The position numbers and the translations under genes are program-made. The notes beneath the pieces were generated by a model. It did no database searches and had not been told where the DNA came from. It was given only the letters and a program-made list of their open reading frames with translations. Shown piece by piece: positions 1-64,000 of a stretch of DNA of 64,000 nt. Positions within the stretch are counted from its first letter, which is position 1, and each line of letters begins with the position of its first letter. Source of the DNA: a virus; the UHGV virus genome UHGV-0203063; one strand, written 5' to 3'.

Positions 1-123
1 ATTTTCTTCGTATGCCGTCAATGTTTCGAGGATAACTTCGTGTATCGGTTTGTCAGTTTCTTTTTCGAGATGATACGCAATATTATACGCCAGCTGTTCT
101 TTCGTCAGCTTTGTCTGATACAT
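1..123 (-). CDS. 5' part of a hypothetical protein running off the window (weak resemblance to HU-like DNA-binding N-terminus)
   Basis: ATG at 123 with GAAGGGG upstream; reads MYQTKLTKEQLAYNIAYHLEKETDKPIHEVILETLTAYEEN with no stop before base 1. Confidence 0.5.
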   Translation of the reverse strand, partial: MYQTKLTKEQLAYNIAYHLEKETDKPIHEVILETLTAYEEN

Positions 124-595
124 TTTCTTCTTCCCCCTCTTTCTCTCCGTCTTTCGGCGCCAAAATCGAGTCGCCGTATTCTACAAACTCGCCCGCTTCG
201 TTCCGATACAAAAGGTCGAAAAGCGGTGTCCACAACCACAACTTATCTGGGTCTTCCGCGAGACAAACGTAACCCTTTTTCGCGTTCTCGTCCGTCGTGT
301 GTAAAATCGCGTCTTTGTTCGCCTCGATGAAATCCTTATATTTCTGCGATAATCTCGGATAAGTCGGGCGGTTCTTTATGACCTCGTAATTAAGCTTTAC
401 TTCCGTTCCTTCGGGAATCGGCTCTTCAAGTTCGATGTTGATAAACGGGTTAAGCGCGAGGTCGCTCATCGATTGAACGTTCGCGTTGCCTGCGCGGAAC
501 TTTATCGCGAAGTCGAGTGCTTTGAGTTCTGCCTTTGTGTAATTGGTTTTGTTCTTGCGGTTGAATTCTCTAACCGATTGTCTATTCCAGTTCAT
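83..595 (-). CDS. hypothetical protein
   Basis: 170 aa, AGGAG RBS, packed in operon. Confidence 0.8.
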   Translation of the reverse strand: MNWNRQSVREFNRKNKTNYTKAELKALDFAIKFRAGNANVQSMSDLALNPFINIELEEPIPEGTEVKLNYEVIKNRPTYPRLSQKYKDFIEANKDAILHTTDENAKKGYVCLAEDPDKLWLWTPLFDLLYRNEAGEFVEYGDSILAPKDGEKEGEEENVSDKADERTAGV

Positions 596-612
596 TATTT
601 GTTCTCCTTATC

Positions 613-1083
613 TTAGTCGTGGAATTTTGGGTTGTCGCGCTCGTATTTGAATCGCGTTGTCCATAACGCATCAACCAACTTTTCAAATCTGTCACCGAAC
701 ATAATTTGGTCGTAAACGTCGATTTTTGCCTCGGTTTTAAAAATCTGCTTGTTTATATGACAATCGGCGAACGCGCCCCAATCGAGCTGCGAATAATCAT
801 CTGTCACGTCGATCGTCGCTTTTTCATCATCGTAACAACCACACCACGGCGTGAGCAAAATTCCCCCGTCTTCGGTTCTGCTTATGATGAGTTCGTGTTC
901 GGCTTTCGACCAATAACGCCACATAAATTCTTTGCGAAGTTCTTCGGCGAACTCGACTCGCGTCGCGCACTTCTTTTTGAGTTTTTTGATGTCCTCTTCG
1001 CGATAATGCAAAACATCCCAATCGGAAATCACTTGTCGATTGTGATCAAATTCCTTACATAACACCTTTGGAAATTCAGCCAT
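613..1083 (-). CDS. hypothetical phage protein
   Basis: 156 aa, AGGAG RBS, overlaps upstream stop. Confidence 0.8.
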   Translation of the reverse strand: MAEFPKVLCKEFDHNRQVISDWDVLHYREEDIKKLKKKCATRVEFAEELRKEFMWRYWSKAEHELIISRTEDGGILLTPWCGCYDDEKATIDVTDDYSQLDWGAFADCHINKQIFKTEAKIDVYDQIMFGDRFEKLVDALWTTRFKYERDNPKFHD

Positions 1084-1516
1084 TTATCTTCTCCTTTGCT
1101 AAAATATTTTTGCAAAAATAATATAATTTTATCCACGTTGGGTAACTGAAATCTTTTTGCCCACGCATATATTTCTCTTTGAGATTGTAATAACAAATCC
1201 GTAAATATTCGTCGTCGTGTTCTTTGAACCGCAAGCCTGATTCTAACCCGACGATTTCTTTTCCCGCAAACCCGTTCTGCATTCCTGAAAAATAAGCGTC
1301 GTATTTCGACAAGTCACGAATCTTTATTTCGCGCCGCTGCATTTCAGCAATTACCTTATCTGAATACGCTTTGAGATAATGACGGTTGTAATCGTATATA
1401 TAATTGATTAGAATGTGTTTGTCTTGTTTTGCGTATATCGAGTTGAGTTCGCGCCATTGCGCAAGTAACTGCGATTTTGGAAGATACGGAATTAAATCAA
1501 TGTGCCACAGTCTCAT
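1076..1516 (-). CDS. pyrimidine-dimer DNA glycosylase / endonuclease V (DenV-like) family protein
   Basis: N-terminus MRLWHIDLIPYLPKSQLLAQWREL matches the Pyr_excise family pattern MRLWH..L...LP..QLL.Q.RE. Confidence 0.7.
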   Translation of the reverse strand: MRLWHIDLIPYLPKSQLLAQWRELNSIYAKQDKHILINYIYDYNRHYLKAYSDKVIAEMQRREIKIRDLSKYDAYFSGMQNGFAGKEIVGLESGLRFKEHDDEYLRICYYNLKEKYMRGQKDFSYPTWIKLYYFCKNILAKEKING

Positions 1517-1517
1517 A

Positions 1518-1916
1518 TTACAATATTATTTTATCCCACCATTGGGGATTGTCTTCAAAAAATTCACACCCGTTTACATACTCGCGAATTTTGACATAAT
1601 CACTCAAATCGATATTATCGACATTTACATCGATCAACAATGATATGTATACGTTTATTAGAAAAGATATGAGACAATTCATCGCCCCATAATCATTTGT
1701 TGTAAATTTTTTCAGTGTCATCAACAATTTATCTTTATCCACAAACTCACCGACAGCCGCTGTTAAATGATGCAATATGCTCTCATCCGTAATTTCAGGG
1801 CACATCGTGCGAGATTTAAGATACTCGCGTAACGCGGATACCACACTAAAACATTTATCATCCCTGATAAAATAAAATTTGCAAATCATTAAAATGTCTT
1901 TGTTTTTAGTTCTCAT
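1518..1916 (-). CDS. hypothetical protein
   Basis: 132 aa, GGAGG RBS directly after a consensus promoter. Confidence 0.75.
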   Translation of the reverse strand: MRTKNKDILMICKFYFIRDDKCFSVVSALREYLKSRTMCPEITDESILHHLTAAVGEFVDKDKLLMTLKKFTTNDYGAMNCLISFLINVYISLLIDVNVDNIDLSDYVKIREYVNGCEFFEDNPQWWDKIIL

Positions 1917-1939
1917 AACCGACCTCCGATTGTGGTTTC

Positions 1940-1986
1940 ATTATAACACAAAACTTCGTCCGTGTCAAGCGTTTGAACGAAGTTTT
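1940..1986 (-). promoter_or_regulatory. sigmaA/70 promoter with -35 inside a hairpin loop
   Basis: TTGACA (1968-1963), 17 nt, TATAAT (1945-1940); inverted repeat AAAACTTCGT (1950-1959) / ACGAAGTTTT (1977-1986). Confidence 0.9.
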
Positions 1987-2019
1987 TGAAAATTTTTATT
2001 TTATAAAATGTCTCTTTTA

Positions 2020-3159
2020 TTAAATGTTATCAAAATTAAATTTTTTTATTTTCTTTTTTAATAACTCTTTTGGATTTAAAAAAGTGGTATACGAATTCAT
2101 TACAAAGCCATCAAGACAACAAACGGCACCGTTTTCATCTTCAAGACACAAATATCCCGAATCTTTAAGTCCTTCTAAATATATATAATTTAATGTATAT
2201 TTATGATTATTTAAAATAATAGTTTTGCTTAGTTTGTTATAGTTAAATCTTTTCATTATAGAAATTACAGTACGATTTTCTTTGTTTTTGTCTTTGAATT
2301 CCACGTCAGGTATACGCGAAAACAAACAGGTCAACTGTTTTACGAGATGACTATTTGGATTTGATAATTCAGCAACAAATTCACTATGATTATTGTATAG
2401 TTCTTGTATTAATCTTTGCATAGGATTTAATTGTTTATACAAAAGCTCAAAAAAGACATCTTTAAGAGATTCGTCAAACAAATCTTGTATTTCAAAAGCA
2501 AAAGAATACCCTTCGTCATCATTTTCAAAGTTATCGCCAAAAATACTAAAATTCAAAATCCACTTATCTTTGTTTCGACAATCTATTAATTTACACGATA
2601 TTTCGTCCATTTCATAGTTCAATTTAGAAAACTTCGCGGCCCACAAAATACCTTGTCTATTTCGAATTCCGTTTGAATTTTTATATGGTGTAAAAAGTAT
2701 TAAAACGTCTGGATTTTCTTCGTCTGGGAAAATGATAGTGTTTGATAATAAACGCGCGTTTATTATCGTTTTGAATTTTTCTAAATTTTGACGATGATGT
2801 ATTGCCAAAGGAGAAATTTCTTCCCATTCGGGGTTATAATAATTCCCACCTGGAGTAGAATTATAACCCTTTTTCATAGAGTTGAACTTTTTTATAAATT
2901 CTTTCTCTCTGTTGTCGGCTTCTTTTTCAGGACATTCACAAAGTATTTCAACTTCAAAATTATCGAAACCCTTTTGTTTAATAGCTTCTGACCATTTGTT
3001 TTCGTTTGTTAAATAGTTCTTCCCGTTCTTACCCGCCCTCTCTTTTAATGTTTTTTTGGTTTGTCCGACATAGGACCCATCACTATCATAATATCTATAA
3101 ATAAATTTATTTCCTTTTGCTGGTCTAAGTTCCATAATTTCCTGTTTGTTCATAATCAT
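2020..3159 (-). CDS. GIY-YIG endonuclease domain fused to an unknown C-terminal domain
   Basis: FIYRYY..DGSYVGQT, conserved R, E (NREKEFIKKFNS) and GYN.T.GG in the first ~105 aa; AT-rich. Confidence 0.75.
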   Translation of the reverse strand: MIMNKQEIMELRPAKGNKFIYRYYDSDGSYVGQTKKTLKERAGKNGKNYLTNENKWSEAIKQKGFDNFEVEILCECPEKEADNREKEFIKKFNSMKKGYNSTPGGNYYNPEWEEISPLAIHHRQNLEKFKTIINARLLSNTIIFPDEENPDVLILFTPYKNSNGIRNRQGILWAAKFSKLNYEMDEISCKLIDCRNKDKWILNFSIFGDNFENDDEGYSFAFEIQDLFDESLKDVFFELLYKQLNPMQRLIQELYNNHSEFVAELSNPNSHLVKQLTCLFSRIPDVEFKDKNKENRTVISIMKRFNYNKLSKTIILNNHKYTLNYIYLEGLKDSGYLCLEDENGAVCCLDGFVMNSYTTFLNPKELLKKKIKKFNFDNI

Positions 3160-3182
3160 ACCACCTTTGTTTCAGTGTTTAT

Positions 3183-3228
3183 ATTATAGCACAACAAAAC
3201 CCCTTTGTCAAACAAATCAAAGGGGTTT
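3183..3228 (-). promoter_or_regulatory. sigmaA/70 promoter overlapping a hairpin (possible terminator-promoter)
   Basis: TTGACA (3211-3206), 17 nt, TATAAT (3188-3183); inverted repeat AAACCCCTTTG (3197-3207) / CAAAGGGGTTT (3218-3228). Confidence 0.9.
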
Positions 3229-3243
3229 CAAAAAAATATTTAA

Positions 3244-3495
3244 TTAATCAATTCCGCCGACCTCGAACAATATCTCTTCCCAAAAATTACAGAAATAATA
3301 AATATAGCACGCGGTTCTTACATCTACCTTCTCATATCCCATAAGCCATTTTACAATTTTAATAGCATTTGGTTCATCTTCTAAAAGAACCGCGTCTTCG
3401 TTGTCAAAATTTGCTTTTACATTCTCTACGAATTTATTGAAATGTTTTTGCGTTTTCTTCGGTTCTTTAAGTAATTCTTTTTCCCAAGGTTCCAT
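3244..3495 (-). CDS. hypothetical protein
   Basis: 83 aa, GAGG RBS. Confidence 0.65.
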   Translation of the reverse strand: MEPWEKELLKEPKKTQKHFNKFVENVKANFDNEDAVLLEDEPNAIKIVKWLMGYEKVDVRTACYIYYFCNFWEEILFEVGGID

Positions 3496-3541
3496 TTTTT
3501 ATCCTCTCTTTTTATTGTTGTCGTGTAATAAAACTGGTCTT

Positions 3542-3994
3542 TTATTCTACGAGATCATAATCTTCATACTGCCAGAGTTCAAAATCAACAGACTCGCTAT
3601 AATAACCATTTGACCTGCCATACCAACGAATTGTATCATACCCTTTGTTTGTGGTTATTTTATAAAAAGTCCAAGTATAACTTTCGTCCCATTTGCCTAA
3701 TGGAGGATTGTTGTCAGCATTTACTTCTTCTAATTTACACCATTTGCAATCTGTATATATGTCGTTATTATTTTCTTCGCTATCAACATCTTCGATCCAT
3801 ACGCCTTCGCAACAATCTTGATGATGACACATCACAATTATAAAACCATCTTTACACCAAAATCTCACTCGGTCGCTCTCCTTTTTTAAACCATCAACTT
3901 TAACGAGCCCACTGGCGAGATGGGCGTTGATGTTGTTAAGTTCCTCAACCGATAAATGGTATGAACTTGCGTAATATTCGTCTATACACTTCAT
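3542..3994 (-). CDS. conserved phage protein of unknown function
   Basis: motifs H.QDCCE.V.IEDV and TWTFYKI.T.KG....RWYG.SNGYYSESV typical of a widespread phage family. Confidence 0.75.
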   Translation of the reverse strand: MKCIDEYYASSYHLSVEELNNINAHLASGLVKVDGLKKESDRVRFWCKDGFIIVMCHHQDCCEGVWIEDVDSEENNNDIYTDCKWCKLEEVNADNNPPLGKWDESYTWTFYKITTNKGYDTIRWYGRSNGYYSESVDFELWQYEDYDLVE

Positions 3995-4013
3995 GATATA
4001 TTCTCCTCTTGTT

Positions 4014-4619
4014 TTATATCCATTTTACGACCGTATCGCCCGTAAAACCCTTTTCCCAGACGTACCAAGCATAAGCGACCGCCGAACCACCGCCAGCTTT
4101 CATTCTTTCGAACTCGCCATTCTTTGCGCATAAAACGCGTTGAGAAAAGACATAAATCTTTTTCGGCGGATATTTAGAAAAGAGTTCGTTGTAACGAGTT
4201 TTACCTTCGAGGAATGTGAGTTTGAGGAACATAAACACCTTATGTCCTTCGGGAACTAATTCCAATCCTTTTAAAGCAAACTCTTTCGCATACTTATAAG
4301 GCGGATTGGTTAAAATATCTCCATTAAATATTTCGTTACATTCAAAGAAATCAACGCCGCCTTTGCCATATCCTCGATCGATTAAATCCGTTGAGGTTAC
4401 ATTGTATCCAAAATCTTCGAGTCTTTTAGATAAGTCTCCTTGCCCGCAAGCACACTCCCAAATATTTTTGCAAGTCAACTCACCAGTCGCATAAAGTTTA
4501 TCTATCGCAATTGATTCAGTTGCGTAAAAATCGTTCTCTTCGCGTTCTTTGTCAGTGTGGTTGCTTGCTCCGAGAGTTTTATAAATTGAGTTTGAGTTTC
4601 CTATCCAATCGTTTGCCAT
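4014..4619 (-). CDS. orphan amino (N6-adenine/N4-cytosine) DNA methyltransferase
   Basis: ENDFYAT, SAM-binding IWECACGQG, catalytic DILTNPPY. Confidence 0.85.
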   Translation of the reverse strand: MANDWIGNSNSIYKTLGASNHTDKEREENDFYATESIAIDKLYATGELTCKNIWECACGQGDLSKRLEDFGYNVTSTDLIDRGYGKGGVDFFECNEIFNGDILTNPPYKYAKEFALKGLELVPEGHKVFMFLKLTFLEGKTRYNELFSKYPPKKIYVFSQRVLCAKNGEFERMKAGGGSAVAYAWYVWEKGFTGDTVVKWI

Positions 4620-5281
4620 TATTCTACCTCCAAAATCATCGCCTGTAATTCTTCAATTCTCTTCTCATGAGCGGCGATTGCTCTTTCTTGCTTTAAGCCT
4701 TTCATCTCTTTTTTAACGCGCTTTATCTCGTCCTTTAAATCCGCGTTCCACTTTTTCTTAATCAGCGTGTAAATCACCGCGACCGAATCGCTTTCATCGT
4801 CCGTCAAATCGCCCGTTTTCAGCCCATAATGGGTGCAAACCGCTTTTTTGATGTCGGTCTTCGTCGGCTTCGGCGTTTCATCGGTTTTAAAAAGCGCTTT
4901 TACCGAGACCGCGTGAACGCCCACTTCGTCGTAAAAATCAACCCCATCCACCTTCGCAACCGCGATGTCGAGAGCCGCGTGCGCTTTCGCAAGCGTTTGG
5001 AGCGTCGCGATGGTCGTAAATCGACCTGCCTGCGCAGGCATCGCCTCTTTGACAATCATCAACAAATTGCCGTATTTCTTGACTGCCGAGGTCAGGTATT
5101 CTTTAAGCTTCGTATAAAGCGTCGCGACAGGCGTTTCATCGGTGTGTGAGACTTCGATTTTGTCAGTTCGGACGATTGATTTTTGAGAAATGTCGTAAAT
5201 CGAGACGCCTGTTTTGTAAAGCGCGAGGTCGAAGCTGATTATGTAATCGATTTCCGATAACGGTTTCTGGAACTTAATCAT
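4619..5281 (-). CDS. RuvC-like Holliday junction resolvase
   Basis: ISFDLALYKTGVSI (first acidic motif), IVKE, C-terminal DDESDSVAV. Confidence 0.7.
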   Translation of the reverse strand: MIKFQKPLSEIDYIISFDLALYKTGVSIYDISQKSIVRTDKIEVSHTDETPVATLYTKLKEYLTSAVKKYGNLLMIVKEAMPAQAGRFTTIATLQTLAKAHAALDIAVAKVDGVDFYDEVGVHAVSVKALFKTDETPKPTKTDIKKAVCTHYGLKTGDLTDDESDSVAVIYTLIKKKWNADLKDEIKRVKKEMKGLKQERAIAAHEKRIEELQAMILEVE

Positions 5282-5690
5282 CTTCTTTCTCCGCGAGCAA
5301 CAACGTCGCGGTTATCCTCATATTATATGGTTGCCGCTCGATTTTTACAAACTGCGCGGCTTCTGCCAAAACCGCGTCACGCAAGCAAGACTCGGTTTTG
5401 TCTAATGGCAGCGGGCCGATCGCCGCGATTCTTTTGATTTTTATAATTTTAGCGTTTTGTACATTGATTGCAACGGGCGTTAGCGGGTCGTGGGCGATTT
5501 GTTTTTTGAGAAGTTCGTTTTCTTGCTCCAAACTTTTAATCCGTAAATCGTTGATTTTCAAATCGCCGACAAAATTGTCTCTTTGCTCAGCGACGAAATC
5601 GTATTGCTCAGCGATAATATCGTAATCGCTCTTCGGCACGCCGCCAAAAAGACCTAAAAACCATTTTTTGAATTTACTCGGTTGTTTCAT
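5274..5690 (-). CDS. hypothetical protein
   Basis: 138 aa, overlaps both neighbours. Confidence 0.7.
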   Translation of the reverse strand: MKQPSKFKKWFLGLFGGVPKSDYDIIAEQYDFVAEQRDNFVGDLKINDLRIKSLEQENELLKKQIAHDPLTPVAINVQNAKIIKIKRIAAIGPLPLDKTESCLRDAVLAEAAQFVKIERQPYNMRITATLLLAEKEDD

Positions 5691-6144
5691 TTTTATATTT
5701 CTCCAAAATAACCAGCGCTTCTTCTTGCTGCTTTAATGTTTTACGATCCTCTTCAATAGATTCTTTTAAATTTTTAACGAATTTATCAAAGGGTTCTACT
5801 ATATGATGATACGGCCAATCGTCATCTTCGTAATGTGATACAAAATAACCTCTTATTTTTTGGGGAACATCTGCTTCTCTAAATCCATCAAAACATATGT
5901 TTGCGTCTTTATGAGTATCTTTGTAAACTAAAAGGTCATCTCTTGAATTTATTTCAAATACAAAATATGAATTAGATTTTTCTGGTAAATAGAAATTACC
6001 GATGGGCATAAGATTACTTTTCTGATGTGCCTCATATAGTTCTACTTTTTCTCTATCTTTACTAGTACAATTTCCATCATCTGACTGATAAGTAATTTTT
6101 GTAATTGCAGTTTCAACTATTTTTGTATTTTTTATTTCTTTCAT
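5674..6144 (-). CDS. hypothetical protein, Y.SDDG paralog family
   Basis: MKEIK...YQSDDG...YE, shared with the ORFs at 17168 and 17530. Confidence 0.7.
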   Translation of the reverse strand: MKEIKNTKIVETAITKITYQSDDGNCTSKDREKVELYEAHQKSNLMPIGNFYLPEKSNSYFVFEINSRDDLLVYKDTHKDANICFDGFREADVPQKIRGYFVSHYEDDDWPYHHIVEPFDKFVKNLKESIEEDRKTLKQQEEALVILEKYKNETTE

Positions 6145-6395
6145 TCTTCTATATCTCCGCTCAATATTGCTAACGCTCTTTCTATCTCTAACATTGCCTT
6201 CGCGTTTGCTTCCTGCCCTTTCTTAATCTCTTCTTCGGTTAAAACTGTTCTTGTCAGTCGCTTTTTTGCCGCCTCGTAACAACCCTTGAATTGGTTCGGG
6301 CTTCTGCACTCACAAATGCCTTTGTGCCCGTAACCGTAATAACAACAATCCAAATATTTCATTATTTCTTTGTGGGTTGGTTCCATTCTTTCCAT
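6141..6395 (-). CDS. hypothetical Cys-containing protein
   Basis: 84 aa, GGAGG RBS after promoter. Confidence 0.7.
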   Translation of the reverse strand: MERMEPTHKEIMKYLDCCYYGYGHKGICECRSPNQFKGCYEAAKKRLTRTVLTEEEIKKGQEANAKAMLEIERALAILSGDIEE

Positions 6396-6420
6396 AATAT
6401 TTACCTCCGATTACGCGTTT

Positions 6421-6455
6421 ATTATAACATAATCGAAGGCGAATGTCAAGCGTTT
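6421..6455 (-). promoter_or_regulatory. sigmaA/70 promoter
   Basis: AAACGC-TTGACA (6449-6444), 17 nt, TATAAT (6426-6421); the -35 contains the TGA stop of the upstream gene. Confidence 0.9.
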
Positions 6456-6697
6456 TCGTCGCTCATTTTAAAAATTTCTATCGTGATTCTCAACCCGTCA
6501 TTCTTCTCGTTCGTCCTTTCGAAAAGTTCAGCCAACTCTTTCGCTTTCGATTCGGTAAGTTTTACGAAAATCTGCGGCGCGTTTATCGGGTCGGGGAAAC
6601 CGTCTTCCACGGGGTAAAAAGTAATGCAATAACCTTTTCGCGGGAATTTCTCTTCGAGTTGTTCACGACTTAATTCGGGAATTGTGCCTAATCTCAT
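6446..6697 (-). CDS. hypothetical protein
   Basis: 83 aa, operon packing. Confidence 0.65.
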   Translation of the reverse strand: MRLGTIPELSREQLEEKFPRKGYCITFYPVEDGFPDPINAPQIFVKLTESKAKELAELFERTNEKNDGLRITIEIFKMSDENA

Positions 6698-6702
6698 TTC
6701 TT

Positions 6703-6963
6703 TTATTCCTCTTCAAGTTTTGGATTATCGTAAATGTTCCCTATCACATACCTTTCTTTACAAACAGAATAGAGAGGGTCGTAGCAGTCGCGACCCAAAA
6801 GGTCTTGCCCATAAAACGATACAAATTCCCCGTGATAAAATTTAACAATACCCTTTCTCGTATTTTCAAATGTACTATATTCTTCATCGTCGGCGATGAT
6901 GTCATTTTCAAATATCTCTTTGCCGTTTTTATCGGTTAACTCGGTAAAAGATCTCTTTCTCAT
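6703..6963 (-). CDS. YopX-family protein (C-terminal domain only)
   Basis: FT.L.DKNGKEIFENDI ... VIGNIYDNP.L signature. Confidence 0.8.
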   Translation of the reverse strand: MRKRSFTELTDKNGKEIFENDIIADDEEYSTFENTRKGIVKFYHGEFVSFYGQDLLGRDCYDPLYSVCKERYVIGNIYDNPKLEEE

Positions 6964-7253
6964 TCATTCTCCTCCTCGTTCGCGAAAATCTCGATTGCTC
7001 CTACTTCGCTCAACCTTACAAACTCGACCATTTCTTTCCCCTCTTCACCGTATTTTAACCCGAGCAGAAAATCTCCGCCTATGTCGATAACGCTCGAAAT
7101 TTGGACGTAATCGGCGTTGGCATCTTCGGGGTCGCCTTTATACCAAAAACGGAAAAGGTCGTTCTCGTTTACGCAGGCACGGAACCACTCGAAAAATGAA
7201 CCGCTGAAATCTTTGTATCTTTTGTAAAAGTCTTTATTCGTTATTTGAATCAT
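6960..7253 (-). CDS. hypothetical protein
   Basis: start moved to MIQIT after GGAGG. Confidence 0.7.
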   Translation of the reverse strand: MIQITNKDFYKRYKDFSGSFFEWFRACVNENDLFRFWYKGDPEDANADYVQISSVIDIGGDFLLGLKYGEEGKEMVEFVRLSEVGAIEIFANEEENE

Positions 7254-7402
7254 TTTTCTTCCTCCCACCACCAATCTTTGCTGAAATCTTTGTAAAATCC
7301 ATTATCAAGATAAATCCTGAACCCGTTCCATAGTTCTTCTACTCTGCTCACGTTGTAATAATATCTTGGACACAGTTCTCGTGTATGTACGCTAATCGTC
7401 AT
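7250..7402 (-). CDS. small hypothetical protein
   Basis: MTISVH..., start/stop overlaps on both sides. Confidence 0.55.
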   Translation of the reverse strand: MTISVHTRELCPRYYYNVSRVEELWNGFRIYLDNGFYKDFSKDWWWEEEK

Positions 7403-7935
7403 CAATAAGTCCTCACAATTCTTTCTTCGCCTAAATAATCGCAAACCAAATCGCCGAAAAATTTCAGCGCCATTCCTTCGCGATAAACATTGGGGTGTTC
7501 TTGATTAGGGAACCCAGTAACTTTTGTTCCGCCCAAACGACAATAGATCAAAAGTTCGTCGCCGCCCATTGTTTGCCATTCGACCAAATTATCTTCCAAG
7601 AATGCTTCTGCTTCAGCAGATAAATCTTCGTAACAATATCTTTTATAATAAACGGATTGTTCGCCATCGCTATAAGTAAGGATATTATATGTGCTATTAT
7701 TAGCATCAAAAAGTTCAAAAAACATAGAGGTTTTACAATAATTTTGATTCAAAAACTCTCCTTTGTCTTGCAATTCTTCAATAATCCTTTTGGTCGCTCC
7801 GTCAAACTCATTAAAATCTACATCTATCGAATTTTCTTGATCTACTCCAAAATGAATATAACAATTGTGCTTTTCTGCGAGTGCTTTTAAATCGCATAAA
7901 GTTTGTAAATGTGTTGAACCAAAATAAACATTCAT
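7402..7935 (-). CDS. hypothetical protein
   Basis: 177 aa, GGAG RBS. Confidence 0.75.
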   Translation of the reverse strand: MNVYFGSTHLQTLCDLKALAEKHNCYIHFGVDQENSIDVDFNEFDGATKRIIEELQDKGEFLNQNYCKTSMFFELFDANNSTYNILTYSDGEQSVYYKRYCYEDLSAEAEAFLEDNLVEWQTMGGDELLIYCRLGGTKVTGFPNQEHPNVYREGMALKFFGDLVCDYLGEERIVRTY

Positions 7936-7938
7936 AAC

Positions 7939-8340
7939 TTAATCTCCCAAATAATCTTTTCCAGCCACCCACTCATCCATGGGCGGAACATCGTTCTTTC
8001 TTCCATATTCCCCATCAACATCGAGCAAGCCACTCATCCAACCGTGCGGGTAATCGATCGAGAACCAACCGTCGTTTGTGTCTCTAACGAAATATACGAG
8101 ATGATCGTCTTCGTATTTTGGCATCGAGCATTCCACGAAATAATCAGTTGAATTCGCGTAAAGATCGGGCGTGCATCTAATTTCACGTTGCCACGAACAA
8201 TAAAGTTCAGGATATTTTGCTTTTATTAAATGAAACGGAATAATTCCCGTAACCGTCGCTTTGTAACGACGGGAGAAACCTATTTTGCCGTCATCGAAAA
8301 AGGCGTATGTTTTGCCGATTTCGGGTATATTATTTTTCAT
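7939..8340 (-). CDS. conserved phage hypothetical protein
   Basis: P..GKTY.FFDDGK...R.Y and GWFS...G.LDVDG motifs. Confidence 0.75.
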   Translation of the reverse strand: MKNNIPEIGKTYAFFDDGKIGFSRRYKATVTGIIPFHLIKAKYPELYCSWQREIRCTPDLYANSTDYFVECSMPKYEDDHLVYFVRDTNDGWFSIDYPHGWMSGLLDVDGEYGRKNDVPPMDEWVAGKDYLGD

Positions 8341-8357
8341 ATTTTCACCCCATGAAA

Positions 8358-8672
8358 TTACTGTTCCAAATTAATTTTTGGCAACTCGGCCCAATAATCT
8401 ATATTATAATAGATCCCATTGTTATCCGACCAATCGGTGCCGTTCCAAGAAACTACTGCATAGGTTTGATTATAGTAATCATAACCCAATACATATTCAG
8501 AATAAGCAGATACATACTTATTTAATTCGGGCAATTCTTTCTTTGCATCGTGCCAGACTATTCTCTGATAACCCATTTTAGTAAGATTTTTTGCAGTCGC
8601 AGCAGTATCAACTCCAAATTTAGTATTTTCCCATTCTAGGCTTAATTCTAAGTCATATTCTAAATCTGTCAT
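8358..8672 (-). CDS. DUF551-like small phage protein
   Basis: WHDAKKELP ... YWAELP pattern. Confidence 0.6.
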   Translation of the reverse strand: MTDLEYDLELSLEWENTKFGVDTAATAKNLTKMGYQRIVWHDAKKELPELNKYVSAYSEYVLGYDYYNQTYAVVSWNGTDWSDNNGIYYNIDYWAELPKINLEQ

Positions 8673-8923
8673 AATTTTACCTCGTACAATGTTTTACCCA
8701 AACTCTTATCGTATTTACTCAAAAAATCTACCACTCTTTGGGCGTTTGAAAAATGTTCACAAGAAATAGAAGAGGAAAGGCGTCCGCGTTTAACAACAGT
8801 AAAACCACCAATCGGACTTCTTGTAATCCAGAAATTTTCGTACCAGAAATCACTCTGCTCGCCCAGCATTTCGAGCTCGTCTAATAGTTGTTTTGCTTTT
8901 TCGTTCATTATATATTCTCCCAA
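8669..8923 (-). CDS. hypothetical protein
   Basis: 84 aa, operon packing. Confidence 0.65.
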   Translation of the reverse strand: MGEYIMNEKAKQLLDELEMLGEQSDFWYENFWITRSPIGGFTVVKRGRLSSSISCEHFSNAQRVVDFLSKYDKSLGKTLYEVKL

Positions 8924-9312
8924 AGTTCATCGATTGTCTTTCGGGTTTCTCGCTCTGTTTCAGAAATTTTTGGAATGTCGAATTTCATGATCGTTTTATC
9001 ACGTTGATCTTTGATATAACAGACACTATCTTTGAAATCTTCGTAACAATTTCTTGCTGTCATCCACCCCGAACAAAAGCCGATTAACCACGAAAGGTCG
9101 GGGTTGCCATAAGCGGTCGACGTGTGGTTATTATAATAATTCAGTTGTTCGCATTTCTTGACGATGAACTGATACCACTTGTTAAAAAACGGACCGAGCT
9201 CGTCGGTGTATTGAAAAATATCCTGCGAATCAACCCACTCGTTTCCCGCGCTATCGGTTGTCTTTTTAAAATAAGGTGTTTTCATTTTTGCTCTCCGAAA
9301 CATTCTTCCCAT
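8908..9312 (-). CDS. hypothetical protein
   Basis: ORF; true start probably MKTPYF. Confidence 0.7.
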   Translation of the reverse strand: MGRMFRRAKMKTPYFKKTTDSAGNEWVDSQDIFQYTDELGPFFNKWYQFIVKKCEQLNYYNNHTSTAYGNPDLSWLIGFCSGWMTARNCYEDFKDSVCYIKDQRDKTIMKFDIPKISETERETRKTIDELWENI

Positions 9313-9746
9313 GTTTCATTCAACACCTCACAACGTTCGTCTGCCGCCTCTTTCGTATCGAATCTTCCGTAATAAACGGCCAAATCGTTAGGAACGACGT
9401 GAATGACCGAATAATGGTTGATCTCTTTGTAACTGCCGTCCTTGTAAAATATACGTTTTACGTTATCGCAAATGACTACATATTTAGATTGCGGAACTTC
9501 GGGTTTTGTGACCAACAACGAATTGCTTTCGAACCACTGCCCATGGACTTCTGTTACGAGCCAAAACCTTTTCGATAAGAGAAAATCTCTAACCATCCTC
9601 ATCGCGTCGTATGGATTGTCACAAACAATCGTGGTTTTAATCTCGTCTTTGGTACCATTTTGAAAAGTTACTTTGCTCGTAACTTCATAACAACTTTCCT
9701 CTGTGAAATCGGGGAAATCAAGATAAATATGTCTATATGTTTTCAT
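9282..9746 (-). CDS. hypothetical protein
   Basis: 154 aa, GAGG RBS. Confidence 0.7.
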   Translation of the reverse strand: MKTYRHIYLDFPDFTEESCYEVTSKVTFQNGTKDEIKTTIVCDNPYDAMRMVRDFLLSKRFWLVTEVHGQWFESNSLLVTKPEVPQSKYVVICDNVKRIFYKDGSYKEINHYSVIHVVPNDLAVYYGRFDTKEAADERCEVLNETWEECFGEQK

Positions 9747-9784
9747 AAGTCCCTCACAATTTATTTATAAATAAAACACATATT

Positions 9785-10128
9785 TTAACAAACAGATACA
9801 TATAACAAAATCACCTTTTTCCAGCCGAGTTGTTCCACTTTCTCTATCATCTCTTTATCGAACTCTTCGTCAGTGAGATATACATATCAGGCTCATCACA
9901 AACATCATTAGAGATTCTGTCTTTTAGCTAATCAAAGTCGTCTCTTTCGTAACATTTATCATCGTATTCTGTTATTTCGGTAACTTTGCAGTCATAAATT
10001 TCTCCGACGAACCAGCAATCTCCATCGCCGCATTCCCCGTTGATAAAAACCTTTATCGGCAATTCGGGGTTTTCTGCGACTAATTTCACGAATTCTTTGT
10101 TTATTTCCATAACTTTTTGTTTGTTCAT
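9785..10128 (-). pseudogene. disrupted small phage gene (premature TAG plus 1-nt frameshift)
   Basis: after the TAG at 9928 the frame continues LKDRISNDVCDEP, then a one-base shift gives YVYLTDEEFDKEMIEKVEQLGWKKVILLYVSVC-TAA, filling the otherwise empty gap. Confidence 0.65.
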
Positions 10129-10131
10129 TAT

Positions 10132-10458
10132 TTAATCCTCGTTTATTGTATATGAACCATCGCTTTTACCATATCCGCCAAAACATAAATTACCGCCATC
10201 AAATATTAACAATAATTCACTAACAGTTATCTGGTTAGGACATTTCCATACTTTATATTCAGCATGCCCATAACAGGCTTTCCGTGAGTATATGATGTCG
10301 TTCTCTTCTATTTCTTTGTCTAACGGGCGGGCGCACACACTAAGTATTTTATATTTGCCCTTCAACTCTTTGTAAATTTCGTAATTTATTTTTGCCTTCT
10401 CTCTTTCGTTTTCGGTAAACGCGTAACCGTTATATATTTTTCTTTCTATCGTTTCCAT
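10132..10458 (-). CDS. hypothetical protein
   Basis: 108 aa, AGGAG RBS; ELLLIFDGGNLCFGG motif. Confidence 0.75.
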   Translation of the reverse strand: METIERKIYNGYAFTENEREKAKINYEIYKELKGKYKILSVCARPLDKEIEENDIIYSRKACYGHAEYKVWKCPNQITVSELLLIFDGGNLCFGGYGKSDGSYTINED

Positions 10459-10461
10459 TTC

Positions 10462-10770
10462 TTAAACTCCTTTAATCTCCCTTGCGAATTCGTTTATAAA
10501 AATCACCTCTCCAAACCCGCCAAACGCGTCGGGGACGGATATTTTGCTAACGAGAACACATTCCAACCCCGTGTTTTTATCGATGTATTTTCGAGTTTCT
10601 ACGGTCAATAGTTTGTTACCGAGATGCGACCTCAAAAAATGAACAGCGTTTTTGTTTTGTTTCAGAGTTTTGCAATTAATCATTATGCTGTAATTCCCAC
10701 GATTCTGTTTATACGGATGCGTCGCGGTTAAATTCCAAATCAGTTCCTGACCGATATAATCAATTATCAT
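10462..10770 (-). CDS. hypothetical protein
   Basis: 102 aa, GAGG RBS. Confidence 0.7.
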   Translation of the reverse strand: MIIDYIGQELIWNLTATHPYKQNRGNYSIMINCKTLKQNKNAVHFLRSHLGNKLLTVETRKYIDKNTGLECVLVSKISVPDAFGGFGEVIFINEFAREIKGV

Positions 10771-10781
10771 TTTTATACCTC

Positions 10782-10943
10782 TTAAAAACTTTTTAATTCA
10801 GGTTTTGTTGCACCCTGCCGATAAACAATTATCTTTATCTTTAAGTTGTTTTCGTCGATGAACTGTTGTAATTCGTCGACGTCAAGCGAGCCGTCTTCGA
10901 TAAGCCAATATTTCCATTTTTCAATTTTATTTTTCTTGTTCAT
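10782..10943 (-). CDS. small hypothetical protein missing from the ORF track (53 aa)
   Basis: AGGAG RBS; MNKKNKIEKWKYWLIEDGSLDVDELQQFIDENNLKIKIIVYRQGATKPELKSF; fills gap. Confidence 0.65.
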   Translation of the reverse strand: MNKKNKIEKWKYWLIEDGSLDVDELQQFIDENNLKIKIIVYRQGATKPELKSF

Positions 10944-11106
10944 TTTCATACTCCTTTACCGCGCTATCAATAATTTCACAAAGTTCGAACATGTCAACAA
11001 CATTGTCTTTGCGCCCATCAAAATTCGTTTTATATAAATAATCCGCCACACCGTCTTTTATCTTTTGGGCAAACTCCTCTATCGTCCTGCGTTCTATTGC
11101 GCTCAT
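10927..11106 (-). CDS. small hypothetical protein
   Basis: start moved to MSAIE (ATGA overlap, GGAGG). Confidence 0.65.
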   Translation of the reverse strand: MSAIERRTIEEFAQKIKDGVADYLYKTNFDGRKDNVVDMFELCEIIDSAVKEYENEQEK

Positions 11107-11672
11107 TTCTTTTCCTCCACATATTGCCACGACTGCGGCGGGCGGGTTAAGCCTTTTTCCCAATTCCAGTAATCATTACAACTATAATCTGTACTACCGA
11201 AACTAATGCAGCCTCGGTCGCAATAATCATTACAATATGACCCCCAAACTCTATCAAGCGGTTTTCTAAAATTGCTTAACTTTTTCGGCTTGTCGTAAAC
11301 CGCTACATTATCTAAATGCCAGCCGTAGCCCGTTTTATCGCCTAAATAAGAGTCAAGTTCGTCGTTGGATAAACAATGATTAAAATTCCACTTTGCGATT
11401 GAACTTAATAAAATTAAATTGCCGAAATCGTCAATAGTCATTTTCATTTTACCAATTTTATCGACAACTGCCCTAATGCCGACTTTCCCGAAATGCTCGC
11501 GATATTTCTCTTGAAATTCTTTCGGTATTTTCGCAAAAGATTTCTCGTCCTTACTCATATAAAAAACTATGTCTTGCGGCAAATTTTTTAATGCCGATTT
11601 TCTTACTTCGATAGTTTTCTTTCTTTCTCCTATTAAATAGTAGTAATAGGGTTTAAGACTTGCTAAAATCAT
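11103..11672 (-). CDS. ASCH/PUA-like domain protein
   Basis: SLKP.Y...I..RKKTIEVRK, GYGWH, C-terminal RPPQSWQYV. Confidence 0.8.
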   Translation of the reverse strand: MILASLKPYYYYLIGERKKTIEVRKSALKNLPQDIVFYMSKDEKSFAKIPKEFQEKYREHFGKVGIRAVVDKIGKMKMTIDDFGNLILLSSIAKWNFNHCLSNDELDSYLGDKTGYGWHLDNVAVYDKPKKLSNFRKPLDRVWGSYCNDYCDRGCISFGSTDYSCNDYWNWEKGLTRPPQSWQYVEEKK

Positions 11673-12012
11673 TTTTGTACTCCTTTAATAATTTGTCTAT
11701 TTCAGCATTTACTTCGTCCACATCGATTTCGCAACGCAAAACAAGTTCGTCGCCTGTATAATCCCTTACGAGCGTTCCCTTCTCCGAAATGATTGCTTTT
11801 AATTTCTCCGCAAATTCTTTGGCGGCGTTTTTCTTTTCGATTTCGAGAACGTTTTTCATATTCTGCTCGAATTTTTCGCTTTTAACTTGCAACTTTGCGT
11901 AATCGAAACAAAGCTTATTAAACTCTGCGCACTTTTCGTTGTGGCACGCCTGTGCAAGTTCTAATTCCAATTTAAGAATTTTTATTTCTTTTAAAGCTTC
12001 ATCAAGTGTCAT
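11653..12012 (-). CDS. hypothetical coiled-coil protein
   Basis: KEFAEKLK...IDKLLKEY, similar to the C-termini of neighbours at 10927 and 12009. Confidence 0.7.
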   Translation of the reverse strand: MTLDEALKEIKILKLELELAQACHNEKCAEFNKLCFDYAKLQVKSEKFEQNMKNVLEIEKKNAAKEFAEKLKAIISEKGTLVRDYTGDELVLRCEIDVDEVNAEIDKLLKEYKNDFSKS

Positions 12013-12659
12013 TTTTTATAAGCCTCCTTATAAACATCTCTAATATTTTCCATTATGTCTTCAAGAGTTAATTCATTGAGTTGGCTATCAATCCCATACG
12101 TCTGTCCGAGATCGAACCTAACCCTATTTATAAAATTGAAAACGGCTGTTTCTCGCTCCTTTTTGATTCGAGTTTGTAAATCTTTTTCCGTAAACAAAAA
12201 TACTTCTTCACCTTTTTCGGTAATCGTTTTTCGAAGTTCTTTATTTTCCGCCCTCAATTGTTTGATTTGATTCTCATAATTCTCGGCTCTTTTTGCGAAT
12301 TGATTACAAGCATTTGTCAATACGCGGTTGGCTTGTTCGACCTCTTCGTTTTTGGTTTCATGATTTTCGAACCACTCGTCGTCTATCACACACTCAACGC
12401 TTTGTTCTGCGAGCAATTCTCTTACGCTACGGCACGTCGCCAGCATTCGCTGACCCATCGCGTTAAAATCTTTCGATTTGCAATGGAGGGTGATTTTCTC
12501 GAAAAGAAGCCCGTTCAAATCAAAGCATCTCCTCCAAAAAGCAACCAAACTTGCCATATCGAGACCAATTGATTCAAGCCGTTCGATTTCCCCGTTGTTA
12601 TCGCGTTTAACTATTGTTGGTCTTGCGAGCCCAATTCTTTCTAAATATAAATCAGCCAT
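12009..12659 (-). CDS. hypothetical protein
   Basis: 216 aa, coiled-coil C-terminal half. Confidence 0.75.
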   Translation of the reverse strand: MADLYLERIGLARPTIVKRDNNGEIERLESIGLDMASLVAFWRRCFDLNGLLFEKITLHCKSKDFNAMGQRMLATCRSVRELLAEQSVECVIDDEWFENHETKNEEVEQANRVLTNACNQFAKRAENYENQIKQLRAENKELRKTITEKGEEVFLFTEKDLQTRIKKERETAVFNFINRVRFDLGQTYGIDSQLNELTLEDIMENIRDVYKEAYKK

Positions 12660-12981
12660 TCTCTTCTTGAACCCCCAAACCCAAAATTTCGTTTATCTTT
12701 TTAGCCTGCTCATAAGTCATAGACTTCTTTTGCTTTAATTCATAGAAAACTCTCCGAATAAACCCGCGAATTTTATATTCTTTTATCTTTTCTTCGGTCG
12801 CTTCTTCTAACGTAATGATGTCCCACATATTAGACTTATTTATTCCACCAATAAACTGAATGTTGTTAACTACAACTCTTCCCGTCGGGGTTATTTTTTG
12901 CACCGTTTGCAGTGTCATTCCAGAACGACTGCTAACAAAAACTTCGTCTCCCGCTTTTAACTCTTCTAACCAATTAGTCAT
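12652..12981 (-). CDS. hypothetical protein
   Basis: start moved to MTNWLEELKAGDEV after GGAGG. Confidence 0.7.
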   Translation of the reverse strand: MTNWLEELKAGDEVFVSSRSGMTLQTVQKITPTGRVVVNNIQFIGGINKSNMWDIITLEEATEEKIKEYKIRGFIRRVFYELKQKKSMTYEQAKKINEILGLGVQEENG

Positions 12982-13201
12982 CTTCAACCTCCACGCCATA
13001 ATGCGATACATATCTTTCTATCAATTCATCGAGCATACTCTTTGTAATATGCCCGTATTCAGCGATATAATTCTTCAAATCAGCAATGATATCTTCTGCT
13101 GTTTCTTGCGCAATCGCATTGGCAAATTCTGCTTTGTCTACTTTGCCAAACGGTGTTTCTTCAAACATATCCTCAAATATATCCATTTCTTGTTCAGTCA
13201 T
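12974..13201 (-). CDS. hypothetical protein
   Basis: 75 aa, GAGG RBS. Confidence 0.65.
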   Translation of the reverse strand: MTEQEMDIFEDMFEETPFGKVDKAEFANAIAQETAEDIIADLKNYIAEYGHITKSMLDELIERYVSHYGVEVEDD

Positions 13202-13232
13202 TTTTACCCTCTAATATTAAAGCTGTTATAAT

Positions 13233-13460
13233 CTATACGCTTTTGTTTATTTTCTTTCTCGTCAGTCGTTCAATTTCTGCCTTTTGACGGCGAATAAGGT
13301 TAAGACAGTCGATCATTTGTGCTTTGCCGCACGGCTCTATTTCTCTATAAGGACAAGTATCGCAGCTATGTCTACGTATATCGTCATATCCCCTGTTGCA
13401 GTTTTCTAATGACTCTATAATCTCTTCATCGGTAAGTTTCTTATTCATTTTTACCCTCAC
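13233..13460 (-). CDS. small Cys-motif phage protein
   Basis: TDEEII.SLE.C...C..CPY...C...L.LI.RQKAEIERL pattern common in Clostridia phages. Confidence 0.7.
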   Translation of the reverse strand: MRVKMNKKLTDEEIIESLENCNRGYDDIRRHSCDTCPYREIEPCGKAQMIDCLNLIRRQKAEIERLTRKKINKSV

Positions 13461-13638
13461 ACATAACCAAATTTCCGTCTATTTTTACCTCGTCGCTGTA
13501 ATAGAATTTACCGTTCCATTCAACGTAATATAAATGCCCAGTTTCCTGCATACTTTTAGCCATTGCGGTCAAAGTATTCGCGAGCCAAGTTTCTTCGTAA
13601 TGGGGGAAGTAAATCTTCCCGTTGTGTTTTCTACGCAT
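13441..13638 (-). CDS. hypothetical protein
   Basis: 65 aa, AGGAGG RBS. Confidence 0.7.
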   Translation of the reverse strand: MRRKHNGKIYFPHYEETWLANTLTAMAKSMQETGHLYYVEWNGKFYYSDEVKIDGNLVMCEGKNE

Positions 13639-13669
13639 AACTACCTCCTGATAAAAACGTGCCTTTTGT

Positions 13670-13924
13670 TTACCACTTAAATTCTATCTCTAAATTGCCG
13701 TCATTATAAGAATAATGAGAACAATCATACCCGCACTTTTCCAATTCCCAAATCGCCTCGTCGGCTACTTCTTTATCGTATTTAAGCGACACATAGCTAA
13801 AACGTGTTCTGCCTTCTATTACGGCACATTCGAGAGTATCTTCTATGTCGCTTAATATCGGGTTATCAGGCACGGGTTTTGAAAATATATCGGCAAGCGT
13901 TTGCAATTCTTTAAATGTAATCAT
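13670..13924 (-). CDS. hypothetical protein
   Basis: 84 aa, ATGA overlap. Confidence 0.7.
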   Translation of the reverse strand: MITFKELQTLADIFSKPVPDNPILSDIEDTLECAVIEGRTRFSYVSLKYDKEVADEAIWELEKCGYDCSHYSYNDGNLEIEFKW

Positions 13925-14184
13925 TTTCTCTCCTCGTAATAATCAGCCTTACTTCGGCAACACTCATAACAAGGCACAAAACCTTCTATTCGGGTAACGT
14001 ATTTACAGCCTTCGCACGGCGTCCCAATTGATTGCTTGATCAAACAATCGTCTCTATACTCCGCAAAACACTGCCAAACGTCGGCGACAGGCAAATTGTG
14101 CTCGTCAGCATAGTCATCGATTTCGGAACTGGTTTTAAAAGTTCCTGCTTCTAGTAATTTAATAAATTCTTCTTTCCAGTTCAT
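13921..14184 (-). CDS. hypothetical Cys-rich protein
   Basis: C..C...PC..C at C-terminus. Confidence 0.7.
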   Translation of the reverse strand: MNWKEEFIKLLEAGTFKTSSEIDDYADEHNLPVADVWQCFAEYRDDCLIKQSIGTPCEGCKYVTRIEGFVPCYECCRSKADYYEERK

Positions 14185-14186
14185 AT

Positions 14187-14414
14187 CTATTCTCCAGCCT
14201 CAATTCCATCTACAACTGGTTTCCAGCAGATTATATCACTAACTTCTACATCCACTGTCCTGTATTCATTGGAAACGTCAATAAAATATATTGCATCTCC
14301 GCAACAAGATGCGCAACTGAGGGTGTGCCAAGTGTTAGTGGTGTCATTATTAAGTTTTGCCAGGATAACCTGACCTGCCAGCGGTCTCTTCTCCGCAAGT
14401 GTGTAAAATCTCAT
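14187..14414 (-). CDS. small hypothetical (DUF551-like) protein
   Basis: start moved to MRFYT after GGAGG; the track start lies inside the promoter. Confidence 0.6.
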   Translation of the reverse strand: MRFYTLAEKRPLAGQVILAKLNNDTTNTWHTLSCASCCGDAIYFIDVSNEYRTVDVEVSDIICWKPVVDGIEAGE

Positions 14415-14436
14415 ATCTACCTCCGATTGTACTTTT

Positions 14437-14482
14437 ATTATAACAAAAACAAACCCCGTTGTCAAGCGTTTGAACGGGGTTT
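14437..14482 (-). promoter_or_regulatory. sigmaA/70 promoter with -35 inside a hairpin loop
   Basis: AAACGC-TTGACA (14465-14460), 17 nt, TATAAT (14442-14437); inverted repeat AAACCCCGTT (14451-14460) / AACGGGGTTT (14473-14482). Confidence 0.9.
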
Positions 14483-14493
14483 TTGAAAATATT

Positions 14494-14913
14494 TTATTTT
14501 TCGAAAAGTTCTAGGGCTGATTCTCCATTTGGGAGTGGTTGTAGTATAGCTTTGATATATTCTCCATCTAAATTCTGATAATAATCAATTATCACACAAT
14601 TTTTACCCCTTCCAGTAAATCTCTTTTCTTTACCAGAATCGTCAACGGCTGTCATTTTAAGAGTAATGGTGCAATTACGACTAAAAAGAACATCTGGGCG
14701 TTTAGATAATATTTCATATCCTTTTTTCTTTTTGGTTATTTTGAATGTTAATCGTATATCGTTATTTGGGAACATTTCTATTCCAATATTGTTGCCCATC
14801 GCAATAGCATCTCCTATTAAAATTAGTTTCTTGCGATACGAGTTTTTATCATATAAATATACTTTTAAAGTTTTTATAGTCAAACCTTTCATAACATCTC
14901 CAATAAAATTCAA
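14494..14913 (-). CDS. hypothetical protein, AT-rich
   Basis: ORF; start possibly MKGLT after GGAG. Confidence 0.65.
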   Translation of the reverse strand: MNFIGDVMKGLTIKTLKVYLYDKNSYRKKLILIGDAIAMGNNIGIEMFPNNDIRLTFKITKKKKGYEILSKRPDVLFSRNCTITLKMTAVDDSGKEKRFTGRGKNCVIIDYYQNLDGEYIKAILQPLPNGESALELFEK

Positions 14914-14941
14914 ATTTTATTTAAAAGCGCTAAATATCAGC

Positions 14942-15442
14942 TTAATTCTTCTCCAAAAATAAATAAGGTCTATACCCTATTCTCTCTACACATACACATT
15001 TACTGGTTGGGGTGTCGACGAATTTAGAATCGTTGTGAACGTGACCATAAAAATTGTAATATGGAGTGGTTTCACTTAACATCAGAGGGACATGAGACAT
15101 CATATAAAATCCATTATTATCAGGACTTCCTCCATAAATAATAGGAAATTTACTCACATAATTAAAACCAATATCTCTATAAAAATCGTCGGTCCAATTA
15201 TCATGATTGCCTCTTATTAAGACTTTCTTTCCATTTAATTGTGAGCAAATCTCCCTCGCTCTTTCTCTTGTGCAAAGAGCAAAATCACCAAGATGAATAA
15301 CTGTATCGTGATTAGACACGGTTTCATTCCAATTTTTGATTAAAGTCTTATCCATTTCTTCTATATCTCTAAATGGACGATTACAATATTTAATAATATT
15401 AGAATGCCCAAAATGGGTGTCCCCTATAACAAAGTATCTCAT
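14942..15442 (-). CDS. calcineurin-like metallophosphoesterase
   Basis: DTHFGH, HLGDF, GNHD, SH.P and GHVH motifs. Confidence 0.9.
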   Translation of the reverse strand: MRYFVIGDTHFGHSNIIKYCNRPFRDIEEMDKTLIKNWNETVSNHDTVIHLGDFALCTRERAREICSQLNGKKVLIRGNHDNWTDDFYRDIGFNYVSKFPIIYGGSPDNNGFYMMSHVPLMLSETTPYYNFYGHVHNDSKFVDTPTSKCVCVERIGYRPYLFLEKN

Positions 15443-15936
15443 TGATTTTCTCCCAAAACTTTATTTTCTAACTTCGAGAGTCTTTCTTTTATTTCATCAA
15501 GCTCTTCTTTTACCACTTCATGATAATTCTTTATAGTAAGAGGTGTTTTGTCAATTTCAATGGTTTTGCTTAATTGCAACGGCGAATCAACGATAGGTTT
15601 GATTTTGGTTTCAAACTCCTTGGTTTCCTTTTTCAGCACCTTAAAACTTTCCGCGAGTCTTCTCTCGTTTTCTTTCCGCTCTTCATCTTCATCGATAAAC
15701 CGATAATCTCCGTGAACGTCGTGTGTTTCAACTCGGAAGTTGCATCCGCATTCCAAACACCCGCAACGCACTTTTATCGGTTCAGCTTCGGTCGGGTTTT
15801 GCAATTTGCCGTTTTTGTAAATCGGCTCGGGCTTGATGATAAAAGCCAAGGTTGTGAAACCCGAGTTGTCTTTTACACGGAAATACGATTTCCCGCATTT
15901 CGGGCATTTTACTTTTTTATAATCAATCGTCGTCAT
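15439..15936 (-). CDS. zinc-ribbon protein
   Basis: CPKCG and CLECG pairs. Confidence 0.7.
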   Translation of the reverse strand: MTTIDYKKVKCPKCGKSYFRVKDNSGFTTLAFIIKPEPIYKNGKLQNPTEAEPIKVRCGCLECGCNFRVETHDVHGDYRFIDEDEERKENERRLAESFKVLKKETKEFETKIKPIVDSPLQLSKTIEIDKTPLTIKNYHEVVKEELDEIKERLSKLENKVLGENQ

Positions 15937-16343
15937 AATTCTCTCCTTTTAATGGCTATCTGCCAAATTCCCAATCCGTGCCTTGTTGAAACCTCTAATT
16001 CTCCAGCCTCAAGTTCTTTGAGCGCAATCTCGCATTCCTTTGGATCTTCGTAATCGTGGAGGCAATAATGGTCGTCAGGACCGCAAACAAATTCGTCTTC
16101 ATAATACCCGCATTCTGGGCGATAACAAACGTTATACCGCCCTCCGCGTTTATTCTTCTCGCAAATGCTGTAACGATAGGAATCGAAAAACGGTACTGTC
16201 ATAATGAAATAGTTCTCGCTCACCGCCCTTACGGTAAACGGACGCTTCCAAGAATTCACTTTTATGCGGTCTCCAACTTTAATCGTATCGAGGATTTCTT
16301 TAGTTAGTTCAGCTTTAGGGTATATTTCGTATTCTTTTGTCAT
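15933..16343 (-). CDS. hypothetical protein
   Basis: start moved to MTKEYE (ATGA overlap with upstream stop). Confidence 0.7.
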   Translation of the reverse strand: MTKEYEIYPKAELTKEILDTIKVGDRIKVNSWKRPFTVRAVSENYFIMTVPFFDSYRYSICEKNKRGGRYNVCYRPECGYYEDEFVCGPDDHYCLHDYEDPKECEIALKELEAGELEVSTRHGLGIWQIAIKRREL

Positions 16344-16975
16344 TTTTCTTGTCCACCATTCGACGTGCAAGTTACCCTCCACGGGTTTTTCTGGCACCAC
16401 TGACACGGGGTATCGCCAATATACGGCGTTTTGAGGTATTTCGGGTTGTTCGGGCAACCTTCGCAACCGCTCCAATTATCCGATTTCGTTGCCCAATCGG
16501 GAAGCGTGAAAGGGCGATAAACCAAATCGTTATACTCCGCGCCTGTTTTGGGACCGTAATAAATGCGCTGTAATTGCGGAATGGTTTCGGTGTCCAAATC
16601 TCCATTTCCGCCGCTCGTTTCTCCTGCCGCTTTCCCGCCGTCGCAAGAATCGGGCGAAACGCCTTGCGGCGTTGTTTCGTCCGTATTTCGTTGCGTGCCC
16701 GCCTCTAACGCTTTCAGCCGTTGACTTCGCTTCGTAAATTCGGCTTCAAGACGTTCGTAGGCTCTATACAGAGCGTCAACGCTCGCAAATTTGCCTATGA
16801 ATGGTTTATCGTTTACTGTCCCGATTACGCCTTTGTGTGGCAGACTCTTCGAGCAACATGGACAAATCACCACAGAGTTGCATATGTCTTCATTTTCGTA
16901 AGTGAATTCGCAACCGCAAAAAAGGCAGGTCATGCGAAATTCTTTTGTACCGTCTTTAATTATTTTTATTGCCAT
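16340..16975 (-). CDS. Cys-rich zinc-ribbon protein with an internal scaffold-like segment
   Basis: CLFCGCEF..CPCC N-terminus, GKFASVDALYRAYERLEAEFTKRSQ insert, C..CP..PC..C C-terminus. Confidence 0.7.
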   Translation of the reverse strand: MAIKIIKDGTKEFRMTCLFCGCEFTYENEDICNSVVICPCCSKSLPHKGVIGTVNDKPFIGKFASVDALYRAYERLEAEFTKRSQRLKALEAGTQRNTDETTPQGVSPDSCDGGKAAGETSGGNGDLDTETIPQLQRIYYGPKTGAEYNDLVYRPFTLPDWATKSDNWSGCEGCPNNPKYLKTPYIGDTPCQWCQKNPWRVTCTSNGGQEK

Positions 16976-17171
16976 TTTTTATCTCCCAACGTTTTCTGTC
17001 ACAACTAAACATCGATTTCAACCTCATTATAAAGTCTTTAATATCATGCCTTGATCGTGCTACATATTCGCATTTGTGATTTTCGTAAAAATCCGTTATC
17101 ATTTTTTGAAGTTCTTGATATTCTCGTTCGTCTTCAATAATTTTAATCATTTTCCTCCAAATAAAACTCAT
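16956..17171 (-). CDS. small hypothetical protein
   Basis: start probably MIKIIE after GGAGG. Confidence 0.6.
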   Translation of the reverse strand: MSFIWRKMIKIIEDEREYQELQKMITDFYENHKCEYVARSRHDIKDFIMRLKSMFSCDRKRWEIKNGNKNN

Positions 17172-17494
17172 CTTTTATTAACTTCATAAATTTTCGTATT
17201 TATATCTTTTTTGTCGACGATATAACCATAAAATTTAGAATTGGTCGTGACATCAATTAATTTATTTTTCACTTTTTCGAGAATTGACGGTTTTGATGGA
17301 CCGAAATAAGTTATCCCAATTTCGTGATTTATAATCGCAATATAGCCAACTTCTTCTGCCGCATAAAATTCAGACAATTTTTGCAATTCTTCTTTTAATT
17401 GCCTTTCAGTCTCTTCTTCATACTTTATTACTTCTTCGGGGTTATCGGCTCGAAATTTTCCGTCGTCCGAAATATAATATCTTACTTCTTCCAT
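17168..17494 (-). CDS. hypothetical protein, Y.SDDG paralog family
   Basis: MEEVRYYISDDGK...YE. Confidence 0.7.
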   Translation of the reverse strand: MEEVRYYISDDGKFRADNPEEVIKYEEETERQLKEELQKLSEFYAAEEVGYIAIINHEIGITYFGPSKPSILEKVKNKLIDVTTNSKFYGYIVDKKDINTKIYEVNKR

Positions 17495-17529
17495 TGTTCA
17501 CCTTTTATTTACTTTATAAAATGGTCGTT

Positions 17530-17898
17530 TCATTTTATATAATTTTCTATTCTGGAAATTTCCGTATTTAACTCATCTATTTTCGATTTCAAATTTTTGA
17601 TGTGCTGATCTGCGGAAACCAGCTCTACTCTACAATAATCAGAATCAGTATATCGAATTATAACATATCCGATATAACCATCTTCGAGTTGCGGATGCCC
17701 TATATGGAGATTCTTTGATAGATAATATAAATCCTTTTTATCTTTCAACTTATATAGACAAGTTCTGTCTCGATAGTTAACTATGTCTATATAAGTCTTA
17801 TTTTTAATATCCTGAATACTTTCATACTCTATAATGTCGTTTAAATCAGTTGATTCTTTTTTACCGTCGTCGGAAACATAATGTTTTATTTCTTTCAT
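17530..17898 (-). CDS. hypothetical protein, Y.SDDG paralog family
   Basis: MKEIKHYVSDDGK...YE, GGAGG RBS after promoter. Confidence 0.7.
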   Translation of the reverse strand: MKEIKHYVSDDGKKESTDLNDIIEYESIQDIKNKTYIDIVNYRDRTCLYKLKDKKDLYYLSKNLHIGHPQLEDGYIGYVIIRYTDSDYCRVELVSADQHIKNLKSKIDELNTEISRIENYIK

Positions 17899-17921
17899 AA
17901 CTACCTCCAATTTACGACCCT

Positions 17922-17956
17922 ATTATATCACGCCAAAATCGATTTGTCAAGCGTTT
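17922..17956 (-). promoter_or_regulatory. sigmaA/70 promoter
   Basis: AAACGC-TTGACA (17950-17945), 17 nt, TATAAT (17927-17922). Confidence 0.9.
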
Positions 17957-18141
17957 TAACGCCGCAAAAACGTAAAATCGTATTTTTCTCTCGCGTCTTC
18001 TTCAGCCTCATCGAATCCCGTTTCGTATCCGTCCAACCAAGCCTCTTTGAGAATGGCTTGTAAATCTGCCTTTTCGTAAATTTCGAGTTTGGTGATTTTA
18101 AGTGCGTCTTTTATTTTGTCTATCAATTCATCGTATTCCAT
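17956..18141 (-). CDS. small acidic hypothetical protein
   Basis: 61 aa, AGGAG RBS. Confidence 0.65.
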   Translation of the reverse strand: MEYDELIDKIKDALKITKLEIYEKADLQAILKEAWLDGYETGFDEAEEDAREKYDFTFLRR

Positions 18142-18150
18142 ATTCTCTCC

Positions 18151-19155
18151 TTAAATCTCAAAATCGTCGTCGTCAATCGCTTCATCGATCGCTTGCAATG
18201 CCGTAAATTTCTTCATCTGAATAAAGTGTTTATCCATTCCCTTCCATTCCATTTTGACGTGATAAGTATCAAACTCATCTTGCGTGGAAAGGTTATAATA
18301 ACAACATAAATTCTTACAATCTTCGGGCTGATCGGGGTTGTTCGCACTAAACGGGCACCAAGCGCACAAAATGCTCGGCGACGGTTTCCACTCCTTATTT
18401 TCGATTTTCGCAAAAAGCTTGTCGATTTTTGTAAGCCCGCGTTTTATCCCACCTTTTGTCAACGCCGACTGCCAAACGCCGTCTTCGCCTGCGAAAGGCA
18501 AATCATAACAACACTCGAATTCCGCGTCTTCTCCGTAAACCTTTTGCTGCGATAAAACGTAAATCACGAATTGTAACGGCGTCGCTAAATCCTCTTTTCT
18601 GAATTCCTTGTCTTTGGTTTTTATATCGTGAATTACGTATTTGTTCTCCCCTTTAACTTTAAGCAAACGGTCGATATAACCGAAAAAGGTGTAATTATCG
18701 TTATACTTAAACTCGAACGGAACTTCACAACCGACGATTTCAAGTTCGGGGTGATCTTGCATATACCATTCCAAACGATACATTCCAATCGCCGCGAAGT
18801 ATTTTGCCTTTTCTGCGTAAGTTTTCCCTGCGCGGCTTGGCTTTACCCACGCTTCGGGATATTTCTTGGCGAGAAGATTAGCTCCGAGAATATCCTCTTT
18901 TTTCTTCCCATTTTCTTGGGTGTGTAATTCGATATTCCAAAAATCTTCGGTAAGTTTTTCGTATGGAATTTCTTTGCCCTCTTTTATGCAATTTCCGATT
19001 GTTTCGAGGATGTAATGGCATAAATTGCCGTATTCCATTGTTAAAGCACTGTCTTTCGGGAAATGCTTTTGCTCGTATTTTAAATAGTAAGCAAACGGGC
19101 AACTCTCCATTTGGTTTAATCTGCTGTATGAAAATCTTGTTGGTTTTTTAGTCAT
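18151..19155 (-). CDS. PD-(D/E)XK RecB/Cas4-like exonuclease
   Basis: FSYSRL...CP, GNLCH.ILE, E..F, G.IDR, DIKT, Q..IY, C-terminal C.WC...C. Confidence 0.85.
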   Translation of the reverse strand: MTKKPTRFSYSRLNQMESCPFAYYLKYEQKHFPKDSALTMEYGNLCHYILETIGNCIKEGKEIPYEKLTEDFWNIELHTQENGKKKEDILGANLLAKKYPEAWVKPSRAGKTYAEKAKYFAAIGMYRLEWYMQDHPELEIVGCEVPFEFKYNDNYTFFGYIDRLLKVKGENKYVIHDIKTKDKEFRKEDLATPLQFVIYVLSQQKVYGEDAEFECCYDLPFAGEDGVWQSALTKGGIKRGLTKIDKLFAKIENKEWKPSPSILCAWCPFSANNPDQPEDCKNLCCYYNLSTQDEFDTYHVKMEWKGMDKHFIQMKKFTALQAIDEAIDDDDFEI

Positions 19156-20314
19156 ATTCTTTATGTTCCTTTATTAATTCATCATAATCAATATAATCAC
19201 TTATATCGAAATCCGATACCCATATTTTTAAGATATCTATAACATTGCAATCGTATTTGATGCGCAATAGATTGATATCGTTATCTTTACAAAATTTATT
19301 TTTTATCTCATCTCTCTTTTTTGTTTTCTCAAATCCAGATTTGCCACCAAATAGTTCTATTGGTTTATAATGTTGGGCGCCATCATATTCAATACATAAA
19401 TTCATAGATGGTATATAAAAATCAAAACGTAATAACTTTTTATTTTTACATCCTTCAAACGTCTTCTCCATGCAAAACTCAATTTTGTTTTCTGTTAAAA
19501 AATCTTTGATTTTTATTGCGTTTTTTGAATAATTGCAGATTGCACATCCGTATCCGCTAATTATTTCGTGTGGGGTTACCATCCACTCGGAACCGCACTT
19601 CTTGCACCTATGTAATGTTTTAACTTCTGTCCCCGCATAATTTCCAATTAACTCCACATTTGGGTTTATTAATGCAATTTTATTTTCATATTGTTCTGCG
19701 GTATATCTTGTTTTAATGCCGCGTTTTTGTGCCATACATTTGGGACAACTACTACCATTTAAAATATTTCGCGGTACGCCATTCCACTCAGTCCCACATA
19801 TCGTACATTTGTGTTTATAACTGCCTTTTAATTTTATAATTTCTGAGTTGTCTATATATTCAATCCAAGTTTTTAAATTTTGTAATCTACTTTTATACTC
19901 ATTTGCCGTTATAGGTAACCTACCCTTACATTTAGGGCACCCCGCGCCTTTTAACGCACCTTTTGGGGTTATGTTCCACTCATACGAGCAAACGTTACAT
20001 CTATGAAGAATCGGCTTGTATATATTTTGATATTCTTCGAGGGGGGTTATATTTATATTTTTCTTTTTTAATAATTTTAAGTATCCATCATTCCCCAAAC
20101 TTTGTTTTTTCGAATTTTTCAAAATAGCACACTTAGGACATCCAGACCCAGATAGAATATGTATCGGAGACGTTTCCCAAACGTTATCACACACCAGACA
20201 TTTGTGTTTTATTGATTTAGAACAATTGGTAAAATTTTCAAGAGGTTTAATTTGTCGATTATTCCTATTTAATTCATCTGTATAATTGTCCAAATTCCAT
20301 TTTTTTTGTGCCAT
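19148..20314 (-). CDS. free-standing putative homing endonuclease (four zinc-ribbon repeats plus Vsr/DUF2726-like nuclease domain)
   Basis: four HxC..C...W...P...L.G..CP.C repeats; LRFDFYIP...IEYDGAQHY...RD..KN.FC....I.LLRI. Confidence 0.8.
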   Translation of the reverse strand: MAQKKWNLDNYTDELNRNNRQIKPLENFTNCSKSIKHKCLVCDNVWETSPIHILSGSGCPKCAILKNSKKQSLGNDGYLKLLKKKNINITPLEEYQNIYKPILHRCNVCSYEWNITPKGALKGAGCPKCKGRLPITANEYKSRLQNLKTWIEYIDNSEIIKLKGSYKHKCTICGTEWNGVPRNILNGSSCPKCMAQKRGIKTRYTAEQYENKIALINPNVELIGNYAGTEVKTLHRCKKCGSEWMVTPHEIISGYGCAICNYSKNAIKIKDFLTENKIEFCMEKTFEGCKNKKLLRFDFYIPSMNLCIEYDGAQHYKPIELFGGKSGFEKTKKRDEIKNKFCKDNDINLLRIKYDCNVIDILKIWVSDFDISDYIDYDELIKEHKEYD

Positions 20315-23300
20315 TATTTTGTCTCCTTTGGCGGAAGTTCTTTAATTTGATACCACTTAAACCACTGCTCGAACTCGTTGGGGATTTTTTCGAACTGCTT
20401 TGTTTCGGGATTTAACCGACTTTTCTGCTTGCTTTCGGTGTAATAAGTGATAATCATACCTTTTATGAGCGGTTGCTCGGCGAAGGTCTTTTTGTAACAT
20501 TTGATCGTTTCGGTTTTGCCCGTATAAAGGTTGTAAACCGTGATTTTTGGTGAAAACTTTGTGTCAGCCGAACAGACGTAACCGTTGTATTTATCCCTCG
20601 CGTCTGTACTCTTAAAGCTCAAATATCCCAAATATTCCAATTCGGAAGCCAACCGCTCGGAAAGTGTGAATTCCTTTGGTTTAGCGTTCTCACAGAGGTA
20701 AGAAACGAGCGCAGCGGAATCGGTTACGCGATACTGCTTTTCGGTCTCGGTTGCGAATTGGAGAACCGTCTCGCGAGGAATGGTGCAGGCCTCTTTTTTG
20801 AGAAGTTTTTTGCCTGAATAAGTGTTATAAATATCGACGATCGATAAGAGCGTTTGCGGCGTTCCGAAACAATCGAAGTAACCGAGCTTTATCAAAATAT
20901 CCAATTGACGTGAATCGCCTGGGAAGTCTTTGAGCAGTTCGAGGAAATTGTCGTATTTCTTCATCTGCGAAAGCTCGTAAAGCGTGTCGGAAACCGAAGC
21001 ATTCATGTATTTTATGGATTCCATTCCTTTGTAAATGGTGTTGGTCGATTTATCCATATTGTAACCCGACTTCGAGTGACCGAACGAAATGTCGTGAATC
21101 TTTATCCCGATTTTTTTCGCATATTCGGTTATTGCCGTTATTTTCTCTTCTTTGTCGGTAAATGTGTTAAATGCCGCCGTAAGAAATTCGAGCGGGTAAT
21201 AATAACGCAAATAACCCGAAATATAACCGATTGCGCTGTACGCATCACTATGATTCCATGAAAACCCATACGAGCTGGCATCAAGAATTATCTGCAAAAA
21301 CGGTTTGATAACTTCTTGACACTTTTCTTTCGTAATGTCGTAATGGGTTGAAGAATAATTGATAAATCTCTGTTCGATTTCAGGAAGAAGCGTTGCCGTT
21401 CCTTTTTTCTTTGCGATTGCACGACGGACGTTATCCGATTCTGCCTGCGTATAACCGCAAAACTTAACCAAGAACATCATTATCGTTTCCTGCATACAAA
21501 CTCGACCCGCTTCTGGCGCGAGGAATTCATTCAGTTCTTCAAAGCCGTTGTCGTAAAAATCGCCGCCCGAAACTTCATCTCGGTAACTTGCGCATGCGGG
21601 GCGAAGCAGACCATTACCAAACGAGAACCACTTTAGATAAGAAAAGTTGCTCGTCTTTGCTTTAACTTTTCTTATGGTTTCATCCGACATAAACCTTTTC
21701 AAATAAGCCTGTGCCGAATTAGATTCCCACTGGAAGATGAGCGTTGTATCATCTCGAATGCTCTTCCAAACCTTTTCATCGTTCAAATCGACATTATCGG
21801 GGTTTAACCGTTCTATCCCTGCCAATTGACAAGTTTTGTTTATTACACCTATATTATCGAGTCCAAGTATGTCCAATTTCACGTACATCTGCCCATCGAG
21901 CCCGTGCATATCCAACATCGAAACTGGGTAATCGGAAGTCGCAATTGTGCATAAACCAACATCGGTTTCTATCGGTCTATCGCTTACTAAAACGCCGCTC
22001 GGATGCGAACCAATCGAAACGATTGTTCCCGAAACAATGTCAACATATTTAAACACTTCGGGGTATTCATCTCGCATTTTTTGTTCGTTATTTTCAACGT
22101 TATTCGAAATATAATCAGCAATTTTAAGATATTTGCCATCATCAGAACCATCGCGTTTTTTGTATAACGCTCGACAAACATCTCGAACTGCACCTTTAAG
22201 TGCTATTGTATTAAAAGTGATAATTTCGCTCGTCTTGATATTTGGTAAATTCATCTTATCGTGTAATAAGAAGTATTTAATTTTATCTCTATCGATCGAG
22301 CAATAATCGGTATCTATATCCGCGTTCGTAACTCTCGCGGGGTTCATAAAACGGAAGAAGTTCAAATGGAACTTTAAACTATCCATCTGTGTAATTCCCA
22401 AAATATAAGCAATCAGACTGCCCGATACGGAACCACGACCATATCCCGATTGAATACCATTCTGTCGTTCCCATTCACGGATATACGATTCAAGCAACAT
22501 AAAGTCGATTGCACCGACCTTTTTGTAAACTTCAAACTCTTCGTTAACACGAGCGACAACTTCTGCCTTTGAATACCGCTCTTTGAGGTATTTATTTGTT
22601 TTATATCCCTCATTAATTTTCTGCTTAAAGACTTTCTCTTGGTCATCATAAATATGAGGATATTTCGTGTGTCGGTCGAGTTCGAATGATTCAATCATAT
22701 CAGCAACAACGTTTGTATTTGCTATCGCCGCCATATAAGCTTCTTCGGGAATTGAATGTTGAGTTTGATATGCTTGAATTAGTTCGTCGTAAGTTTTAAA
22801 AGTTAAATCCCAACCTTCTTCATCTCCGAAAAATATATCTTTACCTTGTTGAAGTATTTTTCTCCCATCGGCGTGTATTAAATCGAGTGAATGGGTATCG
22901 GTCCCTGCAATAAGCCGCAATCCCGTCTTTTGCGATATGTTATATAATTTTTGATTGTAAGATATTTGGTCTTCTACGTTATGATGCTGAATTTCCAGAA
23001 AACATCTCTCTTGGTTCTGCATCATAAAACGCAAAAATCTTTCTTGAATTTCAGCGCTCGCGTGGTTTAAAATTCCGCCAAGACAAGCGCTCGTAATTAT
23101 TATATTGTCAGACGTGCCCAACAACTCGTCAAACGTGATTCGCGGCACGTAATAAAAGTGGTTATCTTTACGGTTAAATGATTTTGTCGCCAAACCATTC
23201 AGTTCATGCACACCATCAAAATTGCGAGCAATCAACAAACAGTGCCAGTTATCACGGACTTTCTCGGCAAGCGTTTCGGTGACATAAAATTCTTCTGCGT

Positions 23301-23517
23301 GGATATATTTCATTCCCGCTTTTTCTATCGCCTCTTTTTTCAAATCCCACGCGAAAACCGAGCCGTGTTCGCTCAACGCAAACGATTTCATTCCACATTC
23401 TTGCGCACGGTCAATATAACTTTGGAATTTTGTTACCGAATCGATGTTCGTAACTCCGTTCGACATATCGCTATGGCAATGTAATATCGTATAATTATTC
23501 ACAACTTCAACCTCCAC
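20314..23517 (-). CDS. dnaE: DNA polymerase III alpha subunit (family C, DnaE-type)
   Basis: PHP motifs HCHS, EHG, TDTH; GRGSVSGSL; catalytic DIDTD; HPSG; KLDILGL; YGFS..H..AY; LRYYYP.EF. Confidence 0.95.
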   Translation of the reverse strand: MEVEVVNNYTILHCHSDMSNGVTNIDSVTKFQSYIDRAQECGMKSFALSEHGSVFAWDLKKEAIEKAGMKYIHAEEFYVTETLAEKVRDNWHCLLIARNFDGVHELNGLATKSFNRKDNHFYYVPRITFDELLGTSDNIIITSACLGGILNHASAEIQERFLRFMMQNQERCFLEIQHHNVEDQISYNQKLYNISQKTGLRLIAGTDTHSLDLIHADGRKILQQGKDIFFGDEEGWDLTFKTYDELIQAYQTQHSIPEEAYMAAIANTNVVADMIESFELDRHTKYPHIYDDQEKVFKQKINEGYKTNKYLKERYSKAEVVARVNEEFEVYKKVGAIDFMLLESYIREWERQNGIQSGYGRGSVSGSLIAYILGITQMDSLKFHLNFFRFMNPARVTNADIDTDYCSIDRDKIKYFLLHDKMNLPNIKTSEIITFNTIALKGAVRDVCRALYKKRDGSDDGKYLKIADYISNNVENNEQKMRDEYPEVFKYVDIVSGTIVSIGSHPSGVLVSDRPIETDVGLCTIATSDYPVSMLDMHGLDGQMYVKLDILGLDNIGVINKTCQLAGIERLNPDNVDLNDEKVWKSIRDDTTLIFQWESNSAQAYLKRFMSDETIRKVKAKTSNFSYLKWFSFGNGLLRPACASYRDEVSGGDFYDNGFEELNEFLAPEAGRVCMQETIMMFLVKFCGYTQAESDNVRRAIAKKKGTATLLPEIEQRFINYSSTHYDITKEKCQEVIKPFLQIILDASSYGFSWNHSDAYSAIGYISGYLRYYYPLEFLTAAFNTFTDKEEKITAITEYAKKIGIKIHDISFGHSKSGYNMDKSTNTIYKGMESIKYMNASVSDTLYELSQMKKYDNFLELLKDFPGDSRQLDILIKLGYFDCFGTPQTLLSIVDIYNTYSGKKLLKKEACTIPRETVLQFATETEKQYRVTDSAALVSYLCENAKPKEFTLSERLASELEYLGYLSFKSTDARDKYNGYVCSADTKFSPKITVYNLYTGKTETIKCYKKTFAEQPLIKGMIITYYTESKQKSRLNPETKQFEKIPNEFEQWFKWYQIKELPPKETK

Positions 23518-23534
23518 TCGATAAAATTCCGATT

Positions 23535-23915
23535 TTATTTAGCGGGGTAAAAATCACACTTTCTTTTATCTCCGCCACAGGTACAAAATTCGCACTCTTT
23601 TGTACCAATGCAATAAGATTGGTCTTCAACTATATAATCTACGGGGGCTCTACCGTGTAATGCAGTATAAAATCCTTTTTCGTATTCTGTAAGGTAACGT
23701 CTTATTTTCTTGGTTCGATAACAATCACACTCTTTATATTTAGAAACATAAAGAATTAATAAATCTGTATCATCTACTTGCTCGACTCTTTCCAAGTCGA
23801 AATCCCCATAATCTTCCTCTATTCTTTCCTTTGTTCCATATGCCGTTGTATTTCCATCTATAACTTTAATATTCGACGCAGGAATAACTACGCTTAACCA
23901 ATCTTTTACCAACAT
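23535..23915 (-). CDS. hypothetical protein with Cys-rich C-terminus
   Basis: CIGTKECEFCTCGGD..KCDFYP. Confidence 0.7.
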   Translation of the reverse strand: MLVKDWLSVVIPASNIKVIDGNTTAYGTKERIEEDYGDFDLERVEQVDDTDLLILYVSKYKECDCYRTKKIRRYLTEYEKGFYTALHGRAPVDYIVEDQSYCIGTKECEFCTCGGDKRKCDFYPAK

Positions 23916-24367
23916 ATACTCTCCTCCTCCACTTCTACTTTCGCGTTTGCCCAGTTATACTCCAAAATCCCTTTATATTTTTTCGGTAATGCCACGACCA
24001 TTTCATTAACATGCTTTTCCAAGCCAATTATTTTTTTCTTCGTGCGATCAATTTCTTCCGAATATTCTCTATACTGAACTTTCATTCCGCACACAACCGC
24101 TTTCTCCTTACATTCTTCGGGGAAATAAGACTCAAACTCGTTTATCCTATCACGTAATTCACTCATCTGATTCTCGATACGGTCTTGTTTGCTGTCGAGT
24201 CGGTCTATTGTGTATAAAGCGATATAAAGTTTTTTGCCTTCTTCCGTTGTTTCGTAAAACTTTTTGTAACGGTGTGATAATACTCCTTCACTACAAAAAC
24301 AAAATGAAAACGCGGCTAAAGTCATGCCGCAAGCTGCAAAAATAATTATTTCCACTATTCCATTCAT
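23906..24367 (-). CDS. membrane-anchored coiled-coil hypothetical protein
   Basis: hydrophobic N-terminal ~25 aa. Confidence 0.65.
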   Translation of the reverse strand: MNGIVEIIIFAACGMTLAAFSFCFCSEGVLSHRYKKFYETTEEGKKLYIALYTIDRLDSKQDRIENQMSELRDRINEFESYFPEECKEKAVVCGMKVQYREYSEEIDRTKKKIIGLEKHVNEMVVALPKKYKGILEYNWANAKVEVEEESICW

Positions 24368-24661
24368 TTATTTTTCCTCACGATAAATATCAGTGTTATT
24401 ATGATAACAATACTCAAATCTTTTTGCGACCTCTTCGGGTGTTAAAAACCCTAGAACACCACCAGATTCGCACTCTTCTTCGGTTACGGCACCCATAATT
24501 TCTAAAAAGTCATTTTCATTCCCATAAGAAAAATTATGACAAACCGCGTCGCAAAGCGCCCCAATGCGAATTTGTTCTCCGTCCCAAATAGGTTTTCTGG
24601 TATAAGGCACTCCTGCCTCGTCTAAAAGTTTCGCTAATTTATCAATACATTCGCGTTTCAT
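24368..24661 (-). CDS. conserved phage hypothetical protein
   Basis: DAVCH..SYG.E...LEIMG...GV.G.LT..EV. Confidence 0.7.
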   Translation of the reverse strand: MKRECIDKLAKLLDEAGVPYTRKPIWDGEQIRIGALCDAVCHNFSYGNENDFLEIMGAVTEEECESGGVLGFLTPEEVAKRFEYCYHNNTDIYREEK

Positions 24662-25007
24662 CTTTTTGTCTCCTTTTCCGTATACATTTCTCTATCTCCA
24701 AAATCTCTATTCCAAGTCTATCCGCGAATTTATCTAAAAATTCGTTTAAATCTTCGATTTGATAATCGACGAATCCGCTTTGATAATCCTCTAATATATA
24801 GTAATATTCCGCCAAATAATCGTGGCGCCCGTAATCCAAAACCGTTGTGACTTTCTCTTCGTCTTCCAGCTTGCGATATAAGGTATAAATCGGGAGACAT
24901 TGCGCGTGATCTTCATCAGAATACAATTTCCCGTCGTGTTTATACGCTTTTACGAGTTTACTCATTTCGCCACCCTTCTCCGCGTTCAATATTTTTAAGT
25001 CGAACAT
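24642..25007 (-). CDS. hypothetical protein
   Basis: true start probably MSKLVK. Confidence 0.65.
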   Translation of the reverse strand: MFDLKILNAEKGGEMSKLVKAYKHDGKLYSDEDHAQCLPIYTLYRKLEDEEKVTTVLDYGRHDYLAEYYYILEDYQSGFVDYQIEDLNEFLDKFADRLGIEILEIEKCIRKRRQKDETRMY

Positions 25008-25287
25008 AATCTTTTAACATTGCCTCATTAAAAGACCAACCAGCAATAAATCCAGTTGTCGTGTCGTAAATACTGATTAAATGCCATTCATCGGCGGCTC
25101 CGTTGAAATCGAAATAATCCCAAACAAGTGGAATAGTTTTTTCTTTGTCTTCGTATTTTCCACTAAAAGCAAATCCTCTAACACCCCAACCAGCCCAACA
25201 AGCCGCGATATAAGCTTTCGGGAGGGAATTGAGATATTCCTTTGTCTCTTTGTTATTTTCCAAAACCTTCATAACGCCCTTCTCCAA
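24958..25287 (-). CDS. hypothetical protein
   Basis: ORF in operon. Confidence 0.65.
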   Translation of the reverse strand: MEKGVMKVLENNKETKEYLNSLPKAYIAACWAGWGVRGFAFSGKYEDKEKTIPLVWDYFDFNGAADEWHLISIYDTTTGFIAGWSFNEAMLKDYVRLKNIERGEGWRNE

Positions 25288-25295
25288 TTTTAAAA

Positions 25296-25730
25296 TTAAT
25301 CACAAAAATTATAAAAATATTTACAAAACAACACAAAAAATTCCGCTCTCGCTTCATCGGATTCTTTTATTGTTTTTTCATCATACATATAATCAAGTTC
25401 CATTTTGTCGAGTAAACTAATCATATGATCGAGCAATTCATTCGTTTTTCTTTCGTTTTCTTCTTCTGTTTCAGTTTCGAAGTCAAAGAAACCGACGAAA
25501 CCTCGATTATTACGATAATCCGTTAGAATTTCTCGCATAACCCCGATAAACCAACCGTCGGTTTCCCATAACGCTTGCGGAGCATAACCATGATTCAAAA
25601 CGAAAAATGCACGTTTAATCAAAATCCAGAAATCGCCAATATTTTTATACCAATACCAACCGCAATAGCCAAAAAGTCCAGCCGATAAATTGTGAAAACC
25701 TTTAAGCTTCTTCGTCTTTCTCTTTGCCAT
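25296..25730 (-). CDS. hypothetical phage protein
   Basis: 144 aa, GAGG RBS. Confidence 0.7.
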   Translation of the reverse strand: MAKRKTKKLKGFHNLSAGLFGYCGWYWYKNIGDFWILIKRAFFVLNHGYAPQALWETDGWFIGVMREILTDYRNNRGFVGFFDFETETEEENERKTNELLDHMISLLDKMELDYMYDEKTIKESDEARAEFFVLFCKYFYNFCD

Positions 25731-26748
25731 AATTCCACCTCTTCAACTGTTCGTTTTTTACCTTTTCGAAATATTCTGCGCCATTGTCGCACGGACCGCA
25801 TTTCGTCCATTTAATCGTTGGGTCGAGCTTCGTGTCCCAATACCAAAATTCGATGTCGCGCAACGCCGAAAACGACTTCAACAATTTAAGGTTCGTTTCG
25901 GTCGCTTCAAAATCCAGCCCCTCGTCGAGAGCCATAATCACGCGTTTCGGGTTGAGTTGTAAAATCAACTGCGCCTGTTTTTCCGACAACGAGTGCGAAC
26001 CGAGAGCGACGATGTTTTTTACGCCAAATCCGTAACTAATCATACAAGTCTTTTCCGACTCGACAATCCAAACTTCGTTCCCGTATAAATCGCCATAACT
26101 TTCCGAGTAATTAAAGAGTGTTGTCGACATCGGGGTTGGTAAAACGTAAATATACTTTGGAGTATATTCATCGTAATCATCAGCATTCAAACGTCCTTTG
26201 ATCCCCTGAACTTCGCCCGTCTCTGCGTTTCTTATCGGAAAAATTATCCTTTGGCTTTCGACATCATACCCAACATTGTAAAACCGCTGCGCCTCAATCG
26301 TAATCCCGTCTTTTATCCAGCGTTCGTTCGGCGTCATGTCGTATTGGTCAAGCACACTTTCGGGATAAGTCTTCACTTCGATTTCCGCGTTCTTTCGCCC
26401 GATTTGATTGTAAAACCCGCCAAATAACGGCAATTGCTTTTGCTTTACCCAATCGTCCGACAAACCGAGAATCTTCTGAATTTTCCCAACAACTGTGCGG
26501 AAATCAACGCCGCGTTGCTCCATAATGAACTGAATGATGTCACTATGAGTTCCTCGCGCGTAATCCGTAACCATAACGCCGTCGTTGTCGGTTAAGCGAA
26601 TTTGAATATTATTCCCACCGCCATCCGCGTCACGGGCGCACCGAATTTCACTTACTCGCGGGGTGATTTTTTCAAACCCGAATTCTTCGAGTAATTCGAT
26701 AAGCGCGTCGGCATTGGTTATGAGTTTTTCCTTTATGTCTTTGAGCAT
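25702..26748 (-). CDS. DNA primase (DnaG-like TOPRIM)
   Basis: RIIFPIRN, G.KGR, KY, LFNY, IVESEK, VALG, ALDEG. Confidence 0.8.
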   Translation of the reverse strand: MLKDIKEKLITNADALIELLEEFGFEKITPRVSEIRCARDADGGGNNIQIRLTDNDGVMVTDYARGTHSDIIQFIMEQRGVDFRTVVGKIQKILGLSDDWVKQKQLPLFGGFYNQIGRKNAEIEVKTYPESVLDQYDMTPNERWIKDGITIEAQRFYNVGYDVESQRIIFPIRNAETGEVQGIKGRLNADDYDEYTPKYIYVLPTPMSTTLFNYSESYGDLYGNEVWIVESEKTCMISYGFGVKNIVALGSHSLSEKQAQLILQLNPKRVIMALDEGLDFEATETNLKLLKSFSALRDIEFWYWDTKLDPTIKWTKCGPCDNGAEYFEKVKNEQLKRWNYGKEKDEEA

Positions 26749-26749
26749 T

Positions 26750-27115
26750 TCAGCCTCTCGTCCACTCTCCGTCTACCGTAACTTCGAAATCGGTCAAATC
26801 TTCGAGCTTACCTATTTTTAGGTCGTTCCCATAACCGACAAACTTGCGGTTACTGTTTATAAAATTCCCGCCCATTTTTTCGGCTTCGTCGATTGGAATA
26901 AAAGTCGTCGCCAAACACGCGGAATATTTTCCATCTTTTACCAATTTTGAATTGAGCGAATAATCGTCTATAACGAGGCTTGTTGCGTATATAACCGCCG
27001 TAACCCAATTGTCAAAATCGCCGTATTCGAACTTCTTGATATAATATTTACGCCCCGAATCAGGAAACAAATCGGTGAGTTTAACCTTTTTGGGCGTATC
27101 GTACATCGTAATCAT
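26750..27115 (-). CDS. hypothetical protein
   Basis: 121 aa, ATGA overlap. Confidence 0.7.
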   Translation of the reverse strand: MITMYDTPKKVKLTDLFPDSGRKYYIKKFEYGDFDNWVTAVIYATSLVIDDYSLNSKLVKDGKYSACLATTFIPIDEAEKMGGNFINSNRKFVGYGNDLKIGKLEDLTDFEVTVDGEWTRG

Positions 27116-27468
27116 TCCTCTGCCTCCGACGCAATATAATCGTATAACTTTTCCACTGTCGAAATATCTATCGGCGTCCCGTCAATTTCAGAGACGCATC
27201 CTTCTTTATAGTCTTTCCCGAAATTCAGGTCATATATGAAGTATTCAATCATGTTCCCGCTATAAGTTCCAACCTCTAACCCCATTGCGAACGAGAGCAA
27301 ATCAACCATCATGGAACATTCAGCGCCGTATAAACCGATTACGTAACAATCGTCATTGCACGCTTTCTCTATTGCCCCCGAAAACATATCGTCTTTGTCG
27401 CACGTCGCTTTTATCCGCCCAACGTACTCTACAAACTGCTCTTTAGTTAAGTACGGTTTTTTCGTCAT
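27112..27468 (-). CDS. conserved phage hypothetical protein
   Basis: IEYFIYDLNFG ... I.T.EKLYDY. Confidence 0.7.
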   Translation of the reverse strand: MTKKPYLTKEQFVEYVGRIKATCDKDDMFSGAIEKACNDDCYVIGLYGAECSMMVDLLSFAMGLEVGTYSGNMIEYFIYDLNFGKDYKEGCVSEIDGTPIDISTVEKLYDYIASEAEE

Positions 27469-27808
27469 TTTGTGCCTCCTGCTCCACTTCTTCCTGCGCC
27501 GCCAAATAAGCTTTCTTTGCTGCCTGCATTTCTTCTTCGGTGATTTTCCTGTAATAGTTAGTTCCTTTTACGGGAATAAGCATTCCGTTTACGAGCAAAC
27601 GCGAGAAAATTCTGCTGCCCAAATCCTCGATGACTGCGGGATTAACTGCTTCCGCATATACGGTCGGGATCTGTGCCTCTTTTGCGAAACCGATTACGTC
27701 TTCACGGGTAAAACTCGAACGACGCGCCTCTATCCGCATTAAAACGCGGTCGATAACCGCCTGTTGAACCTCTTTCGGGGGAACTTTAAAAACCTCTTTT
27801 TCTTCCAT
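27443..27808 (-). CDS. hypothetical protein
   Basis: start moved to MEEKE after AGGAG. Confidence 0.7.
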   Translation of the reverse strand: MEEKEVFKVPPKEVQQAVIDRVLMRIEARRSSFTREDVIGFAKEAQIPTVYAEAVNPAVIEDLGSRIFSRLLVNGMLIPVKGTNYYRKITEEEMQAAKKAYLAAQEEVEQEAQNDEKTVLN

Positions 27809-27809
27809 A

Positions 27810-28127
27810 TCAAATCTCCTTTTGGCGAGCGAATTCTTTGTAATCATCTATCGCCTTATATCTTATCTTTCTCTTCTCTGCCGTGCCAACAAGTTCGGGG
27901 TTGAGTTCTTGCACTTTGCGGCGGACACGCCCCACGCTTTCCATCGACGGCAAATCGCCATTCACCACGCGGCGCGTGATTTCCCAAAACGACGTCTTAC
28001 GCACAGAAACGCCGAGCGAATTAAGAAAATACGCGTACAACACATTGTCATCGTCACGAGCTTTTGATTTGTTCCTGAGAATCTCTTCTACTTTGATTGC
28101 TATCGTATTGAGCTTTTCTTTTGCCAT
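27810..28127 (-). CDS. conserved phage hypothetical protein
   Basis: start MAKEK; ARDDD..L and LPS.ES..R.RRK.QE..PEL motifs. Confidence 0.75.
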   Translation of the reverse strand: MAKEKLNTIAIKVEEILRNKSKARDDDNVLYAYFLNSLGVSVRKTSFWEITRRVVNGDLPSMESVGRVRRKVQELNPELVGTAEKRKIRYKAIDDYKEFARQKEI

Positions 28128-28158
28128 AATACAACCTCCAAATTCATTCTTCACCGTG

Positions 28159-28193
28159 ATTATACCATATCACAATCCGTTTGTCAAGCGTTT
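28159..28193 (-). promoter_or_regulatory. sigmaA/70 promoter heading the replication/early region
   Basis: AAACGC-TTGACA (28187-28182), 17 nt, TG-extended TATAAT (28164-28159). Confidence 0.9.
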
Positions 28194-28222
28194 GAGTTGA
28201 GTTTTTGGAAAAAATTTTGGAT

Positions 28223-28268
28223 AAAAAAAAGGAATACTGGAAATCTGTCGAAATCCAATATTCCTTTT
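28223..28268 (-). terminator. intrinsic terminator ending the structural operon
   Basis: GGAATA.TGGA ... TCCA.TATTCC stem followed by T8 on the minus strand. Confidence 0.7.
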
Positions 28269-28319
28269 GGGGGAAATTATAAATTATTCTTTCTTTATTT
28301 TTCTATATAATTCTAATAT

Positions 28320-28610
28320 TTAATTATTACTTCTCCTAGAATAATTTATAATTATAAAAGAGTTATTTATTTGATTTTTAACTTTATATAACAAAACCGT
28401 ATCGCCTTCACGGCAATCGATGTGATTTGGGTTAAGAATTCGGTTAATAACCGTATCGAGATCGGGTAAAATACACAAATTCACCGTCCCGTCATCATTA
28501 ACGGAGTCAACTATACATGGCACGGTGTTATCTTGTTTTTTTACTTCTTCTCGCACAATTTCACGAATCAAATCTATTAATTGTTCTGCATTCGTCGTCA
28601 TAATAATCAC
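28320..28610 (-). CDS. small tail-tip/baseplate-associated protein (putative)
   Basis: follows hub-like gene; short beta-rich V.SV..DGTV...GDTV. Confidence 0.55.
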   Translation of the reverse strand: MIIMTTNAEQLIDLIREIVREEVKKQDNTVPCIVDSVNDDGTVNLCILPDLDTVINRILNPNHIDCREGDTVLLYKVKNQINNSFIIINYSRRSNN

Positions 28611-29845
28611 CTACCTGTCGTTAAAAACATGAAGTTCTGTATGTTTGAAATGGTCAAACTCATCGCGCCACTATAATCCAACGCAAGCGAAATTCCTTGA
28701 ACTAAAAAGCGCACTTGGTTTAATCCGTAAAAATCATCAGTAATTGTGATAAGATTGTTAACGAGTAACAAAGGGTTATATCTAACCGTAACCGTTGATG
28801 ATGATTTTACAATAAGTTTTTGTCGTAATTCATAGTCCGCTCTCTCTTGCGCTAAAATTTGAGATGTGATGTTGCTATCACTTATTGGGCTGGCGGTTCT
28901 GTAACCAATACGCTGGTAACATAATGGAGAGCCTGGGTTATCATTAACTGCAACCGCACGATAGGTCTCGCCGTTATTGGTCGAACCGATGACGATAACA
29001 CGATTAATAACTCCGCTTAAATCAAACGACAAGTCTAAGCCTTCCATTCCGCCGAGTTCGTCATAAAAATGATATATAATCGTTTTGTCTTGATCATCGG
29101 TAACTGAATTTATTGGAATGACATTCAAATGCCCTTCAATATCGTAAAACACTTCGGCGTTAAGCTGCGTCGCCAAATCAAGAATTATCGAACCGACCGT
29201 ATCGCCCGTTTCTTTAGTTATCGTTGCTTGCGTTGTTTTGCCCTTGAACGCGCTGTGATAAATAATATCAAGCGGGTCAAGAGGTTCGCCGTTGCCCTTT
29301 GGAGTTTTTAATAAGTCGCGTATAACCTCATGTATTTCCGAACCGACTGGAATCGTATAAGAGGTATCAAGCAAACCGTCTGCGCCTTCAAGAATTGAAA
29401 ATTTATCACTCGCTTCCACCGACACATTGGTTTCCCCTTGTTTATGCGACGAAGTTATGTTCGTTATTGCGTAAGTGCCCTTCGGAAACCAAATAACCGC
29501 CCCGTCTATCTGAAGTCCTAATTCGAGATTGAGTTTTACGCCCGTCCACAAACCATTTATCGAGGGTGTGTATTTTTTGTGAAAATTATATAACGAAAAC
29601 GATAAACTTCTACGTTGCCCATTTTGATAATTTTCACTATACGATCCACCCGAGATAATATCGTCTTCAGGAATATCCTCTTTGACCGTTTCGTCGGCGT
29701 TGAGAATATGCAATCTGTAACGTGGGTTAATAACTGGCGAATTGTCGATTTCTTGCTTTATTCGCTCTATCGAATAATCTGCGGCATTATCGGCGGAGTA
29801 ATACGAGAGTATATCGCCGCTTGCCGTATTTTTAGTTTTATACAT
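28607..29845 (-). CDS. tail/baseplate hub-like protein (DUF5048-like)
   Basis: GQRRSLSFSL, WFPKG.Y, DKFS.L, NRVIVIG, A.YELR; position after TMP. Confidence 0.65.
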   Translation of the reverse strand: MYKTKNTASGDILSYYSADNAADYSIERIKQEIDNSPVINPRYRLHILNADETVKEDIPEDDIISGGSYSENYQNGQRRSLSFSLYNFHKKYTPSINGLWTGVKLNLELGLQIDGAVIWFPKGTYAITNITSSHKQGETNVSVEASDKFSILEGADGLLDTSYTIPVGSEIHEVIRDLLKTPKGNGEPLDPLDIIYHSAFKGKTTQATITKETGDTVGSIILDLATQLNAEVFYDIEGHLNVIPINSVTDDQDKTIIYHFYDELGGMEGLDLSFDLSGVINRVIVIGSTNNGETYRAVAVNDNPGSPLCYQRIGYRTASPISDSNITSQILAQERADYELRQKLIVKSSSTVTVRYNPLLLVNNLITITDDFYGLNQVRFLVQGISLALDYSGAMSLTISNIQNFMFLTTGR

Positions 29846-29859
29846 TTCACTCCGCCTCC

Positions 29860-30939
29860 TTATACGTTAATATCTACTATTTGGACGTCTTCAGTGTTAC
29901 CGATTTGCGTCCACGTAAAGCTGATTGTATTGGGTTGCCTATGAACCGCATCCATTGGTTTGTTAGTTGCGCTCGAAAGGGTAACGAGAAAAGATTGACC
30001 TTCACGGTCTTTGAGCAATTTCGGGTTCGAAGACATAACGACTTTGCGCCATGCCAAAAGCATATCTACGCGTTGATTAGAACTCGGCGTTTTATCGTTT
30101 TTGCGAATTTCTTGATAACCGCCTTCATTGACCGTTTTGCCATTTTTGAGAATATAGCTCGCGGGCAGAACTTCACTTCCGAGAAGACATGAAACTGAAC
30201 CCGTAACGTAATTCATCCGACCTTGCGAATAACGGTTGAACTGCCCGAGGGTCTGTTGCTCTTGTCGAGAAATATTCTGCGATTGTTCTCCTGTATCAAC
30301 ATTGAGATTAAATACCCATACATCGTCAGGTGTTGCCGTAAATTTCTTATTCGTGCTATCGACAGGGTGGAGCTCTGTAATACTCCAACCCTGCCAACTT
30401 GTAATAATCGGTTCAACTGTTGCCTTTTGCAATTTAGTTAAAACTTCATCGGTCATTTTGTCAAAAGGATAAAGCGTATAACGATAAGTGCGATTGTTAG
30501 AGACGTTGAAATCACGGAATTTAAAGTTAGTAATTTCTGTATCAACGGGCATAAGACGAGTAAGCGATTCATAAATCGGTTTACCATTTTCATCCGTCCC
30601 CGTTTGCGTGATTTCTTGCTTAAATACCGACGAAACGGAAGTGTCGTTGCTCGAGCGCATTGGTGAAAACCCCTGCTCAGCTTGGTACTCTCGCGTTGCG
30701 GTTTTCTCGCTTTTATAATTCAGGAGGCAAGCCGCTTTATCTTCTATGTCATTTGTCGAGTAGCCTAATTTCTTCGGAGGCATTGGGTTAGCGTCAAAAG
30801 CCGATAAAACCCCATCTGCTCTCGTTTCGTCCGAAACGTTTAGCACGTTTATGAAATTAACTTGTTGCCCGAGGTAATTCGTAAACGGGGCATTTTTTTT
30901 ATTGTATTCCGAAACATATATTTTCATTGATTTTCCCAT
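29860..30939 (-). CDS. putative distal tail protein
   Basis: Fn3-like Y.Y.LYP, then NY.TGSV, PKLLKD..G, TISF.W.QIG. Confidence 0.55.
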   Translation of the reverse strand: MGKSMKIYVSEYNKKNAPFTNYLGQQVNFINVLNVSDETRADGVLSAFDANPMPPKKLGYSTNDIEDKAACLLNYKSEKTATREYQAEQGFSPMRSSNDTSVSSVFKQEITQTGTDENGKPIYESLTRLMPVDTEITNFKFRDFNVSNNRTYRYTLYPFDKMTDEVLTKLQKATVEPIITSWQGWSITELHPVDSTNKKFTATPDDVWVFNLNVDTGEQSQNISRQEQQTLGQFNRYSQGRMNYVTGSVSCLLGSEVLPASYILKNGKTVNEGGYQEIRKNDKTPSSNQRVDMLLAWRKVVMSSNPKLLKDREGQSFLVTLSSATNKPMDAVHRQPNTISFTWTQIGNTEDVQIVDINV

Positions 30940-30940
30940 T

Positions 30941-33900
30941 TTAATTACCTCCTTGAATTTCTTCTATGAAAACTCTTGCAATAATATTTTGAGCCATAAC
31001 TTGCCCCGAATTTAAGTTCGGGTTGTTATAATCACGGAACAAAATGCTGAAAGTCATTTGATATTTACCAATATTTTTTCTACCCGTATGTTCTGTCGTA
31101 AGAGTTTGCCTATACAATTCGCCGCTATTATCATTTCTGTCATGCCAATAATAGTAGTTCCCACTCTCGTCTTTATCGTGCCAATAATTATATTTACCCG
31201 TATAGACGTTAATTGGATTCCCCGCCTCTGTTTCGCTTATCTTTGTTTGATTGATTAACAATAATTCTTTATCAGACCAAATGCTAAACGGAGAATCTGT
31301 TTTTTGCGTAGCTTGAGTGCTCGACAACGGTTGGGAAATTTTGCCCGCGCTATTCCAAGCACCTTCCTCATCAACGTTAACGTAATCAAGAATTTGTTGG
31401 TTTATAATTTTTACATCACCCGTGAGATCTGTAACATATGGATGAGTCGTCCTTAGATAATCGACATTATCGGTTAACGTAGCATTCCCGTTTACAAATG
31501 CCGAAGCTATTTGATTATCAGATTGTTGCCATCTGCCTTCTTTATTAACTTCGACCCAATTACCCTCGGTGTTTTTTTGATATACGGAAAGAGGAATGTT
31601 TGTAACTTCGGCATTCAAATTCCCAATTTTCTTTACCGCGCTCAAAATTATGCGATTACGATTTTCGTTTGCGACATACTCGCCATTATCATCCTGATAC
31701 CAAGGAGTGGGCGCCGTAAGGGTTAATTCGATATGCGCTTTCTGATAGTTCACATCATCAACATCGACGTTGTAAGTAATTATATTACCACAAAAATTCT
31801 CATTAAGAATATGTTCCGAATTAAATACGCAATCATCTGTCGTCGGAACTGATATGGAACCACGTTCGTTTGCGGTTTCGCCGAGTTTAGTTTGTGAATA
31901 TTCCATAAGAGCGACCTGATCGGATGGGAACTCTTTTCCTTCGTCGACATTCGTTAAAACCATGTGCTCATTTTCATAAGTGACGGTGTAAGGGAGTTGT
32001 TCGACTACGCCCGATTCGTCGGCAGCCGAATCACTGTTTACCATATAGTATCCTCGTCTCGTCTCTTCTTTATCGATATAAACTTTATAAGGCACGCGTT
32101 CTTGCCCGATTATTTGATTTCCGTTTTCATCAACTGGATAGACATAATAATAAAGCATCTCGATTCGCGAAGGATTCGGAATTACTATACCATCTCGAAC
32201 AAAATTGATAAGAACCGATTGGGTTTCGCACTCATAAGTTACATCGAACGGAAATTCGGTCGCGTTAATAATTACTTTTGTTATAAAGGTATTACCCTCA
32301 TCGGATGTTGTCCAAGTGACACCATACTCATCTTCGACCACCCATTGGATGAGATAATAATGTTCGTTTTCCAAACCATAAAACGTATATTGAGTTGATC
32401 CACGATATATTTTTTCAGATTGCTGAACATAGCCTGTTTTCAAATCGGTTAAAAACCACTGATAATTCACCCAGTTTCGATTTTTGAAAGTCCCGCTCAC
32501 GGTAATATAACGCTTTGTCCCGATTTTATGCCCGTTATCGGTTTGATAAACTCCGCCTTCACTTTCCCATTGTTTACTGTCGATTATAAGTTCAGGGCTC
32601 GGTTTCGCGTAAAACGGATTTTCGTCGCTCGTTTTGAAGAATGAGCGGATCGAGTATTTTTCGTCGACCGAAAAAATCTTACTACTATCGTACTTAATGT
32701 ACCAAGTCGGGTTGTATTTGTTTTCCGAATTAGGTTCGTTATCGATATTTTTTATCGTTACGTTATTTTCGAATTTATTACCATAGAAAAGCTTATCTCC
32801 CGTATGAATTCCAACAAATGGACGTATGTACGCCTTCCCCGCCACATTTTTGAAAACTTCGCCTCTATCTTCCATATAGGTGATATTTACGATTGCTTTT
32901 CCCGTATAGGTATCCGATGCTTTAACAACGTATTTATTTCCGCCAAGACTCATTGCGGTCAAAGTTACGCCTGTCGGTTGCGTTTCTACCTTCACCGACG
33001 AAATGATGCCGCCGTTAAAATCTTGCGGTTTTCCTATCTCGGAATTGGGGAGCTCGACCTTCGCGACTTTCAGAATCTTAGTCCCGTCTTCGTAAACGGG
33101 GTATAAGCCTATCGCGGTTTCGTCATAGAACATCAATTCGGTTTTGTTAATCGTACCGAGATTTTCTGCCGTCGCGCTCGTGCTGTAATTTGTGTTTTCG
33201 CTTTGAACGCAAATCAACCGATTGAGGAAATCGGCGTATTTGTTGAAGTTAGCGGGGCGCAACCATTTAATCGTGGTTTTGCCATCTTTAAACTCTGCCG
33301 ACTGGAAAGCAAAAACACCATTGTTCACATTATAAGTCGGTTTTGGTTCGGCATTTGTATCGCCTTGGTACATAAGCAAAATTGTGGTTCCTTGCGCAAG
33401 TGGTGAATCGTCCCCTACTCCATAAGACTGATAGGTAATATAAGGAGTCATATCTCCCTGATAAACTTGTTCGAAATATGGGTTAGCAACAATATTTACG
33501 TTGCCAATCAAATGGAATTCACCATTAGCGGCAAATATTGTTTCTACTGCCGTCCCATCTTTTTTTTTGAACGCAACCTTGTCTATATCGGTCGCCAACC
33601 TGTAATTGACCAACCGCGCCGTTGAAACGTATTGCGGGTCATTCGTGTCTTTGAAGATTTTGAAGTAACTCGCACTATCAACCAATTCTTGCGGAATCGT
33701 ATTTTCTTGCGGGTATATAAAACCATAAGAATGATCGTAACTCGAAATGCGCGTTCTCACGCCAAGTTGTTTATTGTTTGAATCATATAATTGAATGTAA
33801 TAATCTTTGTATATGTTTTCCGACAACCAACTTTGAATACGATTTCCAGTCGAGCCGAGAATTTTCGCTTCATCGATTACCATATCGTAATATTTTGCTT

Positions 33901-34363
33901 CAGGCTCTTGAACGAATTTTCCACTCGATGAATAGGTTTGTCTTTGTGCTAAAACAATCTGCCATTTATAGGGCTGATTTGCGTTATCGTTTGAAAACTC
34001 CGCAAGTTCTTCCTTGTTTTTGTTGTACCATTTTTTACTATCGTAATAAATCACGTTTTCATTGTCGTACCCCGAAACGCCTTTACCAACAACGACTATT
34101 AGCGGAAGGATCAATGTCGAACCATTGAGCCCAGTGTTTCGCTGAGTAAAAGCTCGTGTTTCGGTCTGAACTGTTACGGTTTCGGGAATTGGGGAGAACT
34201 CGCTCCCTTCGAAAATTGTGTTATTGTCATTATCGAGAATTTTTATTTTATAACCCGTAACGGCTTCGTTAGACGTATTAAGTTCACAGCTTATATATTG
34301 ATCTTTAGTCAAGTCCCAGCATGATAAAAACGGGACACAGTTACTTGGTTTATAAACCGCCAT
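30941..34363 (-). CDS. large virion structural (tail tip) protein
   Basis: 1140 aa, beta-rich, directly after tape measure gene. Confidence 0.65.
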   Translation of the reverse strand: MAVYKPSNCVPFLSCWDLTKDQYISCELNTSNEAVTGYKIKILDNDNNTIFEGSEFSPIPETVTVQTETRAFTQRNTGLNGSTLILPLIVVVGKGVSGYDNENVIYYDSKKWYNKNKEELAEFSNDNANQPYKWQIVLAQRQTYSSSGKFVQEPEAKYYDMVIDEAKILGSTGNRIQSWLSENIYKDYYIQLYDSNNKQLGVRTRISSYDHSYGFIYPQENTIPQELVDSASYFKIFKDTNDPQYVSTARLVNYRLATDIDKVAFKKKDGTAVETIFAANGEFHLIGNVNIVANPYFEQVYQGDMTPYITYQSYGVGDDSPLAQGTTILLMYQGDTNAEPKPTYNVNNGVFAFQSAEFKDGKTTIKWLRPANFNKYADFLNRLICVQSENTNYSTSATAENLGTINKTELMFYDETAIGLYPVYEDGTKILKVAKVELPNSEIGKPQDFNGGIISSVKVETQPTGVTLTAMSLGGNKYVVKASDTYTGKAIVNITYMEDRGEVFKNVAGKAYIRPFVGIHTGDKLFYGNKFENNVTIKNIDNEPNSENKYNPTWYIKYDSSKIFSVDEKYSIRSFFKTSDENPFYAKPSPELIIDSKQWESEGGVYQTDNGHKIGTKRYITVSGTFKNRNWVNYQWFLTDLKTGYVQQSEKIYRGSTQYTFYGLENEHYYLIQWVVEDEYGVTWTTSDEGNTFITKVIINATEFPFDVTYECETQSVLINFVRDGIVIPNPSRIEMLYYYVYPVDENGNQIIGQERVPYKVYIDKEETRRGYYMVNSDSAADESGVVEQLPYTVTYENEHMVLTNVDEGKEFPSDQVALMEYSQTKLGETANERGSISVPTTDDCVFNSEHILNENFCGNIITYNVDVDDVNYQKAHIELTLTAPTPWYQDDNGEYVANENRNRIILSAVKKIGNLNAEVTNIPLSVYQKNTEGNWVEVNKEGRWQQSDNQIASAFVNGNATLTDNVDYLRTTHPYVTDLTGDVKIINQQILDYVNVDEEGAWNSAGKISQPLSSTQATQKTDSPFSIWSDKELLLINQTKISETEAGNPINVYTGKYNYWHDKDESGNYYYWHDRNDNSGELYRQTLTTEHTGRKNIGKYQMTFSILFRDYNNPNLNSGQVMAQNIIARVFIEEIQGGN

Positions 34364-34391
34364 AATTTTTCCTCCTCTTTTTTTATTTTTA

Positions 34392-34518
34392 TTGAGTTAT
34401 GGCGGGCGGGAGGTCTTCTCAACCGCCACACCCAAACTAATGGAAATGCGTTTTTTTTGAAACGGAAACGCATTAAAAACCGCTTTTATTGTTAAATAAA
34501 ATGCTACTTTTATTTAAC
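34392..34518 (-). other. three consecutive hairpins between TMP and tail-tip gene
   Basis: GTTAAATAAAA/TTTTATTTAAC; AATGCGTTT/AAACGCATT; TTGGGTGTGGCGG/CCGCCATAACTCAA (G-U pairs favour minus strand). Confidence 0.55.
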
Positions 34519-34519
34519 G

Positions 34520-37500
34520 TTAATTATTGTGTCTTGTGAGCTTCGCCTTGGCACGCGCCTCGGAAAGCAACTTATCCATATCGTAATCCTTTGTCGGATA
34601 AACGTTCATGGTGAGATTGTCGATGTATTGACCCTCTTCATAAGTCGTGTTTCCAGCATTACCAGTGAGAGCTTTTTGGTTAAGCGAACTAAGCTGCGCG
34701 ACCAATGTCGGAGCGACTTCGCCGAGCGCCCAAACGTTTCGGGTTATGTCCGCAGGGACGATGCCCGTCTTCGAAGGAAGCGCGGTAAGCGTGCCGCCAG
34801 GGGTAATGACCGCTTCGGTCCCGAGTTCGTTGATAAGGGTTTGCCCGCCTTGGAAGGAGGTTGTGCCTATGGCGTTTTTCTTGGGCTCATACCCTCGAGC
34901 CTCGGTCACCCTCATCGTACCATCGCCAGCAATATCTAAAACTTTATCACCAATAACCCAAGTGCCCTCAATTTTTTTGTCGATTGAATATAACAATTCA
35001 GATAGTTCCTTTTTGGTGAGGCCAAGTGTTCGCTCTATATCCTTACTGTTCCAAAGGGCATACTTAAAGAACAATTCATCCGAAAATGAACTATCAACTT
35101 CATAAGTTACACTCCTTTTCGTATCTGAAGCCGCAAGGTAGCTACCCAATTGTTCATCAGTAGCACCATAACTGTTTATAGCTTTATTGCGAGCCTCGAC
35201 GTATTTATTGTGCAACCCTTCGTATTCATCTAATTTTGTTCTGTAGTCCTTAATGTCAGTCGCACTGTCTAACGCTTTATAAGCCTCTTCGACAGCCGCT
35301 CTTGCTTCAACTGCATCCTTAATCGCCTCTTGGGCCAAACTCTCTTTTGACTCCATAAGTCCAGCAATCGAATTCGCCGTTTTGATATTCCCTTCTTCGT
35401 CCAGAATCCAATTACCTTGCTCATCCTTCATTTGATAAGTGCCTTTCGCTGCGTTGTAATAAATTTTATTATTGCTAAACGCGGCAGCCAAAGCGGAAAC
35501 AATCTCGGCATTTCCAGCCAAGTTCTTCTCGGACCAAGTATCAAGACTTGTTTGCATCGCCGAAAGTTGTTTGTTCTCTTCGAGGTTACTCAAAATACTC
35601 TTTTGTAATTCGAGTTGATCGATTTGAACCTGCAAATCTTCTTGTTGTTTTTGAGTATTTAACGAAATCAAATTTTCTTGAGCCGTTTGAACCGCAGTTT
35701 CATCACTCTCGTAGACAAACCCGACACCTGCGCGATAAACTCTTACACGCTCTTTTTTGGCGTTTTCAAGCGCTTCTTGAGCCTTCATCAACTCGAGCTC
35801 TTTTTTGCGCTCTTCGTTGACCTGCGACAAAGCATCTTTTTGCTCGGTGAGATTTTCGATTTGCCTATCAAGAAGTTTCTGTTGAGCTTCAATTGCCTTC
35901 TGAAGTAATGGATCGGTCCATTCGATAACCTGTTCGAAGTCCATATAATCCGTCACGGCATCAACAATTGCCTGCCCTACGTCGCCACCCATTTGACGCG
36001 CCTTTTCGAGGATTGCATCCAGTGTACTTTGATCTCCGAGTAATTGGTCTACATCATAAGTAAGTCCACCTGCGACCAGCCCTCCGCTTTCTTTAAGTGT
36101 TTTTTTAAAGTCTTTGGCAAAGTCTTTGCTTGTCATTTCGGCATTTAGAAGTGAGTTAACGTACGCCTCTTTCTGCTCGTTAACGGTTTTATCAACCAAC
36201 ACGCCAGCCAAAACGTCGTTGCCTTGACGCAAGTATTTAAGCAGTTGTGGATAATTCGACAAAATCTTTTCGAAGTTTTCTGCCGTAATTTCGCCATTAT
36301 CTGCAATGTCGGTAAAGAACGTGCTGAATCCCGAATAATATGAACGAACGTCTGCGCCAGACATAAGACCAATCGATGTGGTCAAATCGGGGAAGACTTT
36401 CGCCATCGCCCGAGCTTGCTCGACCGTTAAATTCCACGCCGAAGCAAATTGTTCTATTCTTTCGGGGTCTGCCGCGTAAACAAGTTCTTTGAGTTTATCC
36501 ACGCTTACGTTCAACGCCGCCGCGACATTGTTAAATAACGTCGCATTTTCATCGTCGCCATAATGATCAAGAAGATATCTTAACTTCTCGTAATCTATTC
36601 CTTGTGCCGCAAGCCCGACGAATTGCAGCCTTTCCGCCAAATTCGAATAAGCGTTCGCTAATTCACCTATAGTTTGAGTGTCGCCTTTCGTCAAAACTGC
36701 CATCTCGGAGTTGGACAAAATCGCCGACTTAATCATCGGGAGATATTCATCTTTAATCGCGCCCGCTGCGTCATAAACCGCATAACCTTGATCTCGCATG
36801 GCTTCTGCGACTTTTCCTATAGCACCTTCGATGGTTAAACCTGATAATTGGTCAGTGGTCAAGGAAGACAAATTAGAAGCGAGATAACCCACTTCTATTT
36901 GTTTTTCCATAACTTCTCGGTCCATAGAGGCGAGTTTTGCAATATTTTTCTGAACTTTGTTAATATACTCGTCGAGTTTATTAACGCCTTGTTGAAGATA
37001 TTCTTTAGCCCTTTTATTGTCAACGGTTTCTGCCGACTGCTTTATTTCTTCTCGCTTACTTTTAGCCTTCTCGAGTCTTTCCTCTAAGGAGCCTGAAAAG
37101 CGATAATTGGTGAGTTGAGACTCCACCATATCTTGAATAGCCGAGGCTGTCAACCCACCTGCAATACCACCAGTTATTGCACCTGCAACACCACCAATAA
37201 TAGCACCTACGGGACCACCTGCAGAACCTGCGGTCGCACCAATAGCGGTGCCACCAGCAATACCAGTACCTATAAGACTAGCATATAGCCACGCTTTATC
37301 TCGCGTAGACATTTCCAGTTTAACGACATCGGTACTAAGAATATCATGACGATCTTTTTCTTGAGATTTTCTGGTTTGTTCAAGTTCTGCTTTTGCTGTT
37401 GCTAATTTTAGAGCTTTGACGGTTTCTTTACGTTCTTCCACTGAACCACTAAGCATTTTTCCTTGCAGCTTGGTCATAGAATCTACATACGTGGTGCCTT

Positions 37501-39527
37501 CAGGTAAGCCAAGAGATTCCGCCAAAACATCGCTCATTTCTTTGAAATTTTTACCGTCATATTCCGCAAATTGATTAGTTAATTGATCTATATACGATTG
37601 AATTTGTTCATAGCCCTTAGAATCTAATGTTCCACTTTCCACAACACCTTCGATTTGACTCGTTGAAGATGCAATTTGTTCAAGGAATTTAAGGCTTTCT
37701 TTGGCGTCCTCAACACGTTGTTTCATTTGCAACTCGCCAAGATGTTCGTTTGTTGCCCTGGCGTTTGCTATAGCGGCACCCAACTGTTGCCCAAGTGCTG
37801 CGCCAGTAGAGCCACCTAAAAATCCCCCTACCGCTGCTAACTGAGAGGTATAAAACAAACGCCTAGTTTTATCTGGTCTCGTTTCCTCAACTGTTTGATT
37901 CGTATCATTTCCCGCCCATTCTGTAAAAGTTTTATTTAACCAGTCGTTTTTAGAACCAACTTCACGCTGCGTGGAGAGTTCGGTGATTACCGCAGACAAC
38001 TCTCCCATGGAAGCTGCTGAAACACGACTTAAAATATTATTTGCAATCGCCGCTTTTTGAGTTTGTCCAACTTGAGATAAGATATTTTGATCTGTAACCT
38101 GATTTGTCGTAATCTTACCATTTGCGTCGGTATAATACCAATTAGACCCTTTTCTCATTATGTTTTGAGTGGTCCCATCGGCATTGGTTAATTGCATAAC
38201 TTTCGGGTTGCCAAAACTAAGGAATCTGTTACGCTGGCGATAACCCGTTACCGTTGACTCAATGGTGGGCTGAGAATCACCACTCGCGCTTCCACTAAGA
38301 GGTTTTCCATCAGCACCTACTAACTTAGATGGGGCGGTTCCATTTGGCGTTTTTCCCGTCCCAATATTTTCAACAACACGTTTTAAGTCGTTTACGGCCT
38401 GCGTAGTTTTATCAATCGCGGCGACTTGATTATTACTGTTGGTTTTATTCCCACCAAATATTTTGTTTAATAACCTAGACGATAACCCCACTTTATTTCC
38501 AGTCATAACATTTCCGAATTCATCGGTTTCTATGCCGTTTTCGCCAAACTTAACCGAATGGAACTTCCCTTTTTCGACAACACTGCCGAAGAACCCTTTC
38601 ATATAACCAATACCTTGTGTTACACTGTTACCCAAGAAACCCATTATCTTCTTAGATTGAAGAGTTGTAAGGAATGTCAATATGTAAGGCCCATATTTAT
38701 TAACAAAATTAACAGCCCATGTTGCTATATCGGTTAACCCTTTAATAATTCCGCTTCCCTTAACCGACTGCGTAAATCCTTCCCAAGCATTTTGGAGTTT
38801 TTTCGTAGAAGCCTCGATAGAATCCAAATACGCCGAGTATTTTTCATCAGCCGTTCCTGCGGCATTTGCCGATTCTTCGGTGAGTTCTTTTACTCGATTC
38901 CAGTTTTCCATAAGTACGAGGAAGTTTTCTCTCATTCTCGTACCGCCGAAAGCAGTTGCAATAGCGTTTTTCGTTACCGTATCAAACGTCGACCACTTCG
39001 AATTAACATCATCAAGAACGTCGGTTATACTACGCATTTCCTTCGCAGAAGAACGAATTTTTATACCGAGCTTCGAAAGAACCTTTTCGATGTCGTTGAT
39101 GTTCTCGGTTGTTTCGCCGTTATCATTAAGCCCCATTTGGGTAAATACACCCGCTTTTACGTTGCCATAACGAGCGAGAATTGACTTCATCGCGTGACCG
39201 ACCGTATCCATCGATTGTTGGGTTACTTCACCGACAACCGAAACGGAACCGATAAGTTCATCCATCGACATCCCTGCGAGTTTTGCAGAAGTTGCCGATT
39301 TTTGGAGCGCTGTCGCGATTCCACCAGCGGAAACTGCGGCGAGTTGGTCAACTTTTGTTAATTTATCGACAACGTTAATTGCGTCCTCAGCTGCAAGATT
39401 GAAAGCTTTTAATGCACTCGTTAAAGCGGTTGTCGCTTCGGAAGCCGAAATCATACCAAGTTTACTAAGTTTAGTCGAAGCTGAAACTAATGCTTCCAAT
39501 TGATCTTCCGCTTCGTAACCTTGTCTG
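34520..39527 (-). CDS. tape measure protein, exon 2
   Basis: RQGYEAEDQLEALVSASTKLS; TP901-type core (VVDKLTKVD, KSILARY, AFGGTRMRENF); Gly-rich hydrophobic segments; C-terminal GT......INELG.E.V motif. Confidence 0.9.
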
Positions 39528-40698
39528 TAATTGTGTTACTTTTAAATTTAGTTTATCATTTAAAAGATTCTATATTTGTGTCTAAGTTATACTCATAATA
39601 CATATAATTTTGAACTTTTAATATTTCAAAAGCCCGTTTCTTTATGTTTAAAAGTATCTCGTCACTAGGCAAAATATCTGTGTTAGAAAGTATTTTAAAT
39701 AACTTATAATTGTGGTTTGTTAAAAAGGTTATTCTCTTATTTTCTTTTCTAATAAAGTTTTCCCTTGTTTCATTACCTAATTTGACAGTAAGATCGTGCC
39801 CGCTTCCATCATATTCGCAACATATGTTGTCCGACAACAAAATGTCTATATGATAAATCCAGATAGGATAATTCAATTCTCCTTTGTATAAATCACACAA
39901 ATATCTTTGTTGCCTGCTTGTCGCCGTTACATCGTTCCCATTTTCATATAATGTCCGATTACACTTTTCACGTAATTCATTACTTTGAAGAGTATAACTA
40001 CAACCATAACGACTCTGCATAGTCTGAACACCTTTGGCCCTAATTTCTGCTGATTCAAGAGGGTTTTCACAACCATACTTCTTAAGATTATTTTTAATTA
40101 CCGATTCATGAATTTCTGGAATTCTCAAAGTAGAACGATATCCGTATTTTTCTAAAGCATTTTCAGGAATTTTGTATTTCAAACATTTTAAACAACAGTT
40201 TTTCCCACATTCAATAGATTCTATATATCTTCGGTATGATTTTTCTACTATTTCTCCACAATATTCGCATATCGTATGAATTTTTATTCCAGATGTTTTT
40301 GGTAAATCGGAAACTTTTACAAAAATTCGTTGTCCGCATTTTTGGACATCGTAACCAAGATTTTTATAATAATCAAAATTATATTGATTTATAACCATTT
40401 TAACTTCGCTTTCTATTATCACAAATATTTCACCTCCTTTTATAGAATTTTCTCTGAGTTTCCCCAGAAGTTCAGAATATATCTTTCGCATAGATTTCTC
40501 TATGTAGAGCTCCCCATTATCCACACTCGTGGAACATATTCGTTGAACCTTCCTCTATTCGAGGCTTGGTTGCTGATTTCCCAATCCATATATTTTTAAC
40601 TATCACACTTACGCATATTTCATCGTTATGTTGTAGCTATATGGCTCTAAGGGAGTCCCAGCAATTAAAGGAGTTTATACTGACCCAGACTTTTGTTA
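39528..40698 (-). ncRNA. group I self-splicing intron (IA-like, with P7.1), 1171 nt
   Basis: P1 ACUGGCU/GGUCAGU with U-G at the 5' site; P10 CAGAC/GUCUG; P4 UUGCUG/CAGCAA; P6 AACC/GGUU; P7 GAAUAU/AUAUUC; P8 CAUAGA-GAAA-UCUAUG; P9 CUGGG-GAAA-CUCAG; removal restores the frame as WLRQGY. Confidence 0.92.
39556..40422 (-). CDS. intron-encoded putative homing endonuclease
   Basis: GTG start 8 nt after AGGAGGTG; CEYCG..C.KC zinc motif, three (K/R)YG repeats, C-terminal IDI....CCEYDGSGHD nuclease motif. Confidence 0.8.
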   Translation of the reverse strand: MIIESEVKMVINQYNFDYYKNLGYDVQKCGQRIFVKVSDLPKTSGIKIHTICEYCGEIVEKSYRRYIESIECGKNCCLKCLKYKIPENALEKYGYRSTLRIPEIHESVIKNNLKKYGCENPLESAEIRAKGVQTMQSRYGCSYTLQSNELREKCNRTLYENGNDVTATSRQQRYLCDLYKGELNYPIWIYHIDILLSDNICCEYDGSGHDLTVKLGNETRENFIRKENKRITFLTNHNYKLFKILSNTDILPSDEILLNIKKRAFEILKVQNYMYYEYNLDTNIESFK

Positions 40699-43600
40699 AG
40701 CCAGTCATTCATTCCTTGCGCAATTTCAGTTGTTGTCGCACCAAGAGTTTTTCCTAATTCGGTGTAACTCCTCATCAAACTTCTTGCTTGCTCTTCGTTA
40801 TATCCCCCGACGATTCTGATATTCGTCATCGCCGCGTCTAACTCTTTCGTATACTGAATTACCTTCTGTATATCCTGCGGAATCTTGTTTAAAACCTTCG
40901 CAGCAATTCCGAAGTCTGCAATACGCATGGTCGCACGGCGAATATCGTTCGCCATCATATCCCAGATGGAAGTTGCGCCTTTTACGCTCACAAGATTCTT
41001 TTGCGCGTTTGATTGTTTCTTAAGAGCCGCCGTTGAATCGATTTGTGCCTTTGTTGCCGCCTGTTCAACGGAAACTCGCTTAATCAACTCACTATTATTT
41101 TCAGTTAATTGATCAGATTCATTTTGGAGTGCAACAATTGCACCATCAATCGCTTCACGGTGTTTACCAGACGACAAAGCAGCTTGTCTTTGGAGTTTGT
41201 CAACTTGAGATTCAAGGCTTATAAGCTTATTAACATACTGTTGATATTCTCTTATATCTTGCTTTTGTTGTTTATCAGTCGTTGCTTGTTCCTTTCCACC
41301 ATCAGGTATGCCTGTTCTGGTTCTCGTCGTCTCATCATCTATGGTACCATTTGTAGCTTCGGCCCATTTTTGAAACGCTATCCAATTTAAATTCTTATAA
41401 GCCGCACCGAAATTATTAGTGTTACCTCCACCGAATACTGGTGATAACAAATTTTTTATATCAGTAGTATCTTGGTGAATTCCTTTTGTTTCATTTAAAA
41501 TAGCCCCAACACCTTGTTGCGGTTGGTATTTAGCCCCAAACGTATCTGTGAGAATCTCATCCATAGCGGTACGCCCAGCTTTGCTTAACCCGCCAGAACT
41601 CTTTTTATAAGACGGAACTTTAGTTAATATGCCTATCAACTCCGCTTGAGCCGCCTGCATATCACCATTCTTCCACTTTTCAATCCATGATTGCAACCCG
41701 CCAGGACCATAATCAGCAAAAACTTTATCATTTAAATATTTATAAGTTCTACCGATTGTTTTTCCTTCAAAGTCAGTTGTTATAGAAGTTGGCTTAGTCT
41801 TAGACAAATCAGCGACTTCTGAACTTGTAGCCTGTACTTTTAAAATATCTCCCGCCGAATTGTAATAATATTGGTAATTAGCACCACCATTGCCGTTAAT
41901 ACCCGCCCCGAGATATTGCCAACTAACCGTATACAACTTCTGTTTTAAGTCAGTTTCTTGTTTAGTAGCCGCAAGAAGATCTTCGTTGGCTTGATTTAAT
42001 TCATCGATTTTTTGTGTCGTTTCATTAATCGTACTCCCGATTGACATCCCTTTCTGTTTACCCTCGGTTATACCTTTAAACATTTCGGGAGATAATCCCA
42101 TCGAATCCTCATTTCTTTCAGCTGCTTCCTGGGCTTTAATATATTCGGGCTTAGCCGTTTCCGCGTATAAAAATTTAAGACGATTTTCGAGTTCGGTATC
42201 GACTAATTTTGTAAATTCCTGCTCTTTTTGAACACGAATGTCGTTTTGTTTCTTTAGCTCTTCTTTACGTTTAGTATCTTGCTCGTCGAGATAAATGTCA
42301 TACTGTGTGGCAAGGCTTTCCATTCCAGTATCGTCAAATAACCCAAATAAACTTTCTCGTGCTTTGCCCCCGATGCCGTGTTTACCAGACGTCGGAAGAT
42401 AAAGACTCTCAACGGGTGCTTCGTTAATCGCTCTTAATTGTTTGTCTAATAAAGACTTTTCTTTAATAAAACCTTGTTCATCGACACCTTCTAAAACTTG
42501 TTCTAGTTCAATTCCCGCCTGATCCGCGACTTTTTGAACTTTATCTAAATAATCTGAGAATATTCCAATCTTTTCAGAAGAAACGCCAAGCGTATCGGCC
42601 ATTTCGGTCAATTTTTGTTTATAAAAATCAATTTTAGAAATATCATCGTCGACTTGACTCTCGGTCAACTTGTCTATCGCTTCTGCCGATAAAGTTCTAC
42701 CGTAAATATCTCTATTCCTTTGTTTATCAAATTCGGGCATTTGGGATTCTTGAGCAACCCCAAAAGTCGATCCCATAAGCAATCCGTATAAAGTACCAGG
42801 CGCTACATACCCGCCAGGGGCACCAACATAACTGATCTTACGAGCAAATTCTTTAGAAAAAACATCTTTGCTTTTTTGGTCTGCTATTTCTGTAAAAGTG
42901 TCAAAAGTATTAAGAAGATTCCCTTCTTCTGCAATAAATGTATCAAGCTGTTTTCTAATCCATTGGACTTGATCTTCTAATGGCAAACCTTGAGCTTGTG
43001 AAGTAAAACCTTCATACAAACCCTTGCTACGCATATACCTATCATAAACCTCAGGAGATTTGCGAGCAAGATATGTCCTTGCAAGTTCTTCTCCTGTATA
43101 GGGTTGAGTATCGGCAGGCAGATCTTTATTTATGTCTTCTGCAACTTTACTAAATATATTAGTGGTTCTTTGATAGAAATCAACAAGTCGGGTCATTCTG
43201 TCTGCAAGAGTCTTTATACCTTTGTCGTCAAACAAGGGTTTGTCAGTATAACCAAGTTTCATTCTTTCCACACCCGACTCTATCCAAGCCTGCTGCTTCT
43301 TCTCCTCGAGTTCCCAAACATCAGGCGCATACATATCGTATTTGTTGGGCTTCGGTTTTTCATCTTCATTTAAACCACTTAAATATCCAGCGGTAGTTTT
43401 ATCCAATTCTCTATCAAAAATATCGGTTATTTTACTGGAAACTTCAGGGATCGCCTCTTTGATCGCATCAACAAATGCTTTACTGTAATATTTATCTTCG
43501 CCAAAAAATAATCTACTTGCAAGTTCTTCCGTATCTGCCTGCGCCTTCATGCCTTCTTTAATTGCGCTTATAAGGGCATCTTTAGTTATCTCACCCGAAG

Positions 43601-44879
43601 CGAATTTTCCGCTTAAAGTGCTTAACGACATACCTCCATAAGTTTTAAAATCTTTTTGAGTGGGTTGGTACATGCTGCGAAAAGCTTCTTTTAAAAGTTT
43701 TGCATTTTCTGTATTATACCATGGCTTCCCATCGGTTTCACCAAACAAACTACCAAGAAATTGCTGTCTTTGTTCTGGTTGTAAACTATCAAGCAAAGAT
43801 TTGACTTCCTCTACAGTCTGCCCAACCCATTGCCCAATAGGTTTCCCATTATAATACATCGCTTCACGTACTTCGTTTTTGTATGTAAACGGACCTTTTT
43901 CAGCAACACCTTGAACTGAACCAGGAATTTTAACATCGGTAAAAGATTTGCGTCCCTCAAGAACATCAATTAAGTCCGAAATGAGTTTTACACCTTCTCG
44001 ATAAGAACCAACATTTATATCATAAACGCCAGGAAGTGTATTCGCATATTTCATTCTACCTGCATTTATCGGTAAATGGGCAACTTTACTAGTGATAGGT
44101 AAATTTGCGCCTTCTTGTGCTCTAATTAAGGTTGCATTTACAACACTTTGTATTAGATTGTGCATCGCACTAAATGAAGCAGTAGTTTTGTAATCGCCTA
44201 TTTTACCTTCTTTTGCTTTTGTCCAGTCGGTAGAGCCAGATACCACGTATAACTTCCCATCTTTCTTAAATGCCATAGAACGAGCGGTTTCAGTTTCCCC
44301 GCCCACCATTCCCGCAGAAATTTTCATTTTCTGAAAATCTTGAGCGTTTTTAATAACTTTGCGGAAATTTTTCATTGTATCCGTAGAAGTTCTACCAACT
44401 AAGCCCTTTAATTTTTCATTGGTTTGGGGGTCAATTTGCATTTGCTTCATGATTTGGTCAGCAGCTTTTACGGCATCGTTTAAGTCTACCAAGCCTTTAT
44501 CCGTTAATTCTAATATTTTATGCAATTCATCCCCGATAGGCGCTTTACGTTCACTGTAATATTGAAACTTTTTCAAATCTTTAAGCTTACCCTCAATTTG
44601 CCGTTTTAGATCACCTGAGGCTGTTTTTAACTGTGTTTCAAGCGCTTTTTTTTCGCTCTCAAAATCTTTATATCCAGTTTCACGCAAATGGGCAAGTTGG
44701 GTCGCGCTTATCATCACTGCGTTATTTTCTTTCAAATATTTTCTAAGCTCTTCATTAACGGCTTCATATATATGTTGTCCACCAGTTTCGTTTAATATAG
44801 ATTGAAAACTCGTAAATTTCCCAGCTTCGATATCTTTTATAATATGTTCAACATTTACCTCTATTTTTTTATTAGCCAT
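40699..44879 (-). CDS. tape measure protein, exon 1 (with N-terminal nuclease-like domain)
   Basis: ends ELDAAMTNIRIVGG...LGATTTEIAQGMNDWL, the start of the TMP core; spliced CDS is 4181+5008=9189 nt (3062 aa). Confidence 0.9.
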
Positions 44880-44885
44880 AGCAAA

Positions 44886-45377
44886 TTATTTACCTCCATC
44901 CATTTTATTTTTAACAAATTTTATAAAATCGTTTTTAATAAACTTCTCTATATCCTCAGAAGCAACTTCAAGATACCAATCTTCTTCATGGATCCCGTTT
45001 ATAGGATCATGCCAATATTCTTCCCATTTATGAACTTCTTTGCCATATGTGTCTTTATACATTCCCTTATTTGAATATTGATAAATTGGTTCTCCGCTTT
45101 TAGTTTTATAGTTTAATAAATCTTCGTCGACAGAAATATTAAAGCTCCAACCACCAGTATTTGCTATTTTTGCCGCTTTCAAAAATAGAGGCAAATCTAT
45201 CACTTGTATTCTATCGTGGTTTATCTCGTAAACCTCCGTTATCTTCTCTTTGAAAATCCTTAGAACGTTTTCCTTCAAATAATTCATGCACGGAATTCGC
45301 ACTTTTTCTAATTTCCGTTCTAAGTCTGATTTCACATCTTTTTTCAACGCCTGTATCAGCATTTGTTTTATATCCAT
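44886..45377 (-). CDS. hypothetical protein (tail module)
   Basis: 163 aa, AGGAGG RBS. Confidence 0.7.
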   Translation of the reverse strand: MDIKQMLIQALKKDVKSDLERKLEKVRIPCMNYLKENVLRIFKEKITEVYEINHDRIQVIDLPLFLKAAKIANTGGWSFNISVDEDLLNYKTKSGEPIYQYSNKGMYKDTYGKEVHKWEEYWHDPINGIHEEDWYLEVASEDIEKFIKNDFIKFVKNKMDGGK

Positions 45378-45431
45378 AAATTCCGTGCCTCCTTGTTGTT
45401 TTTATTTCCCAAATTCCAAAAAAAATATAGT

Positions 45432-45463
45432 AAAAAAGAGACCTCGCGCATAGCGAAGCCTCT
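45432..45463 (-). terminator. intrinsic terminator
   Basis: AGAGGCTTCGC...GCGAGGTCTCT stem followed by T-run. Confidence 0.7.
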
Positions 45464-45519
45464 AATTTTACCAAAAAATATCCTAAATTTTCTCCTTATA
45501 ATAAAATAAGGATTTTATC

Positions 45520-47766
45520 TCACCATAAATACTCGTAAGTGAAAGAAACTTCGGGATTATCGACGCTTATAACCGCGACCGCGTTAGAGCCTTTTATTAA
45601 AACCCCAGACGCCCTGCTCGAAGTTATCGAGCCAATAAAACACGGGCTGTACTGTATACCGCCTATCATCTCGTCACACACAATCGTACCAGCCGCGAAC
45701 CCGTCAGAACTCAACCCTTGAATTGTTACAGATTTTCCGCTCATTCCAGGGAAGTTTGTGCTATCAGTCGTCGTAATCGTGACCTTTGTAAATAAGACCT
45801 TTGCCGCGTCGATTTCCTGCGTGCCATTTATGTGTGGTAGCGTGTTTCTCCATTTCGGCTTTTCAATCGTGGTTTGTAACTGCCAAGAACGATTGCTCGC
45901 GCTTCCAGAAGCAACCAAAACATATAAGCCGCCAGTTGTCGTATTTAAAAACGAGCACCCAACCTTATAAGCGTCGTTGGTTGGGTTTGGAAGTTCCGCC
46001 CCATATTTCGGAACAATTCCTTCCACAAATTTCTTGTTCGCGATTTCCATATCATCGCTCGGTTCTCTTCCAACAGAGAGCTGCCCCGTCGACGTATATC
46101 GAGCAATCGAATTTTGCACTCCAGAACTCGAAACCAAACAAACATCGTTCGGGTTATTCTGCGTTGCGCAATAGACCTTTACCTGCCCACTTTGAACATT
46201 CGTACAACATTTAACGCGATTATCCAACTCTGCCTTAATAACCTTGTTCTGAACCGCGTTCGTGCTTTCGTCGGACATTTCTGCGTCGAGAATATTTACG
46301 GCGTCAAGAATTCCCCACGCCGCCTTAAAATCGGTTTTTTGTTGGTCGGTTGGTTCAACCTTTTTCGCGTCGGTCAACGCCGCCAAAACCGCTTTGTTGA
46401 GGTTTATGGGCGTAATCGGGCGCTTGGAATTCCTGCCAGCTATATCCGCATCGACCGCGCCATATATACTTAAATCTCCATCTGTCGTCGCCAATTGTAA
46501 CCCGCCAGAAAAGTCTTTCTTTATCGACACCGCGCCAGCGGTGCCATCGCCATAATCTTTGTTTGTTACCAACGTGCACGAGTTGCGTACCCACGAACGA
46601 GTCGAAACCGTAATCGTTATAACATCTTGAATACAACGACTGTTCAAGTAATCGTTGTAAACGTAAGACAACGAATCTTGTTGTGAACGCTCATTCCGCA
46701 AATCGTATTTCTTTCCTGCGAAAAGTATGTAATTCGCTTTATTGAATTGGAGTTTTCCAAGCTGCTCCGTTGTCAGGTTTCCTTGCATCGCGCCTTCGGG
46801 TTCGCTTAATTCAACGCCTTCGGGAATACGCGCAACTTTCGCGTTAACCGTTTTCTCGGTCGCGATTTTATCGCCGTTGAGAGTCGCTCCATCGGGGTTT
46901 ATAATAACCGTTGTATATTTATCCCCTCCGCGCGTTCCAGTCATGTTAATTCCGTCAGTCGTTAATGTGATTTGAGCCGCTGCGGTAGATTGCCCTGTTA
47001 CTTCTTGGACGCCTATTTCGGCAAACGCTTTCGATACGGTGATTTCCGATTGGTTAATCGCGTCAGAATGCCGAACGCTTAACGAGGCATCCGTATCACT
47101 CGTCTCCCACGTGTCATCTTTTTGAATCGCGCCGTTATTAAAAACGTCGTTGTTTTTGAGCTCGGAATGCTTAAATCCGATTTTTTCGTCTATTTTAGCA
47201 GCGATATCGTCGATTAACGCTAACGTTCCAGATTGGGTCGGGAATGTCAACGTGTATTCGCTTCCATTTTCCTCAACCTTAATGTTATCAACGTTATACG
47301 TCGTGACATAATCTTTGTCATTACCGTTTAATATTTTCAGAAAACCGTTCGTTATATTTACGTTGGACGTGTGTTCAACGGTTCCGTAAAACTTCACTTC
47401 CGATGTAAATGTGTTTTGTTCCGTAAAAGTGTTGGGCTCCGCCAACTTCGCAGTCGCTTCTATCGCGGCGTCGAGTTGCTCTTTATTCACGACTTGTTTC
47501 GGGGCTAATCCGCCTTCAACTTGAAATCTGCCGCTCGCGTCCCTCATCGGAATTGTATACGCGTTAGCAGTTTGAGTGGCGAAATAACTAGTTTGAGACC
47601 CCGCCTCACTAACCCCGTATAAGCGCGGGTTTGTGGACGAACTTTCTATCTTGTCTACTTTTTTCGACAAATGCTCGTCGACGTAATCTTTCGGAACGCC
47701 TTCGACGGTTTTATTCACTTTGTCTAAGGCGCTTAATGCTAAATCTCTCGCTAATTTATCCGTCAT
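45520..47766 (-). CDS. tail fibre-like structural protein
   Basis: AYTIPMRDASG, NTFT..NTFT, FP..SGTLAL and STNAVQNKVI motifs typical of fibres. Confidence 0.65.
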   Translation of the reverse strand: MTDKLARDLALSALDKVNKTVEGVPKDYVDEHLSKKVDKIESSSTNPRLYGVSEAGSQTSYFATQTANAYTIPMRDASGRFQVEGGLAPKQVVNKEQLDAAIEATAKLAEPNTFTEQNTFTSEVKFYGTVEHTSNVNITNGFLKILNGNDKDYVTTYNVDNIKVEENGSEYTLTFPTQSGTLALIDDIAAKIDEKIGFKHSELKNNDVFNNGAIQKDDTWETSDTDASLSVRHSDAINQSEITVSKAFAEIGVQEVTGQSTAAAQITLTTDGINMTGTRGGDKYTTVIINPDGATLNGDKIATEKTVNAKVARIPEGVELSEPEGAMQGNLTTEQLGKLQFNKANYILFAGKKYDLRNERSQQDSLSYVYNDYLNSRCIQDVITITVSTRSWVRNSCTLVTNKDYGDGTAGAVSIKKDFSGGLQLATTDGDLSIYGAVDADIAGRNSKRPITPINLNKAVLAALTDAKKVEPTDQQKTDFKAAWGILDAVNILDAEMSDESTNAVQNKVIKAELDNRVKCCTNVQSGQVKVYCATQNNPNDVCLVSSSGVQNSIARYTSTGQLSVGREPSDDMEIANKKFVEGIVPKYGAELPNPTNDAYKVGCSFLNTTTGGLYVLVASGSASNRSWQLQTTIEKPKWRNTLPHINGTQEIDAAKVLFTKVTITTTDSTNFPGMSGKSVTIQGLSSDGFAAGTIVCDEMIGGIQYSPCFIGSITSSRASGVLIKGSNAVAVISVDNPEVSFTYEYLW

Positions 47767-47770
47767 AAAA

Positions 47771-48097
47771 TTACACCCCCTTTGTCATTCGGCAAAATAC
47801 AATCAAATCTTTATTGGTATTTTCGACCTCGAATTTGACTTTCGCAATGCCTTCGATTGAAAAGTGGTAAATCCCGTCGGTTGTGATTTTGTTTACTAAC
47901 TCAAAAGACGAGCTATTGCCCGTAAGTTTGTAAAAAACATCTGAATCAAAATCTGCGGTACCATATAACTCAACACTACCCGCTAGTTCGTCAACTTGCA
48001 TAGTGAGGGTTTCCGCAGAATTGTTAAAAATAACAGAACTCTCGCCTGTAATTGGCTTCTCTTTACCATAAGCGTAAAATGTTTTTACTGAAATCAT
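47771..48097 (-). CDS. hypothetical beta-rich structural protein
   Basis: 108 aa, GGAGG RBS. Confidence 0.65.
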   Translation of the reverse strand: MISVKTFYAYGKEKPITGESSVIFNNSAETLTMQVDELAGSVELYGTADFDSDVFYKLTGNSSSFELVNKITTDGIYHFSIEGIAKVKFEVENTNKDLIVFCRMTKGV

Positions 48098-48156
48098 ATT
48101 GTACCTCCATTTTATTCTAAAAAGTTATTCCCGCAATTGTATAATAAAAGCCGACT

Positions 48157-49689
48157 TTATTCAGTAAGCAGCCAATAAATAGCTCTCGGGTTCGTCTCAG
48201 CTAAGCCAGGTGCTAAGAGCGTTTCGATTTTGGTCAATCTTGCCTCTAACCCCGAGACCGTTGCTGAATCAGCAACACTGTTCCCCTTAATCCATTTCGG
48301 CTTAAAATTCGTGTCGTAAACAACAAAACTGTTCTCAGTCGGCGCTGTTGTCGGGGTAAGCGCTATAACACCGCTTTGCGCAGGAAAATAGGCAACATTT
48401 TGAGTATTTTCCGCGTTCCCATCATGATATAAAAACGCAATTTTACCAGCGGCTGCCGTTTCGTCGTTTCTGATAGCAAGCCACGGCGGTGCAACCGATT
48501 TTTCACCTATGTCTATACCTTTATTATAAGCGAAATAGTTGTTTGCCGTAAATTCATTAGAAGAATTACGTTCAGCAAGCCCAGCAACTGCCGAAGCAAT
48601 ATCGGTGGTTAATGCCAACGTTCCAGAGGCGCTCGGCAAAGCATAGTTAAGAACCGCCGCGCCCGTCCCGCTCGACTTCCTCGAGATGCCCGTGGTGCTA
48701 ATTTTTACATATTGCGCTATCGCGCCTATTCCGCCAGAGCCAACGGTTATGCCACCATCTTCGGCATCAAGTTTAATCGTCGTTTGCAGCGCGGCGGTCG
48801 TGTTTTTATAAATAAAACTATTTGCCGCCGTGAATTCGTTTGCCTGTTCGAGGAAAGGAATTGTGCGAGTTGTATCGGTAGAAGCGACATTAGTCAAATC
48901 CGAAAATTTAACCAGAATCCCGCTCGTGTCGCCCCCCATTACTCTTAATCCACTTTTACTTATCTCATAAAGCTCATTGACTTGAGGTGTAGAACCACTT
49001 GAATAGAGACTTATGCTGTTAGGAAAGTAAGTATTTAAGCTAAATGTATTTGTCCCTGTAAAGACATTATTTCCAGCAGCTGTTACATCTCCAACTCCCA
49101 ATTCACTCAACTTCTTCCAGCTCGAAGCACGAGAGGTGTTATAAACCAAAAGGCTGTCTTCGTTCGGAGCAGCTACAGGCATTAAAGCGATTATACCACT
49201 TTGATCGGGGAAATAAGCATATTTCTCAGTATTTGCCCCACCGCCTTCGTGATATAGGAACTTTATGTGAGACACATCTTGAGTTGAGGTCGCCTTCATT
49301 TTCATCCCAATCCACGGCGCGTTACTCTCCTTTGTGCCTACATCGAGACCGTTATTAACTCCAAAAGTTGTAGTTGTTTGGAAAACATTCGGTGCCGTAA
49401 AAGTGTTCGCGTCCGCCAACTTCGCATATCCAGGGATGGTCGGCGTTTTCGCCATCGTCACGTCTCCGTTAAAAGTCGAAGAACCAGCGAACGTGTTGTT
49501 ACCCGTGAACGCATTGTTCCCAGACGCAACGACGTCACCAGCGCCTAAACTCGAAAGAGCCGTGTAACCCGTTGTTCCGTCTTGGTTAATAACGATTATA
49601 CTGTTGTCTTCGGTGGGTAAAGCGTCGGGAATTTTCCCCACCGACGAATCCACGCGGGCGCCAGTAAATCTAGATAAATATTCGGCCAT
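48157..49689 (-). CDS. tail fibre-like protein with internal repeats
   Basis: start MAEYLSRFTG; repeated N.FT..N.F motifs; duplicated ~80-aa module (PW...FLYH.G...AYFP.QSG.IAL.P..AP.E.S..VY). Confidence 0.7.
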   Translation of the reverse strand: MAEYLSRFTGARVDSSVGKIPDALPTEDNSIIVINQDGTTGYTALSSLGAGDVVASGNNAFTGNNTFAGSSTFNGDVTMAKTPTIPGYAKLADANTFTAPNVFQTTTTFGVNNGLDVGTKESNAPWIGMKMKATSTQDVSHIKFLYHEGGGANTEKYAYFPDQSGIIALMPVAAPNEDSLLVYNTSRASSWKKLSELGVGDVTAAGNNVFTGTNTFSLNTYFPNSISLYSSGSTPQVNELYEISKSGLRVMGGDTSGILVKFSDLTNVASTDTTRTIPFLEQANEFTAANSFIYKNTTAALQTTIKLDAEDGGITVGSGGIGAIAQYVKISTTGISRKSSGTGAAVLNYALPSASGTLALTTDIASAVAGLAERNSSNEFTANNYFAYNKGIDIGEKSVAPPWLAIRNDETAAAGKIAFLYHDGNAENTQNVAYFPAQSGVIALTPTTAPTENSFVVYDTNFKPKWIKGNSVADSATVSGLEARLTKIETLLAPGLAETNPRAIYWLLTE

Positions 49690-49691
49690 AA

Positions 49692-50030
49692 TTAACAACC
49701 TCCGAACGAATCTTTAATTTCTTTGAGTGCTTCCTCGATAAGGTCTTTAAGGTTTTCTTTACCAAGAACCGAAAGTACCATTTTGTATAAAACGGGCGCC
49801 TTTTTGTTGAAGTATTCCTCGACCATAGCGAGTTTTTCTTCGCCGCGTTTGCTGCCGACTAATTCCTGTTCGGCAAGAGCAACGAGCCCTTTGAGATAAG
49901 TTTTGAGCAATTTGATTTTTTCGTCTTTGCTCATTTTGCAGAATTTTATAATCCAAATGATTGCATAAACCAGAGCACCCAAAATAAGCGCACCGATTAT
50001 AACGTATAAAATTATTTTATCGATATCCAT
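49692..50030 (-). CDS. holin (LL-H-like)
   Basis: single N-terminal TM helix, then LV..AEQ...G...GEEK and IE.A. Confidence 0.7.
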   Translation of the reverse strand: MDIDKIILYVIIGALILGALVYAIIWIIKFCKMSKDEKIKLLKTYLKGLVALAEQELVGSKRGEEKLAMVEEYFNKKAPVLYKMVLSVLGKENLKDLIEEALKEIKDSFGGC

Positions 50031-50049
50031 ATTTTCCCTCCTTATAAAA

Positions 50050-51081
50050 TTAAAATACGTAATGGAATATAATAAAGAATTCGCCCGTCAGGTTATTATA
50101 AGAGTTATTCTTTATACCAAACGTCGTACTAGAAGTGCCCATATTCGTTATTCTAAATTGGAAATTAGAACTTGCTCCAGCAACATCAACATAAGCGTTA
50201 TCAATTTCATATATAAAATCAGCAACATTATAAGTTCTCATAACCCTACGTCCGTCTTTATGCGATGTACCAATCGTAAAACTTGTAAAATTAGCGCGTA
50301 ACCCATAATTTATCGTCCAAGAAACCTCGGTCGCGTTAGAAATTTTTGTATGAGTCTGAAGTACGTAACGGTTAACCAAGCTTGACGGAGCAAGAAAAGT
50401 GGGAGCACTGGCACCCTTAGTAAACGTACAAAACGCTGTAGTCATATTGGTTTGGGCGTTAGAATAAAACTCGGGCGTACTTATAGGTGCGTAAATACTA
50501 CTATCTCCACTAAAATTCGAAAAAGCAGCATCATTGATTTTAGTCGGATTCTTCCAAACCCCGCTTCCAAATAAAAGCGCGGTGGTAGCGGTTCCAGTGG
50601 GAATATGTGCTAAAAGGCCTGCCGAAGCAGGAAGACTAAGATCGACGCCTGCCAGACCTCTAATCTTATTAGTATTAAATTTAGGTGTCATTTCGAACCT
50701 AATTAAGTTATTGGAAGAAGTGGAGAATGTGTCAACCCCAATAGCATTTCGACCACTGACTGTTAATTTGAACATATTGGTTCCGTAAACCTCATCAGCG
50801 TCACTTGTAATAGTAATAGGATAATTACCTTTTAAGTTTATATCGCCAACGGACCCCAACTTAATATAACCTTCGTCATTTGAAGTAGATAATTTGAGTT
50901 CCCCTGAGTTAATATTAATATTACTGGGTAAAATATCCAAAGTGCTGGTTACGCCTGTAGCTTCATATTTTAAATTAATACCGCTATTAGATAAAGTTAT
51001 ACTATTCCTTATTGTATCAGAACCAAAAGATCCATAAAGACCAGTAATTTTTATTTTATGTCCCGTGCCAACATTTAGCAA
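50050..51081 (-). CDS. fibre/receptor-binding-like domain; probably the frameshifted 3' part of the 51075-51776 gene
   Basis: TTG start with no RBS; frame open upstream to about 51170; Ser/Thr/Asn/Gly-rich, LPASAGLLA fibre motif. Confidence 0.55.
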   Translation of the reverse strand: MLNVGTGHKIKITGLYGSFGSDTIRNSITLSNSGINLKYEATGVTSTLDILPSNININSGELKLSTSNDEGYIKLGSVGDINLKGNYPITITSDADEVYGTNMFKLTVSGRNAIGVDTFSTSSNNLIRFEMTPKFNTNKIRGLAGVDLSLPASAGLLAHIPTGTATTALLFGSGVWKNPTKINDAAFSNFSGDSSIYAPISTPEFYSNAQTNMTTAFCTFTKGASAPTFLAPSSLVNRYVLQTHTKISNATEVSWTINYGLRANFTSFTIGTSHKDGRRVMRTYNVADFIYEIDNAYVDVAGASSNFQFRITNMGTSSTTFGIKNNSYNNLTGEFFIIFHYVF

Positions 51082-51776
51082 AATATCATTTGTCGGTTTA
51101 TATAACCAATCGTTATAGTCTTTTCCATCGAACCAGCGGGATAAGGCGCTCCATAAGGCGCTCCAATGCTGTCAAGCGGCTGTTCGCCTTGCGCGTAATA
51201 AACGTCGATTTTCACCTCGTTCTCGCCAGGTCCTAAAATCGTATACGCATAACTAAACGGCTGCTCTGTAAGCTCGCTATCGATTTGGTTTCCGCCAACA
51301 TCGTAACGATACGGTAAGCCAGCGCGTTTGCCACTCGTCCCATAAGCAGGGTTAATAAGTCCTCTGTTAAAAGTAAGAACCCCGTTAAGAGTATAGGCTG
51401 CCCCACACATTCCAAAATTCGCCCCGTTAAGCGTATAGCCAAACGACGGCGCCGTAAGTTCGGGATAAGACCGCTCCCCATACACCATCATCTTCAAAAT
51501 CGTTTTGAGAGAAAGCCCTGCAAGCTTCGTTCCAGCCGCAAGATTTCCCACCGATACTTGAGCGTTTGGTGCATCGTTTTCAAAATGTCCTTGATCATCA
51601 ATTTCTGTCTTGTTGTAATAAGTCGCTTCGGCTGCAGATTTATCGAGTTTCTTGTCGAGCTCCGCGTCAATATCCGACTTATCATAATAGTTGTTCAGAT
51701 CAAGGGCGTTGATTTTGGTAACGGCAGCGTCGATTTCTTCGCCCGTATACTCACTTCTATATTTTTTATCTACCAT
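51075..51776 (-). CDS. virion fibre-associated protein (N-terminal YTGEEID motif)
   Basis: SEYTGEEIDAAV, YY.K..ID repeats, Y.QGEQPLDS.G..Y..PYPAGS. Confidence 0.65.
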   Translation of the reverse strand: MVDKKYRSEYTGEEIDAAVTKINALDLNNYYDKSDIDAELDKKLDKSAAEATYYNKTEIDDQGHFENDAPNAQVSVGNLAAGTKLAGLSLKTILKMMVYGERSYPELTAPSFGYTLNGANFGMCGAAYTLNGVLTFNRGLINPAYGTSGKRAGLPYRYDVGGNQIDSELTEQPFSYAYTILGPGENEVKIDVYYAQGEQPLDSIGAPYGAPYPAGSMEKTITIGYINRQMIFC

Positions 51777-51802
51777 AATTGCCCTCGATTAATACCAACG
51801 CT
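51773..51802. repeat. 30-bp perfect direct repeat B, copy 1 (contains RBS and ATG)
   Basis: CCATAATTGCCCTCGATTAATACCAACGCT, identical to 52761-52790. Confidence 0.95.
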
Positions 51803-51831
51803 CAAGTTTGGTATTTTAATTTTTATTTATT

Positions 51832-52764
51832 TTATATATTTACAATTCCAGTTACCGAATAAGCTAAATCTTGCATAGTGAAAACAAGTTCACCGCTAAC
51901 TGGATTTATATTTTTATAAGCCTTCGTCCCATCGTCCCCATTTCTTATGTAAAGCGACAAAACTCCATTTGCGTTCCCTTCTATTCTACTTTCGTAATAA
52001 AGCGAATCAAATACGATTTGGTATTGGAAGCCAGACGCTGGGGTCCCTTTGTTAATCCTATCTATGCAAAAAACGGGTTTACTTTGAGGAACTGAATAAT
52101 CTTGTCCTTCTTCTTGAAAATGCTTTAACGTCCAACCAGTATATCCACTCACCGTTAGAAAACTCGCGTCGTAAACCCCCATCGACGGATATGTGGTTTC
52201 ATGATACTCTTGACAAAATTTCAAAAAATTATTTCCGTAAGAAGAACTGTTATTAACACAAGCGATTGATACCCTCGTATCCGATTTATTATCTTTTATA
52301 AGAATTGAATGAGAGATTAACGATTGCGGATACTTAAAGGCAGACACCATAATTGCACCATCTTTGATGGTTTGAGCTAATGTGCTTTCTTTCACTATTT
52401 TCCCATCGCTCTCTAAAATATCATCAATCGCCACACCTCTTATCGTCCCGCTAACATTGTCAGCGCTTAACGCCTTATCAACCAGAAAAGACTGCCCCCT
52501 TGCGCGAGCATTACTTATCGCGTCGGTCATTTTCTCCCATTTTAAGCCACCATCTGCCGAAGTGCTATCAGAGACTAAAACGCTGTAATTTTCTGTAGGC
52601 GGAGTTATCGCAATTGTTTCAGCGCAAGAAGTGCCGTCGAATTCCTGCGAATTGCCCGTTCCTACGTATAACGCGCCCTTTTGGGCGAGCGTGTTTCTGT
52701 TTTCTATTAAATTACGCACGACATCGGAACGGAGATTGTCGGGTATTGTATTTTTATTATCCAT
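51832..52764 (-). CDS. fibre/adhesin-like protein, paralog of 52790-54109
   Basis: N-terminal PDNLRSD...N.L...G..YVGTG shared; V.GTI.G..I..I repeat. Confidence 0.7.
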   Translation of the reverse strand: MDNKNTIPDNLRSDVVRNLIENRNTLAQKGALYVGTGNSQEFDGTSCAETIAITPPTENYSVLVSDSTSADGGLKWEKMTDAISNARARGQSFLVDKALSADNVSGTIRGVAIDDILESDGKIVKESTLAQTIKDGAIMVSAFKYPQSLISHSILIKDNKSDTRVSIACVNNSSSYGNNFLKFCQEYHETTYPSMGVYDASFLTVSGYTGWTLKHFQEEGQDYSVPQSKPVFCIDRINKGTPASGFQYQIVFDSLYYESRIEGNANGVLSLYIRNGDDGTKAYKNINPVSGELVFTMQDLAYSVTGIVNI

Positions 52765-52790
52765 AATTGCCCTCGATTAATACCAACGCT
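52761..52790. repeat. 30-bp perfect direct repeat B, copy 2
   Basis: identical to 51773-51802; 988 bp apart. Confidence 0.95.
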
Positions 52791-54109
52791 TAGGTAGACT
52801 CTAAATTTCCGATAAACTGAACCATCACATATGGAAAAGTATACTTGTAATGATTATTTTCATCTTTATCATCGGGTCCCTTAATCAAGACCCCTTGACC
52901 ACCCACAGATATAGTGTAGACTTTATTGTAGACACCCACAACATCAAAAAAACGTTTTGTTTGATCGGATGAAGATAATAAATGATGATTTACAGTTCCC
53001 TGAACAACTTTAATATCTTCAATATTATTTGATACAATAACCGCCCCACCGCCCGTTGTAGGGGTTTCAGTGACCTTATTAGATACGGTTGGGAAAGTAA
53101 TCAACAACCATTGTTCGCCATTATTATATTGTGAAATATCCTTATAAGGTATAAGAATCTGATTATTGGTACTACTCCAACCTCTACCTGCATAATACTT
53201 TATAGCACATTTACCAGGGAATCCATTAAGAAGGTAAACGGGAGTATAAGGATCCCCTACCGTCGTTGTGAGACTTTCAGCTTTTTTTACTGTCGCCGTT
53301 TCCCCTACAAATATTTCATTAATATTTCTTCCGCCAATAGTTCCAGTAACATTGGTTGCATTGGTTGCGTTTTTTGCCGTTTTCTTATCGCTTTCAAAAA
53401 TATCCGTGCTCAAAACCCCATTAATCTTCGTCGCGTTTACGCGCCCGTCACTACCGACGATTTGGGTGGCACAAAATTGAAGAGAATTTTCAACTAAATT
53501 TACGCCTTTGCCGATTTGAACCGCATTAGGAGCTTGTACTTGAGCCGAACCCCCAAGAGCTATGCCAGAAACAGCTGTGGAAGTAGCTGAAGCAGAGCCA
53601 ATTACTATGCCCGATTCAGCTTTATTATCTGCGTTGTCGCCTATGGTAACAACATTAGTCCCAGTAGAAACGGCATTTCGGCCAATTGTGATGCCGCCCG
53701 CAAGTGAGCTGGCTTTATCACCAATGATTACGGCATATTCATTAGATATGGGAGTTTTTGCCCCATTTCCGATTAAAATATTGTTATTGCCTATAATTGA
53801 GATATCTTTACCAATCCCGATATTATTAGAATAACCGCTAAGATCTGAATTAGTTAAACCAATATTATTTTTCCCGCCAACTCTAAAAATATCTTCGTTA
53901 AGCGCCTTTTGTATATTTTTACCTTCGGTAACATAAATTTCTTTCGACACGCCAGCTTCGTCGTTCGTTATCTTCGTGCCCGTTCCGACATAAATGTCGC
54001 CTGCATTTTTTAGTTGATTTTTATATTCAAGGCTCGCACGGGCGGTATCAGACCGTAAATTATCGGGCATTACCGAACCCTGCGTAACCAAATTATCAAT
54101 TGTTGCCAT
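52790..54109 (-). CDS. fibre/adhesin with YadA-head-like beta-roll repeats
   Basis: about eight 14-aa repeats of type N.I.IG..A; PDNLRSD N-terminus. Confidence 0.75.
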   Translation of the reverse strand: MATIDNLVTQGSVMPDNLRSDTARASLEYKNQLKNAGDIYVGTGTKITNDEAGVSKEIYVTEGKNIQKALNEDIFRVGGKNNIGLTNSDLSGYSNNIGIGKDISIIGNNNILIGNGAKTPISNEYAVIIGDKASSLAGGITIGRNAVSTGTNVVTIGDNADNKAESGIVIGSASATSTAVSGIALGGSAQVQAPNAVQIGKGVNLVENSLQFCATQIVGSDGRVNATKINGVLSTDIFESDKKTAKNATNATNVTGTIGGRNINEIFVGETATVKKAESLTTTVGDPYTPVYLLNGFPGKCAIKYYAGRGWSSTNNQILIPYKDISQYNNGEQWLLITFPTVSNKVTETPTTGGGAVIVSNNIEDIKVVQGTVNHHLLSSSDQTKRFFDVVGVYNKVYTISVGGQGVLIKGPDDKDENNHYKYTFPYVMVQFIGNLEST

Positions 54110-55133
54110 CTTCTACCTCCGTATCTATCTTTGTCCCGTCTGTTAATTTCGAGAAAAATCCATCTAATTCTTCGCTCTCGGTTCGGTCATCATAAACCGC
54201 GACTAAATCCGAGCTACTCCACGACTGAATTTTCTGAATTACATCGGTCGGGTAATTTTGTCTTTTTAGATAAGTCGTAAACGAGTGTCGAAGGCTATGA
54301 CAATACAATGAATCTACACCTATAATTTCGCCTATTTTAACCACCCAATGCGAAAAGTTTTGCGCTTTCGCAGGTTGGTAATCCTCGTAACCACCTTTTA
54401 TGACGAATAAATCGTCTATTTTTATATTAAGTTTTTCGCGTTCTTTAAGCCACAAATCGAGATATTTGTCAAAAGTCTCCTTAAACACGTATCTCGGGAC
54501 TTGCTTGCCCATTGCTCCACGCCCTTTTGTTCTGATTTTAGGCGTCATATAAGCCAAACCGTTAAATACGATTGTTTGATTAGTCGTAAAAAATGAAACC
54601 TTCATTTGCGCCGCTTCCGACTTTCTCATTCCAGACGAAAAAAGAAGTGCTAAAAAACACGCGTATTGATATTCGCCCAACGAAACTAATCGCTCTATTC
54701 CCGCAATTATGTCGTCTTTGTCGATAACCGTCTTTTCACGCACGGGTTCGAGATGAATTGGTTCCAAAACCTTTATAAGATTTCTGAACGTCGGGTAATC
54801 CTCGTCGAGTATTCTCTCGATATAATTACTAAACGAACTTAAAGCCGCTCGGAGCGAGGCGAGCCGACACGGACTCCATCCGATCTCTCGCCCCCAACCG
54901 AAAAAGTTGATAAAATCGCGTTTCTTCACGTCGACGAAAAATTTGTCGTCATTTTCGCGATAATTCCAACAAAAGAAAATTTTTAACTGCGACTCGTATT
55001 GAGCCCTCGTCTGCGGGCTTTTATCATTCGCCACACAATAACGAATAAACTCTTTGAGTAATTTTTGATTTTTAGGATTTATGACCTGCCATTCTTTTGA
55101 CAGATCTTCGTTATAAACTGTTTTTCTTGCCAT
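54096..55133 (-). CDS. tyrosine recombinase (XerC/D-like)
   Basis: start MARKT after GGAGGA; catalytic R (SGMRKSE), K (TKG), HSLRH, W in place of second H (QSWSS), Y (AVYD). Confidence 0.9.
   Translation of the reverse strand: MARKTVYNEDLSKEWQVINPKNQKLLKEFIRYCVANDKSPQTRAQYESQLKIFFCWNYRENDDKFFVDVKKRDFINFFGWGREIGWSPCRLASLRAALSSFSNYIERILDEDYPTFRNLIKVLEPIHLEPVREKTVIDKDDIIAGIERLVSLGEYQYACFLALLFSSGMRKSEAAQMKVSFFTTNQTIVFNGLAYMTPKIRTKGRGAMGKQVPRYVFKETFDKYLDLWLKEREKLNIKIDDLFVIKGGYEDYQPAKAQNFSHWVVKIGEIIGVDSLYCHSLRHSFTTYLKRQNYPTDVIQKIQSWSSSDLVAVYDDRTESEELDGFFSKLTDGTKIDTEVEDGNN
54104..54128. repeat. 25-bp direct repeat A, copy 1 (RBS+ATG; inside recombinase 3' end)
   Basis: TGCCATCTTCTACCTCCGTATCTAT, 23/25 identical to 56302-56326 with a 15-bp exact core. 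Confidence 0.8.
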
Positions 55134-55188
55134 AAGGCAGATCCTCCTTTTTAGTCTGATTAACTTCAAATTCTTTTTGCCGCGTCCA

Positions 55189-56307
55189 TTAAATTGCCTC
55201 AAAATTATCGGAATCTATTTTAATATACTCAACAGACGGAAGTGCTCCTCCAGCAGCAATTCCGAAATATCCTGGAGGTCCTGCTTGATTGGTATATGTA
55301 ATCAATCTGTCAAAAGTAACTGTTCCTGTATTATTGTCTAATACTGAACTTATAGCTCCAATTAAACACGTGTCATTTGCTAAAACATATTCAGTAGTCA
55401 TAGCGTCACTTTTAGATGAATAAGCTGCTATGCTATATTCTTTATCATTATTAAAATTAGAACATTTTAATAAGTGTCTGTAAATCTTTCCACCGCTCGA
55501 TAAATCACCACTATCTACTTCATAAACAATTTTATCGGCAAAGTTAGACCAACCAGTTGCAGCTTTGTACGCGCTTACTGCAGACTTTGGAACAATGATT
55601 TTTTCTATCGTATCAGGAAAAGCATTTGCACCCAGAGTCGGTGGAGTCATACTGTTAAAGGTAACTTTTTTCAAACTAGTACACGATTGGAAGGCCCTAT
55701 CCTGAATTTCAGTTAACGACGCTGGGAAATTAATGTCATCTAATCTGTTGCAACCATCAAATGCGGCAACTTCAATTGTACGTATTTTATTACCTTGAAA
55801 TACTATTTTTTCAAAATTACACTGATAAAACGCTTGATTCTCAATATCATACAAGGTGTTTGGGAAATAAATGTTTTGAATATTAGTTGTATTTTCTAAA
55901 GCATGTGTCCTTAATTTAGTAGATACCGATTGGTCAAATAATACTTTAACTATATGATGGCTAATCCCATCCGTATAGGTATGTGTGTTACTAAGTTCGG
56001 TACTTCCATCACCCCAATCAATAGAGATCGCTTGCCCTACAAAACTAGCCCCACCCAAATTAGTTCCTGTGACTTCTAGGTACATATATTGAGGGCGTTT
56101 ATATATATTTTCATTTATCTTAGCTCCGAGGAGATTTAAGTCGCTTTGCGTTACATCTCCCCCACCAATTTGCGATAGAGGTTTATAGCTCGACGCACCA
56201 GTAGAGTCAACCACTATAACACTATCCTCAGTTGGGTTTGTATTCGGAATTATCCCAACCGCAGAATCGACTCTGTTACCAGTGTATTTAGATAGATATT
56301 CTGCCAT
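55189..56307 (-). CDS. virion-associated protein with BspA-type leucine-rich repeats
   Basis: MAEYLSKYTG N-terminus paralogous to the 48157 gene; PKD-like IDWGDG; I...AF..C..L..I.FP repeats; I.VP..AV.AYK.A..WS cap. Confidence 0.8.
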   Translation of the reverse strand: MAEYLSKYTGNRVDSAVGIIPNTNPTEDSVIVVDSTGASSYKPLSQIGGGDVTQSDLNLLGAKINENIYKRPQYMYLEVTGTNLGGASFVGQAISIDWGDGSTELSNTHTYTDGISHHIVKVLFDQSVSTKLRTHALENTTNIQNIYFPNTLYDIENQAFYQCNFEKIVFQGNKIRTIEVAAFDGCNRLDDINFPASLTEIQDRAFQSCTSLKKVTFNSMTPPTLGANAFPDTIEKIIVPKSAVSAYKAATGWSNFADKIVYEVDSGDLSSGGKIYRHLLKCSNFNNDKEYSIAAYSSKSDAMTTEYVLANDTCLIGAISSVLDNNTGTVTFDRLITYTNQAGPPGYFGIAAGGALPSVEYIKIDSDNFEAI

Positions 56308-56326
56308 ATTTTACCTCCGTATCTAT
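56302..56326. repeat. 25-bp direct repeat A, copy 2
   Basis: TGCCATATTTTACCTCCGTATCTAT; 2198 bp from copy 1. Confidence 0.8.
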
Positions 56327-56406
56327 TAAACCGCCATAATTTATGCGATTATTTAATTTAAATTAATTGAATATTTTTTTATTAGACGCGCCTTTAAGCG
56401 CAGGCT

Positions 56407-57309
56407 TTAAGCCTGCGCGGGCGCTTCATAAGTTCCTACAACACCAGCGATGATCACGCCTTTCTTGATGTTTTCGGGAAGTAAAGTAGCGGGTTTCGTT
56501 ATCGTAACCTTCGAGAAATTCTTACCAGCAGTCGGCGTCAAAACCTGATTGCCATCCGCAAGAGCCAACTCAACCGTCTTTTCTTCGGTCGGAGTCGCAG
56601 GAACGTTAACCGTCACTTTGCTCAAACCTTGGAAACCGCTGTCGGGCGTAACCTCGCCGTTTGCCGTGACGCTCTTTTCTTGGAGTTTCGGCTGAACGTT
56701 TACCGTAACCTTACTCAAACCTTCATACGCAGCATCAGGAGTTACTTCACCGTTAGCAGTCGCGGTCTTTTCCTGTAATTTAGGTTGAACGTTTACCGTC
56801 GCGCTCGCTTTCCCCGATACATCGTGAGTACCGTTAACCGTAATTCCCACCACGCCAGTCGGAATTACGTAGTTGTCAGGTATTTTCGCGACCGTTACTT
56901 TGGACAAACCATAATATCCTTCCTCGGGGGTAACAACCTGCTGTGCCTCCGTCGGGGTTGCCGATTTTTCCTGAAGTGCAGGTTGAACATTGACCACGAC
57001 TTGGCTATAACCGTCAAGGTTGGCATCTTTCGCAAGATAAGTTTTGTTTTCGGTAGCTTCGAGCGTGCCGACGACAGGTGCAACGTCTCCGCCAGCGATA
57101 TACGCGCCGTTCTGCAACACGTAATTCACCTTCGTGCCTTTCTCAACTATCGTGACAACGGACGTATCAAGCGGTATACCGTAATTCGTACCGTTACGAG
57201 TTATATACGGTTTATCCGTGGGAACGTCTTTGAGATCCTCGGCGGAATCCGCGAAAAAGTTAAGTATATATCTATCTCCCACCTGTTTAGCATAATCTAA
57301 GTAATACAT
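56407..57309 (-). CDS. repeat-containing structural protein
   Basis: several ~31-aa units LQEK..T.NGEVTPD..Y.GLSKVTVNV; ends L.PENIKKGV.I.GV.GTY. Confidence 0.75.
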   Translation of the reverse strand: MYYLDYAKQVGDRYILNFFADSAEDLKDVPTDKPYITRNGTNYGIPLDTSVVTIVEKGTKVNYVLQNGAYIAGGDVAPVVGTLEATENKTYLAKDANLDGYSQVVVNVQPALQEKSATPTEAQQVVTPEEGYYGLSKVTVAKIPDNYVIPTGVVGITVNGTHDVSGKASATVNVQPKLQEKTATANGEVTPDAAYEGLSKVTVNVQPKLQEKSVTANGEVTPDSGFQGLSKVTVNVPATPTEEKTVELALADGNQVLTPTAGKNFSKVTITKPATLLPENIKKGVIIAGVVGTYEAPAQA

Positions 57310-57428
57310 AATAAACCTCCTTATAATATTTAGAATTTTTTTATGTTATTATTCCTCTTTTCTTATCTTTTATCTCTCTTTTTTACTATTTTCGTTGAAT
57401 AAAAGTTTTGTTTTATTATACGATGGAT

Positions 57429-57475
57429 AAAAAAGAGACCGCGAACGTATCGCAATTAACACATTCAACGGTCTC
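57429..57475 (-). terminator. intrinsic terminator after tail-tube genes
   Basis: GAGACCG/CGGTCTC stem with extended inner pairing, followed by T6. Confidence 0.65.
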
Positions 57476-57484
57476 CATTTATTA

Positions 57485-57667
57485 TTATTTTTTATTCAGT
57501 TGTTCCGAGTTTTCGGCTTCTTCATAATATTTGCATTTTGATTTAGTGGCGGTAGACTTATAACATTTATCATTTGTACACCAATATTGATATGGACAAT
57601 TCCAGTTATCATATCTTCCACATTTTATAGATAGAGCACCACCTTTTACAATCGCAAATTTACACAT
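57485..57667 (-). CDS. small Cys-rich protein
   Basis: six Cys in 60 aa, directly after tail tube gene. Confidence 0.55.
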   Translation of the reverse strand: MCKFAIVKGGALSIKCGRYDNWNCPYQYWCTNDKCYKSTATKSKCKYYEEAENSEQLNKK

Positions 57668-57671
57668 GATT

Positions 57672-58529
57672 TTATTCTTTATCTAAAACAATAGAAATTT
57701 TAGCGTATTCGTTTTCTCCGTCGCAGGTGCAACCATAAGCAAGAGCCGAACCGTTTAAGGAAGTCGTAGCAGCAGAGCTCGGGTTCATCGTAAGATCAAC
57801 CGTACCATCAAGCTGGAATCTCGGAATTTCGATAACAAATTTACCAACCTTTTTACCTTTAGATTTCTGACAGCCATTACCAGCAAAAATCTTACCATAA
57901 AGATAAAGACTGAATTCCTGCGGAGCATAGGCCGCATTTACTATGATTTGCTCACAGTTGGTAGCTTCTACAGGATAGGTAATACAAATGCTATCTCCCT
58001 CTTTAAGCTTGGTTGCATCAACAGCTTCCAAAGTATAAGAAGCGGGCGTGCCTTCGGTTTTGTCAGGAGTAGCGGTAAATGTATACATCTTATCGTTACA
58101 ATCTTTACCCCAAACTATTAAAGAACTCGTGGATGCACAGAAACCATTGTTATTTTTGAACATCGGCGTAATAGTATTGCCTCCAAGATCGGTTGCAACA
58201 GTAAGAGTTAAAGCACCTTCGGCACCAGCTTTTATGGTTGCATATTTAAGGTCAAAGGTTTCGCCTTGATCTATACTTGTACCAATTTGAGCAGCGAGAT
58301 AGTCAAGAGACCACATAGCTTCAGTAAGATTTACACCAAAGTTAGAATCGTGGAATATTTTACCAAGCAACTGGTTTCCCCAACCACCACGAATTTCTTC
58401 GGCGGTCGTCGAAATATTTATGGTACTGTCGGTCATAGTATTAGCGTCGAAATAGTGAACGAACTTACCGTCTTTGTTAACGGTAAAAGCTTCCGCCCTC
58501 ATGACATCGCCAAGAATATAATTAGCCAT
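57672..58529 (-). CDS. major tail (tube) protein
   Basis: start MANYIL; T.TDS.I.......EIRGG.GN.L....HDS and IEIPRFQLDG...L motifs of SPbeta-like tail tubes. Confidence 0.75.
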   Translation of the reverse strand: MANYILGDVMRAEAFTVNKDGKFVHYFDANTMTDSTINISTTAEEIRGGWGNQLLGKIFHDSNFGVNLTEAMWSLDYLAAQIGTSIDQGETFDLKYATIKAGAEGALTLTVATDLGGNTITPMFKNNNGFCASTSSLIVWGKDCNDKMYTFTATPDKTEGTPASYTLEAVDATKLKEGDSICITYPVEATNCEQIIVNAAYAPQEFSLYLYGKIFAGNGCQKSKGKKVGKFVIEIPRFQLDGTVDLTMNPSSAATTSLNGSALAYGCTCDGENEYAKISIVLDKE

Positions 58530-58635
58530 ATTGATTTTCTCCTTTTTTAATTTATATAAATTTATATATATTAAAATCAAGCAATAAAAAAACGCAGCGG
58601 ATTAACCACGTTTTTAAAGCCATAATTTTTGTAAA

Positions 58636-59637
58636 TTATTCAGAACCCAAAGTTTGTTTCATATCATCAAGATTTACTGCCTCTCCTCCATACAAATCAT
58701 CAGATTCTTTCTTATAAATCCAGTGTTCAACTGGTTCTTTCATACTCACCATACCAGTCATTAAACCGATACGCGTGCACTCATAATTCATCGCGTCGTC
58801 AATCGCAGACAACAAAATCAAGAATTTTCTCATCGTTAATTTGTAAATGTCTTCGATTTTATAACACGATTTCGCCGAAACGCAAACAATCTTCCTTTCG
58901 AGCGTCGCCGTTCCAGCATTGTTTTTCTTTGCCAAAAGCCTTTGTTTCTCCGCTTGGTCAGCTCTCATATCAGGGTCAACCCAAGTATCATCTTTAAAGT
59001 CAGGCAAATTTTGATACATCACGATTTGTCTCAAACGGTCGAAGTCTTCCGACGTTATCGTAATTCCGTTAATCAAAATTTCGTATTTTTTAGTTTCGGG
59101 GTTCATTCGATATTTTATGTTTATATCGAAGTCCTCCTCCTCACCTTCTTCGCCTTTATAACACTCGCAATGAAAGGGATGTTCTTTATCGAGTGCTTTT
59201 ATTAAAAACTCTTGATAATCGTAAACTTTTCCGCATTTCGCACAACGAATACCATATTTCACGTGAAAAACCAATTCGCAAATGCGTATAAAATACTGCG
59301 AAATTCGAGCCTGTTCTTCCTTCGCCTTTTTCTCTTCGGCGGCTTTTTCTAACGCGCCTTTCGGCGGTCCATCTTCATCTTGTTGTTCGGCCTTCCCGCT
59401 CATCTTCAGTAAAAGATATTCGAGGTTAGTTTTCTCTTCATTTCCTTCTACATCGTCTTTATTAAGTGTCAAACACTCCGACGCGGCTAAAAATTCATCA
59501 TGATACCGAACGTTTATCGGGTATAACATTAAACCGTCTTTAAATGGAACGGGCTCATCGAATTGAAAATACGTCGCATTAAGCCGATTAAGCTCATCAA
59601 CGAGACTTTGAGGTAAATTCGGATTATAAATTTTCAC
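58636..59637 (-). CDS. putative tail assembly/structural protein
   Basis: I...DFD.LR.I...QN, I..LT.RKF and HWIY motifs; position before tail tube. Confidence 0.6.
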   Translation of the reverse strand: MKIYNPNLPQSLVDELNRLNATYFQFDEPVPFKDGLMLYPINVRYHDEFLAASECLTLNKDDVEGNEEKTNLEYLLLKMSGKAEQQDEDGPPKGALEKAAEEKKAKEEQARISQYFIRICELVFHVKYGIRCAKCGKVYDYQEFLIKALDKEHPFHCECYKGEEGEEEDFDINIKYRMNPETKKYEILINGITITSEDFDRLRQIVMYQNLPDFKDDTWVDPDMRADQAEKQRLLAKKNNAGTATLERKIVCVSAKSCYKIEDIYKLTMRKFLILLSAIDDAMNYECTRIGLMTGMVSMKEPVEHWIYKKESDDLYGGEAVNLDDMKQTLGSE

Positions 59638-59650
59638 TTAAATTACCTCC

Positions 59651-60325
59651 TCACCATCCGCAATCAGGATTAACCGTTTCTTGCGCCATAACCGTCGAAA
59701 ATGTAACCGAATAACCAAAATACGAACGGTCGTTCCAGACGTAACTTCTTACCCCGCAATACGGGCTTGTCAGTTGGTTACACTGCAACGTACCGACGCC
59801 ATCGACATATAAACCATTCAAAATAGCCAAAACGCACTTCAAAATAGTAGTCGCGCGGCTCTTCGTCGGAATTAAGATGTTCCCATCTTCATCGGTTTCA
59901 GTCGGATTCGTCAGCGGGTTTTCTTCGTCATCCGCATCACCGTAAACATTGTTGATTTTGTTATGAACTATAATTTCGAGCGTTACATCGACTTTCGAGC
60001 GAACTTGATCAAAAGGCTCGATTCGGCTCACGTAAACGTCGAGCCTCGAAGCCTGCTTTGTCCAACCGTCATCGATGAACGGAAGTAAAAATACGTTATA
60101 ATTACCCGCGTCGCCATTGTCGCGATAAACCATTTTATACTTTTCTTTGTTGTTGAGTTCATCGTTCATAAGGCAATCGGGCGTGTTATATTTCAGCAAC
60201 TTCCACAAATACTTGCCGTATTTCGAGTCACTGTTTACTAACGCGTGTATAATTCGCCATTCCAACCCGTCAAGGTCGTTATAACGGTTATACCCGTTGT
60301 CATCAAAATACATAGGAAGCCCCAT
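59651..60325 (-). CDS. putative tail terminator/completion protein
   Basis: position; LW.LL.Y..PD.L, LNG....GVG.L. Confidence 0.55.
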   Translation of the reverse strand: MGLPMYFDDNGYNRYNDLDGLEWRIIHALVNSDSKYGKYLWKLLKYNTPDCLMNDELNNKEKYKMVYRDNGDAGNYNVFLLPFIDDGWTKQASRLDVYVSRIEPFDQVRSKVDVTLEIIVHNKINNVYGDADDEENPLTNPTETDEDGNILIPTKSRATTILKCVLAILNGLYVDGVGTLQCNQLTSPYCGVRSYVWNDRSYFGYSVTFSTVMAQETVNPDCGW

Positions 60326-60349
60326 GTGCGTTTCCTCCTTTTCTCACTT

Positions 60350-61654
60350 TTACTCAAGCCCACGAAGGCTCAAAACAAACGACTGTTTCATCTCTTTGCC
60401 TGTCGGACTGTTTTCTGCCGATATATAAGCCATAACGACGAGTTCTTTGCGAGCGTAAACTTTCAGCCTGCGAAGTGTGAACGTGCCTTTATCGTCATCG
60501 TCAACAACTTCGACGTATTTCTCGTAATCAGCCATATCGACAATGTAGAAGTCTTCACCGTCTTTCGTGATAAGGAACGCATAACCCGCGTAAGCGTTCG
60601 GGTCATAAGCCGCGAACGGCACAAGCGTACCAAGCGTTATGCTGATATTGACGGGCGCTTCGACCAACGCGTCGCCTTGGAATAAGCCGACTTTGAACGT
60701 AATCGGTTCGCTGTATAATTCGGTCGGCATCGGAGTGGGTTCGTAGAATCTGAACGTATATCCCTCGCTAACATCAGGCGGCGTAACCGTAATTTGGTCT
60801 TCCGCTTTATTGTATGCGAGATAAACGTGCTCTTTCCCGTAAACCTCTTTATCGAAGATATCTTGCTCGCTCTTTTGGTCAACGGTCGCGTATAACACGA
60901 TTAACCCGTTATCCCTCGCTTTGTAAGTACTTCGGCTGTTATAATTTTCGATGTTCGTTACTTTATAAACCGTGTCGTAGCCGACGATAAAGCGTTGGTT
61001 CACGTAATAACCGCGCGTGTAATCGTTCGCCTGAACAATCATCACAATGCTGTCTTTTTGTGTCAAAATCGTTTCGTTGAAATGGAAACCAGTTCCAGAC
61101 AAATCGGTTCCTGCGATAACTTCTTCGATATGAACGTCGTTATAACCGTCTGCGTTTTTGAAAACTGAAGCAATCGTGCCGTTACAACGAGTTATTGCAA
61201 CCGCGCTCATCGGGTCAGTTTCGTTTAGGTTTGTAATGAGCCAGCAGAACTTATCCACGTCATCTTCTTCGAGATCGAAGTTAAACGAGAAACGGTATTT
61301 CATTCCGAGAAGTTTGTTGTGTTGAATATCACGGAACACGAGCTTTTTATAATCGTCCGCAAGTTTTTCGCCTTTGTCGTTTTTGAGCGTCTGGATAACA
61401 ACCTCAATCGGGGTGTATTTATCCGTACCCCAATCTTCGATCTCTTGTTCTTCGACGTCAACTCTGTTAGGACGATATTTCCAATCGGCATCGATTTTGT
61501 CCTGTAATGTGTGTAAGTAGTAGTTATATTTTGAATAATTCTTCGGCGTTTGAGAGATTGTTTTGTAAGGTTCTCCGTTATTAGCGCCGACGTTGTTTTC
61601 GAGATCGTAAACATAAGAAGTTGGGGTGAACGCGCTGTTTATTACTTTGCTCAT
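60350..61654 (-). CDS. putative head-closure/neck protein
   Basis: WL.......A.I.RCN, NQRFI....YKV; position in head-tail block. Confidence 0.55.
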   Translation of the reverse strand: MSKVINSAFTPTSYVYDLENNVGANNGEPYKTISQTPKNYSKYNYYLHTLQDKIDADWKYRPNRVDVEEQEIEDWGTDKYTPIEVVIQTLKNDKGEKLADDYKKLVFRDIQHNKLLGMKYRFSFNFDLEEDDVDKFCWLITNLNETDPMSAVAITRCNGTIASVFKNADGYNDVHIEEVIAGTDLSGTGFHFNETILTQKDSIVMIVQANDYTRGYYVNQRFIVGYDTVYKVTNIENYNSRSTYKARDNGLIVLYATVDQKSEQDIFDKEVYGKEHVYLAYNKAEDQITVTPPDVSEGYTFRFYEPTPMPTELYSEPITFKVGLFQGDALVEAPVNISITLGTLVPFAAYDPNAYAGYAFLITKDGEDFYIVDMADYEKYVEVVDDDDKGTFTLRRLKVYARKELVVMAYISAENSPTGKEMKQSFVLSLRGLE

Positions 61655-62001
61655 TTCGCCGCCTCCTTCTCACGAGCGTCAATCGAATCAATAAGATAGT
61701 TAATTTTACGCTTTATCTCGAAAATTTGTTTTTTTATTGCTTTGAATTCGACCTTGTTGAAATCACGATAAACCACATTAAGTTTTACGATTATTTCAAC
61801 CAGTTCGTTGTCGAATAATTGGTTAGCCGAGTTTAGCTCGACGAGTTGTCCGTATATGAAATCACGAGGGTCAATTCCTGTTTCTTCTCTCTCCTCAACA
61901 AGATGCAAAATCTTTATCATCTTGCCGATAAGTTTTTCGAGGAATTTCTTTTTCGCGGCGTCGGAAATTATTATGCGGTTTTCAAACGTATTAGTATCCA
62001 T
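61651..62001 (-). CDS. hypothetical protein
   Basis: 116 aa, overlaps both neighbours. Confidence 0.7.
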   Translation of the reverse strand: MDTNTFENRIIISDAAKKKFLEKLIGKMIKILHLVEEREETGIDPRDFIYGQLVELNSANQLFDNELVEIIVKLNVVYRDFNKVEFKAIKKQIFEIKRKINYLIDSIDAREKEAAK

Positions 62002-62701
62002 ACCAACTCACGCTCCTGTTCCGCAAATCCCAATCGAGTTTGTTCTGCAACGAATAAATCTCGAACTGCAAATCCTTTACCCAATCGGTTTTCGTCTTCA
62101 ATGAGTTTGCGGGCGAATGAAGTTTGAAGTCGGTGTCATTGAGCAAATTACGAATATCAAGCAAGAAATTTTGCTCTTTCTCTGCCCACGCGATTACCGT
62201 TGTTCTTGCGAGTATTTCCGTTACACGCTTTGTCATCGAATCGCCAATTGCTTTCCCTGCGGCGACAAAATCCGCCGTAAATGCGCCTGCTTTATACCAC
62301 TCGATTTCATATTGTTCGCCATCGTCCACGGGGTTCGCGAACTCGACGGTTTTAGCGGTCGCGTCATAAGTCGCTTCCGTTTGGTGTTTAATTAACACGC
62401 CTTTTTTATTCGGCGTGTCTATGTAAAATACAATCTCCGCGTCTTTGGGTATGTCCATCGTGACATTGTAAATCTGCTTTCCAGCTTCGCACTTTCCGAT
62501 TTCTGTCTCGCCAGTCGGTTTGTCGTACTGTGCAAGCGCGTCGGATACTTTTATCGGGTTGGAAAAGTAACTTAAACCGTTGATGAGGAAATTGTACATT
62601 ATTTTCTGAAATTCAATTGTGTTTGTTAAATATGCTCTGTTGATATCAGGATCGTCGATTAGATTGACTGTCCTTTCGTATATATCTGAAAATTGAATCA
62701 T
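61991..62701 (-). CDS. putative head-tail adaptor
   Basis: F.DIY N-terminus; EILA.....W and DFKLHSPAN.L motifs of SPbeta-like adaptors. Confidence 0.6.
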   Translation of the reverse strand: MIQFSDIYERTVNLIDDPDINRAYLTNTIEFQKIMYNFLINGLSYFSNPIKVSDALAQYDKPTGETEIGKCEAGKQIYNVTMDIPKDAEIVFYIDTPNKKGVLIKHQTEATYDATAKTVEFANPVDDGEQYEIEWYKAGAFTADFVAAGKAIGDSMTKRVTEILARTTVIAWAEKEQNFLLDIRNLLNDTDFKLHSPANSLKTKTDWVKDLQFEIYSLQNKLDWDLRNRSVSWYGY

Positions 62702-62737
62702 AACGATCCTCCGTTAATTATATTATAGGAAATTATA

Positions 62738-62968
62738 TGACGGTCTCCCTTCCGCCCACCCAATCGGCTTTCGCCGCCGCCGTACTCATATCGCGCCATA
62801 AGCGGCTTCTTGCTCTGTCCCCGTTATTATTTAAAGTTGTATGACCACACAACACCCTGTTTCCGCCAATTATGATGGGATGGTTGCGTACTCCAATAGT
62901 GCAGTTTTTCAACGCTACTCTGCTTCGCGATATGATTAAGCCCGACCTCATATAATGAAATCGGGCTT
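62738..62968 (-). ncRNA. candidate structured RNA, family not recognised
   Basis: GC-rich intergenic; 10-bp long-range stem UCAUAUCGCG/CGCGAUAUGA; GAAA-capped hairpins; 14-bp hairpin with G-U pairs. Confidence 0.5.
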
Positions 62969-62985
62969 TTATTTGTTTGGTTAAA

Positions 62986-63666
62986 TTAGTATCTTACGAT
63001 GTTCGGTCTTGTCGCAGTCTGCGTGCTCGAAGGTTTTCTGTCAAGCTCGACTAAAAGATTTTCGAGCTTTCCGCCCGTTATATCATTAAATGTCTTGACG
63101 CGTCGAATATCTCTAAATCTCGGATCACCATCATAAGCGCATCTAAGCCAATAACTTACGAGGTTTTCTTGACCATATTCGGGCAGTCTTCCATAAACTT
63201 CTTCGATTCTCGACATTGGAATATCTCCGAGTGTTTTGATAAACGTTTTGTCTATCGGGCAATCACTTACGGTTGTTACGCCGTATTTTTTCGCTTCCTC
63301 TTCGTAACCCTTTGCGACGCAAAGCAAACCTTTTGCAAACCACCCTCTATGTTTTGAAAGCAATTCCTCGAACTGCTGCGTGGTAAGCTCTCTTTCTTCA
63401 CCAAATTCAGTCATACCAATATATAGATTGGAAAGATGAATATTGGTTCCAAGCGAAGGATCCATCTGTGCAAGATGTACGATCTTGATTTTACCTTCTG
63501 GTTTAGCTACGTTTGTCGCAGAAGCCATCATCTGGTTTGAAGCCATCGTCTGCATGAGTTGCGCCATAAGGGCGATTGCGTCGTCAATTTTGGAAGTTTT
63601 TTGTTCCGCTTTTTTTGTGGTAACTTCCTCAATAACATCTTCTTTTTTTGTCGTTGTTGTTGCCAT
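62986..63666 (-). CDS. hypothetical protein of the head module
   Basis: 226 aa, AGGAG RBS; FGE.R.L, WF.KG. Confidence 0.7.
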   Translation of the reverse strand: MATTTTKKEDVIEEVTTKKAEQKTSKIDDAIALMAQLMQTMASNQMMASATNVAKPEGKIKIVHLAQMDPSLGTNIHLSNLYIGMTEFGEERELTTQQFEELLSKHRGWFAKGLLCVAKGYEEEAKKYGVTTVSDCPIDKTFIKTLGDIPMSRIEEVYGRLPEYGQENLVSYWLRCAYDGDPRFRDIRRVKTFNDITGGKLENLLVELDRKPSSTQTATRPNIVRY

Positions 63667-63728
63667 AATTTTCTCCTTTTACTACTTTTATCATACAAAA
63701 ACGCCGCTTGCGCGACTTTTGTTTTAAC

Positions 63729-64000
63729 TTATTTCTTTTCCCAGTATTTATAACCTGCATTATATATTTGTAACTTCCCAGCCATAATACAAGTTGGTTC
63801 AAATGTATCTTTACACACATATCCGCTATTGATTAATAAATAATCTGGAACTTTACCGTTTTCAATTATATAATTTTTTTGATTGAATACCATTGTGCAG
63901 TTTAATATTGATAAGATATTATTATATATCTGATTTTTTATATCCCATTCATACTCATAAAAATGATATAGAAACACACCATTTTGAGCTGCCTGTTCAA
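63729..64000 (-). CDS. 3' end of a putative homing-endonuclease-like protein (runs in from beyond the window)
   Basis: frame open to window edge (EQAAQNGVFLYHFYEYEW...); G..L.H..E.EW and IY..G...W patterns; AT-rich. Confidence 0.55.
   Translation of the reverse strand, partial: EQAAQNGVFLYHFYEYEWDIKNQIYNNILSILNCTMVFNQKNYIIENGKVPDYLLINSGYVCKDTFEPTCIMAGKLQIYNAGYKYWEKK

Follow-up and report, generated by a model that had tools for sequence, protein, structure and literature searches.

Group I introns are taken, almost without exception, to end in guanosine (omega-G), and the handful of published cases that do not have been interpreted as decay or host dependence. A tape measure protein gene in the phage genome UHGV-0203063 raises the question of whether a phage intron ends in adenosine instead, and of what would then place its 3' splice site. 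In the 64,000-nucleotide stretch that we analyzed (the window, to which all coordinates refer unless a locus is named), exon 1 of this gene (40699..44879, minus strand) ends in N-D-W-L after U40699 and matches the intronless relative L001 upstream of that site; without splicing, its reading frame stops at 40665. Exon 2 (34520..39527, minus strand) matches PF10145 (E 3e-23) and TIGR01760 (E 7e-33). The gene is interrupted at W-L/R-Q-G, between 40699 and 39527, by a 1171-nt group I intron (39528..40698, minus strand) delimited with Rfam family RF00028 and by junction comparison, and the predicted spliced product is 3062 aa long. As read from the window sequence, base 39528, the last of the intron, is A.

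The RF00028 match spans the whole model (E 1e-9), and its score, 44.4 bits, falls short of the gathering value of 50; the window contains no Rfam match at the gathering threshold, and an E-value scan of the whole window also missed the intron. P1, together with the guide pentamer that forms P10 (40679..40705, minus strand), is defined by pairing and compensatory changes. The last 7 nt of the 5' exon (40705-40699) pair with 40685-40679 and end in the wobble U40699.G40685, which recurs in 10/10 related introns that end in A and lack an open reading frame (ORF-less omega-A introns), with compensatory changes at two of the seven P1 pairs. The guide pentamer (40690-40686) pairs at 5/5 positions with the first five bases of exon 2 (39523..39527, minus strand), a P10 partner identified by guide pairing and covariation that includes a rival G at 39525; the complement of the pentamer occurs once within 200 nt around the junction, with one further copy far inside the intron ORF. 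An earlier note on this DNA, made from the sequence alone, had drawn the same pairing of the guide with both exons, U-G wobble and five perfect pairs included.

The catalytic core P3-P8 occupies 40470..40673 (minus strand), with the P7 strands at 40543-40537 and 40479-40474. The G-binding pair of P7, G40541-C40475, is intact, as the earlier note had also stated, and is invariant in the ten ORF-less omega-A introns, in which P3, P4, P6 and P7 occur in group I order with 100% of the cells in these helices paired. The 5' strand of P9.0 (G40473, A40472) and the P9 hairpin lie at 40452..40473 (minus strand), and the 3' strand of P9.0 (39530-39529) lies directly before omega-A in a conserved 3' tail (39528..39543, minus strand). 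We read P9.0 as two pairs, G40473.U39529 and A40472-U39530; the earlier proposal was correct in that P9.0 places omega at 39528, but its register is one base off, and the additional ACUU/AAGU pairing that it included is absent from that position in the L036, L039 and L156 lineages. An insertion between P7 and P3 is hairpin-like by eye; an extra hairpin at that point would be a trait of subgroup IA (IA2). On the predicted anatomy, with its P1 wobble, core order, P7 G-C pair beside a bulge, P10 and P9.0, the element is a group I intron. It is not of the canonical omega-G type, its last base being A39528, and a terminal A in an otherwise intact core would make it one of the omega-A kind represented by hexacoral ND5-717 and the Coxiella intron. 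Such introns are still classed as group I in the available text of PMC8146996.

Several junctions at the 3' end are in frame, so frame alone cannot fix the splice site; the predicted site is fixed by intronless alleles and covariation. L001, which is 95% identical, reads N-D-W-L-R-Q-G-Y, and with U40699 as the 5' site only a cut after A39528 restores this sequence. The claim that no other junction restores W-L-R-Q-G thus holds given U40699, although other in-frame junctions exist. Covariation was scored in ten distinct ORF-less omega-A introns (set A2) over P1, P10, P3, P4, P6, P6a, P7 and P9.0: 99.7% of 390 cells pair, both sides have changed at 11 of 39 pairs, and structures slid along the sequence pair at only 34-47%. 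None of 500 shuffles matched this set, a test that relatedness among the introns inflates. The first P10 pair, which adjoins the junction, is A-U in six of the ten introns, G-C in three and G.U in one. A junction after A39528 is the one that the comparative data support, and annotation that forces a terminal G will misplace phage intron ends.

Tape-measure alignment searches yielded 125 loci (42 viral, 80 metagenome, which are the best 80 of 95, and 3 genome), a count of loci with duplicates rather than of independent genomes, since some contigs are present in two collections. The site is intronless in 92 loci, holds an omega-A intron in 30 and an omega-G intron in two (L117 and L123), and is not covered in one. 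Intronless alleles read W/F-x-R, and the Arg is kept in 92/92. Among the same-site intron loci from these protein searches, terminal A therefore occurs in 30/32, duplicates included. The earlier note had named homologous introns of related phages as a check on its claim that the intron ends at A39528; the 30 loci with A against two with G, the intronless L001 and the P10 covariation together confirm that claim. The 28 complete omega-A introns, the window's included, represent 19 distinct cores with identities down to 65% and range from 304 to 2030 nt, carrying the same ORF, other ORFs or none; the ORF-less ones measure 304-339 nt and the omega-G relatives at this site 325-359 nt. In omega-A carriers, exon 2 evolves under purifying selection, with dN/dS of 0.006-0.125 in eight pairs of carriers and one further pair saturated. 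At one locus, L086 (1-1887), all that the contig contains of the intron is its 3' part, fused to sequence that looks unrelated, and this contig is possibly chimeric.

Pattern scans extended the census but yielded mostly chance hits, loci outside the family making up 4/9, 1/8 (L073) and 114 of at least 120 of what they returned. A search directed at tails with a terminal G returned at least 120 loci and, among them, six further omega-G introns at this site; being conditioned on G, it gives no frequency of omega-G. The 3' tail of the window intron aligns at every position with the tails of L117 and the L329 family, which have G in place of the window's A. The same-site omega-G intron of L352 (1323-1700, reverse strand) has an extra base in P4, possibly a sign of decay or an assembly error.

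The intron also encodes a putative homing endonuclease of 288 aa (39556..40422, minus strand), which has a GTG start behind a strong ribosome-binding site and sits beyond P9. It matches the homing-endonuclease family PHROG 12131 (E 2.6e-38) and Pfam DUF7487; no credible match was found among solved structures or in NCBIfam. The putative enzyme is under purifying selection (dN/dS 0.08-0.11 against three relatives) and is 48% identical to the ORF of the omega-G relative L117. The ORF is swapped among relatives, and cores that are 95-98% identical lie in exons that are only 55-72% alike at the protein level. These near-identical cores suggest recent movement of the intron between unlike phages, and the element likely still spreads by homing.

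Group I splicing begins when GTP bound in P7 attacks the U.G pair at the 5' splice site. Our preferred reading, to which we assign a probability of about 0.72, is that this intron splices exactly after A39528 by GTP-started self-splicing, with slower but accurate ligation placed by P10 and P9.0. From the conserved anatomy, the first step would be ordinary: free GTP would bind the intact P7 G-C pair and cut at the P1 U.G. For the second step, the complete five-pair P10, stacked on P1, and the two-pair P9.0 would position the 3' site and keep the phosphate that follows A39528 adjacent to the end of the 5' exon, while the A would lie within or beside the G pocket and lack the hydrogen bonds that a G makes there. 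Ligation would probably be slower than with omega-G and accurate enough for a 3062-aa protein. Such an outcome is known from coral ND5-717, in which, in the available text of PMC6545197, exons are perfectly ligated in vivo in the absence of a terminal G and splicing is less efficient than that of an omega-G intron of the same genome.

A counter-point to ligation at omega-A is the in-frame G three nucleotides downstream. Its use as omega-G (G39525), which the earlier note had left as an option, would give an in-frame product without the Arg; the G is present in all family members, and in the available text of PMC13521648 the alternative 3' sites of a large IStron group I mutant library all ended in G and lay no more than 10 nt from the normal site. 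That library also showed an effect of the 3' exon on efficiency more than on accuracy. Against use of G39525, the register that it defines has no P10 pair and no P9.0 pair in the window, and its first P10 position is unpaired in 29/29 introns tested. The three bases before that junction covary with the guide, L060 and L156 differ only at the silent third base, and the G of omega-G relatives stands in the column of A39528. The Arg is moreover invariant in the intronless alleles, which explains G39525 as the middle base of an Arg codon; we regard its use as quite improbable. That A39528 is a sequencing error or private mutation has next to no probability, because the same A occurs in the 30 related loci, drawn from three collections and including introns 93% identical to that of the window, and because an error could not explain a family in which core identity falls to 65%. 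A-to-I editing of the last base was also weighed and dropped, since its neighboring bases vary from lineage to lineage and no support for it was seen.

A different objection accepts the cut after A39528 but makes it depend on a host or phage protein, a chaperone or maturase-like factor, as proposed for hexacoral ND5. The change from omega-G to omega-A has been read as dependence on host factors (available text of PMC4040992), and the 64-kb window is part of a phage genome, which leaves room for a phage-encoded helper. Nevertheless, ten distinct ORF-less omega-A copies keep the full core and the ORF differs among relatives, so that a maturase acting in cis is not needed; this argument disfavors an intron-encoded helper and reaches that helper only. 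The near-identical cores in unlike exons, which suggest recent transfer between phages, also count against dependence on a helper, and a PHROGs scan of 28 window proteins, most of which had no match, brought up no obvious RNA-chaperone family. Dependence on a host or phage helper, a possibility raised in the earlier note, we consider unlikely but the least unlikely of the alternatives. It is also conceivable that no useful splicing occurs and that the tape measure is made as two proteins, or that the phages are defective, since each half is a long open reading frame and an in-frame TTG lies at 39499 in exon 2. However, the split falls where the PF10145 match begins (profile position 27), compensatory changes preserve the core and splice-site helices even where the ORF is absent, and the exons are under purifying selection, which together make this very unlikely.

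Self-splicing after A39528 would put weight on P10, and here the omega-A and omega-G introns of the same site differ. P10 is complete, with 5/5 pairs, in 28/28 complete omega-A introns, and P9.0 has at least two pairs in 27 of these 28. In six same-site omega-G introns (L117, L329, L351, L352, L398 and L400) the first P10 position is mismatched, and five of the six have a third P9.0 pair, compared with one of the 28 omega-A introns; in a seventh, L397, P10 has two of five pairs by eye. A full five-pair P10 in all 28 complete omega-A introns and in none of seven omega-G relatives is new here and comes from few independent lineages, six of the seven omega-G introns belonging to the L117/L329 group. 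In the tree, one clade (96/95) unites the omega-G cores of L117 and three members of the L329 family, and the omega-A introns fall in two (98/97 and 97/98), the union of which is compatible with the data (p-AU 0.46). The pattern fits a trade in which omega-G introns can afford a loose P10 and omega-A introns cannot. A long P10 is not peculiar to omega-A, since omega-G introns at other sites also have one (eight pairs in L032, L087 and L088; five in L153). Natural A and G forms at one site with contrasting P10 make the role of omega-G testable in small ribozymes, and whether the 3' splice site can be chosen by P10 and P9.0 in place of omega-G is a question that compact ribozymes can answer directly.

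A more far-reaching proposal is that the terminal G has been traded for a complete P10 throughout a widespread mobile phage family, that splicing is protein-free, and that the omega-A state has more than one origin in the tape-measure gene and is kept rather than tolerated. We hold this only tentatively and think it doubtful as a whole. If true, omega-A would recur as a phage intron design and would not point to host capture, and the state may be kept by limiting 3' hydrolysis and circle formation or by removing competition with GTP. For omega-A, prevention of 3' hydrolysis and circularization has been proposed (available text of PMC8146996).

Omega-A introns are already on record in Coxiella and in hexacoral ND5-717, and the window intron adds to a known rare kind. 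The Coxiella intron, Cbu.L1917, reportedly has a terminal A and splices less efficiently. The earlier note had named terminal A from some coral mitochondrial introns only, which overstates its rarity, because the Coxiella burnetii 23S rRNA intron is a bacterial precedent that lacks omega-G and is described as self-splicing (Raghavan et al. 2007, J Bacteriol 189:6572, as cited in the available text of PMC3428280). The two are alike as group I introns without a terminal G, but the Coxiella intron lies in a cellular rRNA gene, whereas that of the window interrupts a protein gene of a phage, encloses a conserved endonuclease gene and shares its site with omega-G relatives. With hexacoral ND5-717 the window intron shares omega-A in an essential host gene, accurate ligation having been shown in vivo for the coral; ND5-717 is obligatory, vertically inherited and carries mitochondrial genes in P8 (available text of PMC8146996, PMC6545197 and PMC4040992), whereas the window intron is optional (92 intronless alleles) and apparently mobile, with its ORF beyond P9. 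Bacillus cereus-group prophages have IA-type group I introns at several tape-measure sites (TMP-IVS1/2/3), which resemble the window intron in that P1 and P10 are adapted to the site and endonuclease genes are gained and lost; no terminal-A case was found among them in the available text of PMC2504315. Introns of Bacillus phage SP-15 and Streptococcus phage Str-PAP-1 are about 77% identical to that of the window across P4-P7, half of the core; the P7 sequence of Str-PAP-1 is canonical, and in the tree this intron lies apart from the same-site clades. No cultured phage was found to have the window intron; in the phage collection, tape-measure matches stayed below 40% identity at best. By title and abstract, a literature search that covered few subscription papers returned no omega-A phage intron, and none appears in the available portions of a phage intron paper and reviews (PMC11878797, PMC3984707, PMC8393795, PMC10964413, PMC9223047, PMC11835236, PMC4990558) or of PMC2588497.

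The third P7 pair varies more than the Rfam consensus suggests. It is A40539-U40477 in the window and C-G in the consensus, a difference that the earlier note does not mention, and the variant was considered as a required compensation for omega-A. This idea was dropped: the pair is C-G in six, A-U in three and G-C in one of the ten ORF-less omega-A introns, so the A-U change is not required. In the omega-A introns of L079 (2690-2999), L080 and L149 (913-2527), P7 differs at two pairs, G-C standing at pair 3 and C-G at pair 4, and the neighboring base of the J8/7 strand is altered as well. Among the matches listed, pair 3 departs from the consensus and is still paired, as U-A or A-U, in other phage group I introns: L174, L185, L199, L207, L213, L229, L233, L235, L236, L252, L253, L255, L272 and L214.

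Group I introns also occur at about six tape-measure sites in L026-L158, sometimes two in one gene. At other tape-measure sites of the same phages, the best or tied junction ends in G in 16 of 22 introns and in A in one (L119), while automatic boundary calling gave no usable junction for five. L119 (about 3577-5342) belongs to another intron family, at the site A-G/T-R-Q, that has an apparent terminal A and 5-6 P10 pairs; its other members are in L042 (about 3580-5700) and L046 (about 3580-5705), with junctions read by eye. In L032, L087 and L088 the A-G/T-R-Q site holds an unrelated intron, which ends in G. Omega-A may have arisen a second time within the tape-measure gene.

Apart from this intron, the window gave no group I core in a motif scan. 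Two more endonuclease genes, of the HNH/zinc-finger and GIY-YIG families, lie at 19148-20314 and 2020-3159; the scan detected no group I core beside them, and they are probably free-standing. TAG is the stop in none of the 44 long minus-strand frames of the window. In-frame TAG occurs at Gln positions in L003/L033, L062 and L046 and in the intron ORF of L006/L039, which suggests stop-codon reassignment in some relatives; the intron ORF of L039 is 396 aa long when TAG is read as Gln.
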